Positions 1-64,000 of a stretch of 64,000 bases of DNA are shown piece after piece. The first letter of the stretch is position 1, and the number at the start of each line of letters is the position of its first letter. The notes under the pieces are model-generated. The model searched no databases. It was not told the origin of the DNA and worked only from the letters and a program-made list of their open reading frames with translations. Location: the NCBI GenBank assembly GCA_965644495.1, contig CBFFSA010000001.1, forward strand, positions 4,030,001 through 4,094,000. The letters are read 5' to 3'. The DNA comes from Perkinsela sp. CCAP 1560/9. Its lineage: Eukaryota; Protista; Euglenozoa: Kinetoplastea. The position numbers and the translations under genes were made by a program.

Positions 1-82
1 GGGCTTCGCTCACAGTCGGGCCTGGCCTCCAGACAGGTAAACTGGGTGTCGCTGTCGTGGGCTACGCTCACAGTTGGGCCTT
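1..82. repeat. Degenerate minisatellite (GGGCTTCGCTCACAGTYGGGCCT motif), shared with the interior of the Merlin element at 23355-23435
   Basis: GGGCTTCGCTCACAGTCGGGCCT at 1 and GGGCTACGCTCACAGTTGGGCCTT at about 59 match GAGCTTCGCTCACAGTTGGGCCTT at about 23365. Confidence 0.65.
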
Positions 83-154
83 AGGTGACGAAGCGTCGGA
101 AAATACACAATCCTTCGGAAGGGTCAGACGTTCGTAATGTAGTGTCGTGGAAAA

Positions 155-292
155 GTACTCATCCAAACTACTATGTGCAGAGGTCGTTTCAATGAGTACT
201 CATCCAAACTACCATGTGCAGAGGTCGCTTCGATGAGTACTTTTTTTCAGAAAACTAAAAATTCGTTTCGATGAGTATTCATCCAAACTACT
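155..292. repeat. About 41-bp tandem repeat (2 copies plus a partial one)
   Basis: GTACTCATCCAAACTACYATGTGCAGAGGTCGYTTCRATGA repeated at 155 and 196; partial third copy at about 265-292. Confidence 0.8.
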
Positions 293-464
293 GCAATGCC
301 CATTTTTTTGGTGTATTTTGGACTTTTTACTTTTTTTGTATCTTTCCTCATTTTTTTGATATTTTCATAGTCTTGACATAGCTTTTGCAGATTTACTATT
401 TCAGATTATTATGTTATTTATTATGTTATTTTTTAACATTAAAATGGGCTCATCAAACAGTAAA

Positions 465-581
465 TTTCTTTTTTAGGCTCTTCGTTAAACGCGGTGGTCG
501 TTTTCAACCTAGAAGTCACTCATGCTGCGCTCTTCGCGTAGAAAACTACCACCGCGTTTAACGAAGAGCCTAAAAAAGAAA
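465..581. repeat. Long inverted repeat: 41-bp arms with 1 mismatch, 35-bp loop
   Basis: TTTCTTTTTTAGGCTCTTCGTTAAACGCGGTGGTCGTTTTC (465-505) is the reverse complement of 541-581 except at one base. Confidence 0.9.
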
Positions 582-856
582 AATCGCGAAAAGATCATGA
601 CTAATCTTTTTTTGGGGGAAAAAACCCGATTTTTCGGCGAAAAATGCGAAAATTTGGCCCAAATTTAAGCCGTTTTTGATGCCTTACCAGTAGAGTCAGG
701 AGGCGAATCTGACGAAACAAACGTCGTAGAATGGTAGCTGGGGTCCCAAACTCCTAAAACACGTTTTAGGAGTCGATTTTGGAAAAATAATATTTTTACT
801 TTTTTTTGGGTCAATTTTTTTTGGGGGTCACCCCAAAAATTTCGGAAATTTTGACC
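465..856. mobile_element. Dispersed non-autonomous repeat, copy 1 (homologous to the satellite flank at 34262-34560)
   Basis: Colinear shared blocks with 34262-34560: AAAAGATCAT, CGATTTTTCGGC, GCCGTTTTTGATGCCTTAC, ACGTCGTAGAATGGTAGCTGRGGTCCCAAACT, CGTTTTAGGAGTC, AATATTTTTACTTTTTTT. Confidence 0.75.
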
Positions 857-1311
857 TTCCTCCTGCGCGTACCAGGGGATGGGGTACCCCCATGGGGGGG
901 GGGGGGGGGGGGAATTATCGCCGCGGCCTACTCTACCACTTCCCTGCGCTCGATTTCGAAAAACAAAAAATTCGAAAAAAAGAAATCGCGACGTATGCCC
1001 CCCCCCTGGACCCCCCCCATGGACCCCCCATTTTTTTCAATTTTGTTTTTCAGTTTTGGTCCACCGGAGCCCCCTTTTATATTTTTTTCTTCTATTATAT
1101 TACTGTGTTCCTCTTTATATTTTCACTGTTTTTGTTCACTTTTTTTCTATAATCGAGGGTAGAGCGGTAGTTATACAACCACTGCAATATCAACAATATC
1201 ATACATCGTTACTTAGAAAATGCAGTTATATTTCATAGGTTTACCATTTCATATTATTGTATTAGCTTTCTCATTACTATGGGCTCATCAAACAACAATT
1301 GAGCTGTCATA

Positions 1312-1678
1312 CAGTGGTTTCAAGATATCTTCCCCCCGGGGGAATTTTGAGTTTTTTTATTTGTTTTTTCTCATTTTTGCAGCATTGGATAGATCTCGTT
1401 TCTCTGGTGAAGCGCTTTGCTACCTTTTTATGTAGGGGCCCCCTGGTACCCCCTGGGTCCAAAACACATGGTTTGGACTTCATTCCAAGGTTCGTATTTA
1501 TCAAAAATCTTGTTTTGGCTGTTTTTCGGGTCACCATATGAGCACTACGGGGTCCCTGTGAAAAGAGAGGTGCCAAAGCGCTTCACTGGGGGAACGAGAT
1601 CTCTCGTTTGCAACAAAAATGAGCAAAAACGGACACAAAGACTCAAAATTCGCAGGGGGGGTACAATTGAAACCATTG
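1312..1678. mobile_element. Tc1/mariner/pogo-type MITE with long imperfect TIRs and TA target duplication
   Basis: TA|CAGTGGTTTCAA ... TTGAAACCATTG|TA; inverted similarity continues about 130 bp inward (AGATCTCGTTTCTCTGGTGAAGCGCTTTG vs CAAAGCGCTTCACTGGGGGAACGAGATCT). Confidence 0.8.
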
Positions 1679-1929
1679 TATTTTGTACACAGAAATACTA
1701 TGCACAGAAAAATAAATTCACTAAATTTTCGTAAAACGAATTCTCGTTCAATTTCCCCCAATAATTACTAAACCGCAATATTTACCTCCGCAATTCGAGG
1801 CTAAAGCAACCACCGCACTTTGTTCCCCCATCTCATTTTACCCCCTACTCTCCTAAAACCCGCATTTCACCCTTCCTTTTTCATCAAACCCTTTTCTTCT
1901 CTCATCCCCCTTCCCCTCCTCCTCCCCCC

Positions 1930-3234
1930 ATGTCTTCTCTCCTCTTCACCCTCCTCCTCTCCCTTCTCCTCCCCATCCTCCCCACCCTCGACGACGCCTC
2001 CGACCTCCCCCACCCTCCTCCCTTCGACCGCGAAGCCGCCTACCGCCCTGACTCCTACCCACCATCGACTGCATCTTCACCAGCGTCTTCTTCACCAGCG
2101 TCTTCTACTTCTTCACAAGCGTCTTCTTCTTCTTCACAAGCGTCCTCTTCTTCTTCTTCACAAACGTCTTCTTCTTCTTCACAAGCGTCTTTTTCTTCTC
2201 TATCTTCTTCTTCACAAGCGTCTTCTTCATCTCTATCACCATCTTCACCAGCTTCTTCTTCTTTATCCGCTCTATCGTCTTCTTCATCTTCACGACCCTC
2301 CTCTTCCTCCTCTTCCCTATCCCCGTCTTCCCTATCCCCGTCTCCCCGAGCGTCTTCTTCTTCCTCCTCTTCCCTATCCCCGTCATCCCTATCCCCGTCT
2401 TCCCTATCCCCGTCTCCCCGAGCGTCTTCTTCCTGTTCCTCCTCTTCCCGGCCCTCCCCCCGTCCCTCCCCCCGCCCCGGCCGCGTCTCCGCCTCCCTCC
2501 TCTCCCCCACCCACCAGCTCCTCCGCCTCACCGCCCCCCTCCACAACCCCCACCCCTCCTGGGTCCCCGAGACCCGCGCCTCCCCCTGGACCTGGTTCCT
2601 CTGGGGAACCCCCGACGCCGCGGCGGAGGTCGACGTCTGTGCCACCTGGTACGGCGTCGTGTGCAGCCCCGCCGGGGAGGTCCTGGAGCTGCGGTGGAAC
2701 GACCTCGACCTCAAAGGGAACCTCTCCTGGGGCTACGTCCCCCGGGCGACCACCCAGCGGGTCTCGGTCTACCGCAACGACCTCACCGGGGGGCTCCCGC
2801 TCGGGGACCTCCCGGGGGGGCTGCGCTACCTGTGCGTGTCGAGTAACCAGATGGGCGGGGGGCTGGGGCTGGGGGGGATGCCCCACGGGATGACGGATGT
2901 GTACGCCCGGCATAACGGGTTTGAGGGGGGGGTGGAGCTGGAGAGGCTGCCGCAGACGCTGGGGTTTTTGTATTTGAGCTTTAACCGGTTGGGGGGGGAG
3001 GTGGGGTTGGGGGGGCTGCCGCAGGGGATGAAGAGGTTGCGGTTGGAGAATAATGAGTTCTCGGGGTGGTTGCGGGTGCCGAATCCGTTGCCGGAGGCGT
3101 TGGAGTATTTGGATGTCAGGCATAATCGGTTGCGGATTGCGCAGGAGGGTGGGGTGGTGTATCAACCCGGCGTGCAGGTGTATCTGTTTCCGCAAAAAGG
3201 GGATGACATGGATACTCCTTTTTTGGTGATATAA
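1930..3234 (+). CDS. Secreted/surface leucine-rich-repeat protein with signal peptide and Ser/Pro-rich region
   Basis: Hydrophobic N-terminus (LLFTLLLSLLLPIL), Ser-rich tract, LRRNT cap (VCATWYGVVCSPAGEV), repeats of LxxLxLxxNxLxGxxxLxxLP type. Confidence 0.88.
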   Translation: MSSLLFTLLLSLLLPILPTLDDASDLPHPPPFDREAAYRPDSYPPSTASSPASSSPASSTSSQASSSSSQASSSSSSQTSSSSSQASFSSLSSSSQASSSSLSPSSPASSSLSALSSSSSSRPSSSSSSLSPSSLSPSPRASSSSSSSLSPSSLSPSSLSPSPRASSSCSSSSRPSPRPSPRPGRVSASLLSPTHQLLRLTAPLHNPHPSWVPETRASPWTWFLWGTPDAAAEVDVCATWYGVVCSPAGEVLELRWNDLDLKGNLSWGYVPRATTQRVSVYRNDLTGGLPLGDLPGGLRYLCVSSNQMGGGLGLGGMPHGMTDVYARHNGFEGGVELERLPQTLGFLYLSFNRLGGEVGLGGLPQGMKRLRLENNEFSGWLRVPNPLPEALEYLDVRHNRLRIAQEGGVVYQPGVQVYLFPQKGDDMDTPFLVI

Positions 3235-3641
3235 TGCCGAACAGAAGGAAGAGCGTCCATGGGCGTGTGGACAAGGTTGTCGTTCTTTGTTTTCCATTCG
3301 GTTTGTTGAACCACTACATTGCATGAATACGAGACTCTTTTGGCAAAAAGTAAAACCATGCGAAGGAGTCGGACAGAGGTGAATCTGATTCTTATCCAGG
3401 CATGCGGTCGTGTCAGTGAACAAAGGGGCAGATGTACCATGAAAGCTGTGTACAGCAGTAAAGTAGCATCTGTGAAGCGACATGCCATGAATGTGCTTTT
3501 AATCTCGATCCCCACCTTTTTGTTAAACGACACATATCGTATAGAAATAAATCAGGTCTACTTTCGTTCAGGTTTCGCCCCAATAATTACAGCTTTGACT
3601 GAATAGATCCACTTTCATACCCTTTTTAACTCCTTATCATC

Positions 3642-4253
3642 ATGCTTGCAGATTTATCTACCAGGGGTCAGTATCTCAAGACGCCTTTGTTCCGCTCCAA
3701 GGATAGCTCTTCCCGTGCGGGCAAGGTCCGGGGCGCGTCTCTACCTCAGGAGTTTATTTTATCTCGTGTGCTGCAGGACGTGCACAACCCTTTACCCTCG
3801 TGGAACACTACAACCCCTGCTTGCGACTGGGAAGGCATGACGTGCTCTAAGGAACTGTTAGTTCGCATGGATTGTCGGAAAAGGGATCTTTCGGGGGAAA
3901 TACGCTGGGAACACCTGCCCCGTACTCTTATCGGTTTTAATGTGTACAAGAATAAGCTGAGCGGGGTGTTGGATCTTTCTGATTTACCGCCTGAGTTGCG
4001 AGTATTCAATGTTTCATACAATTTCTTTACGGGGGAGTTGGACTTGTGTCATTTGCCTGCTTTTATGGAACAAATTTTGTTTTCCACGAACCATTTCAGT
4101 GGTAAGGTTGATTTTTCACTATTGCCCCGTAAACTTATTGCCCTTGCTGTACGAAATAACGAAGAGCTTTGTGGAACGATGAATTTAAAAGAATTGCCAC
4201 CCAACCTGTCCTATCATCCGGTTCGTGGTACGCAAATAAAAATTATTGAGTGA
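3642..4253 (+). CDS. Leucine-rich-repeat protein (SLPQE / CxWxGxxC family)
   Basis: KVRGASLPQEF, ACDWEGMTC cap, NKLSGVLDLSDLP and NFFTGELDLCHLP repeats; paralog of the genes at 6271 and 12364. Confidence 0.88.
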   Translation: MLADLSTRGQYLKTPLFRSKDSSSRAGKVRGASLPQEFILSRVLQDVHNPLPSWNTTTPACDWEGMTCSKELLVRMDCRKRDLSGEIRWEHLPRTLIGFNVYKNKLSGVLDLSDLPPELRVFNVSYNFFTGELDLCHLPAFMEQILFSTNHFSGKVDFSLLPRKLIALAVRNNEELCGTMNLKELPPNLSYHPVRGTQIKIIE

Positions 4254-4407
4254 GCATGCCTTTGTAAATTATACGCTTGTGTACTGTCTTTTCTTGTTCG
4301 TATGCGCTTCGTTGATAATAATGAGGTGTCCGTAGAGAGATTTTTTACAAAACAAAACGTTTCCTTATAATACAAGTGTGTATTCTTTTCGAAACTTGTC
4401 TCCGTTT

Positions 4408-6090
4408 ATGACTCGGTCACAGTGGAATATGAGTACGCGCCTATCACGAAAATTCCGAATGCTGACCTGTGGTGGTCAACCCTCCCTCTCTCCTATGTTC
4501 CCTCGGTTTTACCATTCCGCCCCTTCCTATCACCCTGAAAACTCCGTGACTTTCTCGGAGAGGGATTTAAAAAAGGGGGGTATGCAAACATCCTCCTCCT
4601 CCTTGTTGGGAGGCTTTCACGAGGATTCGATGGTTTCAAGTCTTTCTCCTTCTCTGCGTGGAGCGCACTTGGAACGAGGTCGAGCAAGTTCCCTTTTTGC
4701 TCAATGTCTGCATAGCCAAGTCCCTGTTCTTTCGTTTGGAAAAAATGCACGCCGGGAGAAAGAAAGAAAACATTCATCCAGTACAATCGATGAAGATTCT
4801 TCAAATTTTCTGGACAATGAAGAAACGATTTCAGAGGATCAACAGGTTGCCGCAAAAGATCAGCGTCGTATTGAATCTGATTTCGGAATGACTCACCAAC
4901 GCCCTTCAGGCATTTTCTCTGATTCAGCGCATGAAGACTCGGAACCAAGCTGCACGCTCCATAGTTCTGACGCACACAGACTCGTAGGAGAAGCGAAAAG
5001 GGAGAAAATGATAAAATGTTCTGTGACTGAAGGAGAAAAGTCGCTTGAGCGACGATCTCCGTATCGATCGTCTCTTTCCCATTCTCTACGACGACGTCGC
5101 GAAAGCTTACTAACGGTGGGAAAAAGTCAAGAACAGTCACGCAACTCATCAGGTTTAAAAATGGTTGCCGTCCCCTGTATTTCCTCTGCCATTACCCAAA
5201 TGTGGCCCGGATCTGATCCCGAATTTACCACATTAAACGACAAAAATGCAAAGAAGCGTTTTGAGATAGATCAGTCCAGTGACAAACGCGCATTCGAGCA
5301 ACGCGAAGAATCTTGTTGGGAACACGTCCACAACAGCTACGGCTTCCTTACAAAGCCTCGTTACCTCTCCTGGGCCCAATTCCTTCGGGAACAGAAGCGC
5401 TTCCACCTCCGCTGGCGACTCCTGAGTTCCACCAGTCAATTTATGAGCTTTACCCTTTATGATCGGGAAAAAGACCGACCCAGAACCCAAACCCACCTCC
5501 ACGAAACCACACCCTACCTCGAGGACGGGTCCGAATCCACCCAGGTCGCGCTCCATCTCCTCGCGGACTGTCCCCGAGCGCACTCCCTCTCTCACCTCCT
5601 CCATGCCACAGAGGAACACTGGCACATGAATGAGTTGACGCAATGCAGTACGATGCGTGCTCCTTCTTCGTCTTCTTCTTCTTCCTCCTCTTCCGCAGAG
5701 CCCATGGCCTCTGCGTTTACAAAACCACAAATCTCACAACAAAACAAAATCTCGCAAACCGCATCGCACACCAGCGCGATTCGTTTCTCCAATGATTTAG
5801 GAAAAACGACAGAACTTTTGTTTACCACCACAGCGGCTAAAAAGCTGATTTTATTTCACCCCTCTTCCGTTTCCAGCGGTCCAGTCGCGGAGATGTCGCT
5901 GCAGACCTTTACTCGACTGCTGCTGGAGAGTTGCGTCCGGGTGATCCGGGAGGCCCCGTTTGGGGTCTCGAACGCGACGTTTTGCACCGAACAGCATTTA
6001 CGCGAGATGGAGGTGATGTGGGGCTCGTTAAGGGCAGCCGCGAGACTACGACAGGAGGCGTTTCCGTTGGGTGATAGGCTGCTGCGGTGA
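4408..6090 (+). CDS. Hypothetical protein, Ser-rich, possible N-terminal mitochondrial targeting sequence
   Basis: Long ORF (570 codons from 4378; first ATG at 4408) on the gene-bearing strand; Arg/Ser-rich N-terminus; no domain recognised. Confidence 0.65.
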   Translation: MTRSQWNMSTRLSRKFRMLTCGGQPSLSPMFPRFYHSAPSYHPENSVTFSERDLKKGGMQTSSSSLLGGFHEDSMVSSLSPSLRGAHLERGRASSLFAQCLHSQVPVLSFGKNARREKERKHSSSTIDEDSSNFLDNEETISEDQQVAAKDQRRIESDFGMTHQRPSGIFSDSAHEDSEPSCTLHSSDAHRLVGEAKREKMIKCSVTEGEKSLERRSPYRSSLSHSLRRRRESLLTVGKSQEQSRNSSGLKMVAVPCISSAITQMWPGSDPEFTTLNDKNAKKRFEIDQSSDKRAFEQREESCWEHVHNSYGFLTKPRYLSWAQFLREQKRFHLRWRLLSSTSQFMSFTLYDREKDRPRTQTHLHETTPYLEDGSESTQVALHLLADCPRAHSLSHLLHATEEHWHMNELTQCSTMRAPSSSSSSSSSSAEPMASAFTKPQISQQNKISQTASHTSAIRFSNDLGKTTELLFTTTAAKKLILFHPSSVSSGPVAEMSLQTFTRLLLESCVRVIREAPFGVSNATFCTEQHLREMEVMWGSLRAAARLRQEAFPLGDRLLR

Positions 6091-6270
6091 AGGGGGGAAA
6101 TTTTCAAGTTCAAGGCACTTAAACTTGAAACCCTTTTCTTTCATAATAGAGGGAGGAGCAAATATTTTCGTTTTTTTTTGTATTTTCTCTTGTCTCATAA
6201 ATCTAAATAAATACCCACATCAACAGCTCCTGTACTCTACATCGATTTTTTCTTGGGTTTATTTAAACCG

Positions 6271-6921
6271 ATGCTCCATCTCCTCTTTTCGGATGATGGC
6301 AATTCCGTCTCGTCTCACGCTTTAAGAGTTCGCGGAGCGTCATTACCCCAAGAAATCGAGCTCTCTCGTTGTTTACGGGATATTGAAAATCCTCACCCTA
6401 CATGGACTTCAGCGCAGCACGCGTGTGCGTGGCATGGGGTAAAATGCGTGGACCAACTTGCAACGGTAATCATTTGGGACTCACGACTATTATGTGGACG
6501 TATCGATTGGACTTCCTTACCCCACTCTCTAAAAGGTTTTGGAGTTCAGCAGAATGAACTAAGCGGTAATGTCGTGCTTACCTCACTACCCCCTCAGCTG
6601 AAATCTCTCAATGGATGTTTGAATCAGTTTTCTGGAGAACTGGATTTTAACAGTCTGCCACATAACATGGAATATCTTTCTCTTATGAATAATAATTTTA
6701 CAGGGTGCCTTAATCTTACCATGTTGCCTTCTAAGATGGTATTTCTTTTTCTGAATGACAATGCATTTGACGGAACCATAGAAATACGCCATATTCCCTT
6801 GAATATGCAATATTTGATGTTATTCGACAATCCTGGTCTCTGCGGGGTCATTCATTTATCAGATTTTCCTTCAACGCTTCAGCAGTACGACTGGAAAAAT
6901 ACGAAAATAACATCCATATAA
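6271..6921 (+). CDS. Leucine-rich-repeat protein (SLPQE family)
   Basis: RVRGASLPQEI, ACAWHGVKC cap, NELSGNVVLTSLP, NQFSGELDFNSLP, NNFTGCLNLTMLP; first ATG at 6271. Confidence 0.88.
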   Translation: MLHLLFSDDGNSVSSHALRVRGASLPQEIELSRCLRDIENPHPTWTSAQHACAWHGVKCVDQLATVIIWDSRLLCGRIDWTSLPHSLKGFGVQQNELSGNVVLTSLPPQLKSLNGCLNQFSGELDFNSLPHNMEYLSLMNNNFTGCLNLTMLPSKMVFLFLNDNAFDGTIEIRHIPLNMQYLMLFDNPGLCGVIHLSDFPSTLQQYDWKNTKITSI

Positions 6922-7068
6922 AGCTATATAGAATTTATACGGAATTTTAGTCTACTCCCCTGATCAAAAATAAAAGAAAATGTATCTTGATTGATATTTT
7001 GGCTAAACTGAAGCAAAATTCGGTTTTTTCACTTTTTTCATAAATCTGTTCAAAACATACATTGCCGC

Positions 7069-7128
7069 GTACGGTACTCGGGTACTCATAGCGAGTACGT
7101 ACCCGAGTACCGTACTCACGGTACTCGC
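7069..7128. repeat. Perfect 17-bp inverted repeat built from GTACTCG/CGAGTAC motifs (hAT-like subterminal repeats)
   Basis: GTACGGTACTCGGGTAC (7069-7085) and GTACCCGAGTACCGTAC (7099-7115); further GTACTC copies follow. Confidence 0.7.
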
Positions 7129-7789
7129 TTTGCAATACTCACTAGCCCAAAACAATAGTAGCAGGTGGCAGTAAACAGGAGTATAGGAATAAAACCAGGA
7201 TGGTATGAGATATGGTAAGAAGTGTTAGTCTCGGAGCCTAGTGTTCAGTGATGGTTCTAGAAAGCTGGGGCACGTCTGATTTCCTACGAAAGAAATTTCC
7301 TATTTCATAAAATGAATTTCTAAACAGAATAGAAAGGAAAAACGAACTCGGCAAAAGGAAAGTATGAGATACAAAGGAATACGAAAACGAAAATCAATGA
7401 CAGGTCAAACATTCAGTTTTTAAGTATGAAAAGTAATGCATAATGTACGAACAGTACCGAAGACATTCAAAAGGTAGCGTTGTTCGCATGACGAAGAAAA
7501 ATTTAAGCCCGAGGATAAAGTGTAGCCCGGATGATTGTTAAGCACATTAAGTGAAACATCGAAAGCCCCACAGAAAAATATGAATATCAATTCAAGTATG
7601 TAGAACGCTTTAACGAAATAGAACAAAATTTTCATAAGCTTTTTACCGAAACTGTGTGCTCACTAATCTTATCCACACCCCTTATCGCAGCACATAAACA
7701 TGTTGAAAGAAACCTAGAATAGTAAACTAATGCGCACCGTAATCGTGCTCAGTCGAATATAAATTTTCGTCACTCTCACCCTCATCATC

Positions 7790-8245
7790 TCATTTTGCCG
7801 AAGGAAACAGACAATCAAGTTTTTCCTGGTTCCCACGAACAAATATTCGGTTCCATACTACTTGGGGAGAAATACGAGATTGTCTCGAATTACACGTATA
7901 CATGTAAGACAATATTGATAACCAACCGTCACATCTAGTAACAACAGCGGGTATCCAAATGTAATGAACGGCAGCTCGGAAAATGCTAGGAAACATGTCG
8001 CTTCCGACGCGTACCCACCATTCATACTCATTCTTCTGCACTTCAGGATTCCAATTGTAATTGCAACAGCTCCCCCATTCTTGCCATTCCCCTTCCGTGA
8101 TATCAACTAGAGGGGCTAATTCTCTAGGATTCCCTACGTTGTCATCCAATAAATTGTTCGCCCGTGCAACTGTAATTGGTGCAAGGCTACAGGATCGCGC
8201 GTACTGTAAGATAGAGTTTGGTCGAAACCACATGGTCGAAACCAC
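7790..8245 (-). pseudogene. hAT-family transposase C-terminal dimerisation-domain remnant
   Basis: EWWVRVGSDMFPSIFRAAVHYIWIPAVVTRCDGWLS follows the hAT dimerisation pattern WW....FP.L...A....IPA.S...ER.FS; truncated and antisense to the gene cluster. Confidence 0.6.
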
Positions 8246-9154
8246 ACAAAAAAATCTCCAACCTTCTAATCATGACTTCAAGACTTCAAAATCAACTTTC
8301 ACCTTTAAACGTCTTACGCACCTTGGTCAGAAATTTCAGTATCTGTTTCTCTTCTTTCTCCCCTTAAAATAAACGCTCGATAAGCGCTTCGCTTTTTCTG
8401 CTGTGCTGAAAGATGCATACACCAGTCTCTTTTTTGATACAATTATTATGTATCCGATTTCACCATACAAAGAGTAATACCTTGTGATGTCTTCTTTTCC
8501 CGTAGAGAAGGGAAGGTGTTCAATGGTGATAGAGCGTTCGTCACGCTCTTCGTGCGCAGAGTGTAAAGCTTTGAGAGATTCAAACTAGTCGTCTCGTTTA
8601 CGCTTTGCATCTCTTTCCTTGTCGGAAATACCGTTTCCTTTATTTGATTGACTTGCCGATTGATTCTGCCGACGTCTTAGTATATTCGAAGAAAGTTTTA
8701 AAAAAATGAAGGTGAGTCTAGAAACATCCAACTCAAAAAGCACTAGAGGGGGGACTCATTTATTGTTAACAATCGATAAATTCATTTATTGAATGAAATT
8801 TAATGAATTATTTTCGGTTTTTTCGTGTGACTTGAATTTTTTGTTCCATATGGTCATGTTTTGTAGTGTTCAAGATAAGTAAAATGATGCGCTTAACGAT
8901 ATTGTGCGAAACAATATTATTGAAACAACGGACTTTCAGCCGCCCGACGATCGCAGTATACAAATTCATACAAAACATTTTGATAATCATTCGTTTGGAT
9001 AAAAGTCAAAAAGTCCTTTTATCAAAATTAATCAGAGAGGGGGTATTATTGTTAAAATTCGATTATTGTTAGCAAAAACTTCTCAAAAAAATTGCTAAGA
9101 ATAATCGACCCCCCCCTTTACATGAAATAAGATGTTTTTTGTTATACTTTTAAT

Positions 9155-12067
9155 ATGCACAGTTTTCCTACACTACCCTTAACTACTGCTTCGATTGTTT
9201 TTTTCAACAGATGCGAAAACCTTTCACGTCGCATTTTCCCTATTCTTCTCTTCAAGCTTCACGCTTCCGAAGATACTGCCACTTTCTCTACCCCAGTACA
9301 ACAAGAAACTCACAACAAAGTTCCTCGCGCTTCTTCTGCTTCTGCTTCCTCCCCGCTTCATTCCTCACAACCTCTGCTGCGCTCTAAAGCTCGTGAGATT
9401 CATCTAACCCCAGGGAAGCACTTTCTTGAGCAGAAAAAAGCTTTTGATTCGCTCGAACACAAACTTCGAGACGTGTGGACGAGTGAGTTAACGGGTCTGT
9501 TTGACATCGATGCGCCCAATTCCGAAGTCAAAGATGATGTTTCGGTGTCGATTTTAGAAGCAAAAAGAGCTCCTGCTCAAGCGTTTTGGTGCGCCGTCCG
9601 CTCTGATTTAGAAATGTTTCATAGTATGCGCGAAGTGGATACGTTCTTCTCGTATATTACCTGCTACTTTGAAAATTGTCTAAGGTTAAGGAACCAACTA
9701 ACTCCTATAAAAACTATAGACGTACCCGATACCACAGTTGGGCAGAATGGTTGTGAGGTCAAAGAAGATCTTTCTTCGTCAACATCCCAAGTACAAGGTG
9801 AAAAGAATTCCAATCCGATATGTCCTTCGGCCTTTTATGATTTACTACCTCCGCAAAGCTTATGGCTCGAGTTGATTGATGTTTCATTGTTTTCGGATAT
9901 TGAGATGCAATCGTTGGGATACGTAGTTCCCGTGTCTTCTCGTGTGCCTTTCGCTAATGGAGATTTCACTTTGCGACTGGTTTCGTATTGGAATAATTTT
10001 TATATGGACATTTGGCGGCACAGGAATGCATCGAAGACCGTTGACAAACGCACAAATTCAAGCGAGATTTCCAAGCTTAAAAAAGAGATTCAAACTTCGC
10101 ATTGCAAAGAATCAAAACAAGAATTTCCTCTTCCTAATGCAACAAAAAATTCTTCTATGCATCCTATTCGAGAATCTGATTTAAAGTCTGTTTTCAGCAA
10201 AGCAGTAGTCGTCTTAGCAAAGCTTTTCCAACCCGGTGCAGCTCGTAACCTTCTATTAGGAAATCCACAAGAAAAATCATTTTTTTCTGTTTCATTCTTC
10301 CCACAGTTCTCTCCGGATGTGCAGCACGAACTCTTATTCGTGTTTGCTCTCGGGTTTCTTAAATCAGGCCACCGACCTTTGTTAAAGCGGCTGGAAGCTC
10401 TTTCACTTTTTACGGATTTGATTCACTGTCTACCCAATGGGATGAAGTCTTTTCTCACTCCCTCCAGTTCTTCGGACGATACACTTCTAGCAGCCGAATC
10501 TGCTCGAGTCATTCTCCTTTGTTATGCAATAAAACAAATGGCAGAAATATTGCCCCCAACGCCGAGCGTAAAATTAGCTTTTTCAAATCTCGTTGAACAC
10601 ATTCACGACACGCTCTATGTTCCTCTTAATAACATTCTTCGTCAAATCGATTCCAACTGGTTTGATACTCATTTCCCTCGAGGCGGAATTCCAACCAATC
10701 GTTCGGACTTTGAATCTTTCTGTCACGTCCCAAGTTCCAAACTTTCAAACCGCAAGGAAACAGACAAAGCACCGGAATCCGACACTGAAACTAACGAAAA
10801 CGCTGTGTCTTCCAGCTCTTCTTCTCTAAAGGACACCATTCTCCACGATCTCTCTATTTTCATGTTACAACTTTACGCCCATCAGCGGCATGAAGTCACC
10901 ACGACCTTCTTTCACACCCTCTCCGAGTCCCTGGGTGAGCTGTTGCCTCGTCACTGTCACGCTCTCATTCGTTTCTACCTTCTAGAGCATAACTTAGTGG
11001 CAGCTGTCGAAACCTTACGTGCCCTGGCCACCAAATACGGAAGATTGGGTTCTTCTTCGTCTTCTCCCATATCCGATCTCGATAAAATCGCCTTTCAGAT
11101 CGCCCATGACGAAGTGATTTGCGCGCTTACCTCACCTCGAGCTAAAATAGAGGGCAAAACGTTGGATCCAACCGATTCGAACAATGCAAACCTCTCGGCT
11201 TTAAAGGTAAAACAAAAGGAGGAGAAAAATACCATTTCATTTGGTTCTTCGGGGGTTATCTCATCAAAAGAAGAAGCTGAAAAGACTTTTGTGGACGCCA
11301 AATCCTTTTTTTCGAAAAAGGGGAATGAAAGCGATAGTCTTAAAATTTCACCCCCCGGAGTTCTGCCTTCTGCTCCCTACGGGGATGGTTGCGATGCTGC
11401 ACCCCCGGAGGAGGTCGCGACGGGGTACCAGATATTTTTACTTCACCGCTCGTTTGGGTATCGCCCCTCTCGGGCCGCATTGGAGAGCTTAACTTCAGCG
11501 TTAAGTGTTCGGGGGGATGGGGCTGTGTTTCCGGCCGTCGATGTGGCGCTCTCCGGGGCTACGTTTCTGGAAACCCCCACGATGGCAGCTTTTTCTGTTA
11601 TGACGAAGCATAACGCGGAGCGAAGCAACGACTTGGAGGTGGAAAAGAAACCCAGCGAGCAAGAAAATGACGTGGAAGACGAATTGGGAATTAAAAAGGG
11701 TGCGGATTCGCTTAAATCCGTTTTTGATCTCCCGGATGATGACCATACGGCGGATTCTGAGGTTTTGGGCTCGTCTTCTCGAAGTGTTTTGTCTCTTTCT
11801 GTGATTGAACACTTGTTCGCGACGTGCTACTACCAGAATGACCGTTCTCGGGCCCGGCAGTTGTTTCGTTCGCTCTCGAGTGCGAATCCCGGAGTTGCGT
11901 TTCACCTTTCGGCTCAAACGCAGGAAATGTTACGGCGTCTGGAGGTTGCAGATTTTTGTCCAACTCATTTGTTTCATCCAGATGCTCGGGAAAAGGCTGA
12001 GGATAGAAATCTGTGTCATTTACCTCCGTTGAAATCGGAGAAAGGTTCATGTGAAGGCACGGCGTGA
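9155..12067 (+). CDS. Large hypothetical protein (970 aa), possibly degenerate PPR/helical-repeat
   Basis: Uninterrupted 2.9 kb ORF; helical segments such as HALIRFYLLEHNLVAAVETLRAL and EHLFATCYYQNDRSRARQLFRSL; product uncertain. Confidence 0.75.
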   Translation: MHSFPTLPLTTASIVFFNRCENLSRRIFPILLFKLHASEDTATFSTPVQQETHNKVPRASSASASSPLHSSQPLLRSKAREIHLTPGKHFLEQKKAFDSLEHKLRDVWTSELTGLFDIDAPNSEVKDDVSVSILEAKRAPAQAFWCAVRSDLEMFHSMREVDTFFSYITCYFENCLRLRNQLTPIKTIDVPDTTVGQNGCEVKEDLSSSTSQVQGEKNSNPICPSAFYDLLPPQSLWLELIDVSLFSDIEMQSLGYVVPVSSRVPFANGDFTLRLVSYWNNFYMDIWRHRNASKTVDKRTNSSEISKLKKEIQTSHCKESKQEFPLPNATKNSSMHPIRESDLKSVFSKAVVVLAKLFQPGAARNLLLGNPQEKSFFSVSFFPQFSPDVQHELLFVFALGFLKSGHRPLLKRLEALSLFTDLIHCLPNGMKSFLTPSSSSDDTLLAAESARVILLCYAIKQMAEILPPTPSVKLAFSNLVEHIHDTLYVPLNNILRQIDSNWFDTHFPRGGIPTNRSDFESFCHVPSSKLSNRKETDKAPESDTETNENAVSSSSSSLKDTILHDLSIFMLQLYAHQRHEVTTTFFHTLSESLGELLPRHCHALIRFYLLEHNLVAAVETLRALATKYGRLGSSSSSPISDLDKIAFQIAHDEVICALTSPRAKIEGKTLDPTDSNNANLSALKVKQKEEKNTISFGSSGVISSKEEAEKTFVDAKSFFSKKGNESDSLKISPPGVLPSAPYGDGCDAAPPEEVATGYQIFLLHRSFGYRPSRAALESLTSALSVRGDGAVFPAVDVALSGATFLETPTMAAFSVMTKHNAERSNDLEVEKKPSEQENDVEDELGIKKGADSLKSVFDLPDDDHTADSEVLGSSSRSVLSLSVIEHLFATCYYQNDRSRARQLFRSLSSANPGVAFHLSAQTQEMLRRLEVADFCPTHLFHPDAREKAEDRNLCHLPPLKSEKGSCEGTA

Positions 12068-12363
12068 GGGCTTCAAAGGCATGGGAATTCAATTTTTTCA
12101 AGTGATTCATCGATTGCGTAAACAGGCTGATAACGGAATCTTCGTTTGAGAACTTTAAATTTATCATGGTATAAATATGGTTTCTCTCACAATTTCAAAA
12201 AACACTTTAAAAACACTCACTGCTTCTAGAATTTAGAATGAAGCTTAGAATCACATGATCGATCAACCTGCATCATTACATCATCTCTTTACGACCACGC
12301 ACAACTTTTGTGTTTGTGATTCACATTTACTTTTCACAACATTACAAACACGTTTTTCTTTTT

Positions 12364-12942
12364 ATGGACGTTCCTCAAGCCCACAAAGTACGCGGTGTCT
12401 CTCTACCACAGGAATTTATGCTCATACGATTAATGGAGAATATTATCAATCCACTCCCCTCCTGGAACCCTGATACCCCAGCGTATGCATGGGAAGGGGT
12501 CAGTTGTGAGGATGAGACCATCCATTCGTTTATCTGTGAGAGCAGAAATATCACAGGCACGCTGCGCTGGGAAGAGTTGCCTCGTTCTCTGATCCATTTC
12601 AGTGTCTATCGTAACAAACTCACTGGGGAGGTTGATCTCAGTCGTCTACCCCCGGGGCTAAAATCATTGAATGGCTCCTACAATGATTTTACGGGGGGCG
12701 TGGATTTGTGTCATCTCCCCGACACACTTGTGGAATTGTTATTTTCTGGAAATTTGTTGAGCGGTCATACGGACTTTGCACACCTCCCTCCTAATCTTCG
12801 AGCCATGTCTTTCCGAAATAATGTTAAAATGAGCGGTGTTTTACGGTTCACGGAACTCCCGCCGAGGCTCACCTATCGGCCCATACAAGGGACAGCGATT
12901 ACAGACATTAACGACTGGGGTGGAGTTGAAGGCAATGAATGA
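12364..12942 (+). CDS. Leucine-rich-repeat protein (SLPQE family)
   Basis: KVRGVSLPQEF, AYAWEGVSC cap, NKLTGEVDLSRLP, NDFTGGVDLCHLP; closest to 3642-4253; first in-frame ATG at 12364. Confidence 0.87.
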   Translation: MDVPQAHKVRGVSLPQEFMLIRLMENIINPLPSWNPDTPAYAWEGVSCEDETIHSFICESRNITGTLRWEELPRSLIHFSVYRNKLTGEVDLSRLPPGLKSLNGSYNDFTGGVDLCHLPDTLVELLFSGNLLSGHTDFAHLPPNLRAMSFRNNVKMSGVLRFTELPPRLTYRPIQGTAITDINDWGGVEGNE

Positions 12943-13236
12943 AAACGAAATGAAACCAAGTGCTGAGTAAATAACAAAAACTAGATACTAAACAGATCGC
13001 TCTTCTTTCTGAACGTTAAGTTGAAAAGCGTGATTTTCTTTGCGGTTTTTTTCGTTATTTTGGACTAAAAGGGGTAAAACCGTTCCAATTCTAGGTCGGT
13101 AAGCTCCCAACAAGGTCTGTTCATTATCATTTTACTCTCTTTGCAGGCTCTTTGCATCTTACATATTTAAAATGATGTGACAACGGTAGACTCTCCCTCA
13201 ATACAGATGATACAACTATTTATGTTTGATTTTTCA

Positions 13237-13373
13237 CGCGGGCCTGAGCCATACGCGGCATTGTTGGTGGGAAACAATTTGCGAAACCCGAGGGGGTGGT
13301 ATGGCGAGGGCCCGCGTGAGCGGGCCTGAGCCATACGCGGCGTTGTTAGAGGGAAACAATCTGCGAAGCCCGA
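13237..13373. repeat. Direct repeat, two copies of about 55 bp with period about 83 bp, upstream of the Merlin fragment
   Basis: GCGGGCCTGAGCCATACGCGGCRTTGTTRGWGGGAAACAATYTGCGAARCCCGA occurs twice. Confidence 0.8.
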
Positions 13374-13631
13374 TGTACACGCACTAAAGCATCCGCTTTT
13401 TGCCTGATAAAAACAAATTTCTGGAAGACAAAAGTGTGGGCGGAGGGAAAAATAACCTGAGCGTGAAGAAAATTCTCTGAAAAAAGCGTCGAAAAGCGGA
13501 AGAATATCAGGAAAATATTTGGTGAAAGTCAAGCATTATTTCACGAAAAAAGCATAATATTCACATTTGATCATATTTTACTTGCAAAGTCTTTTTTAGG
13601 GTATTTTTCGCATATATCTGCACTACTCTCG

Positions 13632-13904
13632 ATGGATTGCTCGTTTTGCTCCGATTTCGAGCGTACAGATAGTATTAGCTATAGTGTGCTCGCCCGCGCC
13701 CCCGAAAATGATATTATCGAGTGGTTGAAAGGCCACAAATTTGTTTTCCAGAGCGTTACCTGTAGCAAGAGGCATGAAACTTTCATTTGCGCCCTGAAAG
13801 GAGATCACTGGGTCTGCACCGATCGTTTGTGTCGGAGTCGTACATGCCACATGCAGCCACTCCTAACTTCCTTCGGTGATGCTTTATTATTTCTAAAAGT
13901 GTGA
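13632..13904 (+). pseudogene. Probable Merlin/IS1595 transposase N-terminal Zn-ribbon fragment
   Basis: IIEWLKGHKFVFQSVTCSKRH...DHWVCTDRLCR resembles the WL...C..C/H...W.C....C N-terminus of Merlin transposases; no catalytic domain follows. Confidence 0.5.
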
Positions 13905-14129
13905 AATAATGCTTGACTTTGACCAAATATTTTTTTGTCATTTTTTCCGTCCAGTTGAATTTTTTTCAATTTCTTTTTTCTTAAAAAATCCGAACTTGGC
14001 GGATTCTTCAATCCTTACGTCTTTAATATTATCTCCTCCTTTAGCTTTTTCTCCGAATCTCTCGATTAGTTTCCCTGCTTTCTTGTTCTTCTCCCATGCC
14101 TTTCCTATTTTCCCACCGCAACCCAAATT

Positions 14130-17100
14130 ATGCAGCTTGAACCTTTTGCCTCCGCGCTCCTAGTCAGTGAGGAGGGGTTCTACTGTGTTCTGCGTGTCCC
14201 ACTCGACCCCTCCCGGGTGACCATCTCTACTCCTTTTGCTCTTCCCCAGACACTCCCCTCGCTGCACTACACTGCCACCTCCCCGAATTTGCCTTTTACA
14301 GAGTCCAGCAAAACGCAAAAAGGACCGACATGGACGTTAGAACTCATTACAGCAGCTCCACCGCGTTTTTCTCCTGATTACCATCAAGATGTGGATACAA
14401 ATAAACAAACTGCAAATCTCACTAACCCATCGAAAGTAAACACGGAAGTAAACGCTGAATTTGGTCAAGATGTATTGTTATCCAACAAGAGGCACCAACA
14501 CAACAAAATAAAGACGACTCACTCCAAGGAGGTGGGAGCAGGACTCTCTTCTACTTCTTCTTCCTCCTCCTCCTCTCTTTCTTCGAAATATGCTGAAAAA
14601 GACGAAAAAGAGCATCTCTCCTCCAGCCATCTTTCCTCCTCTCTTTCTTCAAAACGTGCTGAAAAAGAAGAAAAAGACCATCTCTCCTCCAGCCATCTTT
14701 CCTCCTCTCTTTCTTCAAAACGTGCCGAAAAAGACGAAAAAGACCATCTCTCCTCCACTCTTTCCTCCTCCTCTCCTTCTTCAAAACGTGCTGAAAAAGA
14801 CGAAAAAGACCATCGCTCCTCCACCCTTTCCTCTTCTCCTTCTTCAAAACGTGCCGAAAAAGACGAAAAAGACCATCCCTCCTCCCCCCTTTTTTCCTCC
14901 TCTCTTTCTTCGAATACTGAAGAAAAACACGAAAAAGGGGATCCCTCCTCCACCTTTTCTTCCCCCCCTTCCCCCTCCTCCCCCCCTTCCCCCCTCCCCC
15001 CCTTCCCCCCCCTCGGCGACGTCCACTCCCGCAACGACTTCCTCACCGGACACCTCTCCCTTGCGAACGGCCCCCGGCACGTGCAGCTCAAGGCCACCCC
15101 GCGCCGGGTCCCCTCCAGCCCCCGACCCCTCGAGACCGACCTGGTCGCCACGCTGCAGCGGCTGATGAACGACCCCGGGGTGAACCCGCGGAGGGGGGCG
15201 CTGCCGCTGGGGGTGCTGGGGGGACGCGCGCGGCAGGACAACGGTCCGGCCTATGTGGCTGTGCTGTGTGGGGGGGGGAAGGGGGAGGGGGAGGGGGAGG
15301 GGGGGAAGGAAAAGGGGGGGAAGGAAAAGGGCGTCATGGGGGAAGGGGGAGGGGAGGGGAAGGGGAAGAAAGGGGAAAGGGGGGAAAACGGGGAAAGGGG
15401 GGAAAACGGGGAAAGGGGGGAAAAGGGGGAAAACGGGGAGGAGAGGAAGGTTGTGAAAAGAGGGGAAGGAGGGAGGGTGGAGGAAAAGGAGGGGGGGGAA
15501 GGGATACGGGAGGGAGGAACATGTGTGGGGTTGTGCGATGATGAGATGGGCTCGGAGGGAACGTTTGATGAAATGGCCTCGCTTTCGGCGCTTGCTTCTT
15601 TGCTTCGTTCCCATGATGATATTTTTACGGTTTTTACGCTTTCAAGGAAAGAGATTGCGGCGCGTGGGCTGCGTGGGGCGGACAGCACAGGGCTGCGTGT
15701 TGCTCTCAAAACAGGTGCGAAGCAAGGACAGAGTCTGGAGCTGGATTTAATGCCGGTAGGCGTGCGAGAAAAGCTGCTAGGTCGTCTCACGGATGTCCTA
15801 CGCGGCCGTACGCATACGATCCATGAACTTCACCGCGTGGTGTGTTCGATTCAGCACCGTTCCCAGCGTAAATATTTAAGTCCCATGTTCTCGATGGTGA
15901 TGAAAGTGTTGCAACGGTATAAAAAACAATATTGGTGGAGTACCGACCCGACAACCCCGATGCGAGTTGGATTGTTAAGTGGGAGAATGAAGAGCTTCTC
16001 TGGGGAGAGCGAAAAAACGGGAATGGGTTCGGAAAGGACGGCACGGACCGGGGAGGTACGGGGAAGGAGCACCGCACAAAGGCAGGACAGAGAGAGACAG
16101 GTAGGAGGACCGAGAAACGAGAAGGAAAGGGTAGAAGATGGTGTCACACAAGAGCAGATTTCTTCAACGAGACAACGCTCTTTTTCGGGTTTTCCTTCAC
16201 GCGGACATTTCGTTTCGTCATCGGATGATCGGGAGAAACGGAACACCTCTCTGCACCCTTGGATGAGTTCATGGGAGTTAAGCGCAGTAGACAAATGCAC
16301 ATCCAGGAAACATAGACGAGGCACCGGAAGAAAGAGCATGGCACCCACTCCGCCTAGGGTTTTCGGTGACGTTTTGCAAAAAGATTCCTCCGTCACCAGC
16401 ACCCTCCCATCTCCCGGGACCACTCTTTTTACCGCGCAGCCCTTCAACGATCAGTTTTCATCCCCCTCTTCCTCTCCGAATCTACCCTCCACCCCTCCAG
16501 GCGTGACTCCAGTCTCTCATTTACCTTTACTCCCCAAGACACGGCCCACAACCTCGGAAACCTCTCCCTCTCTTCTACCCCACGATAGTGGGCTACTTCC
16601 CACAGAGAATTCACTAAATTCTCAAAAAGACTTACAAGGCAACAACAGTTCCTGGGGTTCCATGACGGCTTTAAATCCCCCTTTTTCTTCTCTGGTCTCC
16701 GATGCCCCAATCTGTGATTCTACTCCACATGAGAATCACTCGTTTGCGTCACAACAACCTGAGTTGTGGCTTTCCAGAGCTTCTGCTCTGGAATCTCAGA
16801 ATCAAACCAAGAATTCACAAGAATCCCTTTTTTCCGGTTCTACCGAAAAGAACGACCACCCGAGTTTGTTTCAAAACTGGGGGAATTGGTCCTCTTCGTT
16901 CCTACCCTCTCATGAGGCAATTTCTCGGGAAAATGAGAGTGAGTTGCGCCTCCCACGGGAGAGTGAGATGCAACGTTTGGGGGGAAAGGTCACAATGCAC
17001 GCAAACCATGGCGTGTGGGCAGAGAATAACTCTTCCTCTGCTTCGTCCTCTTCTTCTACAATGATTGAAAGTTTGTTGGGTCGTCTTGAAACGCTGTTGC

Positions 17101-17183
17101 ACAACCAGCGCCCTCAAGAGCGAGATGGTGCAGAGGTTGTGGATGGCTCCAATCCAGAAGAGGAGTATGAAACTACATCCTAG
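14130..17183 (+). CDS. Large low-complexity hypothetical protein (1017 aa)
   Basis: Uninterrupted 3 kb ORF preceded by a long pyrimidine tract; Ser/Pro-rich then Gly/Glu-rich segments around small globular parts. Confidence 0.75.
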   Translation: MQLEPFASALLVSEEGFYCVLRVPLDPSRVTISTPFALPQTLPSLHYTATSPNLPFTESSKTQKGPTWTLELITAAPPRFSPDYHQDVDTNKQTANLTNPSKVNTEVNAEFGQDVLLSNKRHQHNKIKTTHSKEVGAGLSSTSSSSSSSLSSKYAEKDEKEHLSSSHLSSSLSSKRAEKEEKDHLSSSHLSSSLSSKRAEKDEKDHLSSTLSSSSPSSKRAEKDEKDHRSSTLSSSPSSKRAEKDEKDHPSSPLFSSSLSSNTEEKHEKGDPSSTFSSPPSPSSPPSPLPPFPPLGDVHSRNDFLTGHLSLANGPRHVQLKATPRRVPSSPRPLETDLVATLQRLMNDPGVNPRRGALPLGVLGGRARQDNGPAYVAVLCGGGKGEGEGEGGKEKGGKEKGVMGEGGGEGKGKKGERGENGERGENGERGEKGENGEERKVVKRGEGGRVEEKEGGEGIREGGTCVGLCDDEMGSEGTFDEMASLSALASLLRSHDDIFTVFTLSRKEIAARGLRGADSTGLRVALKTGAKQGQSLELDLMPVGVREKLLGRLTDVLRGRTHTIHELHRVVCSIQHRSQRKYLSPMFSMVMKVLQRYKKQYWWSTDPTTPMRVGLLSGRMKSFSGESEKTGMGSERTARTGEVRGRSTAQRQDRERQVGGPRNEKERVEDGVTQEQISSTRQRSFSGFPSRGHFVSSSDDREKRNTSLHPWMSSWELSAVDKCTSRKHRRGTGRKSMAPTPPRVFGDVLQKDSSVTSTLPSPGTTLFTAQPFNDQFSSPSSSPNLPSTPPGVTPVSHLPLLPKTRPTTSETSPSLLPHDSGLLPTENSLNSQKDLQGNNSSWGSMTALNPPFSSLVSDAPICDSTPHENHSFASQQPELWLSRASALESQNQTKNSQESLFSGSTEKNDHPSLFQNWGNWSSSFLPSHEAISRENESELRLPRESEMQRLGGKVTMHANHGVWAENNSSSASSSSSTMIESLLGRLETLLHNQRPQERDGAEVVDGSNPEEEYETTS
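14578..14960 (+). repeat. Coding tandem repeat, about 6 units of 57-63 bp (SSKRAEKDEKDHLSSS...)
   Basis: TCTTCAAAACGTGCYGAAAAAGACGAAAAAGACCATC repeated in frame. Confidence 0.85.
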
Positions 17184-17647
17184 TTTAGGTAGCGAGCTAC
17201 TCTTTTACGTTTGCATTTGTACATGCATTTATATAGAACATGAGATCCCCAAAAAATTGTAAAGAACTTGAGATCCCCATGATAAGAAAAACTCTTTTAC
17301 GCTGCATGTTGCGGAGCGTGTTCGTTCCTCTTTTTAAATGCACCCCTTTAAAAAATACAATGGCTAAAAAATGATGTTGTGCACATAGAAAATCATTTCA
17401 AGTTCTTCATCTTTAAACGTTTTTGAGTCCCTCATTTTTTCTTGCCGTAGTGCGAATTGAAAGCAAGTTGGCAAAAGAATAAAGGGTATTAAAAAGTCTC
17501 ATAAAATACGTGTATTATCTGATTTATTAGAATAATATATTTCGCGGATTTTTGCTTACATTACATGAACAACGGGTCCTGAAACTACCCGTACATAAAG
17601 TAACAAATTGCAAGTAACATTTTTTCAGATACGAACTCTATTCCTTT

Positions 17648-18316
17648 ATGTTGAGGTTAAACGTTTTAACCAGCGAATCCCTGTCGATTCGTAAATCTCG
17701 CTTAGGAAGAGTCGGTCTAAATTCTCAACCTGACGAAATTATGCTATTGATGTTCATACAAGAAATTGAAACTCATCATCGCAGTTGGAAATCTTCCTGT
17801 TCACCATGTAAATGGAGTGGGGTTGTCTGTAATCCCGAAGGGAATGTGCGCTCCATATATTGGAATAACCACAATTTACGAGGATGCAATTTACGTTGGA
17901 GACACCTTCCTCAACAATTGGCATATCTAGACTTGTCGTCTAACAAACTAAGCGGTCCTGTATCACTCGATGAATTCCCACGGGACATGCAGACAATAAG
18001 CTTATGCGACAATAAATTTACAGGGAACTTAAAGTTTTCTGAGTGCCCTCCAATGTTAAGATCGCTGTATTTGCACGACAACAAGTTTCAAGGCATTGTA
18101 AATCTTCAAGACCTATCCGAGCGCGTACGTTGCATTAGCCTCTCAGGGAATTCAGGTCTTTACGGATGGTATGATTCAAAAAGGTTACCCGAGGATCTCA
18201 ATGTCTTTTTGCTAGACGGCACATATATATTTGAAAAGCCTTCATCTTGGCAATATTTAACTTTAGTCTGTGCAATGGGTGCACTTGCTGGAGTCACTAC
18301 ACTATTACGTTTATGA
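17648..18316 (+). CDS. LRR protein with hydrophobic C-terminal tail, tandem copy A
   Basis: PCKWSGVVC cap, LAYLDLSSNKLSG-type repeats, tail LTLVCAMGALAGVTTLLRL; TTTTTTCAG acceptor about 20 nt upstream. Confidence 0.9.
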   Translation: MLRLNVLTSESLSIRKSRLGRVGLNSQPDEIMLLMFIQEIETHHRSWKSSCSPCKWSGVVCNPEGNVRSIYWNNHNLRGCNLRWRHLPQQLAYLDLSSNKLSGPVSLDEFPRDMQTISLCDNKFTGNLKFSECPPMLRSLYLHDNKFQGIVNLQDLSERVRCISLSGNSGLYGWYDSKRLPEDLNVFLLDGTYIFEKPSSWQYLTLVCAMGALAGVTTLLRL

Positions 18317-18761
18317 CTCCATTCGTAATCGGCCACTGTACCCTCCCAGTAAGAGATATTTGGGGTACGTCTCTACTTCGTTGAATATTCAACGAACGGG
18401 ATTTTAATTTTTTTTCGAGCGAGCGTTCGATTTTTTTAACATTTTAAATTGTCTCAACGGAGCAACAAAGGTAGCGCGTGGTACTAGAAACTCTTTTTCG
18501 GCAAGTCGATCTCATGTAGATTTTTGTTGTTGTTGTTTAACCCGTTTGGAGATTCCTGTGAACGAATGTGAAACGCACGGATGAAACATGGTGTTAGATA
18601 CGTCGTGTATTATTAGAAAATATAAACGGGGGACCGGGAAAACATACCTGTAACACGATAACATACCGGGGGGTATGTTATCGTGAACAGGGGTGGATAA
18701 CATACCCCCCCTCTGGATTTTGGAGTTGGGGGGACAATTTTTCTTAATTGAGACTTTTTTA

Positions 18762-20565
18762 CATATGAGGGGCTGCGGGTGGGGATTCGGTGCGGTCTCG
18801 GTGCGGCGTACGCACTTATCTCAGTGCAAGAACAGAAAGTGTGGAATGGGTAGGGGGTGGGGGCAGGGGCGTAGAAGGCGAAGGCGAGGCTACATGAATC
18901 CGGACATTGTTGAAGAGGAAATATTAACAAATATTTACAAATATTAACAAATCTGTACAGTTAGTAACAAATCTACTAAAAGGAATATACGCGTGAGTTT
19001 ACCAAAGAAAGGGGTAACCCTGATACACTCATTTATAACTACAAATTAATCACGAGCCTTGAACGTAAATCTTTTTCTTTTTGGTGTACACCCCCTAGTC
19101 CCACCGGAAGCCTACCCCCTCCCCCCGCCCATAAGTAAATATAATTACGTAGCACACTTACCGGTCGAGCAGAAAATTTGGTCCACTTTTATTTGGCCCC
19201 AACAAATTTGGTCCACATAAATTTTGGTCCGACTTTATTTTTCCTTCCGCGGCTGTCCAAAATACTTTTTGACTTTATTGTCAGTCGTTTTCAAAGTTTA
19301 CTAAATTTAGAACTCCTCATTAGAAATTTTTGCTTCTTTCAATCGACACTTCTTTTTTTAGTCTTCGTGTAATGTCTCAGTCTGTTGAATGGGTGCAGAA
19401 AATCTTTGATCAAGAGATTTACTCTACGCATGTAGGGTCATCACTATAACACATATAGTGAGGCAGAAGTTATAGCAATTTGTGAATTGTGTGTGACACG
19501 AAAGGTTGCTAGTATTGTGAGCTACTGGAATAGCACACAAAGCAAAAACAAACTAAAAGTACGGTCCTTCATTTTCTGGAAAACGAAAAATCTAATAACG
19601 ATATCAAGCCTCGAGGGAGGCCAGGAAAATATATCTTTTTTGTTTCAATGCACGAAAAATTTGGCCCCAATAATTTTGGTCCACATAAATATTGGTCCGA
19701 CTTTTTTTGCGAGCTCGAAGGACCAAATTAAAAAAATGTCAAATTTTTTGCTCGACCGGCATTTGATTTTTTAGGCTCATAGGCAACGCCATCTATATTT
19801 TCCCTAAGCCACTCTCTGCGGCTTTCGATACCATCAACTACACCGCACCCTTTACTACATAAACACTCACCTTCATCGCTTGTAGATTTCGGTTAAAGTA
19901 AAGCAAAATTCGCCTTTTTTGCAAAAAAAAATGCTTTACACCCTATCTAGAAATCTACCCTTGCATTTCTTAATACAGTGCCACACACTATCCTCTAATT
20001 CCATTTCTTTTGGTGATGAGTGTGTCCTTTTTCCACAGAAAACCCTTCTCGTGACAAGCCCATGGCATTGAAGCCACTGCTCGCACTATGCTTCCGTCCG
20101 GCGTGATATACGGATGAGGGTGAACTTTCTTCGACAAGCGAACCCCCGACACCCCTGGCATACCATAGAAAATAACGGAAAAAGGGTATACAATAGTCAT
20201 ATACAATATTATGTACGTAGATAATGTCCTTTTGTCGAAAGGAAAAATGTCAAGCTAAAAAGTCATAAGAAAAGCGAATTTTCCTTTACTTTCACCTAGA
20301 TTTCAAACTTAAATTTATAATCGAATCGAAATCATACTGCGGCTGAGTGGGAAACGAACCGAACTATTGTTAGTAGAAAGGATGAAAATGATTCAGACAA
20401 AGAAACAAAGGAAAATATAGCTAGAAGCGTACACCGAATCGGAAATTCCACATAAAAATAATAAACAAATGTAAACTTTTTACTCTTTTTATATCTCTCC
20501 CCACCGAAAATACTAACCGCGGTCTCGGTGCGGTCTCGGTGGAAGTACCCGCAGCCCCTCATGTG
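18762..20565. mobile_element. TA-flanked non-autonomous TIR element nested in the Merlin
   Basis: TA|CATATGAGGGGCTGCGGGT ... ACCCGCAGCCCCTCATGTG|TA; subterminal CGGTGCGGTCTCGGTG motifs near both ends. Confidence 0.72.
19161..19759. mobile_element. MITE nested inside the 18762-20565 element
   Basis: TA|CCGGTCGAGCAGAAAATTT ... AAATTTTTTGCTCGACCGG|CA (right TA probably mutated); TTTGGTCC/TTTGGCCCC subterminal repeats near both ends. Confidence 0.75.
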
Positions 20566-20637
20566 TAGTACTGATCATTTTTTTGTTTTCTTATCAACAT
20601 GAGCATTCAAGTACAGAGTTGCACACAAGTTAACATA

Positions 20638-21741
20638 CTGTGCGCCCCCCACTTATTTGTCGTAGTCCCCCCCCCACTTAATTGTCCTTTTTGACGAGAC
20701 TGGGCAGTAGTTTGGGGGGGGGAGCAATTTTTCCCTACGAACCTCATACATACAGTGTATCAGAACCCGATGTCAGTAAGTAGTATTGTTTGTATATACT
20801 TTCTACTTCAAGTTTTTCATATCACAATACCTAGCTATGTTTTTTTTCTTTGAAACTTAGTCCACCTCTTCCACAGAGTTTTGACGCGTCTGTGGCAGTA
20901 TAAAGAGTTACTCCTGTTGTGCGCGGTTCGCTGGCTTGGTTCCAGGTTCGGTCTATGGCCAATCGGAAAATATCCGATTTTCCAGTGTTCCATTGCAAGA
21001 GAAGTACGCTAGATAATCTTGAATCCCAATTATGGGCATGCGCCTGACTTGTACATTCGAAGAGGAGTTCCAGAGCATAATCAACTTCATACAGCGGTTT
21101 GCGTGCGATTCTGAGTACCCAAAGGAGCCGTGCAATCCAGCGTACTGCCGTACGAACAGTAAAGTCATCATAAGTAGACTTTGGTGTCACCCACGATGAG
21201 ACCGTTTCACTACGAACTCGCCAAAAAAGAATGTCCTTCTTCCATTCGTATTCAACTCCCAAAAAAATGGCCTTCAGACTTTCGCAGAATGGTTTTGGTT
21301 CTTTCCAGTACGCCTGTAAAATTTTGGAATCCTCCCTGCGAACAACCATTCCCCACCACCACCACTCCCTTCTTCCCTCACTGCGAACAGTCATTTCCCA
21401 CCACCATCCCGGTCGTCTCGCCCATGCCGCCTTGATGCTTGGGTTACAATATGGCCTCCTGCCCCACGAGTCGGTGCTCTATCAAACCCCATACCTTATA
21501 GCGGTTTGACAAAAGAAACTACTACTACTATAAACTTTACTAGTACAGGAAAGGTAGAAAAACTACTCATACGATAAAGATACCGTTTCTGTAAAGCCAA
21601 CTTTATCCGAACGCTTTGGAGATTCCGAAAATAATGAAAAAAGTTTGGGACTTTTGTTTCATCTAACCAAATAAATTGACCCCCCCACTTAATTGTCCTT
21701 TTTTTGAAAACGTGGTGACAAATAAGTAGGGGGGGGCACAG
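20638..21741. mobile_element. TA-flanked TIR element inserted into a 19-bp minisatellite
   Basis: TA|CTGTGCGCCCCCACTTATTTGTC ... GACAAATAAGTAGGGGGGGGCACAG|TA; CCCCCCACTTAATTGTCCTTTTT near both ends; flanks rejoin to AACATA-CCTGTAAC. Confidence 0.72.
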
Positions 21742-21845
21742 TACCTGTAACAGCATAACATACCTGTAACAGCATAACATACCTGTAACAGCATAACATA
21801 CCTGTAACACGATAACATACCGGTGGGTATGTTATCCTGTAACAC
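21742..21845. repeat. 19-bp minisatellite TACCTGTAACAGCATAACA x4 plus an inverted copy
   Basis: Direct read; the same motif with GATAACATACC..GGTATGTTATC hairpin occurs at 18641-18705. Confidence 0.85.
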
Positions 21846-22058
21846 CGTTTAGGTGCAAGATTTTTTGGGAAAAACAAAGTTTTGTTATTTAAGGGATAAC
21901 ACTTGTTTTGGTAACTTGCATTTAAAAAATCATTTGAAAGTAAATATATAATATAGCGCGCGTAGAATAATACATACCTGGTCTGTACCTGGAGATGTAC
22001 CCCAAGGCTTTACACGATACCGAGTAAAACCACCGAAAAACTCAGTTCGACCAAAGTA

Positions 22059-22826
22059 CACCCCTGGGCAGCTTCATTTACCCCCCCACAGGTCTTGTAT
22101 TTTGTTCGATTTCGGAAATATTTGGTATGGGACTGTTTTTCGCTCCGATCGTCTCGAATCCGCGGTCGTTTTCACTCGAGCGACCTTGATTTGCTCCGAG
22201 ACCTTAAAATTTTTGTCCAAAAAGTCAATTTTTTTTGCCCACCCTAGAAAAATCTACTTTTTTTCGGGTTTTTCCTCAATGGTCAAACGGTATCGGGCTT
22301 CTTCCCTCCCGAATCAGCGTATTTCACCAGAAAGGCGAACTCTCATCATAGCACGCTACAAGGAACTAAAATCCCTACGTGCTGTAGCTAATGAGCTCAA
22401 AATCTCCAGGAATGGAGTAAGATATTGGGTGCGGCACTTTGAAAAGATGTTTTATCAGGAGTACATGTCGATAAATTAAGAAATCTATTTAAAGACTTCC
22501 GCAAACGACTTAAATTGGTGGTAGAAAAGAAAGGTGATCACATTGGTTATTGAATACGTATTCAGCGTCTTTTTTGCGTTCTCTAAGCGTGATTTACATT
22601 TTTAAAAACGTAAAAAATTATTTAAAAGCAAGAAAAAAATTCAAAAAAAAAAGTGTACACCCTCAAAAATTGTCTAGTCATTTTAGTAAAAAAAATATTA
22701 TTCCAATCATGAAAAGGACCGCGGATTCGAGACGATCGCAGCGAAAAACAGTCCCATACCAAATATTTCCGAAATCGAACAAAATGCAAGACCTGTAGGG
22801 GGGGTAAATGAAGCTGCCCAGGGGTG
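22059..22826 (+). mobile_element. Tc1/IS630-type transposon, internal deletion derivative, with about 115-bp TIRs and TA TSD
   Basis: TA|CACCCCTGGGCAGCTTCATTTACCCCCCC ... GGGGTAAATGAAGCTGCCCAGGGGTG|TA; near-perfect long TIRs; transposase N- and C-terminal remnants inside. Confidence 0.9.
22279..22553 (+). pseudogene. Deleted Tc1-like transposase (HTH fused out of frame to the C-terminus)
   Basis: MVKRYR...SLRAVANELKISRNGVRYWVRHF is an HTH; in another frame VDKLRNLFKDFRKRLKLVVEKKGDHIGY* matches the Tc1/IS630 C-terminal RL..V....G....Y motif; DDE core missing. Confidence 0.8.
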
Positions 22827-23030
22827 TATAAAAAAACGTTGCTGTGGACGTAGCTCGGAAAGGTGGGGGTCGCTAAACCCCAACATTGTGAGATCACGAA
22901 AGTATACTGTATATCTAACAATGTCCCTGACCTATAATGTACAAAACACTATGCACAAACGGATCTATATACATGTATAAAAGGAGTTAAAAATGAAAAA
23001 GAATAGACCAGGTATGACACGCAATTTTTT

Positions 23031-23357
23031 TTACTCTTCCTCACTGGAAAGAGTTTCTTGGCTAGCTTCAGAAAAGCTGCAGAAACTATCGCTGAGATCA
23101 TTCATGATTTCAATGTCCTCGCATCCGTAGAAATCGCGGATGCACTCAAGTATATTAATAAAACGCACCTGCCGTGCTTCTTTGCGCTCTGATTTCCCAT
23201 ACCCGTACTTTACGCATTTCAAGGCCGCATTGCGGCGCAGATCCATTGAAGACATACCATAATTGTAGTGTTGTTGCTTTATCCAATGTTTGATTGTCCG
23301 GTGCGCAGCCTCCGCATGGTTTGTATGATGCCCTTTTAGGGTCACGAATTCTTTCTC
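23031..23357 (-). pseudogene. Merlin/IS1595 transposase C-terminal fragment
   Basis: KEFVTLKGHHTNHAEAAHRTIK matches the FV...G.HTN.IE..W...K motif carrying the last catalytic Glu; upstream part is missing. Confidence 0.75.
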
Positions 23358-23645
23358 CAGAAGTGAGCTTCGCTCACAGTTGGGCCTTGCTCTCAGACGG
23401 GGGCTTTTGCCTCCAGAAGTGGGCTTCGCTGGCAGAATCCTAGAAAATTTCGGTGAAAAAAAATCAAAACCCGTTCGTTGAATCGTTCAACGAAGTAGAG
23501 ACATAGCCGATATTTGGCCTTTTTCGCTAAAAAACGATTCCCTTGTGATGGGGGACTATGGTATTTCATTGCCAAAGGTCTTGAAACCACCCAAAGCAAC
23601 AAATTACAAGTAACATTTTTTTTCAGTTTCAAACTCTATTCCTTT

Positions 23646-24314
23646 ATGTTGAGGTTAAACGTTTTAACCAGCGAATCCCTGTCGATTCGTAAATCTCGCT
23701 TAGGAAGAATCGGTCTAAATTCTCAACCTGACGAAATTATGCTATCGATGTTCATACAAGAAATTGAAACTCATCATCGCAGTTGGAAATCTTCCTGTTC
23801 ACCATGTAAATGGAGTGGGGTTGTCTGTAATCCCGAAGGGCAAGTGCGCTCTATGTTTTGGAATGACCACAATTTACGAGGATGCAATTTGACTTGGAGG
23901 CACCTTCCTCAACAATTGGCATATCTAGACTTGTCGTCTAACAAACTAAGCGGTCCTGTATCACTCGATGAATTCCCACGGGACATGCGGGCGATAACTT
24001 TATCCAACAATAAATTTACAGGGAACTTAAAGTTTTCTGAGTGCCCTCCAATGTTAAGATCGCTGTATTTAGACGGGAACAAGTTTCAAGGTATTGTATA
24101 TATTCATGACCTATCCGAGCACTTATGTCGCATCAACCTCTCAGGGAATTCAGGTCTTTACGGATGGTATGATTCAAAAAGGTTACCCGAGGATCTCAAT
24201 GTCTTTTTGTTAGATGGCACATATATTTTTAAGAAGCCTTCATCTTGGCAATGTTTAACTTTAGTCTGTGCAATGGGTGCACTTGCTGGAGTCACTACAC
24301 TATTACGTTTATGA
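23646..24314 (+). CDS. LRR protein, tandem copy B (mosaic of copies A and C)
   Basis: 222 aa, aligns without gaps to 17648 and 25835; ATG at 23646 by paralogy. Confidence 0.9.
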   Translation: MLRLNVLTSESLSIRKSRLGRIGLNSQPDEIMLSMFIQEIETHHRSWKSSCSPCKWSGVVCNPEGQVRSMFWNDHNLRGCNLTWRHLPQQLAYLDLSSNKLSGPVSLDEFPRDMRAITLSNNKFTGNLKFSECPPMLRSLYLDGNKFQGIVYIHDLSEHLCRINLSGNSGLYGWYDSKRLPEDLNVFLLDGTYIFKKPSSWQCLTLVCAMGALAGVTTLLRL

Positions 24315-24356
24315 CTCCATTCGTAATCGGCTACTGTGCCCTCCCAGTAAGAGATA

Positions 24357-25230
24357 CAAGTTATCGTAACAAAAGTCGTGGCAACAAAAGTTGTGTCAAC
24401 AAAAGTCGTGTTAATGCAAAAAAGGTGGTGAGGAACAAAAGTATGTTAAAAAATAGATTTTGTTTTCTTTATTTATAAAATAGATGCATATTTGCTCACC
24501 CCCCTTGAAGCAAAGGTCTTGGGCGACCTAAATTCCATAGAGACCCCAAAGCAGTACCCTTCTTCCCTAGAGGAAAAGGTCATGGTGGCACAAATGGCGA
24601 AAAGCTTGGGTCCGAGCAAAGCTTCTCGCGAATCGGAAAGAGTTCATGGTACGTTTCATTCAGTTTCCCTTTTTTCAAAATACTTATCTCACTACAACGA
24701 AAGTAAACGTAAAGGTCTACCCGAAAACGAGCGCTACTTTAAATCAAAATCTATGGGAAGGTCCACAATACTCACTGACCTTGAGTAGAAGCTCGTAAGA
24801 AAGCGAAGAAAAAAAGTAAGAAAGTATCTCACCCAGAAATTGAAAAACTGAAGAAAATTTCTAGAAGTGCAACACTCTTAAAACGGTCACCTTTGATAGT
24901 CCGAGCGGCTAAAGAGCGCGAGTTCCGCTACAAAATGTCACTCGATTGATTGGTAATTGTCTTTTGTAAATTATAATATATTTTTTGGAATCTTCTGTAA
25001 ATGGGCCCGTGCTCTAATAAATATTTTACTGCGTTTGAAGTTTGCAATTTTCTTTGTGAAATGAGTGACTAAATGAAACTTTTCTTCAATGGGCGTGTTT
25101 TTTTAGCAAACAGTAAGAATTGGCAAAGTTTTGTAAAAAAGTGAACATATGTTGTGGCAACATAAGTTGTGTCAACATAAGTCGTGTTAATTAACATGAC
25201 TTTTGTTGACATAACTTAATTTCCCCCCTG
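24357..25230 (+). mobile_element. pogo-like element remnant with 16-bp subterminal repeats
   Basis: Right end GACATAACTTAATTTCCCCCCTG|TA; left end TA|CA-AGTTAT looks like the same TIR with a short deletion; AAGTYGTGKCAACAWA repeats at both ends; internal ORF 24492-24788 (EEKVMVAQMAKSLGPSKASR...GRSTIL) resembles a transposase N-terminal HTH. Confidence 0.6.
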
Positions 25231-25250
25231 TAGTTAATAGAAGAAAACTA

Positions 25251-25339
25251 AACCATGTTCCAGGACAGTATACCCATGCCCACTTAGTATACCTACTAGG
25301 TATACTAGGTATACCTAGTAGGTATCCTGGAACATGGTT
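25251..25339. mobile_element. 89-bp micro-MITE with 15-bp perfect TIRs, TA-flanked
   Basis: TA|AACCATGTTCCAGGA ... TCCTGGAACATGGTT|TA; internal inverted pair ATACCTACTAGGTAT / ATACCTAGTAGGTAT. Confidence 0.78.
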
Positions 25340-25341
25340 TA

Positions 25342-25691
25342 CAGTGCGGAACATTATTACGGGACACCTTAATTAAGGGACACCCCCTTTCTGGTCAAAA
25401 GTGTCCAGTAATTAAGTGTCCCTTAGCTTTGACCTGTGAAATGATCTGTGAAATGTAGTGAGTGATTGTACTAAAGGTTCTGTTGCTATATTTTTTGTTA
25501 TTTTTATACACTGCTTATTTGGGCGTGTAAAACTGTTTTGCGGAGAATACGCCGGCCTAGCCCGATCCTACACACTTCGTTCCAGGAAGTGGGAGCGAAA
25601 CTCACTCCAAGACCCAAGTGTTCCGTAATTGAGTTGTCCCGTAATTAACGTGTCCCGTAATTAACGTGTCCCGTAACAAAATCCCGCACTG
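25342..25691. mobile_element. pogo/Tigger-type MITE
   Basis: TA|CAGTGCGGAACATTATTACGGGACAC ... GTGTCCCGTAACAAAATCCCGCACTG|TA; GTCCCGTAATT subterminal repeats. Confidence 0.82.
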
Positions 25692-25834
25692 TATATTTGG
25701 CCTTTTTCGCCCAAAACCGATTCCCTTACCGTGGGGGACTACGAGTATTTCATGGCCAAAGGTCTTGAAACTACCTATACACAAGGCAACAAATTGCAAG
25801 TAACATTTTTTTCAGTTTCAAATTATATTCCTTT

Positions 25835-26503
25835 ATGTTGAGGTTTAACGTTTTAACCAGAGAATCCCCACTGATTCGTAAATCTCGCTTAGGAAGAGTC
25901 GGTCTAAATTCTCAACCTGACGAAATTATACTATCGATGTTCATACAAAAAATACGAACCTACCATCACAGTTGGAGCTCTTCCTGTCCACCGTGTAAAT
26001 GGAGTGGGGTTGTCTGTAATCCCGAAGAGCAAGTGCGCTCTATGTTTTGGAATGACCACAATTTACGAGGATGCAATTTGACTTGGAGGCACCTTCCTCA
26101 ACAATTGGCATATCTAGACTTGTCGTCTAACAAACTAAGCGGTCCTGTATCACTCGATGAATTCCCACGGGACATGCGGGCGATAACTTTATCCAACAAT
26201 AAATTTACAGGGAACTTAAAGTTTTCTGAGTGCCCTCCAATGTTAAGATCGCTGTATTTAGACGGGAACAAGTTTCAAGGTATTGTATATATTCATGACC
26301 TATCCGAGCACTTATGTCGCATCAACCTCTCAGGGAATTCAGGTCTTTACGGATGGTATGATTCAAAAAGGTTACCCGAGGATCTCAATGTCTTTTTGTT
26401 AGATGGCACATATATTTTTAAGAAGCCTTCATCTGAGCAATGTTTAACTTTTGCCTGTGCAATGGGTGCACTTGCTGGAGTCACTACGCTATTACGTTTA
26501 TAA
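25835..26503 (+). CDS. LRR protein, tandem copy C
   Basis: 222 aa paralog with the same upstream TTTTTTTCAG acceptor context. Confidence 0.9.
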   Translation: MLRFNVLTRESPLIRKSRLGRVGLNSQPDEIILSMFIQKIRTYHHSWSSSCPPCKWSGVVCNPEEQVRSMFWNDHNLRGCNLTWRHLPQQLAYLDLSSNKLSGPVSLDEFPRDMRAITLSNNKFTGNLKFSECPPMLRSLYLDGNKFQGIVYIHDLSEHLCRINLSGNSGLYGWYDSKRLPEDLNVFLLDGTYIFKKPSSEQCLTFACAMGALAGVTTLLRL

Positions 26504-26903
26504 CACCACATCCATTTTTGTTTTTTGATATGTTATCTAATTACTTCTCCGCTACTTAGGAGTGCGCCGACTATGGACGCTTGGATTCTTAAATAGGGTG
26601 GAGGGGTCGAGCTAAGAAAAAAATATCTTTGATCTACAAAACCGAACCCATAAGTAAATAGGACTCTTAAGTAGGGGGCGAAGAGGGTCGAAATGATTTC
26701 GCAGATCAAGACGGTGATAATAGTGTGAACAATGAAAAGCGAAAGTGTCTTTGTGAAAGCTAACCGTCAGGGGAGTTTTTGATTTTAATACATGCAACTC
26801 TAATCTGTGACTCTTTAACCTGCTATCTCTCAATATTTTTAATATTGCTTCCGAATGTAACGGGATTTGTGGGCTTGTTCTTCAGATTATTTATTCGTAC
26901 ATT

Positions 26904-29708
26904 ATGTCTCACTCGGGACCTACAGTTGACTTTCTGATTCCCCCACGCCATGAGTTGCGTGTGCACTGCGACATCAATACTCTCCCATTAGGACCCCACT
27001 GTTTCTCATTCCACAAAAGCGAGACACATCAAAGCCATAATTCCTCTAAATCAATCGATCGTCCCGCAAATGAAAGTGTTAAAACTTTATCACATCTCCA
27101 AAAGAACACGCCTGCCTCCGGAAGCACGGAGCTACGAGAGTATGCAGCTGATTACATTGCCCCTGCCTTACATCTGACCATTCTAAAACCACGACGCAGT
27201 GCGCATTCATCCTCTATCGGAAACCCCCAAAAAACGACAGAAGATGATGACTACTCCTCCTGGGCGGAAAACGAAGACACTGTCTCTTCTCCACGCTGCG
27301 CAACCCAACAACAAACCAAAGCTGCTGGATTAAAAAAACGACCCCATGAAAAAGAAAGATCAGCCTCTGTTTCTTCTCTCCCCAAGACTTCGGTTTCTTC
27401 TTCTGTTTCTTCTTCTCCAGCCTCTCCCAGCTCTTCTTTATTCTCCACGGCCGAAATTTTCGGTGCCGAGCTGTTTCTCCAACACCGCTATCTTTTCTCC
27501 TGTGAGTGTTCCCACCTTGGGGTGTATTCCCCGACAGGGTGTGTGGCGCGTGTAGGGCTCACGACCCCCTACCCCACCCCGCGCTCCCTCTTTGGGGAAA
27601 AACAACAACGAGAGACCCACCCCTTAGATCCACGAAATTTTTGTGCCGTCCTCCCGCATTCCGACACGCCTGTGTTTGTGGATCTCCACAGTGTGTTGCA
27701 CAGTGCCCGAAGACGCGCCCAGCAAGGGGAGGAAAAAGCAAAAGGGCTGGCTTCGCTGGCCTCGTTTGCGGTGGTGGGAAAGGAAAGGGAAAAACAAAAG
27801 GAAAAGGTACCCAGGAGGGAAAGGATGATCCAGGAGGATGAAGGAAATGAAGAAACTACACGAAAAAGTGTAACGCAAACGGTTTCATCAAGTTTTGGAT
27901 CGATCTCCTCGAATGCGAATGTTTCTTCTATTTCTACAAATCTAACATCTTCATCCTCTGCTCCATTCTGTGGTCCACGCGTGATGATTTGTGGAAGTCC
28001 ATGCAGCGGGAAACGAACCCTCTCACAAGCTTTACTCAACTACGGTGTTCGCGCGGGATATCCTTTGACCTATGTCGACCTTGACCCCTCCCACCCGCTT
28101 TTAGGATTGCCCGAAAGCATGAGCGTAAGTCATCTTAACGCGACACTTCACCCCAGTCGTATTTTTACGCATTCTCCTGCATTTTCTGTTTTCTATGGAT
28201 TTGCACATCCACAGGGAAATTGGTCGTTTTATGTGCAGTGTGTTCGTCGACTGGCATCCGTTACGCGGCAATATTTTGTAAAACATGCAAAAGAAAAGGA
28301 GAGATGGGGAGGTCTTGTGGTGCGCATTCCGTCATTGGATCTTTCCACTCCGTTAGAGGATGAGGAAAAGCATTCCTCTATTTCTGGATTGAGATCGGCA
28401 ATTTCCGAAACAGAAGAGTCTCCTCCAGCAATTGACTTTTCTGCCCCCCTCACGGTGCGGTCATTTCTCTCGTTAGTCCTTCACAGTTTTGATATTGACA
28501 CGGTTTTTTGTGTGGGCAATGAACAACTGATACATGAGGTAAAGCGATGCTCACCTAAACCCGTACGTAACGTTCTGGACTCGGCAAACGCATCCAATGC
28601 CTCCGTGTCTTTACCTGAAACGGAAGAGGACTTTTCTCTCCAGAATATGCTCTATCAGGACCACTGCGTAAATCCCAACGGGATGACTGATATTTCGCTT
28701 TATGCCGTCGAGCCTCTTCGTGGACGTCATGTTCCTTGTGACGTTCGTGAAAAAACATCGGAGGGAGCGTATCCGCAAGAATCGGATCAAAACACATCTC
28801 TTTTTTCACCCTTTGTGTTGGAAGAGGGAAGGACAGCTTCATCTACTCCCCCCAGTCTTCCTCTTCTACCCTCGGGGAAACCATCACAAGTCCTTCCGCT
28901 TTCTATTCTTAAACCTCATCTCTCTCGCATTTATGACACGATGGGACTCGTCACTGTCCCGACAGTGAATGGAACACTTTACTATCCCAGTTCCATCATC
29001 TCGTTTCTTCGTAAATATTTTTACGGCACCTTACGATGGAGCAAAGAGAAAAAAATAGCAAAGGATACAATCAAAGTGGAAAAGGACTCAAAAATAGAGG
29101 AACAATCACAACCACAGTTTATTTCTCAGGGAAAGCATGCGTTATCTAGGACAGAAAAGTCTCATCTGGATTCTGATCGCCTTCTGTCGTGTATATTTTG
29201 TGCTCACTCTCATCTCCGTACCCTTTCGAGTTTTTCTCATCGATTGGTTCGAGTTGGAGCGTCTCATCGGTTAGATTCAATTGAGGGGATTCTTCCTCTT
29301 GGTGAGACCTCCTTGCTCGAGGCGATTGGAGTAGAAGAGATCTCGGCGTTTAGTGTAAATCTAATGGGACGAATCCTCTCGTTTGTGCAGGTAAAACGGG
29401 AGGAAGGATCTTCCAAGCGAAAGAAACGTGAAAATATGGATAAACCATCATCTTCCGAGTTACAAAGTTCAGCCACGAAATCAGAGATTCGAACTGACAC
29501 AGACCTCACCTTATGTGAAGACAGAGAAGACAAAATGGTCTCTCTCGAAGGTTTTTCTCAACGCCTGCGAAATTCCCGAGTGTTGGGGTATGGATACATC
29601 ACAGGTGTTGATCTCTCAAGCCAGAGTTTGGAGATTATCACAGCTTTCCCAAGTTGGCCTGGATATTCGGACGTGTATTATTTGGTCGGGGAAAGGAATT
29701 ATTTATAA
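26904..29708 (+). CDS. CLP1: Clp1 family polyribonucleotide 5'-kinase / mRNA cleavage factor, with long insertions
   Basis: PRHELRV, TAEIFGAEL...YLF...GVYSPTGC, GPRVMICGSPCSGKRTLSQALLNYGVRAG.PLTYVDLDP, FYG, LPLGE, VLGYGYITGVD all follow Clp1 motifs in order. Confidence 0.88.
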   Translation: MSHSGPTVDFLIPPRHELRVHCDINTLPLGPHCFSFHKSETHQSHNSSKSIDRPANESVKTLSHLQKNTPASGSTELREYAADYIAPALHLTILKPRRSAHSSSIGNPQKTTEDDDYSSWAENEDTVSSPRCATQQQTKAAGLKKRPHEKERSASVSSLPKTSVSSSVSSSPASPSSSLFSTAEIFGAELFLQHRYLFSCECSHLGVYSPTGCVARVGLTTPYPTPRSLFGEKQQRETHPLDPRNFCAVLPHSDTPVFVDLHSVLHSARRRAQQGEEKAKGLASLASFAVVGKEREKQKEKVPRRERMIQEDEGNEETTRKSVTQTVSSSFGSISSNANVSSISTNLTSSSSAPFCGPRVMICGSPCSGKRTLSQALLNYGVRAGYPLTYVDLDPSHPLLGLPESMSVSHLNATLHPSRIFTHSPAFSVFYGFAHPQGNWSFYVQCVRRLASVTRQYFVKHAKEKERWGGLVVRIPSLDLSTPLEDEEKHSSISGLRSAISETEESPPAIDFSAPLTVRSFLSLVLHSFDIDTVFCVGNEQLIHEVKRCSPKPVRNVLDSANASNASVSLPETEEDFSLQNMLYQDHCVNPNGMTDISLYAVEPLRGRHVPCDVREKTSEGAYPQESDQNTSLFSPFVLEEGRTASSTPPSLPLLPSGKPSQVLPLSILKPHLSRIYDTMGLVTVPTVNGTLYYPSSIISFLRKYFYGTLRWSKEKKIAKDTIKVEKDSKIEEQSQPQFISQGKHALSRTEKSHLDSDRLLSCIFCAHSHLRTLSSFSHRLVRVGASHRLDSIEGILPLGETSLLEAIGVEEISAFSVNLMGRILSFVQVKREEGSSKRKKRENMDKPSSSELQSSATKSEIRTDTDLTLCEDREDKMVSLEGFSQRLRNSRVLGYGYITGVDLSSQSLEIITAFPSWPGYSDVYYLVGERNYL

Positions 29709-30017
29709 ACTTGCCGCCATTTCTTGTGAAAATACTTCCGTTGGAGCTTTCCACCAAAGTCATTTGGTGAATTTATCTGTCATGCGTAGAAACATTCGAC
29801 AAGCCGTCTGGCTTGAGGTCCACAATCAGGCGATTTGAATGTCTTATTCTCCATATTTGCTTATCATTTTTTCTGCCCAATTCAACATCACTTTCTTTTC
29901 ATAATTCCAGAACGAACCGCGTAAACTTCAAACGTATCCAAAGTACAGACTCACGCAACTATTTTCAACATCAAATCAAGCCTATTTTCTCCTCCTCTAC
30001 CTCTCCCCTCCTTCCCC

Positions 30018-31898
30018 ATGTCGGTTCCCTCCCACTCCACCTACCGGTACCTTATGCCGGGCCGATCTCGATTCGAGAACTGGCGAGGGGTTTTCTACCC
30101 TTGTCGTATGTCGCCTCGAGCTCGACTGGAACATCACATCCGTACCACGCGGAGCACGAACGAAAAAATCAAAGCCTTCGAGGCGCAACGATCCGCGATC
30201 GAGTCCCGAGAAAAACAACACTGGTGGGAAAACGACATGGTCGATGAGACACCCCCTCCATCCGTATCCCATGAGGAGAAAACCAAAAAAGCCTGGCAGC
30301 ATTACATTTCCCTATGCGAGTGCAATGATTACGGGTTCCCGGGGTACGCCATGAACCATTTCGATGCGATTCTATCGCTCCATGGTGATTTCATGCCCCT
30401 ACGCAACGGGGGGGATGCCCCTCCGTCTTCTCTACTCCCTCTAACCGCGTTCCCCAGCCTCGTGGAAAGTTTTCGCGCACGAAAACTCGAGACCTACCTT
30501 TGTGAGACCCAGTGCCACTACGACACCACGGAGGCGATTAAAAAAATGGGGGAGTATCAAGGCACCGAACGTGTCGACCACGCCAGCTATGTCGTGGAGT
30601 GTTGTATGGATTTACTTCGTAGGGAGAGAGGAAGCGGTACTCTCCCCACTCGCTCTACTACCTCGAAACTACAAGCTTCACAAGCTTCAAAAACGGAGCT
30701 TTCCACCTCTTTTTCTTCTTCTTCTTCCCTGCAAAACAGTAACAACAAAACCCTGCTGCTCCATCTCTTCAACGCGCTCATGTCGGTGATGCTCTCCGGG
30801 GGCTTTGCCAACTGCCAGCGTGTGTTTGCCCAAACCTACGACGCGCTGGGGGTCCAAAAGGTCTGCCCGAATCTCACTACTTATCTTCACACCATCCGGG
30901 CCCTCAGCCTGTGTGGGGAACTCACCCAGGCCCAGTCTCTGTTCCACTGGCTGCGCTCGAAATGCCCCGAAAATTTATCGTTTACTCTTTTTACTTTAAT
31001 GTTTGAATGTTACCGGGAGAATAGAAATCCCGAGGCCGCGGATGCGCTGTGGGCGGATTGCGTGGCCTCGAACGCGTCCTCGAGGCTTTCGTTAGAGGCC
31101 GCGGAGCTGTATCTACGGGATATTGTCGATCGGGCCTATACCCCGTTGGCCGGGGATATGGCTTATTACGGTCAACCGAATCATGCGGAGATGAAGAAAA
31201 TTCCGCTTTTGGTGGATACGCTTCGGGAAAATGGTCTTCCTCCGGAATTCCTCTCTCCGGTGGTTAAATTTCATATCAACGACGCGTTGATTTGTTACCG
31301 TATCCCGGAGGGGAGGAAGTACGCCTGGGCGCGATCAAAGTCTCAGTTTTCGTTTTTAAACATGAGGCGCGCGGAGCAGTATGTGGATGACCTTCTGGAG
31401 CTCACCAGTGGGGGCGGGATGCGCGGGTTGCCGCAGGAAAAGGACCAAAAAGGGAGTAGCGGGATTGGACCGTATTATGGCCGTCATGGGGGAAAGAAGA
31501 CCTGGGAGAGTACCCCGGCGGATTCGTTGTTTTACCAGTTTAAGGTGGAGGAACAAAAGAAGGACACCCGGATGGAGAGTAAGAATACGATTTCCCGGAC
31601 GGATTTGTATGAGAGGGGTGCGCATTGGATGGCGGAGAGCCCGCAGACACGGTACGATCATTTGTATGCGCAACATAAGGTTGATTTTCGTCGTCTAGGG
31701 GTGAGAAGGCATTTGGACCCGAATGCGGCAGGCTCTGAGGAGGATATGGCCCGGGATGCGGCTGTGGTGGCCTCGGTGACGAAAATGGGGCAGCGCTTAC
31801 GCCGGCAAAACCCTCGGATGCGGTCTGAGGGGGGAGGGGGGAGAGGAGATAGGGGAGAAGGGATGAGTGTGTCCTATTTGGAATTCGAAAAGGATTGA
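30018..31898 (+). CDS. PPR-containing protein, probably mitochondrial (resembles kinetoplastid mitoribosome-associated PPR proteins)
   Basis: PPR-like units FNALMSVML, PNLTTYLHTIRALSLCGELTQAQSLF, FTLMFECYRENRNPEAADALW; the specific orthology is recalled, not verified. Confidence 0.7.
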   Translation: MSVPSHSTYRYLMPGRSRFENWRGVFYPCRMSPRARLEHHIRTTRSTNEKIKAFEAQRSAIESREKQHWWENDMVDETPPPSVSHEEKTKKAWQHYISLCECNDYGFPGYAMNHFDAILSLHGDFMPLRNGGDAPPSSLLPLTAFPSLVESFRARKLETYLCETQCHYDTTEAIKKMGEYQGTERVDHASYVVECCMDLLRRERGSGTLPTRSTTSKLQASQASKTELSTSFSSSSSLQNSNNKTLLLHLFNALMSVMLSGGFANCQRVFAQTYDALGVQKVCPNLTTYLHTIRALSLCGELTQAQSLFHWLRSKCPENLSFTLFTLMFECYRENRNPEAADALWADCVASNASSRLSLEAAELYLRDIVDRAYTPLAGDMAYYGQPNHAEMKKIPLLVDTLRENGLPPEFLSPVVKFHINDALICYRIPEGRKYAWARSKSQFSFLNMRRAEQYVDDLLELTSGGGMRGLPQEKDQKGSSGIGPYYGRHGGKKTWESTPADSLFYQFKVEEQKKDTRMESKNTISRTDLYERGAHWMAESPQTRYDHLYAQHKVDFRRLGVRRHLDPNAAGSEEDMARDAAVVASVTKMGQRLRRQNPRMRSEGGGGRGDRGEGMSVSYLEFEKD

Positions 31899-32149
31899 AA
31901 GAGCGGTGGGGAGGTTAACGACAAGGACTTCGGTTTCGGTGTGTAAAGGTGGCTCATTCTTTTGTTTTTAATATTTGTCTTTATAATCACTTTCTTTGCG
32001 TATTCTGGTTCACTCTTTACACGTTTTGTTTGGCTTCTATCGGTATCATTATCTCCCGTAAATACCATAAGAAAGACATTTTGTTTATCTGTTACATTTT
32101 CTTCCTCTTCCTCTACCCTTGAATAGCGGGTAGGGTTTCACACATTCAT

Positions 32150-32620
32150 ATGTCGGAAGATCCGAAAAAAACGTCCCACATTGCCAAGCGCAGCCAGCGT
32201 GAGCTCACACGAATTCATACCCCTTACTCTGTTGACTTGGCCATTAACACAGACATTCCTTACGTTATTGTGATTCGCTTTGGTCGTGAAAACACGTCGG
32301 ACTGCGCAGAAATGGACGAAACACTGCGCCGAATTGTTCATCTAGTACGTAATTTTGCAGAAATTTACGCCGTTGATATGGATGTCATTTCGGATTTCAC
32401 TGAGATGTATGAGCTTGAGGATGACGTGAACGTCATGTTTTTTTATCAGAACCGTCACATCCAAGTTGATTGCGGCAGTGGGGTACACTCTCGAATTCAT
32501 TTCCCTATCCATGAGCCACAAGAAATGGTAGATTTGATTGAGATCGTGTTCCGCGGAGCGCAAAAAGGTCTTGCAAAGGTGGAAAGTGTTCAGCAGTATG
32601 CTACACGACATCGCTTTTAG
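32150..32620 (+). CDS. DIM1: Dim1 / U5 snRNP 15K thioredoxin-like protein
   Basis: VDLAI...VIRFG....C..MDETL...VRNFAEIYAVD...DFTEMYEL...VMFFYQNRHIQVDCGSG...QEMVDLIEIVFRGAQKG matches the Dim1/TXNL4A family. Confidence 0.93.
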   Translation: MSEDPKKTSHIAKRSQRELTRIHTPYSVDLAINTDIPYVIVIRFGRENTSDCAEMDETLRRIVHLVRNFAEIYAVDMDVISDFTEMYELEDDVNVMFFYQNRHIQVDCGSGVHSRIHFPIHEPQEMVDLIEIVFRGAQKGLAKVESVQQYATRHRF

Positions 32621-32768
32621 GACTTTCTTCTTTATTTCTTTACCGCGCGACATTTCTCCGCACTTCAACACTGTTCTCCATCTTTCCACGCAACGATTTT
32701 TAGAAATCTTTAAAAAACTCATTTTGCTGCACAGTGCACAAATACCTTCCATACAAAATCTAAACGTG

Positions 32769-32804
32769 CTAATCTTTCTTTCATATCGTATCTTCTTTTC
32801 TTAG
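32769..32804 (+). promoter_or_regulatory. Putative trans-splice acceptor (CTAAT, polypyrimidine tract, AG)
   Basis: CTAATCTTTCTTTCATATCGTATCTTCTTTTCTTAG ends 6 nt before the ATG at 32811, with no evident upstream exon. Confidence 0.55.
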
Positions 32805-32810
32805 TCTTCC

Positions 32811-33995
32811 ATGAGCGGGGTGGGACGCCATCACCATGCCCGACACGTAGTGCAGCAAATGAACGAAAAGCAGGTCCCCTTACTTCATTCCTCCACAGAG
32901 TGCCTTGCTCGGTGTCTCGAGTGCCGCGGAAACAATCTCTGGAAAGTGGAGTACTGGCGCCCAAACGCAACAAAGGAAACCAAAAAAACACATTTCTCAC
33001 CAGATGACGAGGAATATGAAAAAAATAATGATGCATTATTTCCCATCGCGCTCGCAAAGCTTTCTCGACGACTGCACAAAGTGATTTGGTTACAACGGGG
33101 GGACTTAGTTGTGTTGGAAAGTGTATCGGATGATATTTCACAATCCGGGGTCTCTGCTGAGTGTTGTTCTGAGGCTCTGAAAGAAACACCCATCTCTGTG
33201 AGATCTCGCAATACGAATGTTACATTAGATGCCTCGAATTTTCACTTAAATGGGTCTTCCTTCCATCCTCCATTCAGTACACAAAGCTGTCATGTTGAAA
33301 CCGAGTGCAACTCTGAACAAGTAGATGTAGTACGGGAATCTTACTCCAATTCGGATGCAGATCGTTCTAATAAGGACAGCAGCAGCGGAAAAAAGCGACG
33401 CGCCCGTAACTTTGGTGACTCTGGATTCACATCGAGTTTCGCTGAAACATCTCAGGCTCGCTCTTGTTCAGTTCTAGCAGAGCATAAACATGATGCGTCG
33501 CAGGTTGAGTGTGCATTCTCGAACGGATCTAAGTTCTCCTTTTTTATTACACGCAAGCTTTCGCTTGTTCAGCGTAAAACATTGCGCAAAGAAGCTATAT
33601 CCTACCGTACTGACGTGTCTTCTGAAATAAGAGGTTCGGAAGGACAAACAACTTTAAAATACACCTCTTCTCCGTTCTTGTTGCAGATACAAAAACAAAC
33701 GCACGCTGTCCCACCTCCATGTGCAGATACACTACCCCATAGTAAATTTATAAGCGCTAGTGCAAATATTAACACTTCGCATGACACCGATCTTGGCGTC
33801 ACATCATTGCTACATTTTCTCAGCCTTGGTTGCTTTGATAATTGTGATAGTCGGACCTTATCACAGGACCCTAAGTATCCAACCACGACGCACAATATGT
33901 CTTTGCAAATGGGAAACAGGTCCATGGGATGGGATCTGGACACATCATCCTCACCTTCTGAAAATGAAGAAGAGGACAAAGTGTTTCTTGATTAA
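32811..33995 (+). CDS. eIF1A-domain (S1/OB-fold) RNA-binding protein, eIF1AD-like, with long extension
   Basis: ARCLECRGNNLWKV ... LAKLSRRLHKVIWLQRGDLVVLE is the eIF1A/eIF1AD signature; acidic C-terminus. Confidence 0.75.
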   Translation: MSGVGRHHHARHVVQQMNEKQVPLLHSSTECLARCLECRGNNLWKVEYWRPNATKETKKTHFSPDDEEYEKNNDALFPIALAKLSRRLHKVIWLQRGDLVVLESVSDDISQSGVSAECCSEALKETPISVRSRNTNVTLDASNFHLNGSSFHPPFSTQSCHVETECNSEQVDVVRESYSNSDADRSNKDSSSGKKRRARNFGDSGFTSSFAETSQARSCSVLAEHKHDASQVECAFSNGSKFSFFITRKLSLVQRKTLRKEAISYRTDVSSEIRGSEGQTTLKYTSSPFLLQIQKQTHAVPPPCADTLPHSKFISASANINTSHDTDLGVTSLLHFLSLGCFDNCDSRTLSQDPKYPTTTHNMSLQMGNRSMGWDLDTSSSPSENEEEDKVFLD

Positions 33996-34261
33996 TTTAA
34001 CTGCAACAATGCAATATAAACCCCCCACAGCGAATAAGTCACCCCCCACTTTTTTTTGTACAACGAGGCTTAGGGGGGTTTCGGCACCACTTTTTGGTTC
34101 AAAATTCTAAGATCTCCAAGTTCCTGCTATTTTGAGGTCTCTAAAAATACATCCAATCCAAAAAATATGATCGCTAAAATTCATAAACCCCCCCGCGCAC
34201 ATTAGTTACATAGGATTTTGGTAACTAATAGGTCATATGTAACTAATAAGTGATTTTTCAA

Positions 34262-34563
34262 TTTTAGGCTCTTCGTTAAACACGGTCGTAGTTTTCAACG
34301 CGAAGCGCGCAGCATGAATGACTTCGCCAAAAGATCATAAATATTCTAAATTTATTCTTTTGGGTGACAAAGCGCGATTTTTCGGCACAAATTGCGAACT
34401 TTTTATCCGACTTTGGGCCGTTTTTGATGCCTTACTAGTAGTGGTAGGAAGCCAATCTTTCGTAAAAAACGTCGTAGAATGGTAGCTGAGGTCCCAAACT
34501 CTCGAAATACGTTTTAGGAGTCCATTTCGGAAAAACAATATTTTTACTTTTTTTGGCGCAAAC
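34262..34563. mobile_element. Dispersed non-autonomous repeat, copy 2, directly abutting the satellite
   Basis: Begins TTTTAGGCTCTTCGTTAAAC and aligns with 465-815 up to AATATTTTTACTTTTTTTGG, then the array starts. Confidence 0.78.
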
Positions 34564-37500
34564 TTTTTTGTAAAGATCGAGTTTTATGTAAAGATCGAGT
34601 TTTTTGTAAAGATCGAGTTTTTAGCAAAGATCGAGTGTCTTGTAAAGATCGAGTGTTTCATAAATATCTTGATTTTAGTAAAGATCGAGTGTTTTGTAAA
34701 GATCGAGTTTTTTGTAAAGATCGAGTGTTTTGTAAAGATCGAGTGTTTCGTAAATATCGAGTTTTTAGTAAAGATCGAGTGTTTTGTAAAGATCGAGTTT
34801 TTTGTAAATATCGAGTTTTTTGTAAAGATCGAGTGTTTTGTAAAGATCGAGTTGTTTGTAAAGAGCGAGTTTTTTGTAAAGATCCAGTTTTATGTAAAGA
34901 TCGAGTGCTTTGTAAATATCGAGTGTTTCGTAAATATCGAGTTTTTTGTAAAGATCGAGTGTTTTGTAAAGATCGAATTTTTTGTAAAGATCGAGTTTTT
35001 TGTAAAGATCGAGTTTTTAGCAAAGATCGAGTTTTTTGTAAAGATCGAGTTTTTTGTAAAGATCGAATCATTTGTAAATATCGAGTGTTTCGTAAATATC
35101 GAGTTTTTTGTAAAGATCGAGTGTTTTGTAAAGATCGAGTGTTTTGTAAAGATCGAGTTGTTTGTAAAGATCGAGTGTTTTGTAAAGATCCAGTTTTATG
35201 TAAAGATCGAATCTTTTGTAAATATCGAGTGTTTCGTAAATATCGAGTTTTTTGTAAAGATCGAGTGTTTTGTAAAGATCGAATTTTTTGTAAAGATCGA
35301 GTGTTTTGTAAAGATCGAGTGTTTTGTAAAGATCGAATCATTTGTAAATATCGAGTGTTTCGTAAATATCGAGTTTTTAGTAAAGATGGACCTTTTTGTA
35401 GAGATCGAGTTTTTTGTAAAGATCGAGTGTTTTGTAAAGATCGAGTTGTTTGTAAAGATCGAGTTTTTTGTAAAGATCCAGTTTTATGTAAAGATCGAAT
35501 CTTTTGTAAATATCGAGTGTTTCGTAAATATCGAGTTTTTTGTAAAGATCGAGTGTTTTGTAAAGATCGAGTGTTTTGTAAAGATCGAGTTGTTTGTAAA
35601 GAGCGAGTTTTTTGTAAAGATCCAGTTTTATGTAAAGATCGAGTGCTTTGTAAATATCGAGTGTTTCGTAAATATCGAGTTTTTTGTAAAGATCGAGTGT
35701 TTTGTAAAGATCGAATTTTTTGTAAAGATCGAGTTTTTTGTAAAGATCGAGTTTTTAGCAAAGATCGAGTTTTTTGTAAAGATCGAGTTTTTTGTAAAGA
35801 TCGAATCATTTGTAAATATCGAGTGTTTCGTAAATATCGAGTTTTTTGTAAAGATCGAGTGTTTTGTAAAGATCGAGTGTTTTGTAAATATCGAGTTTTT
35901 TGTAAAGATCGAGTGTTTTGTAAAGATCGAGTGTTTTGTAAAGATCGAATTTTTTGTAAAGATCGAGTGTTTTGTAAAGATCGAGTGTTTTGTAAAGATC
36001 GAATCATTTGTAAATATCGAGTGTTTCGTAAATATCGAGTTTTTAGTAAAGATGGACCCTTTTGTAGAGATCGAGTTTTTTGTAAAGATCGAGTGTTTTG
36101 TAAAGATCGAGTTGTTTGTAAAGATCGAGTTTTTTGTAAAGATCCAGTTTTATGTAAAGATCGAATCTTTTGTAAATATCGAGTGTTTCGTAAATATCGA
36201 GTTTTTTGTAAAGATCGAGTGTTTTGTAAAGGTCGAATTTTTTTTTAAAGATCGAGTGTTTTGTAAAGATCGAGTGTTTTGTAAAGATCGAGTTTTTTGT
36301 AAAGATCGAGTTTTTTGTAAAGATCGAATCATTTGTAAATATCGAGTTTTTCGTAAATATCGAGTTTTTTGTAAAGATCGAGTGTTTTGTAAAGATCGAG
36401 TTTTTTGTAAAGATCGAGTTATTTTTTGAAGATCGAGTTTTTAGTAAAGATCGAGTGTTTTGTAAAGATCGAGTTGTTTGTAAAGATCGAGTTTTTTGTA
36501 AAGATCCAGTTTTATGTAAAGATCGAGTGCTTTGTAAATATCGAGTGTTTTGTAAAGATCGAATTTTTTGTAAAGATCGAGTTTTTTGTAAAGATCGAGT
36601 TTTTAGCAAAGATCGAGTTTTTTGTAAAGATCGAGTTTTTTGTAAAGATCGAATCATTTGTAAATATCGAGTGTTTCGTAAATATCGAGTTTTTTGTAAA
36701 GATCGAGTGTTTTGTAAAGATCGAGTGTTTTGTAAAGATCGAGTTGTTTGTAAAGATCGAGTGTTTTGTAAAGATCCAGTTTTATGTAAAGATCGAATCT
36801 TTTGTAAATATCGAGTGTTTCGTAAATATCGAGTTTTTTGTAAAGATCGAGTGTTTTGTAAAGCTCGAATTTTTTGTAAAGATCGAGTGTTTTGTAAAGA
36901 TCGAATTTTTTGTAAAGATCGAGTGTTTTGTAAAGATCGAGTGTTTTGTAAAGATCGAATCATTTGTAAATATCGAGTGTTTCGTAAATATCGAGTTTTT
37001 TGTAAAGATCGAGTGTTTTGTAAAGATCGAGTTGTTTGTAAAGATCGAGTTTTTTGTAAAGATCCAGTTTTATGTAAAGATCGAATCTTTTGTAAATATC
37101 GAGTGTTTCGTAAATATCGAGTTTTTTGTAAAGATCGAGTGTTTTGTAAAGGTCGAATTTTTTTTTAAAGATCGAGTGTTCTGTAATGATCGAGTGTTTT
37201 GTAAAGATCGAGTGTTTTGTAAATATCGAGTGTTTTGTAAAGATCGAGTTTTTTGTAAAGATCGAGTTTTTTGTAAAGATCGAATCATTTGTAAATATCG
37301 AGTGTTTCGTAAATATCGAGTTTTTTGTAAAGATCGAGTGTTTTGTAAAGATCGAGTTTTTTGTAAAGATCGAGTTATTTTTTGAAGATCGAGTGTTTTG
37401 TAAAGATCGAGTGTTTTGTAAAGATCGAGTTGTTTGTAAAGATCGAGTTTTTTGTAAAGATCCAGTTTTATGTAAAGATCGAGTGCTTTGTAAATATCGA

Positions 37501-40500
37501 GTGTTTCGTAAATATCGAGTGTTTTGTAAAGATCGAATTTTTTGTAAAGATCGAGTTTTTTGTAAAGATCGAGTTTTTAGCAAAGATCGAGTTTTTTGTA
37601 AAGATCGAGTTTTTTGTAAAGATCGAGTTGTTTGTAAAGATCGAGTTTTTTGTAAAGATCCAGTTTTATGTAAAGATCGAATCTTTTGTAAATATCGAGT
37701 GTTTCGTAAATATCGAGTTTTTTGTAAAGATCGAGTGTTTTGTAAAGATCGAGTTGTTTGTAAAGATCGAGTTTTTTGTAAAGATCCAGTTTTATGTAAA
37801 GATCGAATCTTTTGTAAATATCGAGTGTTTCGTAAATATCGAGTTTTTTGTAAAGATCGAGTGTTCTGTAATGATCGAGTGTTTTGTAAAGATCGAGTGT
37901 TTTGTAAAGATCGAGTTTTTTGTAAAGATCGAGTTTTTTGTAAAGATCGAATCATTTGTAAATATCGAGTGTTTCGTAAATATCGAGTTTTTTGTAAAGA
38001 TCGAGTGTTTTGTAAAGATCGAGTTTTTTGTAAAGATCGAGTTTTTTGTAAAGATCGAATCTTTTGTAAATATCGAGTGTTTCGTAAATATCGAGTTTTT
38101 TGTAAAGATCGAGTGTTTTGTAAAGATCCAGTTTTATGTAAAGATCGAGTTTTTTGTAAAGATCGAGTGTTTTGTAAAGATCAAGTTTTTAGTAAAGATC
38201 GAGTTTTATGTAAAGATCGAATTTTTAGTAAAGATCGAGTTTTTAGCAAAGATCGAGTTTTTTGTAAAGATCGAGTGTTTTGTAAAGATCGAGTGTTTCG
38301 TAAATATCGAGTTTTTCGTAAAGATCGAGTTTTTCGTAGAGATCGAGTTTTTAGCAATGATCGAGTTTTTTGTAAAGATCGAGTGTATTATAAAGATCGA
38401 GTTTTTAGCAAAGATCGAGTTTTTTCTAAAGATCGAGTTGTTTGTAAAGATCGAGTGTTTTGTAAAGATCCAGTTTTATGTAAAGATCGAGTGTTTTCTA
38501 AATATCGAGTGTTTCGTAAATATCGAGTTTTTTGTAAAGATCGAGTGTTTTGTAAAGATCGAGTGTTTTGTAAAGATCGAGTGTTTTGTAAAGATCGAGT
38601 GTTTTGTAAAGATCGAGTGTTTTGTAAAGATCGAGTTTTTTGTAAAGATCGAGTGTTTTGTAAAGCTTGAATTTTTTGGAAAGCTCGAATTTTCTGGAAA
38701 GATCGAGTGTTTTGTAAAGATCGAATCATTTGTAAATATCGAGTGTTTCGTAAATATCGAGTTTTTTGTAAAGATCATGTGTTTTGTAAAGATCGAGTGT
38801 TTTGTAAAGATCGAGTTTTTTGTAAAGATCGAGTGTTTTGTAAAGATCCAGTTTTATGTAAAGATCGAATCTTTTGTAAATATCGAGTGTTTCGTAAATA
38901 TCGAGTTTTTGTAAAGATCGAGTGTTTTGTAAAGCTCGAATTTTTTGTAAAGATCGAGTGTTTTGTAAAGATCGAATTTTTTGTAAAGATCGAGTGTTTT
39001 GTAAAGATCGAGTGTTTTGTAAAGATCGAGTGTTTTGTAAAGATCGAGTTTTTTGTAAAGATCGAATCATTTGTAAATATCGAGTGTTTGGTAAATATCG
39101 AGTTTTTTGTAAAGATCGAGTGTTTTGTAAAGATCGAGTTTTTTGTAAAGATCGACTTGTTTGTAAAGATCGAGTGTTTTGTAAAGATCCAGTTTTATGT
39201 AAAGATCGAATCTTTAGTAAATATCGAGTGTTTCGTAAATATCGAGTTTTTAGTAAAGATCGAGTGTTTTTTAAAGGTCGAATTTTTTGTAAAGATCGAG
39301 TGTTTTGTAAAGATCGAGTGTTTTGTAAAGATCGAATTTTTTGTAAAGATCGAGTTTTTTGTTAAGATCGAGTGTTTTGTAAAGATCGAGTGTTTTGTAA
39401 AGATCGAGTTTTTTGTAAATATCGAGTTTTTAGCAAAGATCGAGTTTTTTGTAAAGATCGAGTGTTTTGTAAAGATCGAGTTTTTAGCAAAGATCGAGTT
39501 TTTTGTAAAGATCGAGTTTTTAGCAAAGATCGAGTTTTTTGTAAAGATCGAGTGTTTTATAAAGATCGAGTTTTTAGCAAAGATCGTGTTTTTTGTAAAG
39601 ATCGAGTTGTTTGTAAAGATCGAGTGTTTTGTAAAGATCGAGTTTTTTGTAAAGATCGAATCATTTGTAAATATCGAGTGTTTCGTAAATATCGAGTTTT
39701 TTGTAAAGATCGAGTGTTTTGTAAAGATCGAGTTGTTTGTCAAGATCGAGTTTTTTGTAAAGATCCAGTTTTATGTAAAGATCGAGTGTTTTGTAAATAT
39801 CGAGTGTTTCGTAAATATCGAGTTTTTTGTAAAGATCGAGTGTTTTGTAAAGATCGAGTTTTTAGCAAAGATCGAGTTTTTTGTAAAGATCGAGTGTTTA
39901 GCAAAGATCGAGTTTTTTGTAAAGATCGAGTGTTTTATAAAGATCGAGTTTTTAGCAAAGATCGAGTTTTTTGTAAAGATCGAGTGTTTTGTAAAGATCG
40001 AGTGTTTCGTAAATATCGAGTTTTTCGTAAAGATCGAGTGTTTTGTAAAGATCGAGTTTTTTGTAAAGATCGAGTTTTTAGCAAAGATCGACTTTTTAGC
40101 AAAGATCGAGTTTTTTGTAAAGATCGAGTGTTTTGTAAAGATCGAGTGTTTCGTAAATATCGAGTTTTTCGTAAAGATCGAGTTTTTTGTAGAGATCGAG
40201 TTTTTTGTAAAGATCCAGTTTTTAGCAAAGATCGAGTGTTTTGTAAAGATCGAGTTGTTTGTAACGATCGAGTGTTTTGTAAAGATCCAGTTTTATGTAA
40301 AGATCAAATCTTTTTTTTAAATATTGAGTGTTTCGTAAATATCGAGTTTTTTGTAAAGATCGAGTTTTTAGCAAAGATCGAGTCTTTAGCAAAGATCGAG
40401 TTTTTTGTAAAGATCGAGTGTTTTGTAAAGATCGAGTGTTTTGTAAAGGTCGAGTGTTTCGTAAATATCGAGTTTTTCGTAAAGATCGAGTTTTTTGTAG

Positions 40501-43500
40501 AGATCGAGTTTTTTGTAAAGATCCAGTTTTTAGCAAGGTCGAGTGTTTTGTAAAGATCGAGTTGTTTGTAAAGATCGAGTGTTTTGTAAAGATCGAGTTT
40601 TTAGTAAAGATCGAGTTTTATGTAAAGATCGAGTTTTATGTAAAGATCGACTTTTTAGCAAAGATCGACTTTTTAGCAAAGATCGAGTTTTTTGTAAAGA
40701 TCGAGTGTTTTGTAAAGGTCGAGTGTTTCGTAAATATCGAGTTTTTCGTAAAGATCGAGTTTTTTGTAGAGATCGAGTTTTTTGTAAAGATCCAGTTTTT
40801 AGCAAGGTCGAGTGTTTTGTAAAGATCGAGTTGTTTGTAAAGATCGAGTGTTTTGTAAAGATCCAGTTTTATGTAAAGATCAAATCTTTTTTTTAAATAT
40901 CGAGTGTTTCGTAAATATCGAGTTTTTTGTAAAGATCGAGTTTTTAGCAAAGATCGAGTCTTTAGCAAAGATCGTGTTTTTTGTAAAGATCGAGTTTTTA
41001 GCAAAGATCGAGTTTTTTGTAAAGATCGAGTTTTTAGTAAAGATCGAGTGTTTTGTAAAGATCGAGTTTTTAGTAAAGATCGAGTTTTATGTAAAGATCG
41101 AGTTTTATGTAAAGATCAAGTTTTTAGCAAAGATCGAGTGTTTTGTAAAGATCGAGTGTTCCGTAAATATCGAGTTTTTCGTAAAGATCGAGTTTTTAGC
41201 AATGATCGAGTTTTTTGTAAAGATCGAGTTTTTTGTAAAGATCGAGTGTTTTGTAAATATCGAGTTTTTTGTAAAGATCGAGTTGTTTGTAAAGATCGAG
41301 TGTTTTGTAAAGATCGAGTTTTTTGTAAAGATCGAATCATTTGTAAATATCGAGTGTTTCGTAAATATCGAGTTTTTTGTAAAGATCGAGTGTTTTGTAA
41401 AGATCGAGTGTTTTGTAAAGATCCAGTTTTATGTAAAGATCGAGTTTTTTGTAAAGATCGAGTGTTTTGTAAAGATCGAGTTTTTAGTAAAGATCGAGTT
41501 TTTTGTAAAGATCGAGTTTTATGTAAAGATCGAATTTTTAGTAAAGATCGAGTTTTTAGCAAAGATCGACTTTTTAGCAAAGATCGAGTTTTTTGTAAAG
41601 ATCGAGTGTTTTGTAAAGATCGAGTGTTTCGTAAATATCGAGTTTTTCGTAAAGATCGAGTTTTTTGTAGAGATCGAGTTTTTTGTAAAGATCCAGTTTT
41701 TAGCAAAGATCGAGTGTTTTGTAAAGATCGAGTTGTTTGTAAAGATCGAGTGTTTTGTAAAGATCCAGTTTTATGTAAAGATCAAATCTTTTTTTTAAAT
41801 ATCGAGTGTTTCGTAAATATCGAGTTTTTTGTAAAGATCGAGTTTTTAGTAAAGATCGAGTTTTTTGTAAAGATCGAGTTTTATGTAAAGATCGAATTTT
41901 TAGTAAAGATCGAGTTTTTAGCAAAGATCGACTTTTTAGCAAAGATCGAGTTTTTTGTAAAGATCGAGTGTTTTGTAAAGATCGAGTGTTTCGTAAATAT
42001 CGAGTTTTTCGTAAAGATCGAGTTTTTTGTAGAGATCGAGTTTTTTGTAAAGATCCAGTTTTTAGCAAAGATCGAGTGTTTTGTAAAGATCGAGTGTTTT
42101 GTAAAGATCGAGTGTTTTGTAAATATCGAGTTTTTAGTAAAGATCGAGTGTTTTGTAAAGATCGAGTTTTTAGTAAAGATCGAGTTTTATGTAAAGATCG
42201 AGTTTTTAGCAAAGATCGAGTGTTTTGTAAAGATCGAGTGTTTCGTAAATATCGAGTTTTTCGTAAAGATCGAGTTTTTAGCAATGATCGAGTTTTTTGT
42301 AAAGATCGAGTTTTTTGTAAAGATCGAGTGTTTTGTAAATATCGAGTTTTTTGTAAAGATCGAGTTTTTAGCAACGATCGAGTTTTTTGTAAAGATCGAG
42401 TGTTTTGTAAAGATCGAATCTTTTGTAAATATCGAGTGTTTCGTAAATATCGAGTTTTTTGTAAAGATCGAGTGTTTTGTAAAGATCGAGTTTTTTGTAA
42501 AGATCGAGTTTTTAGCAAAGATCGAGTTTTTTGTAAAGATCGAGTTGTTTGTAAAGATCGAGTGTTTTGTAAAGATCCAGTTTTATGTAAAGATCGAGTG
42601 TTTTGTAAATATCGAGTGTTTCGTAAATATCGAGTTTTTTGTAAAGATCGAGTGTTTTGTAAAGATCGAATTTTTTCTAAAGATCGAGTGTTTTGTAAAG
42701 ATCGAGTGTTTTGTAAAGATCGAGTTTTTTGTGAAGATCGAGTGTTTTGTAAAGCTCGAATTTTTTGGAAAGCTCGAATTTTCTGGAAAGATCGAGTGTT
42801 TTGTAAAGATCGAATTATTTGTAAATATCGAGTGTTTCGTAAATATCGAGTTTTTTGTAAAGATCAAGTGTTTTGTAAAGATCGACCTGTTTGTAAAGAT
42901 CGAGTGTTTTGTAAAGATCCAGTTTTATGTAAAGATCGAATCTTTAGTAAATATCGAGTGTTTCGTAAATATCGAGTTTTTTGTAAAGATCGAGTGTTTT
43001 GTAAAGATCGAGTGTTTTGTAAAGATCGAATTTTTTGTAAATATCGAGTTTTTAGCAAAGATCGAGTTTTTTGTAAAGATCGAGTGTTTTGTAAATATCG
43101 AGTTTTTTGTTAAGATCGAGTGTTTTGTAAAGATCGAGTTTTTTGTAAAGATCGAGTTTTTAGCAATGATCGAGTTTTTTGTAAAGATCGAGTGTTTTGT
43201 AAAGATCGAGTGTTTTGTAAAGATCGAATCTTTTGTAAATATCGAGTGTTTCGTAAATATCGAGTTTTTTGTAAAGATCGAGTGTTTTGTAAAGATCGAG
43301 TTTTTTGTAAAGATCGAGTTTTATGTAAAGATCGAGTTTTTAGCAAAGATCGAGTTTTTTGTAAAGATCGAGTGTTTTATAAAGATCGAGTTTTTTGTAA
43401 AGATCGAGTTGTTTGTAACGATCGAGTGTTTTGTAAAGATCGAGTTTTTTGTAAAGATCGAATCATTTGTAAATATCGAGTGTTTCGTAAATATCGAGTT

Positions 43501-46500
43501 TTTTGTAAAGATCGAGTGTTTTGTAAAGATCGAGTTGTTTGTCAAGATCGAGTTTTTTGTAAAGATCCAGTTTTATGTAAAGATCGAATCTTTTGTAAAT
43601 GTCGAGTGTTTCGTAAATATCGAGTTTTTTGTAAAGATCGAGTGTTTTGTAAAGGTCGAATTTTTTTTTAAAGATCGAGTGTTTTGTAAAGATCGAGTGT
43701 TTTGTAAAGATCGAGTGTTTTGTAAAGATCGAGTGTTTTGTAAAGATCGAGTGTTTTGTAAAGATCGAATCATTTGTAAATATCGAGTGTTTCGTAAATA
43801 TCGAGTTTTTTGTAAAGATCGAGTGTTTTGTAAAGATCGAGTGTTTTGTAAAGATCGAGTTTTTTGTAAAGATCGAGTTTTTTTTTGAAGATCGAGTTTT
43901 TTGTAAAGATCGAGTTTTTTGTAAAGATCGAATCATTTGTAAATATCGAGTGTTTCGTAAATATCGAGTTTTTTGTAAAGATCGAGTGTTTTGTAAAGAT
44001 CGAGTTTTTTGTAAAGATCGAGTTTTTTTTGAAGATCGAGTTTTTTGTAAAGATCGAGTTTTTTGTAAAGATCGAATCTTTTGTAAATATCGAGTGTTTC
44101 GTAAATATCGAGTTTTTTGTAAAGATCGAGTGTTTTGTAAAGATCCAGTTTTATGTAAAGATCGAGTTTTTTGTAAAGATCGAGTGTTTTGTAAAGATCG
44201 AGTTTTTAGTAAAGATCGAGTTTTTTGTAAAGATCGAGTTTTATGTAAAGATCGAATTTTTAGTAAAGATCGAGTTTTTAGCAAAGATCGAGTTTTTAGC
44301 AAAGATCGAGTTTTTTGTAAAGATCGAGTGTTTTGTAAAGATCGAGTGTTTCGTAAATATCGAGTTTTTCGTAAAGATCGAGTTTTTTGTAGAGATCGAG
44401 TTTTTTGTAAAGATCCAGTTTTTAGCAAAGATCGAGTGTTTTGTAAAGATCGAGTTTTTTGTAAAGATCGAATCATTTGTAAATATCGAGTGTTTCGTAA
44501 ATATCGAGTGTTTTGTAAAGCTCGAATTTTTTGGAAAGCTCGAATTTTCTGGAAAGATCGAGTGTTTTGTAAAGATCGAATCATTTGTAAATATCGAGTG
44601 TTTCGTAAATATCGAGTTTTTTGTAAAGATCAAGTGTTTTGTAAAGATCGAGTTTTTTGTAAAGATCGAATCATTTGTAAATATCGAGTGTTTCGTAAAT
44701 ATCGAGTTTTTTGTAAAGATCGAGTGTTTTGTAAAGATCGAGTGTTTTGTAAAGATCCAGTTTTATGTAAAGATCGAGTTTTTTGTAAAGATCGAGTGTT
44801 TTGTAAAGATCGAGTTTTTAGTAAAGATCGAGTTTTTTGTAAAGATCGAGTTTTATGTAAAGATCGAATTTTTAGTGAAGATCGAGTTTTTAGCAAAGAT
44901 CGACTTTTTAGCAAAGATCGAGTTTTTTGTAAAGATCGAGTGTTTTGTAAAGATCGAGTGTTTCGTAAATATCGAGTTTTTAGTAAAGATCGAGTTTTTT
45001 GTAAAGATCGAGTTTTTAGTAAAGATCGAGTTTTTTGTAAAGATCGAGTTTTATGTAAACATCGAGTTTTTAGCAAAGATCGAGTGTTTTGTAAAGATCG
45101 AGTGTTTCGTAAATATCGAGTTTTTTGTAAAGATCGAGTTTTTAGCAAAGATCGAGTCTTTAGCAAAGATCGAGTTTTTTGTAAAGATCGAGTGTTTTGT
45201 AAAGATCGAGTGTTTTGTAAATATCGAGTTTTTAGTAAAGATCGAGTTTTTTGTAAAGATCGAGTTTTTAGTAAAGATCGAGTTTTTTGTAAAGATCGAG
45301 TTTTATGTAAACATCGAGTTTTTAGCAAAGATCGAGTGTTTTGTAAAGATCGAGTGTTTCGTAAATATCGAGTTTTTCGTAAAGATCGAGTTTTTAGCAA
45401 TGATCGAGTTTTTTGTAAAGATCGAGTTTTTTGTAAAGATCGAGTGTTTTGTAAATATCGAGTTTTTTGTAAAGATCGAGTTTTTAGCAACGATCGAGTT
45501 TTTTGTAAAGATCGAGTGTTTTGTAAAGATCGAATCTTTTGTAAATATCGAGTGTTTCGTAAATATCGAGTTTTTTGTAAAGATCGAGTGTTTTGTAAAG
45601 ATCGAGTTTTTTGTAAAGATCGAGTTTTTAGCAATGATCGAGTTTTTTGTAAAGATCGAGTGTTTTATAAAGATCGAGTTTTTAGCAAAGATCGAGTTTT
45701 TTGTAAAGATCGAGTTGTTTGTAAAGATCGAGTGTTTTGTAAAGATCCAGTTTTATGTAAAGATCGAGTGTTTTGTAAATATCGAGTGTTTCGTAAATAT
45801 CGAGTTTTTGGTAAAGATCGAGTGTTTTGTAAAGATCGAATTTTTTGTAAAGATCGAGTGTTTTGTAAAGATCGAGTGTTTTGTAAAGATCGAGTTTTTT
45901 GTGAAGATCGAGTGTTTTGTAAAGCTCGAATTTTTTGGAAAGCTCGAATTTTCTAGCGAATCAAGTGTTTTGTAAAGATCGACCTGTTTGTAAAGATCGA
46001 GTGTTTTGTAAAGATCCAGTTTTATGTAAAGATCGAATCTTTAGTAAATATCGAGTGTTTCGTAAATATCGAGTTTTTTGTAAAGATCGAGTGTTTTGTA
46101 AAGATCGAGTGTTTTGTAAAGATCGAATTTTTTGTAAAGATCGAGTTTTTTGTTAAGATCGAGTGTTTTGTAAAGATCGAGTGTTTTGTAAAGATCGAGT
46201 TTTTTGTAAATATCGAGTTTTTAGCAAAGATCGAGTTTTTTGTAAAGATCGAGTGTTTTGTAAATATCGAGTTTTTTGTAAAGATCGAGTTTTTAGCAAT
46301 GATCGAGTTTTTTGTAAAGATCGAGTGTTTTGTAAAGATCGAGTGTTTTATAAAGATCGAGTTTTTAGCAAGGATCGAGTTTTTTGTAAAGATCGAGTTG
46401 TTTGTAAAGATCGAGTGTTTTGTAAAGATCGAGTTTTTTGTAAAGATCGAATCATTTGTAAATATCGAGTGTTTCGTAAATATCGAGTTTTTTGTAAAGA

Positions 46501-49500
46501 TCGAGTGTTTTGTAAAGATCGAGTTGTTTGTCAAGATAGAGTTTTTTGTAAAGATCGAGTTTTTTGTAAAGATCGAATCATTTGTAAATATCGAGTGTTT
46601 CGTAAATATCGAGTTTTTTGTAAAGATCGAGTGTTTTGTAAAGATCGAGTTTTTTGTAAAGATCGAATCTTTTGTAAATATCGAGTGTTTCGTAAATATC
46701 GAGTTGTTTGTAAAGATCGAGTGTTTTGTAAAGATCCAGTTTTATGTAAAGATCGAGTTTTTTGTAAAGATCGAGTGTTTTGTAAAGATCGAGTTTTTAG
46801 TAAAGATCGAGTTTTTTGTAAAGATCGAGTTTTATGTAAAGATCGAATTTTTAGCAAAGAACGAGTGTTTTGTAAAGATCGAGTGTTTCGTAAATATCGA
46901 GTTTTTCGTAAAGATCGAGTTTTTAGCAATGATCGAGTTTTTTGTAAAGATCGAGTTTTTTGTAAAGATCGAGTGTTTTGTAAATATCGAGTTTTTTGTA
47001 AAGATCGAGTTTTTAGCAATGATCGAGTTTTTTGTAAAGATCGAGTGTTTTGTAAAGATCGAATCTTTTGTAAATATCGAGTGTTTCGTAAATATCGAGT
47101 TTCTTGTAAAGATCGAGTGTTTTGTAAAGATCGAGTTTTTTGTAAAGATCGAGTTTTTAGCAATGATCGAGTTTTTTGTCAAGATCGAGTGTTTTATAAA
47201 GATCGAGTTTTTAGCAAAGATCGAGTTTTTTGTAAAGATCGAGTTTTTTGTAAAGATCGAGTGTTTTGTAAATATCGAGTTTTTTGTAAAGATCGAGTTT
47301 TTAGCAATGATCGAGTTTTTTGTAAAGATCGAGTGTTTTGTAAAGATCGAGTGTTTTGTAAAGATCGAATCTTTTGTAAATATCGAGTGTTTCGTAAATA
47401 TCGAGTTTTTTGTAAAGATCGTGTGTTTTGTAAAGATCGAGTTTTTTGTAAAGATCGAGTTTTTAGCAATGATCGAGTTTTTTGTAAAGATCGAGTGTTT
47501 TATAAAGATCGAGTTTTTAGCAAAGATCGAGTTTTTTGTAAAGATCGAGTTTTTTGTAAAGATCGAGTTTTTTGTAAAGATCGAGTTTTTTGTAAAGATC
47601 GAGTTTTTTTAGCAAAGATCGAGTGTTTTGTAAAGATCGAGTGTTTCGTAAATATCGAGTTTTTTGTAAAGATCGAGTGTTTTGTAAATATCGAGTTTTT
47701 TGTAAAGATCGAGTTTTTAGCAATGATCGAGTTTTTTGTAAAGATCGAGTGTTTTGTAAAGATCGAATCTTTTGTAAATATCGAGTGTTTCGTAAATATC
47801 GAGTTTTTTGTAAAGATCGAGTGTTTTGTAAAGATCGCGTTTTTTGTAAAGATCGAGTTTTATGTAAAGATCGAGTTTTTAGCAAAGATCGAGTTTTTTG
47901 TAAAGATCGAGTGTTTTATAAAGATCGAGTTTTTAGTAAGGATCGAGTTTTTTGTAAAGATCGAGTTGTTTGTAAAGATCGAGTGTTTTGTAAAGATCGA
48001 GTTTTTTGTAAAGATCGAATCATTTGTAAATATCGTGTGTTTCGTAAATATCGAGTTTTTTGTAAAGATCGAGTGTTTTGTAAAGATCGAGTTGTTTGTC
48101 AAGATCGTGTTTTTTGTAAAGATCCAGTTTTATGTAAAGATCGAATCTTTTGTAAATGTCGAGTGTTTCGTAAATATCGAGTTTTTTGTAAAGATCGAGT
48201 GTTTTGTAAAGGTCGAGTGTTTTGTAAAGATCGAGTGTTTTGTAAAGATCGAGTGTTTTGTAAAGATCGAGTGTTTTGTAAGGTCGAGTTTTTTGTAAAG
48301 ATCGAGTTTTTTGTAAAGATCGAATCATTTGTAAATATCGAGTGTTTCGTAAATATCGAGTTTTTTGTAAAGATCGAGTGTTTTGTAAAGATCGAGTTTT
48401 TTGTAAAGATCGAGTTTTTTTTTGAAGATCGAGTTTTTTGTAAAGATCGAGTTTTTTGTAAAGATCGAATCTTTTGTAAATATCGAGTGTTTCGTAAATA
48501 TCGAGTTTTTTGTAAAGATCGAGTGTTTTGTAAAGATCCAGTTTTATGTAAAGATCGAGTTTTTTGTAAAGATCGAGTGTTTTGTAAAGATCGAGTTTTT
48601 AGTAAAGATCGAGTTTTTTGTAAAGATCGAGTGTTTTATAAAGATCGAGTTTTTAGCAAGGATCGAGTTTTTTGTAAAGATCGAGTTGTTTGTAAAGATC
48701 GAGTGTTTTGTAAAGATCGAGTTTTTTGTAAAGATCGAATCATTTGTAAATATCGAGTGTTTCGTAAATATCGAGTTTTTTGTAAAGATCGAGTGTTTTG
48801 TAAAGATCGAGTGTTTTGTAAAGATCCAGTTTTATGTAAAGATCGAGTTTTTTGTAAAGATCGAGTGTTTTGTAAAGATCGAGTTTTTAGTAAAGATCGA
48901 CTTTTTAGCAAAGATCGAGTTTTTTGTAAAGATCGAGTGTTTTGTAAAGATCGAGTGTTTCGTAAATATCGAGTTTTTCGTAAAGATCGAGTTTTTTGTA
49001 GAGATCGAGTTTTTTGTAAAGATCCAGTTTTTAGCAAAGATCGAGTGTTTTGTAAAGATCGAGTGTTTTGTAAAGATCGAGTGTTTTGTAAAGATCGAAT
49101 CTTTTGTAAATATCGAGTGTTTCGTAAATATCGAGTTTTTTGTAAAGATCGAGTGTTTTGTAAAGATCGAGTTTTTTGTAAAGATCGAGTTTTTAGCAAT
49201 GATCGAGTTTTTTGTAAAGATCGAGTGTTTTATAAAGGTCGAGTTTTTAGCAAAGATCGAGTTTTTTGTAAAGATCGAGTTGTTTGTAAAGATCAAGTGT
49301 TTTGTAAAGATCGACCTGTTTGTAAAGATCGAGTGTTTTGTAAAGATCCAGTTTTATGTAAAGATCGAATCTTTAGTAAATATCGAGTGTTTCGTAAATA
49401 TCGAGTTTTTTGTAAAGATCGAGTGTTTTGTAAAGATCGAGTGTTTTGTAAAGATCGAATTTTTTGTAAAGATCGAGTTTTTTGTTAAGATCGAGTGTTT

Positions 49501-52500
49501 TGTAAAGATCGAGTGTTTTGTAAAGATCGAGTTTTTTGTAAATATCGAGTTTTTAGCAAAGATCGAGTTTTTTGTAAAGATCGAGTGTTTTGTAAATATC
49601 GAGTTTTTTGTAAAGATCGAGTTTTTAGCAATGATCGAGTTTTTTGCAAAGATCGAGTGTTTTGTAAAGATCGAGTGTTTTGTAAAGATCGAATCTTTTG
49701 TAAATATCGAGTGTTTCGTAAATATCGAGTTTTTTGTAAAGATCGAGTGTTTTGTAAAGATCGAGTTTTTTGTAAAGATCGAGTTTTTAGCAAAGATCGA
49801 GTTTTTTGTAAAGATCGAGTTTTTAGCAAAGATCGAGTTTTTTGTAAAGATCGAGTGTTTTATAAAGATCGAGTTTTTAGCAAGGATCGAGTTTTTTGTA
49901 AAGATCGAGTTGTTTGTAAAGATCGAGTGTTTTGTAAAGATCGAGTTTTTTGTCAGGATCCAGTTTTATGTAAAGATCGAATCTTTTGTAAATGTCGAGT
50001 GTTTCGTAAATATCGAGTTTTTTGTAAAGATCGAGTGTTTTGTAAAGATCGAGTGTTTTGTAAAGATCGAGTGTTTTGTAAAGATCGAGTGTTTCGTAAA
50101 TATCGAGTTTTTTGTAAAGATCGAGTGTTTTGTAAAGATCGAGTTTTTTGTAAAGATCGAGTTTTTTTTTGAAGATCGAGTTTTTTGTAAAAATCGAGTT
50201 TTTTGTAAAGATCGAATCTTTTGTAAATATCGAGTGTTTCGTAAATATCGAGTTTTTTGTAAAGATCGAGTGTTTTGTAAAGATCGAGTTTTTTGTAAAG
50301 ATCGAGTTTTTTTTTGAAGATCGAGTTTTTTGTAAAGATCGAGTTTTTTGTAAAGATCGAATCTTTTGTAAATATCGAGTGTTTCGTAAATATCGAGTTT
50401 TTTGTAAAGATCGAGTGTTTTGTAAAGATCCAGTTTTATGTAAAGATCGAGTTTTTTGTAAAGATCGAGTGTTTTGTAAAGATCGAGTTTTTAGTAAAGA
50501 TCGAGTTTTTTGTAAAGATCGAGTTTTATGTAAAGATCGAATTTTTAGTAAAGATCGAGTTTTTAGCAAAGATCGAGTTTTTAGCAAAGATCGAGTTTTT
50601 TGTAAAGATCGAGTGTTTTGTAAAGATCGAGTGTTTCGTAAATATCGAGTTTTTCGTAAAGATCGAGTTTTTTGTAGAGATCGAGTTTTTTGTAAAGATC
50701 GAGTTTTTTGTAAAGATCGAGTTTTTAGCAAAGATCGAGTTTTTTGTAAAGATCGAGTTTTTAGCAAAGATCGAGTTTTTTGTAAAGATCGAGTGTTTTA
50801 TAAAGATCGAGTTTTTAGCAAGGATCGAGTTTTTTGTAAAGATCGAGTTGTTTGTAAAGATCGAGTCTTTTGTAAAGATCGAGTTTTTTGTAAAGATCGA
50901 ATCATTTGTAAATATCGAGTGTTTCGTAAATATCGAGTTTTTTGTAAAGATCGAGTGTTTTGTAAAGATCGAGTGTTTTGTAAAGATCGAGTGTTTTGTA
51001 AAGATCGAGTGTTTCGTAAATATCGAGTTTTTTGTAAAGATCGAGTGTTTTGTAAAGATCGAGTTTTTTGTAAAGATCGAGTTTTTTTTTGAAGATCGAG
51101 TTTTTTGTAAAGATCGAGTTTTTTGTAAAGATCGAATCTTTTGTAAATATCGAGTGTTTCGTAAATATCGAGTTTTTTGTAAAGATCGAGTGTTTTGTAA
51201 AGATCGAGTTTTTTGTAAAGATCGAGTTTTTTTTTGAAGATCGAGTTTTTTGTAAAGATCGAATCTTTTGTAAATATCGAGTGTTTCGTAAATATCGAGT
51301 TTTTTGTAAAGATCGAGTGTTTTGTAAAGATCCAGTTTTATGTAAAGATCGAGTTTTTTGTAAAGATCGAGTGTTTTGTAAAGATCGAGTTTTTAGTAAA
51401 GATCGAGTTTTTTGTAAAGATCGAGTTTTATATAAAGATCGAATTTTTAGTAAAGATCGAGTTTTTAGCAAAGATCGAGTTTTTAGCAAAGATCGAGTTT
51501 TTTGTAAAGATCGAGTGTTTTGTAAAGATCGAGTGTTTCGTAAATATCGAGTTTTTCGTAAAGATCGAGTTTTTAGCAATGATCGAGTTTTTTGTAAAGA
51601 TCGAGTTTTTTGTAAAGATCGAGTGTTTTGTAAATATCGAGTTTTTTGTAAAGATCGAGTTTTTTGTAGAGATCGAGTTTTTTGTAAAGATCCAGTTTTT
51701 AGCAAAGAACGAGTGTTTTGTAAAGATCGAGTGTTTCGTAAATATCGAGTTTTTCGTAAAGATCGAGTTTTTAGCAATGATCGAGTTTTTTGTAAAGATC
51801 GAGTTTTTTGTAAAGATCGAGTGTTTTGTAAATATCGAGTTTTTTGTAAAGATCGAGTTTTTAGCAATGATCGAGTTTTTTGTAAAGATCGAGTGTTTTG
51901 TAAAGATCGAATCTTTTGTAAATATCGAGTGTTTCGTAAATATCGAGTTTTTTGTAAAGATCGAGTGTTTTGTAAAGATCGAGTTTTTTGTAAAGATCGA
52001 GTTTTTTTAGCAAAGATCGAGTGTTTTGTAAAGATCGAGTGTTTCGTAAATATCGAGTTTTTCGTAAAGATCGAGTGTTTTGTAAAGATCGAGTTTTTTT
52101 AGCAAAGATCGAGTGTTTTGTAAAGATCGAGTGTTTTGTAAAGATCGAGTTTTTTGTCAGGATCCAGTTTTATGTAAAGATCGAATCTTTTGTAAATGTC
52201 GAGTGTTTCGTAAATATCGAGTTTTTTGTAAAGATCGAGTGTTTTGTAAAGATCGAGTGTTTTGTAAAGATCGAGTGTTTTGTAAAGATCGAGTGTTTCG
52301 TAAATATCGAGTTTTTTGTAAAGATCGAGTTTTTAGCAATGATCGAGTTTTTTGTAAAGATCGAGTTTTTTGTAAAGATCGAGTGTTTTGTAAATATCGA
52401 GTTTTTTGTAAAGATCGAGTTTTTAGCAATGATCGAGTTTTTTGTAAAGATCGAGTGTTTTGTAAAGATCGAGTGTTTTGTAAAGATCGAATCTTTTGTA

Positions 52501-55500
52501 AATATCGAGTGTTTCGTAAATATCGAGTTTTTCTGTAAAGATCGTGTGTTTTGTAAAGATCGAGTTTTTTGTAAAGATCGAGTTTTTAGCAATGATCGAG
52601 TTTTTTGTAAAGATCGAGTGTTTTATAAAGATCGAGTTTTTAGCAAAGATCGAGTTTTTTGTAAAGATCGAGTTTTTTGTAAAGATCGAGTTTTTTGTAA
52701 AGATCGAGTTTTTTTAGCAAAGATCGAGTGTTTTGTAAAGATCGAGTGTTTTGTAAAGATCGAGTTTTTTGTCAGGATCCAGTTTTATGTAAAGATCGAA
52801 TCTTTTGTAAATGTCGAGTGTTTCGTAAATATCGAGTTTTTTGTAAAGATCGAGTGTTTTGTAAAGATCGAGTGTTTTGTAAAGATCGAGTGTTTTGTAA
52901 AGATCGAGTTTTTTGTAAAGATCGAATCTTTTGTAAATATCGAGTGTTTCGTAAATATCGAGTTTTTTGTAAAGATCGAGTGTTTTGTAAAGATCGAGTT
53001 TTTTGTAAAGATCGAGTTTTTTTTTGAAGATCGAGTTTTTTGTAAAGATCGAATCTTTTGTAAATATCGAGTGTTTCGTAAATATCGAGTTTTTTGTAAA
53101 GATCGAGTGTTTTGTAAAGATCCAGTTTTATGTAAAGATCGAGTTTTTTGTAAAGATCGAGTGTTTTGTAAAGATCGAGTTTTTAGTAAAGATCGAGTTT
53201 TTTGTAAAGATCGAGTTTTATATAAAGATCGAATTTTTAGTAAAGATCGAGTTTTTAGCAAAGATCGAGTTTTTAGCAAAGATCGAGTTTTTTGTAAAGA
53301 TCGAGTGTTTTGTAAAGATCGAGTGTTTCGTAAATATCGAGTTTTTCGTAAAGATCGAGTTTTTAGCAATGATCGAGTTTTTTGTAAAGATCGAGTTTTT
53401 TGTAAAGATCGAGTGTTTTGTAAATATCGAGTTTTTTGTAAAGATCGAGTTTTTTGTAGAGATCGAGTTTTTTGTAAAGATCCAGTTTTTAGCAAAGAAC
53501 GAGTGTTTTGTAAAGATCGAGTGTTTCGTAAATATCGAGTTTTTCGTAAAGATCGAGTTTTTAGCAATGATCGAGTTTTTTGTAAAGATCGAGTTTTTTG
53601 TAAAGATCGAGTGTTTTGTAAATATCGAGTTTTTTGTAAAGATCGAGTTTTTAGCAATGATCGAGTTTTTTGTAAAGATCGAGTGTTTTGTAAAGATCGA
53701 ATCTTTTGTAAATATCGAGTGTTTCGTAAATATCGAGTTTTTTGTAAAGATCGAGTGTTTTGTAAAGATCGAGTTTTTTGTAAAGATCGAGTTTTTTTAG
53801 CAAAGATCGAGTGTTTTGTAAAGATCGAGTGTTTCGTAAATATCGAGTTTTTCGTAAAGATCGAGTGTTTTGTAAAGATCGAGTTTTTTTAGCAAAGATC
53901 GAGTGTTTTGTAAAGATCGAGTGTTTTGTAAAGATCGAGTTTTTTGTCAGGATCCAGTTTTATGTAAAGATCGAATCTTTTGTAAATGTCGAGTGTTTCG
54001 TAAATATCGAGTTTTTTGTAAAGATCGAGTGTTTTGTAAAGATCGAGTGTTTTGTAAAGATCGAGTGTTTTGTAAAGATCGAGTGTTTCGTAAATATCGA
54101 GTTTTTTGTAAAGATCGAGTTTTTAGCAATGATCGAGTTTTTTGTAAAGATCGAGTTTTTTGTAAAGATCGAGTGTTTTGTAAATATCGAGTTTTTTGTA
54201 AAGATCGAGTTTTTAGCAATGATCGAGTTTTTTGTAAAGATCGAGTGTTTTGTAAAGATCGAGTGTTTTGTAAAGATCGAGTTTTTTGTAAAGATCGAAT
54301 CTTTTGTAAATATCGAGTGTTTCGTAAATATCGAGTTTTTTGTAAAGATCGAGTGTTTTGTAAAGATCGAGTTTTTTGTAAAGATCGAGTTTTTTTTTGA
54401 AGATCGAGTTTTTTGTAAAGATCGAATCTTTTGTAAATATCGAGTGTTTCGTAAATATCGAGTTTTTTGTAAAGATCGAGTGTTTTGTAAAGATCCAGTT
54501 TTATGTAAAGATCGAGTTTTTTGTAAAGATCGAGTGTTTTGTAAAGATCGAGTTTTTAGTAAAGATCGAGTTTTTTGTAAAGATCGAGTTTTATATAAAG
54601 ATCGAATTTTTAGTAAAGATCGAGTTTTTAGCAAAGATCGAGTTTTTAGCAAAGATCGAGTTTTTTGTAAAGATCGAGTGTTTTGTAAAGATCGAGTGTT
54701 TCGTAAATATCGAGTTTTTCGTAAAGATCGAGTTTTTAGCAATGATCGAGTTTTTTGTAAAGATCGAGTTTTTTGTAAAGATCGAGTGTTTTGTAAATAT
54801 CGAGTTTTTTGTAAAGATCGAGTTTTTTGTAGAGATCGAGTTTTTTGTAAAGATCCAGTTTTTAGCAAAGAACGAGTGTTTTGTAAAGATCGAGTGTTTC
54901 GTAAATATCGAGTTTTTCGTAAAGATCGAGTTTTTAGCAATGATCGAGTTTTTTGTAAAGATCGAGTTTTTTGTAAAGATCGAGTGTTTTGTAAATATCG
55001 AGTTTTTTGTAAAGATCGAGTTTTTAGCAATGATCGAGTTTTTTGTAAAGATCGAGTGTTTTGTAAAGATCGAATCTTTTGTAAATATCGAGTGTTTCGT
55101 AAATATCGAGTTTTTTGTAAAGATCGAGTGTTTTGTAAAGATCGAGTTTTTTGTAAAGATCGAGTTTTTTTAGCAAAGATCGAGTGTTTTGTAAAGATCG
55201 AGTGTTTCGTAAATATCGAGTTTTTCGTAAAGATCGAGTGTTTTGTAAAGATCGAGTTTTTTTAGCAAAGATCGAGTGTTTTGTAAAGATCGAGTGTTTT
55301 GTAAAGATCGAGTTTTTTGTCAGGATCCAGTTTTATGTAAAGATCGAATCTTTTGTAAATGTCGAGTGTTTCGTAAATATCGAGTTTTTTGTAAAGATCG
55401 AGTGTTTTGTAAAGATCGAGTGTTTTGTAAAGATCGAGTGTTTTGTAAAGATCGAGTGTTTCGTAAATATCGAGTTTTTTGTAAAGATCGAGTTTTTAGC

Positions 55501-58500
55501 AATGATCGAGTTTTTTGTAAAGATCGAGTTTTTTGTAAAGATCGAGTGTTTTGTAAATATCGAGTTTTTTGTAAAGATCGAGTTTTTAGCAATGATCGAG
55601 TTTTTTGTAAAGATCGAGTGTTTTGTAAAGATCGAGTGTTTTGTAAAGATCGAATCTTTTGTAAATATCGAGTGTTTCGTAAATATCGAGTTTTTTGTAA
55701 AGATCGAGTGTTTTGTAAAGATCGAGTTTTTTGTAAAGATCGAGTTTTTTTAGCAAAGATCGAGTGTTTTGTAAAGATCGAGTGTTTTGTAAAGATCGAG
55801 TGTTTTGTAAAGATCGAGTGTTTTGTAAAGATCGAGTGTTTCGTAAATATCGAGTTTTTTGTAAAGATCGAGTTTTTAGCAATGATCGAGTTTTTTGTAA
55901 AGATCGAGTTTTCTGTAAAGATCGTGTGTTTTGTAAAGATCGAGTTTTTTGTAAAGATCGAGTTTTTAGCAATGATCGAGTTTTTTGTAAAGATCGAGTT
56001 TTTTGTAAAGATCGAGTGTTTTGTAAATATCGAGTTTTTTGTAAAGATCGAGTTTTTTGTAGAGATCGAGTTTTTTGTAAAGATCCAGTTTTTAGCAAAG
56101 AACGAGTGTTTTGTAAAGATCGAGTGTTTCGTAAATATCGAGTTTTTCGTAAAGATCGAGTTTTTAGCAATGATCGAGTTTTTTGTAAAGATCGAGTTTT
56201 TTGTAAAGATCGAGTGTTTTGTAAATATCGAGTTTTTTGTAAAGATCGAGTTTTTAGCAATGATCGAGTTTTTTGTAAAGATCGAGTGTTTTGTAAAGAT
56301 CGAATCTTTTGTAAATATCGAGTGTTTCGTAAATATCGAGTTTTTTGTAAAGATCGAGTGTTTTGTAAAGATCGAGTTTTTTGTAAAGATCGAGTTTTTT
56401 TAGCAAAGATCGAGTGTTTTGTAAAGATCGAGTGTTTTGTAAAGATCGAGTGTTTTGTAAAGATCGAGTGTTTTGTAAAGATCGAGTGTTTCGTAAATAT
56501 CGAGTTTTTTGTAAAGATCGAGTTTTTAGCAATGATCGAGTTTTTTGTAAAGATCGAGTTTTTTGTAAAGATCGAGTGTTTTGTAAATATCGAGTTTTTT
56601 GTAAAGATCGAGTTTTTAGCAATGATCGAGTTTTTTGTAAAGATCGAGTGTTTTGTAAAGATCGAGTGTTTTGTAAAGATCGAGTTTTTTGTAAAGATCG
56701 AGTTTTTAGCAATGATCGAGTTTTTTGTAAAGATCGAGTGTTTTATAAAGATCGAGTTTTTAGCAAAGATCGAGTTTTTTGTAAAGATCGAGTTTTTTGT
56801 AAAGATCGAGTTTTTTGTAAAGATCGAGTTTTTTTAGCAAAGATCGAGTGTTTTGTAAAGATCGAGTGTTTTGTAAAGATCGAGTTTTTTGTCAGGATCC
56901 AGTTTTATGTAAAGATCGAATCTTTTGTAAATGTCGAGTGTTTCGTAAATATCGAGTTTTTTGTAAAGATCGAGTGTTTTGTAAAGATCGAGTGTTTTGT
57001 AAAGATCGAGTGTTTTGTAAAGATCGAGTTTTTTGTAAAGATCGAATCTTTTGTAAATATCGAGTGTTTCGTAAATATCGAGTTTTTTGTAAAGATCGAG
57101 TGTTTTGTAAAGATCGAGTTTTTTGTAAAGATCGAGTTTTTTTTTGAAGATCGAGTTTTTTGTAAAGATCGAATCTTTTGTAAATATCGAGTGTTTCGTA
57201 AATATCGAGTTTTTTGTAAAGATCGAGTGTTTTGTAAAGATCCAGTTTTATGTAAAGATCGAGTTTTTTGTAAAGATCGAGTGTTTTGTAAAGATCGAGT
57301 TTTTAGTAAAGATCGAGTTTTTTGTAAAGATCGAGTTTTATATAAAGATCGAATTTTTAGTAAAGATCGAGTTTTTAGCAAAGATCGAGTTTTTAGCAAA
57401 GATCGAGTTTTTTGTAAAGATCGAGTGTTTTGTAAAGATCGAGTGTTTCGTAAATATCGAGTTTTTCGTAAAGATCGAGTTTTTAGCAATGATCGAGTTT
57501 TTTGTAAAGATCGAGTTTTTTGTAAAGATCGAGTGTTTTGTAAATATCGAGTTTTTTGTAAAGATCGAGTTTTTTGTAGAGATCGAGTTTTTTGTAAAGA
57601 TCCAGTTTTTAGCAAAGAACGAGTGTTTTGTAAAGATTGAGTGTTTCGTAAATATCGAGTTTTTCGTAAAGATCGAGTTTTTAGCAATGATCGAGTTTTT
57701 TGTAAAGATCGAGTTTTTTGTAAAGATCGAGTGTTTTGTAAATATCGAGTTTTTTGTAAAGATCGAGTTTTTAGCAATGATCGAGTTTTTTGTAAAGATC
57801 GAGTGTTTTGTAAAGATCGAATCTTTTGTAAATATCGAGTGTTTCGTAAATATCGAGTTTTTTGTAAAGATCGAGTGTTTTGTAAAGATCGAGTTTTTTG
57901 TAAAGATCGAGTTTTTTTAGCAAAGATCGAGTGTTTTGTAAAGATCGAGTGTTTCGTAAATATCGAGTTTTTCGTAAAGATCGAGTGTTTTGTAAAGATC
58001 GAGTTTTTTTAGCAAAGATCGAGTGTTTTGTAAAGATCGAGTGTTTTGTAAAGATCGAGTTTTTTGTCAGGATCCAGTTTTATGTAAAGATCGAATCTTT
58101 TGTAAATGTCGAGTGTTTCGTAAATATCGAGTTTTTTGTAAAGATCGAGTGTTTTGTAAAGATCGAGTGTTTTGTAAAGATCGAGTGTTTTGTAAAGATC
58201 GAGTGTTTCGTAAATATCGAGTTTTTTGTAAAGATCGAGTTTTTAGCAATGATCGAGTTTTTTGTAAAGATCGAGTTTTTTGTAAAGATCGAGTGTTTTG
58301 TAAATATCGAGTTTTTTGTAAAGATCGAGTTTTTAGCAATGATCGAGTTTTTTGTAAAGATCGAGTGTTTTGTAAAGATCGAGTGTTTTGTAAAGATCGA
58401 ATCTTTTGTAAATATCGAGTGTTTCGTAAATATCGAGTTTTTCTGTAAAGATCGTGTGTTTTGTAAAGATCGAGTTTTTTGTAAAGATCGAGTTTTTAGC

Positions 58501-61500
58501 AATGATCGAGTTTTTTGTAAAGATCGAGTTTTTTGTAAAGATCGAGTGTTTTGTAAATATCGAGTTTTTTGTAAAGATCGAGTTTTTTGTAGAGATCGAG
58601 TTTTTTGTAAAGATCCAGTTTTTAGCAAAGAACGAGTGTTTTGTAAAGATCGAGTGTTTCGTAAATATCGAGTTTTTCGTAAAGATCGAGTTTTTAGCAA
58701 TGATCGAGTTTTTTGTAAAGATCGAGTTTTTTGTAAAGATCGAGTGTTTTGTAAATATCGAGTTTTTTGTAAAGATCGAGTTTTTAGCAATGATCGAGTT
58801 TTTTGTAAAGATCGAGTGTTTTGTAAAGATCGAATCTTTTGTAAATATCGAGTGTTTCGTAAATATCGAGTTTTTTGTAAAGATCGAGTGTTTTGTAAAG
58901 ATCGAGTTTTTTGTAAAGATCGAGTTTTTTTAGCAAAGATCGAGTGTTTTGTAAAGATCGAGTGTTTCGTAAATATCGAGTTTTTCGTAAAGATCGAGTG
59001 TTTTGTAAAGATCGAGTTTTTTTAGCAAAGATCGAGTGTTTTGTAAAGATCGAGTGTTTTGTAAAGATCGAGTTTTTTGTCAGGATCCAGTTTTATGTAA
59101 AGATCGAATCTTTTGTAAATGTCGAGTGTTTCGTAAATATCGAGTTTTTTGTAAAGATCGAGTGTTTTGTAAAGATCGAGTGTTTTGTAAAGATCGAGTG
59201 TTTTGTAAAGATCGAGTGTTTCGTAAATATCGAGTTTTTTGTAAAGATCGAGTTTTTAGCAATGATCGAGTTTTTTGTAAAGATCGAGTTTTTTGTAAAG
59301 ATCGAGTGTTTTGTAAATATCGAGTTTTTTGTAAAGATCGAGTTTTTAGCAATGATCGAGTTTTTTGTAAAGATCGAGTGTTTTGTAAAGATCGAGTGTT
59401 TTGTAAAGATCGAGTTTTTAGCAATGATCGAGTTTTTTGTAAAGATCGAGTGTTTTATAAAGATCGAGTTTTTAGCAAAGATCGAGTTTTTTGTAAAGAT
59501 CGAGTTTTTTGTAAAGATCGAGTTTTTTGTAAAGATCGAGTTTTTTTAGCAAAGATCGAGTGTTTTGTAAAGATCGAGTGTTTTGTAAAGATCGAGTTTT
59601 TTGTCAGGATCCAGTTTTATGTAAAGATCGAATCTTTTGTAAATGTCGAGTGTTTCGTAAATATCGAGTTTTTTGTAAAGATCGAGTGTTTTGTAAAGAT
59701 CGAGTGTTTTGTAAAGATCGAGTGTTTTGTAAAGATCGAGTGTTTCGTAAATATCGAGTTTTTTGTAAAGATCGAGTGTTTTGTAAAGATCGAGTTTTTT
59801 GTAAAGATCGAGTTTTTTTTTGAAGATCGAGTTTTTTGTAAAGATCGAGTTTTTTGTAAAGATCGAATCTTTTGTAAATATCGAGTGTTTCGTAAATATC
59901 GAGTTTTTTGTAAAGATCGAGTGTTTTGTAAAGATCGAGTTTTTTGTAAAGATCGAGTTTTTTTTTGAAGATCGAGTTTTTTGTAAAGATCGAGTTTTTT
60001 GTAAAGATCGAATCTTTTGTAAATATCGAGTGTTTCGTAAATATCGAGTTTTATGTAAAGATCGAGTTTTTTGTAAAGATCGAGTGTTTTGTAAAGATCG
60101 AGTTTTTAGTAAAGATCGAGTTTTTTGTAAAGATCGAGTTTTATGTAAAGATCGAATTTTTAGTAAAGATCGAGTTTTTAGCAAAGATCGAGTTTTTAGC
60201 AAAGATCGAGTTTTTTGTAAAGATCGAGTGTTTTGTAAAGATCGAGTGTTTCGTAAATATCGAGTTTTTCGTAAAGATCGAGTTTTTTGTAGAGATCGAG
60301 TTTTTTGTAAAGATCGAGTTTTTTGTAAAGATCGAGTTTTTAGCAAAGATCGAGTTTTTTGTAAAGATCGAGTTTTTAGCAAAGATCGAGTTTTTTGTAA
60401 AGATCGAGTGTTTTATAAAGATCGAGTTTTTAGCAAGGATCGAGTTTTTTGTCAGGATCCAGTTTTATGTAAAGATCGAATCTTTTGTAAATGTCGAGTG
60501 TTTCGTAAATATCGAGTTTTTTGTAAAGATCGAGTGTTTTGTAAAGATCGAGTGTTTTGTAAAGATCGAGTGTTTTGTAAAGATCGAGTGTTTCGTAAAT
60601 ATCGAGTTTTTTGTAAAGATCGAGTGTTTTGTAAAGATCGAGCTTTTTGTAAAGATCGAGTTTTTTTTTGAAGATCGAGTTTTTTGTAAAGATCGAGTTT
60701 TTTGTAAAGATCGAATCTTTTGTAAAGATCGAGTGTTTCGTAAATATCGAGTTTTTTGTAAAGATCGAGTGTTTTGTAAAGATCGAGTTTTTTGTAAAGA
60801 TCGAGTTTTTTGAAGATCGAGTTTTTTGTAAAGATCGAGTTTTTTGTAAAGATCGAATCTTTTGTAAATATCGAGTGTTTCGTAAATATCGAGTTTTTTG
60901 TAAAGATCGAGTGTTTTGTAAAGATCCAGTTTTATGTAAAGATCGAGTTTTTTGTAAAGATCGAGTGTTTTGTAAAGATCGAGTTTTTAGTAAAGATCGA
61001 GTTTTTTGTAAAGATCGAGTTTTATGTAAAGATCGAATTTTTAGTAAAGATCGAGTTTTTAGCAAAGATCGAGTTTCTTGTAAAGATCGAGTGTTTTGTA
61101 AAGATCCAGTGTTTCGTAAATATCGAGTTTTTCGTAAAGATCGAGTTTTTTGTAAAGATCCAGTTTTTAGCAAAGAACGAGTGTTTTGTAAAGATCGAGT
61201 GTTTCGTAAATATCGAGTTTTTCGTAAAGATCGAGTTTTTAGCAATGATCGAGTTTTTTGTAAAGATCGAGTTTTTTGTAAAGATCGAGTGTTTTGTAAA
61301 TATCGAGTTTTTTGTAAAGATCGAGTTTTTAGCAATGATCGAGTTTTTTGTAAAGATCGAGTGTTTTGTAAAGATCGAATCTTTTGTAAATATCGAGTGT
61401 TTCGTAAATATCGAGTTTTTTGTAAAGATCGAGTGTTTTGTAAAGATCGAGTTTTTTGTAAAGATCGAGTTTTTTTAGCAAAGATCGAGTGTTTTGTAAA

Positions 61501-64000
61501 GATCGAGTGTTTCGTAAATATCGAGTTTTTCGTAAAGATCGAGTGTTTTGTAAAGATCGAGTTTTTTGTAAAGATCGAGTTTTTAGCAATGATCGAGTTT
61601 TTTGTAAAGATCGAGTTTTTTGTAAAGATCGAGTGTTTTGTAAATATCGAGTTTTTTGTAAAGATCGAGTTTTTAGCAATGATCGAGTTTTTTGTAAAGA
61701 TCGAGTGTTTTGTAAAGATCGAGTGTTTTGTAAAGATCGAATCTTTTGTAAATATCGAGTGTTTCGTAAATATCGAGTTTTTTGTAAAGATCGTGTGTTT
61801 TGTAAAGATCGAGTGTTTTATAAAGATCGAGTTTTTAGCAAAGATCGAGTTTTTTGTAAAGATCGAGTTTTTTGTAAAGATCGAGTTTTTTGTAAAGATC
61901 GAGTTTTTTTAGCAAAGATCGAGTGTTTTGTAAAGATCGAGTGTTTCGTAAATATCGAGTTTTTTGTAAAGAGCGAGTGTTTTGTAAAGATCGAGTTTTT
62001 AGCAATGATCGAGTTTTTTGTAAAGATCGAGTGTTTTATAAAGATCGAGTTTTTAGCAAAGATCGAGTTTTTTGTAAAGATCGAGTTTTTAGTAAAGATC
62101 GAGTTTTTTGTAAAGATCGAGTTTTTTTAGCAAAGATCGAGTGTTTTGTAAAGATCGAGTGTTTCGTAAATATCGAGTTTTTCGTAAAGATCGAGTGTTT
62201 TGTAAAGATCGAGTTTTTTGTAAAGATCGAGTTTTTAGCAATGATCGAGTTTTTTGTAAAGATCGAGTTTTTTGTAAAGATCGAGTGTTTTGTAAATATC
62301 GAGTTTTTTGTAAAGATCGAGTTTTTAGCAATGATCGAGTTTTTTGTAAAGATCGAGTGTTTTGTAAAGATCGAGTGTTTTGTAAAGATCGAATCTTTTG
62401 TAAATATCGAGTGTTTCGTAAATATTGAGTTTTTTGTAAAGATCGTGTGTTTTGTAAAGATCGAGTTTTTTGTAAAGATCGAGTTTTTAGCAATGATCGA
62501 GTTTTTTGTAAAGATCGAGTGTTTTATAAAGATCGAGTTTTTAGCAAAGATCGAGTTTTTTGTAAAGATCGAGTTTTTTGTAAAGATCGAGTTTTTTTAG
62601 CAAAGATCGAGTGTTTTGTAAAGATCGAGTGTTTCGTAAATATCGAGTTTTTCGTAAAGATCGAGTGTTTTGTAAAGATCGAGTTTTTTGTAAAGATCGA
62701 GTTTTTAGCAATGATCGAGTTTTTTGTAAAGATCGAGTGTTTTGTAAAGATCGAGTGTTTTGTAAAGATCGAATCTTTTGTAAATATCGAGTGTTTCGTA
62801 AATATCGAGTTTTTTGTAAAGATCGAGTGTTTTGTAAAGATCGAGTTTTTTGTAAAGATCGAGTTTTTAGCAATGATCGAGTTTTTCGTAAAGATCGAGT
62901 GTTTTGTAAAGATCGAGTTTTTTGTAAAGATCGAGTTTTTAGCAAAGATCGAGTTTTTTGTAAAGATCGAGTTTTTTGTAAAGATCGAGTTTTTTGTAAA
63001 GATCGAGTGTTTTGTAAAGATCGAGTTTTTGGCAAAGATCGAGTTTTTTGTAAAGATCGAGTTTTTCGTAAAGATCGTGTTTTTTGTAAAGATCGAGGTT
63101 TTTGTAAAGATCGAGTATTTTGTAAAGATCGAGTTTTTTGTAGAGATCGAGTTTTTTGTAAAGATCGAGTGTTTTGTAAAGATCGAGTTTTTTGTAAAGA
63201 TCGAGTGTTTTGTAAAGATCGAATCTTTTGTAAATATCGAGTTTTTTGTGAAGATCGAGGTTTTTGTAAAGATCGAGTTTTTTGTAAAGATCGAGTTTTT
63301 TGTAAAGATCTAGTTTTTAGCAAAGATCGAGTTTTTTGTAAAGATCGAGTTTTTTGTAAAGATCGGGTTTTTTGTAAAGATCGAGTGTTTTGTAAAGATC
63401 GAGTTTTTAGTAAAGATCGAGTTTTTTGTAAAGATCGAGTTTTTTGTAAAGATCGAGGTTTTTGTAAAGATCCAGTTTTTTGTAAAGATCGAGTTTTTTG
63501 TAAAGATCGAGTGTTTTGTAAAGATCGAGTTTTTTGTAAAGATCGAGTTTTTTGTAAAGATCGAGTTTTTAGTAAAGATCGACCTTTTTGTAAAGATCGA
63601 GTTTTTTGTAAAGATCGAGTGTTTTGTAAAGATCGAGTTTTTAGTAAAGATCGAGTTTTTTGTAAAGATCTAGTTTTTAGCAAAGATCGAGTTTTTTGTA
63701 AAGATCGAGTTTTTTGTAAAGATCGGGTTTTTTGTAAAGATCGAGTGTTTTGTAAAGATCGAGTTTTTAGTAAAGATCGAGTTTTTTGTAAAGATCGAGT
63801 TTTTTGTAAAGATCGAGGTTTTTGTAAAGATCCAGTTTTTTGTAAAGATCGAGTTTTTTGTAAAGATCGAGTGTTTCGTAAATATCGAGTTTTTAGTAAA
63901 GATCGACCTTTTTGTAGAGATCGAGTTTTTTGTAAAGATCGAGTTTTTTGTAGAGATCGAGTTTTTTGTAAAGATCGTGTGTTTTGTAAAGATCGGGTTT
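34564..64000. repeat. 18-bp satellite array (consensus TTTTGTAAAGATCGAGTK), at least 29.4 kb, about 1,635 monomers
   Basis: Continuous head-to-tail monomers in one orientation with a limited set of variants (TAGCAAAG, CGTAAATAT, GAATCW, GATCCAG, GCAATG); runs off the window. Confidence 0.99.

What the first reader, a model, noticed from the sequence alone, without database searches (positions are those of the whole stretch)
34262..34700. The 29-kb satellite starts inside a dispersed repeat whose array-free sister copy is in the same window
Seen: the 300 bp before the first monomer are colinear with 465-815. Homology ends at AATATTTTTACTTTTTTT(T)GG, where copy 1 continues into a short GGTCAA..TTGACC hairpin and copy 2 goes straight into the array. 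Inference: the satellite is an internal expansion of a non-autonomous element, so mobile elements could seed or carry large (possibly centromeric) arrays in this lineage. Satellites arising inside TEs are known in plants and insects; I do not know of a case in kinetoplastid-like protists.
Basis: partly seen in the sequence, partly recalled or inferred. Interest (0 to 1): 0.8.

Follow-up and report, generated by a model that had tools for sequence, protein, structure and literature searches.

The report
LINE-seeded satellite inside hairpin element
A 39-kb block of an 18-letter repeat does start inside a common jumping-DNA element of this amoeba-dwelling protist, but the repeat unit most likely came from the front end of a different jumping gene (a LINE retrotransposon), and the element it sits in is a bystander.

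Summary
Observation confirmed. The array starts inside an ordinary copy of an abundant, hairpin-ended, Helentron/HINE-like non-coding element (at least 323 ends genome-wide). The array is 38.9 kb on contig C1 and 4.3 kb on the other haplotype (C69). Both far ends also abut this family, but at different places.

Internal expansion or carriage by the element is not supported. No other copy holds tandem monomers, the monomer has no significant source in the element (14/18, P 0.2-0.35), and the far-side piece looks like another subfamily.

The only other array of this monomer is 20 near-uniform units at C1:388 kb. It lies about 500 bp upstream, on the sense strand, of an endonuclease...RNase H LINE with intact domain spacing. 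I predicted the RNase H position before finding it (chance about 0.5%).

Best reading: a LINE's 5' repeat landed in the element, lost the LINE body and expanded in place. The 388-kb letters could not be fetched, so that link rests on coordinates. Centromere function is untested. The scan reported LINE 5' arrays and a LINE-headed 40-kb satellite elsewhere in this Perkinsela-like genome.

The parts
465..1188 (+). Complete subfamily-A copy of the hairpin-ended non-autonomous element (array-free sister)
   Evidence: full-length copies are about 680-940 bp
465..582 (+). 118-nt left-end hairpin; contains the 11-bp subterminal repeat at 491-501
   Evidence: fold -48.5 kcal/mol, z -14.8
998..1029 (+). 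Element's native internal C-rich 12-14-bp tandem repeat, 2-7 units among copies; unrelated to the satellite and missing from the array-bearing copy
1091..1188 (+). Right-end module with small stem-loop and the inverted subterminal repeat (1175-1185), ending in AAT; its homologue follows the array on haplotype C69
32811..33995 (+). Last gene of the + strand gene cluster before the array (394 aa; only a weak eIF-1a hit below the cut-off)
34262..34325 (+). Rearranged element head: one hairpin arm plus inverted loop, other arm deleted, so no hairpin forms; begins after AT like other copies
   Evidence: a similar independent rearrangement without any array lies at G000:C4:12818
34326..34563 (+). 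Subfamily-A body, 90% to family consensus, 96% to its C69 allele
34564..34570 (+). Junction: T6-G shared by the element's A/T linker and the monomer; the same on both haplotypes and unique in the genome
34564..64000 (+). 18-bp satellite, 30% GC, consensus TTTTTTGTAAAGATCGAG (27% of units; 135 variants), irregular higher-order repeats; continues to C1:4103472

Best explanation
The satellite is an orphaned, expanded 5' repeat array of an ingi-like (endonuclease-RT-RNase H) LINE, and the hairpin element is the target it landed in. Step 1 (inferred from coordinates): a LINE family of this genome carries this 18-mer as a tandem array at its 5' end, as in the copy at C1:384-388.7 kb. Step 2 (inferred): one copy retrotransposed into the T-rich linker of an A-subfamily element at the end of a gene cluster. 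The window junction would be its 5' junction, with T6-G microhomology. Step 3 (shown as end state): neither haplotype has a LINE endonuclease or RNase H downstream of the array on its strand. The body and the element's interior were lost by deletion, leaving different far junctions on neighbouring B-subfamily copies. Step 4 (shown as end state): the array diversified and changed size in place by slippage or unequal exchange, giving 38.9 kb versus 4.3 kb with no shared unit order beyond 5 units. The hairpin element neither made nor spread the monomer.
For: The monomer occurs as an array in only one other place, C1:388323-388679 on the - strand. Before I predicted an RNase H on the - strand at about 383.5-385 kb (reasoning recorded afterwards in note). 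One search found one at 384424-384855; chance is about 0.5% from 138 hits. One search found the endonuclease at 387168-387752 (-), about 500 bp downstream of the last monomer. Endonuclease-to-RNase H spacing is 2,960 bp, against 2,946-3,003 in 16 other copies. The mini-array has 19 of 20 units with the exact core and 15-16 full consensus units, while no 20-unit stretch of the big arrays has more than 16 and 10, so it is not a piece of today's satellite. Other LINEs here have stop-free frames of 2,000-2,845 aa around their endonuclease-RT-RNase H core, which fits kilobases of in-frame repeat. Against the element as source or vehicle.
Against: No RT hit was listed there, but only 150 of 1,072 candidates were scored. 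The probable sister LINE at C9:699900 (+) has no exact monomer core, since all forward matches are accounted for. No LINE remnant or duplication survives at the big array. Two exact 16-mers on other contigs remain unlocated.
Confidence: 0.6

Rival explanations
1. One reading: the array grew inside one element copy from the element's own sequence, like the central repeats of HINE/DINE-1 elements; the element could then carry arrays.
For: C69 has the HINE layout: left module, array, right module, on one strand. The monomer aligns in phase with the element's subterminal T-run/ATCGAG motif at 14/18, and one variant at 15/18. Precedent exists in oyster and Drosophila (PMC7492417, PMC9659126).
Against: 14/18 is reached by 19-34% of shuffles, and the 15/18 variant was picked afterwards (P about 0.03 uncorrected). 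No other of several hundred copies has even two near-perfect monomers in tandem. The right module has T where 12 of 12 A copies have A and 13 of 16 B copies have T. The C1 far end is different. It does not explain the mini-array upstream of a LINE.
Confidence: 0.12
2. The satellite came first, of unknown origin, at the edge of a transposon-rich zone. It is flanked by the element because the element is the commonest repeat there. The 388-kb mini-array is a daughter, picked up as a 5' transduction by a LINE or pasted as repair filler next to one.
For: Element DNA is 14-35% of the zone beyond the array against 4% on the gene side. No LINE body or duplication is present at the big array.
Against: The mini-array is far more uniform than any part of either big array, so transduction would have to predate their diversification. 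Chance placement at a LINE 5' end with the right strand and distance is below 1%.
Confidence: 0.22
3. On C1, the body-plus-array block was inserted into the loop of one flipped B-type hairpin, duplicating 29 bp of the loop as a long target-site duplication.
For: A 29-bp flipped-loop sequence (1 mismatch) lies at 34297-34325 and again right after the C1 array.
Against: C69 has the same left side but a different copy, with a standard loop, on the right. Flipped-loop heads with a lost arm occur without arrays (C4:12818).
Confidence: 0.04

Closest known systems
HINE / DINE-1 non-autonomous Helentrons with central tandem repeats (oyster Cg_HINE, PMC7492417; Drosophila DINE-TR1 as cited in PMC9659126)
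   Same: Non-coding dispersed element with an 11-bp asymmetric subterminal inverted pair, a hairpin at each end, no variable target-site duplication, tandem copies and a short internal repeat; Helitron Rep genes in the same genome.
   Different: The left hairpin is 118 nt rather than a 7-12-bp inverted repeat, and the insertion follows AT rather than lying in TT. The satellite is not a family trait: in oyster each array type travels with its element in many copies, whereas here one copy in hundreds has it.
ingi / L1Tc LINEs of trypanosomatids (PMC5814959)
   Same: Single frame with endonuclease, RT and RNase H; the element at C1:384-388 kb has that endonuclease-to-RNase H layout.
   Different: L1Tc begins with a single 77-nt promoter/ribozyme, not a tandem 18-bp array. 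I found no report of satellites seeded from it in the papers I searched.
Trypanosoma brucei centromere-associated arrays (PMC3292466, PMC1868937)
   Same: AT-rich array of tens of kb next to a directional gene cluster and degenerate retroelements, with length differences between homologues.
   Different: The unit is 18 bp rather than about 147 bp. The haplotype difference is ninefold (4.3 kb versus 38.9 kb; T. brucei arrays are 20-120 kb). No functional evidence here.
LINE-derived satellites, e.g. chicken CR1-derived HinfI repeat (table in PMC9659126)
   Same: Satellite unit traceable to a LINE.
   Different: That case derives from 3' UTR/ORF2 sequence; here the source appears to be an already tandem 5' unit.

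Membership tests
HINE (non-autonomous Helentron) - the host element | Asymmetric subterminal inverted repeats of 11-12 bp | tested here: met
   An 11-bp pair in the family majority sequence, at window 491-501 and 1175-1185 with one mismatch each in that copy
HINE (non-autonomous Helentron) - the host element | Inverted repeat next to the left subterminal repeat; hairpin at each end | tested here: met
   118-nt left hairpin, z -14.8; small right stem-loop, weak on its own (z -0.9 to -1.8)
HINE (non-autonomous Helentron) - the host element | Palindrome distal to the right subterminal repeat | tested here: inconclusive
   The repeat forms the distal arm of the stem-loop rather than preceding it
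HINE (non-autonomous Helentron) - the host element | No target-site duplication | tested here: inconclusive
   No variable duplication in 19 full-length copies. A constant AT precedes the element and ends it, so a 2-bp AT duplication cannot be told from target mimicry
HINE (non-autonomous Helentron) - the host element | Insertion into TT | tested here: not met
   Empty sites show insertion directly after AT, followed by A or T; right flanks also begin with C or G
HINE (non-autonomous Helentron) - the host element | Autonomous RepHel partner sharing the termini | tested here: inconclusive
   17 Helitron_like_N hits, frames up to 2,975 aa; Rep and PIF1 fragments lie beside copies; termini of an intact RepHel element not read
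Element-borne central-repeat satellite (Cg_HINE / DINE-TR type) | Many element copies carry the same central array | tested here: not met
   All 1,223 dimers map to this locus and one mini-array; junction unique
Element-borne central-repeat satellite (Cg_HINE / DINE-TR type) | Array lies between left and right modules of one element | tested here: inconclusive
   Layout present on C69, but the right module is B-type; absent on C1
ingi-like LINE with 5' array (source at C1:388 kb) | Endonuclease, RT and RNase H in order on one strand | tested here: inconclusive
   Endonuclease and RNase H found at standard spacing; RT not among the scored candidates
ingi-like LINE with 5' array (source at C1:388 kb) | Array upstream of the frame on the sense strand | tested here: met
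   Last monomer about 500 bp upstream of endonuclease model position 1
ingi-like LINE with 5' array (source at C1:388 kb) | Array inside the target-site duplication and joined to the start region | not tested
Kinetoplastid centromere array | Kinetochore binding or topoisomerase-II cleavage | not testable with these tools
   Only positional and compositional resemblance (PMC3292466)

The most novel reading that the evidence does not exclude
In this kinetoplastid lineage LINEs deliver short 5' repeat arrays that outlive the LINE and expand into chromosome-specific satellites of tens of kilobases, and these arrays serve as centromeres. Retrotransposons would then create new candidate centromere DNA at each insertion.
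Probability: 0.2. Interest if true: 0.8.

Novelty: new variant of a known kind. Interest (0 to 1): 0.48.

Why it matters
Satellites born from transposons are well known, so the general idea is not new. Two things are of note. First, the birth of a 39-kb satellite can be tied to a specific donor, a 20-unit array at the head of a LINE, and this locus would show the late stage in which the LINE is gone. That makes satellite birth and turnover testable in a 21-Mb genome. Second, curated surveys find no Helitrons in trypanosomatids and report Merlin as the DNA transposon of Bodo and Perkinsela (PMC12278014, PMC8101967). A high-copy rolling-circle-like family with Helitron Rep genes in a Perkinsela-like genome extends the known kinetoplastid mobilome.

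Tried and rejected
Monomer derived from the element's subterminal motif: not significant against shuffles.

Inverted terminus plus duplication at the far end: the motif belongs to another copy's hairpin.

An independent ENA long-read assembly (L043-L045) confirms a 4.8-kb array between the same A and B copies as C69. It lacks about 70 bp on the left and 110 bp on the right. I first read this as a moving junction, then discounted it: the downstream flank is 99.6% identical to C69 and its array looks like a degraded consensus.

Public-run contigs were too fragmented at the junction to decide anything. The monomer was not found in JGI metagenomes. Rfam found nothing in 1-35,500. Fishing for a LINE 5' end through RNase H homologues and metagenome relatives gave only truncated or distant elements. 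Endonuclease model PF14529 missed the 388-kb copy; PF03372 found it. An RNA-ligase probe for taxonomy failed, with an uninformative control.

After I fetched no more genome letters and ran only genome search with no loci. The big protein search was not used.

Full report
Setting. The window is G000:C1:4030001-4094000 of a 21-Mb, 110-contig assembly. The best hit of a nearby mitochondrial Hsp60 is a Paramoeba aestuarina transcriptome protein at 68%. With long uninterrupted frames on one strand, this fits a Perkinsela-like kinetoplastid endosymbiont. That placement is an inference, not a tree.

Observation. 34256-34569 matches 465-821 (79% over 246 nt, E 3e-55) and the first 18-bp unit starts at 34564. 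The array-side copy has lost one arm of its left hairpin and has the loop inverted. A similar damaged head exists without any array at C4:12818. Its body is 90% identical to the family consensus, within the 90-96% range of 27 other copies. At the junction the family has a hypervariable A/T linker, and element and monomer share T6-G.

The element. It is non-coding, about 680-940 bp, in two subfamilies (A and B) that share both ends and differ inside. There are 689 candidates for the A body and 323 exact right ends. It has a 118-nt left hairpin (z -14.8), a small right stem-loop and an 11-bp asymmetric inverted pair. It also has a C-rich internal repeat of 2-7 units and forms head-to-tail tandems. 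Filled and empty sites show insertion right after AT, with the element ending in AAT and no variable duplication. The genome has 17 Helitron Rep hits with frames up to 2,975 aa, and Rep or PIF1 fragments lie beside copies. It is built like a non-autonomous Helentron (features as in PMC7492417 and PMC13085455). The TT target is not met and shared termini with an intact RepHel were not read, so I do not file it as a member.

Far ends. On C1 the array is 38.9 kb (about 2,157 units) and ends in the flipped loop of a B copy, followed by a reverse-transcriptase fragment and Helitron pieces. Contig C69 is 99.1% identical over 16.3 kb on the gene side and has the same start junction. Its array is 4.3 kb and runs into the element's right module, then a B copy. 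However, the module has T at a site where 12 of 12 A copies have A and 13 of 16 B copies have T, so it more likely comes from a neighbouring B tandem. Element DNA is 14-35% of that zone. The two arrays share many variants but no run of more than 5 units in order. An independent ENA assembly confirms a roughly 4.8-kb array between the same two copies. Its clipped junctions may be consensus artefacts and are not used as evidence.

Genome-wide count. The monomer dimer (up to 1 mismatch) has 909 forward and 314 reverse matches. These are fully explained by the C1 array (909), its inverted duplicate at the contig end (171), C69 (125) and a mini-array at C1:388323-388679 (18). The start junction and the C69 far junction are unique. 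Two isolated exact 16-mers on other contigs were not located. So hundreds of element copies carry no array. The monomer's best match in the element (14/18) is chance level. The element is neither the vehicle nor a demonstrable source.

Where the unit comes from. Earlier scan notes said LINEs here begin with family-specific 17-19-bp arrays. I used that as a lead and predicted an RNase H domain on the minus strand 3.5-4.5 kb downstream of the mini-array. It was found at C1:384424-384855 (-) (chance about 0.5%). The endonuclease was found at 387168-387752 (-), about 500 bp from the last monomer. The spacing is 2,960 bp, against 2,946-3,003 in 16 other copies. The mini-array has 19 of 20 exact cores and 15-16 consensus units; no 20-unit stretch of the large arrays exceeds 16 and 10. 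It therefore looks like a young or ancestral form of the unit, placed where a LINE 5' array should be. Several other LINEs have stop-free frames of 2,000-2,845 aa, which fits long in-frame repeats; this is indirect. I could not read that locus, so junction, start and duplication are unseen, and RT was not among the scored hits.

Mechanism. Most likely (0.6), a LINE with this 5' array inserted into the T-rich linker of an A copy at the end of a gene cluster. Deletions then removed the LINE body and the rest of the A copy, joining the array to downstream B copies differently on the two haplotypes. Slippage and unequal exchange built 4.3 and 38.9 kb with irregular higher-order repeats. Shown: the junctions, the counts, the unit identity and the domain positions. 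Inferred: that the mini-array belongs to the LINE, the direction of transfer, and the lost body. Rivals: an older satellite that donated the mini-array (0.22); internal expansion of the element (0.12). Whether the LINE writes its array afresh or inherits an unstable one is not addressed by my data; the earlier notes disagree.

Comparison and verdict. Satellites inside Helentron derivatives and satellites from LINE sequence are known (PMC7492417, PMC9659126). Size, AT content, position and length difference between homologues resemble T. brucei centromere arrays (PMC3292466), but there is no functional evidence. Helitrons are reported absent from trypanosomatids (PMC12278014). The scan already noted LINE-headed arrays and a LINE-headed 40-kb satellite elsewhere in this genome; this locus adds a probable orphan case. 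Interest 0.48.

Noticed in passing
G000:C1:4103467-4135367 (L031-L035): The last 7,430 bp of the array plus 2,581 bp of flank are repeated inverted at the contig end with 100% identity; the next 2.4 kb differ at about 20 sites. Either a very recent fold-back duplication or an assembly artefact; not evidence of a symmetric centromere until raw reads are checked.
   Followed up: partly
L043/L044 versus window 29000-34260: The ENA assembly follows C1 at 32 sites up to about window 33,100 and C69 from about 33,200 on: a crossover or a phase switch. It supports C1 and C69 being alleles.
   Followed up: partly
window 18254-18255: Empty site on C1 where haplotype C69 carries several tandem B copies: a recent insertion polymorphism of the element.
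   Followed up: partly
L036:7028-7146; L032:3770-3888: The element's last 38 bp are repeated three times in tandem in one lineage of B copies.
   Followed up: no
window 34070-34570: C1 and C69 differ at 13 of 498 sites next to the array; other 500-bp bins have 0-10 differences, and most have 2 or fewer.
   Followed up: no
window 17648-18316, 23514-24314, 25835-26503: Three related leucine-rich-repeat genes, 89-94% identical.
   Followed up: no
window 26904-29708: 934-aa protein with a CLP1 P-loop domain and no homologue other than itself in the word search.
   Followed up: partly
window 1309-1681 and 151-244: Other imperfect palindromic repeats beside the sister copy.
   Followed up: no
G000:C45:30765-46416: RNase H domain repeated in tandem about every 748 bp (about 20 copies).
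   Followed up: no
G000:C4:1122684 and C8:157712: Helitron Rep hits in open frames of 2,257 and 2,975 aa: candidate intact autonomous partners of the hairpin element.
   Followed up: no
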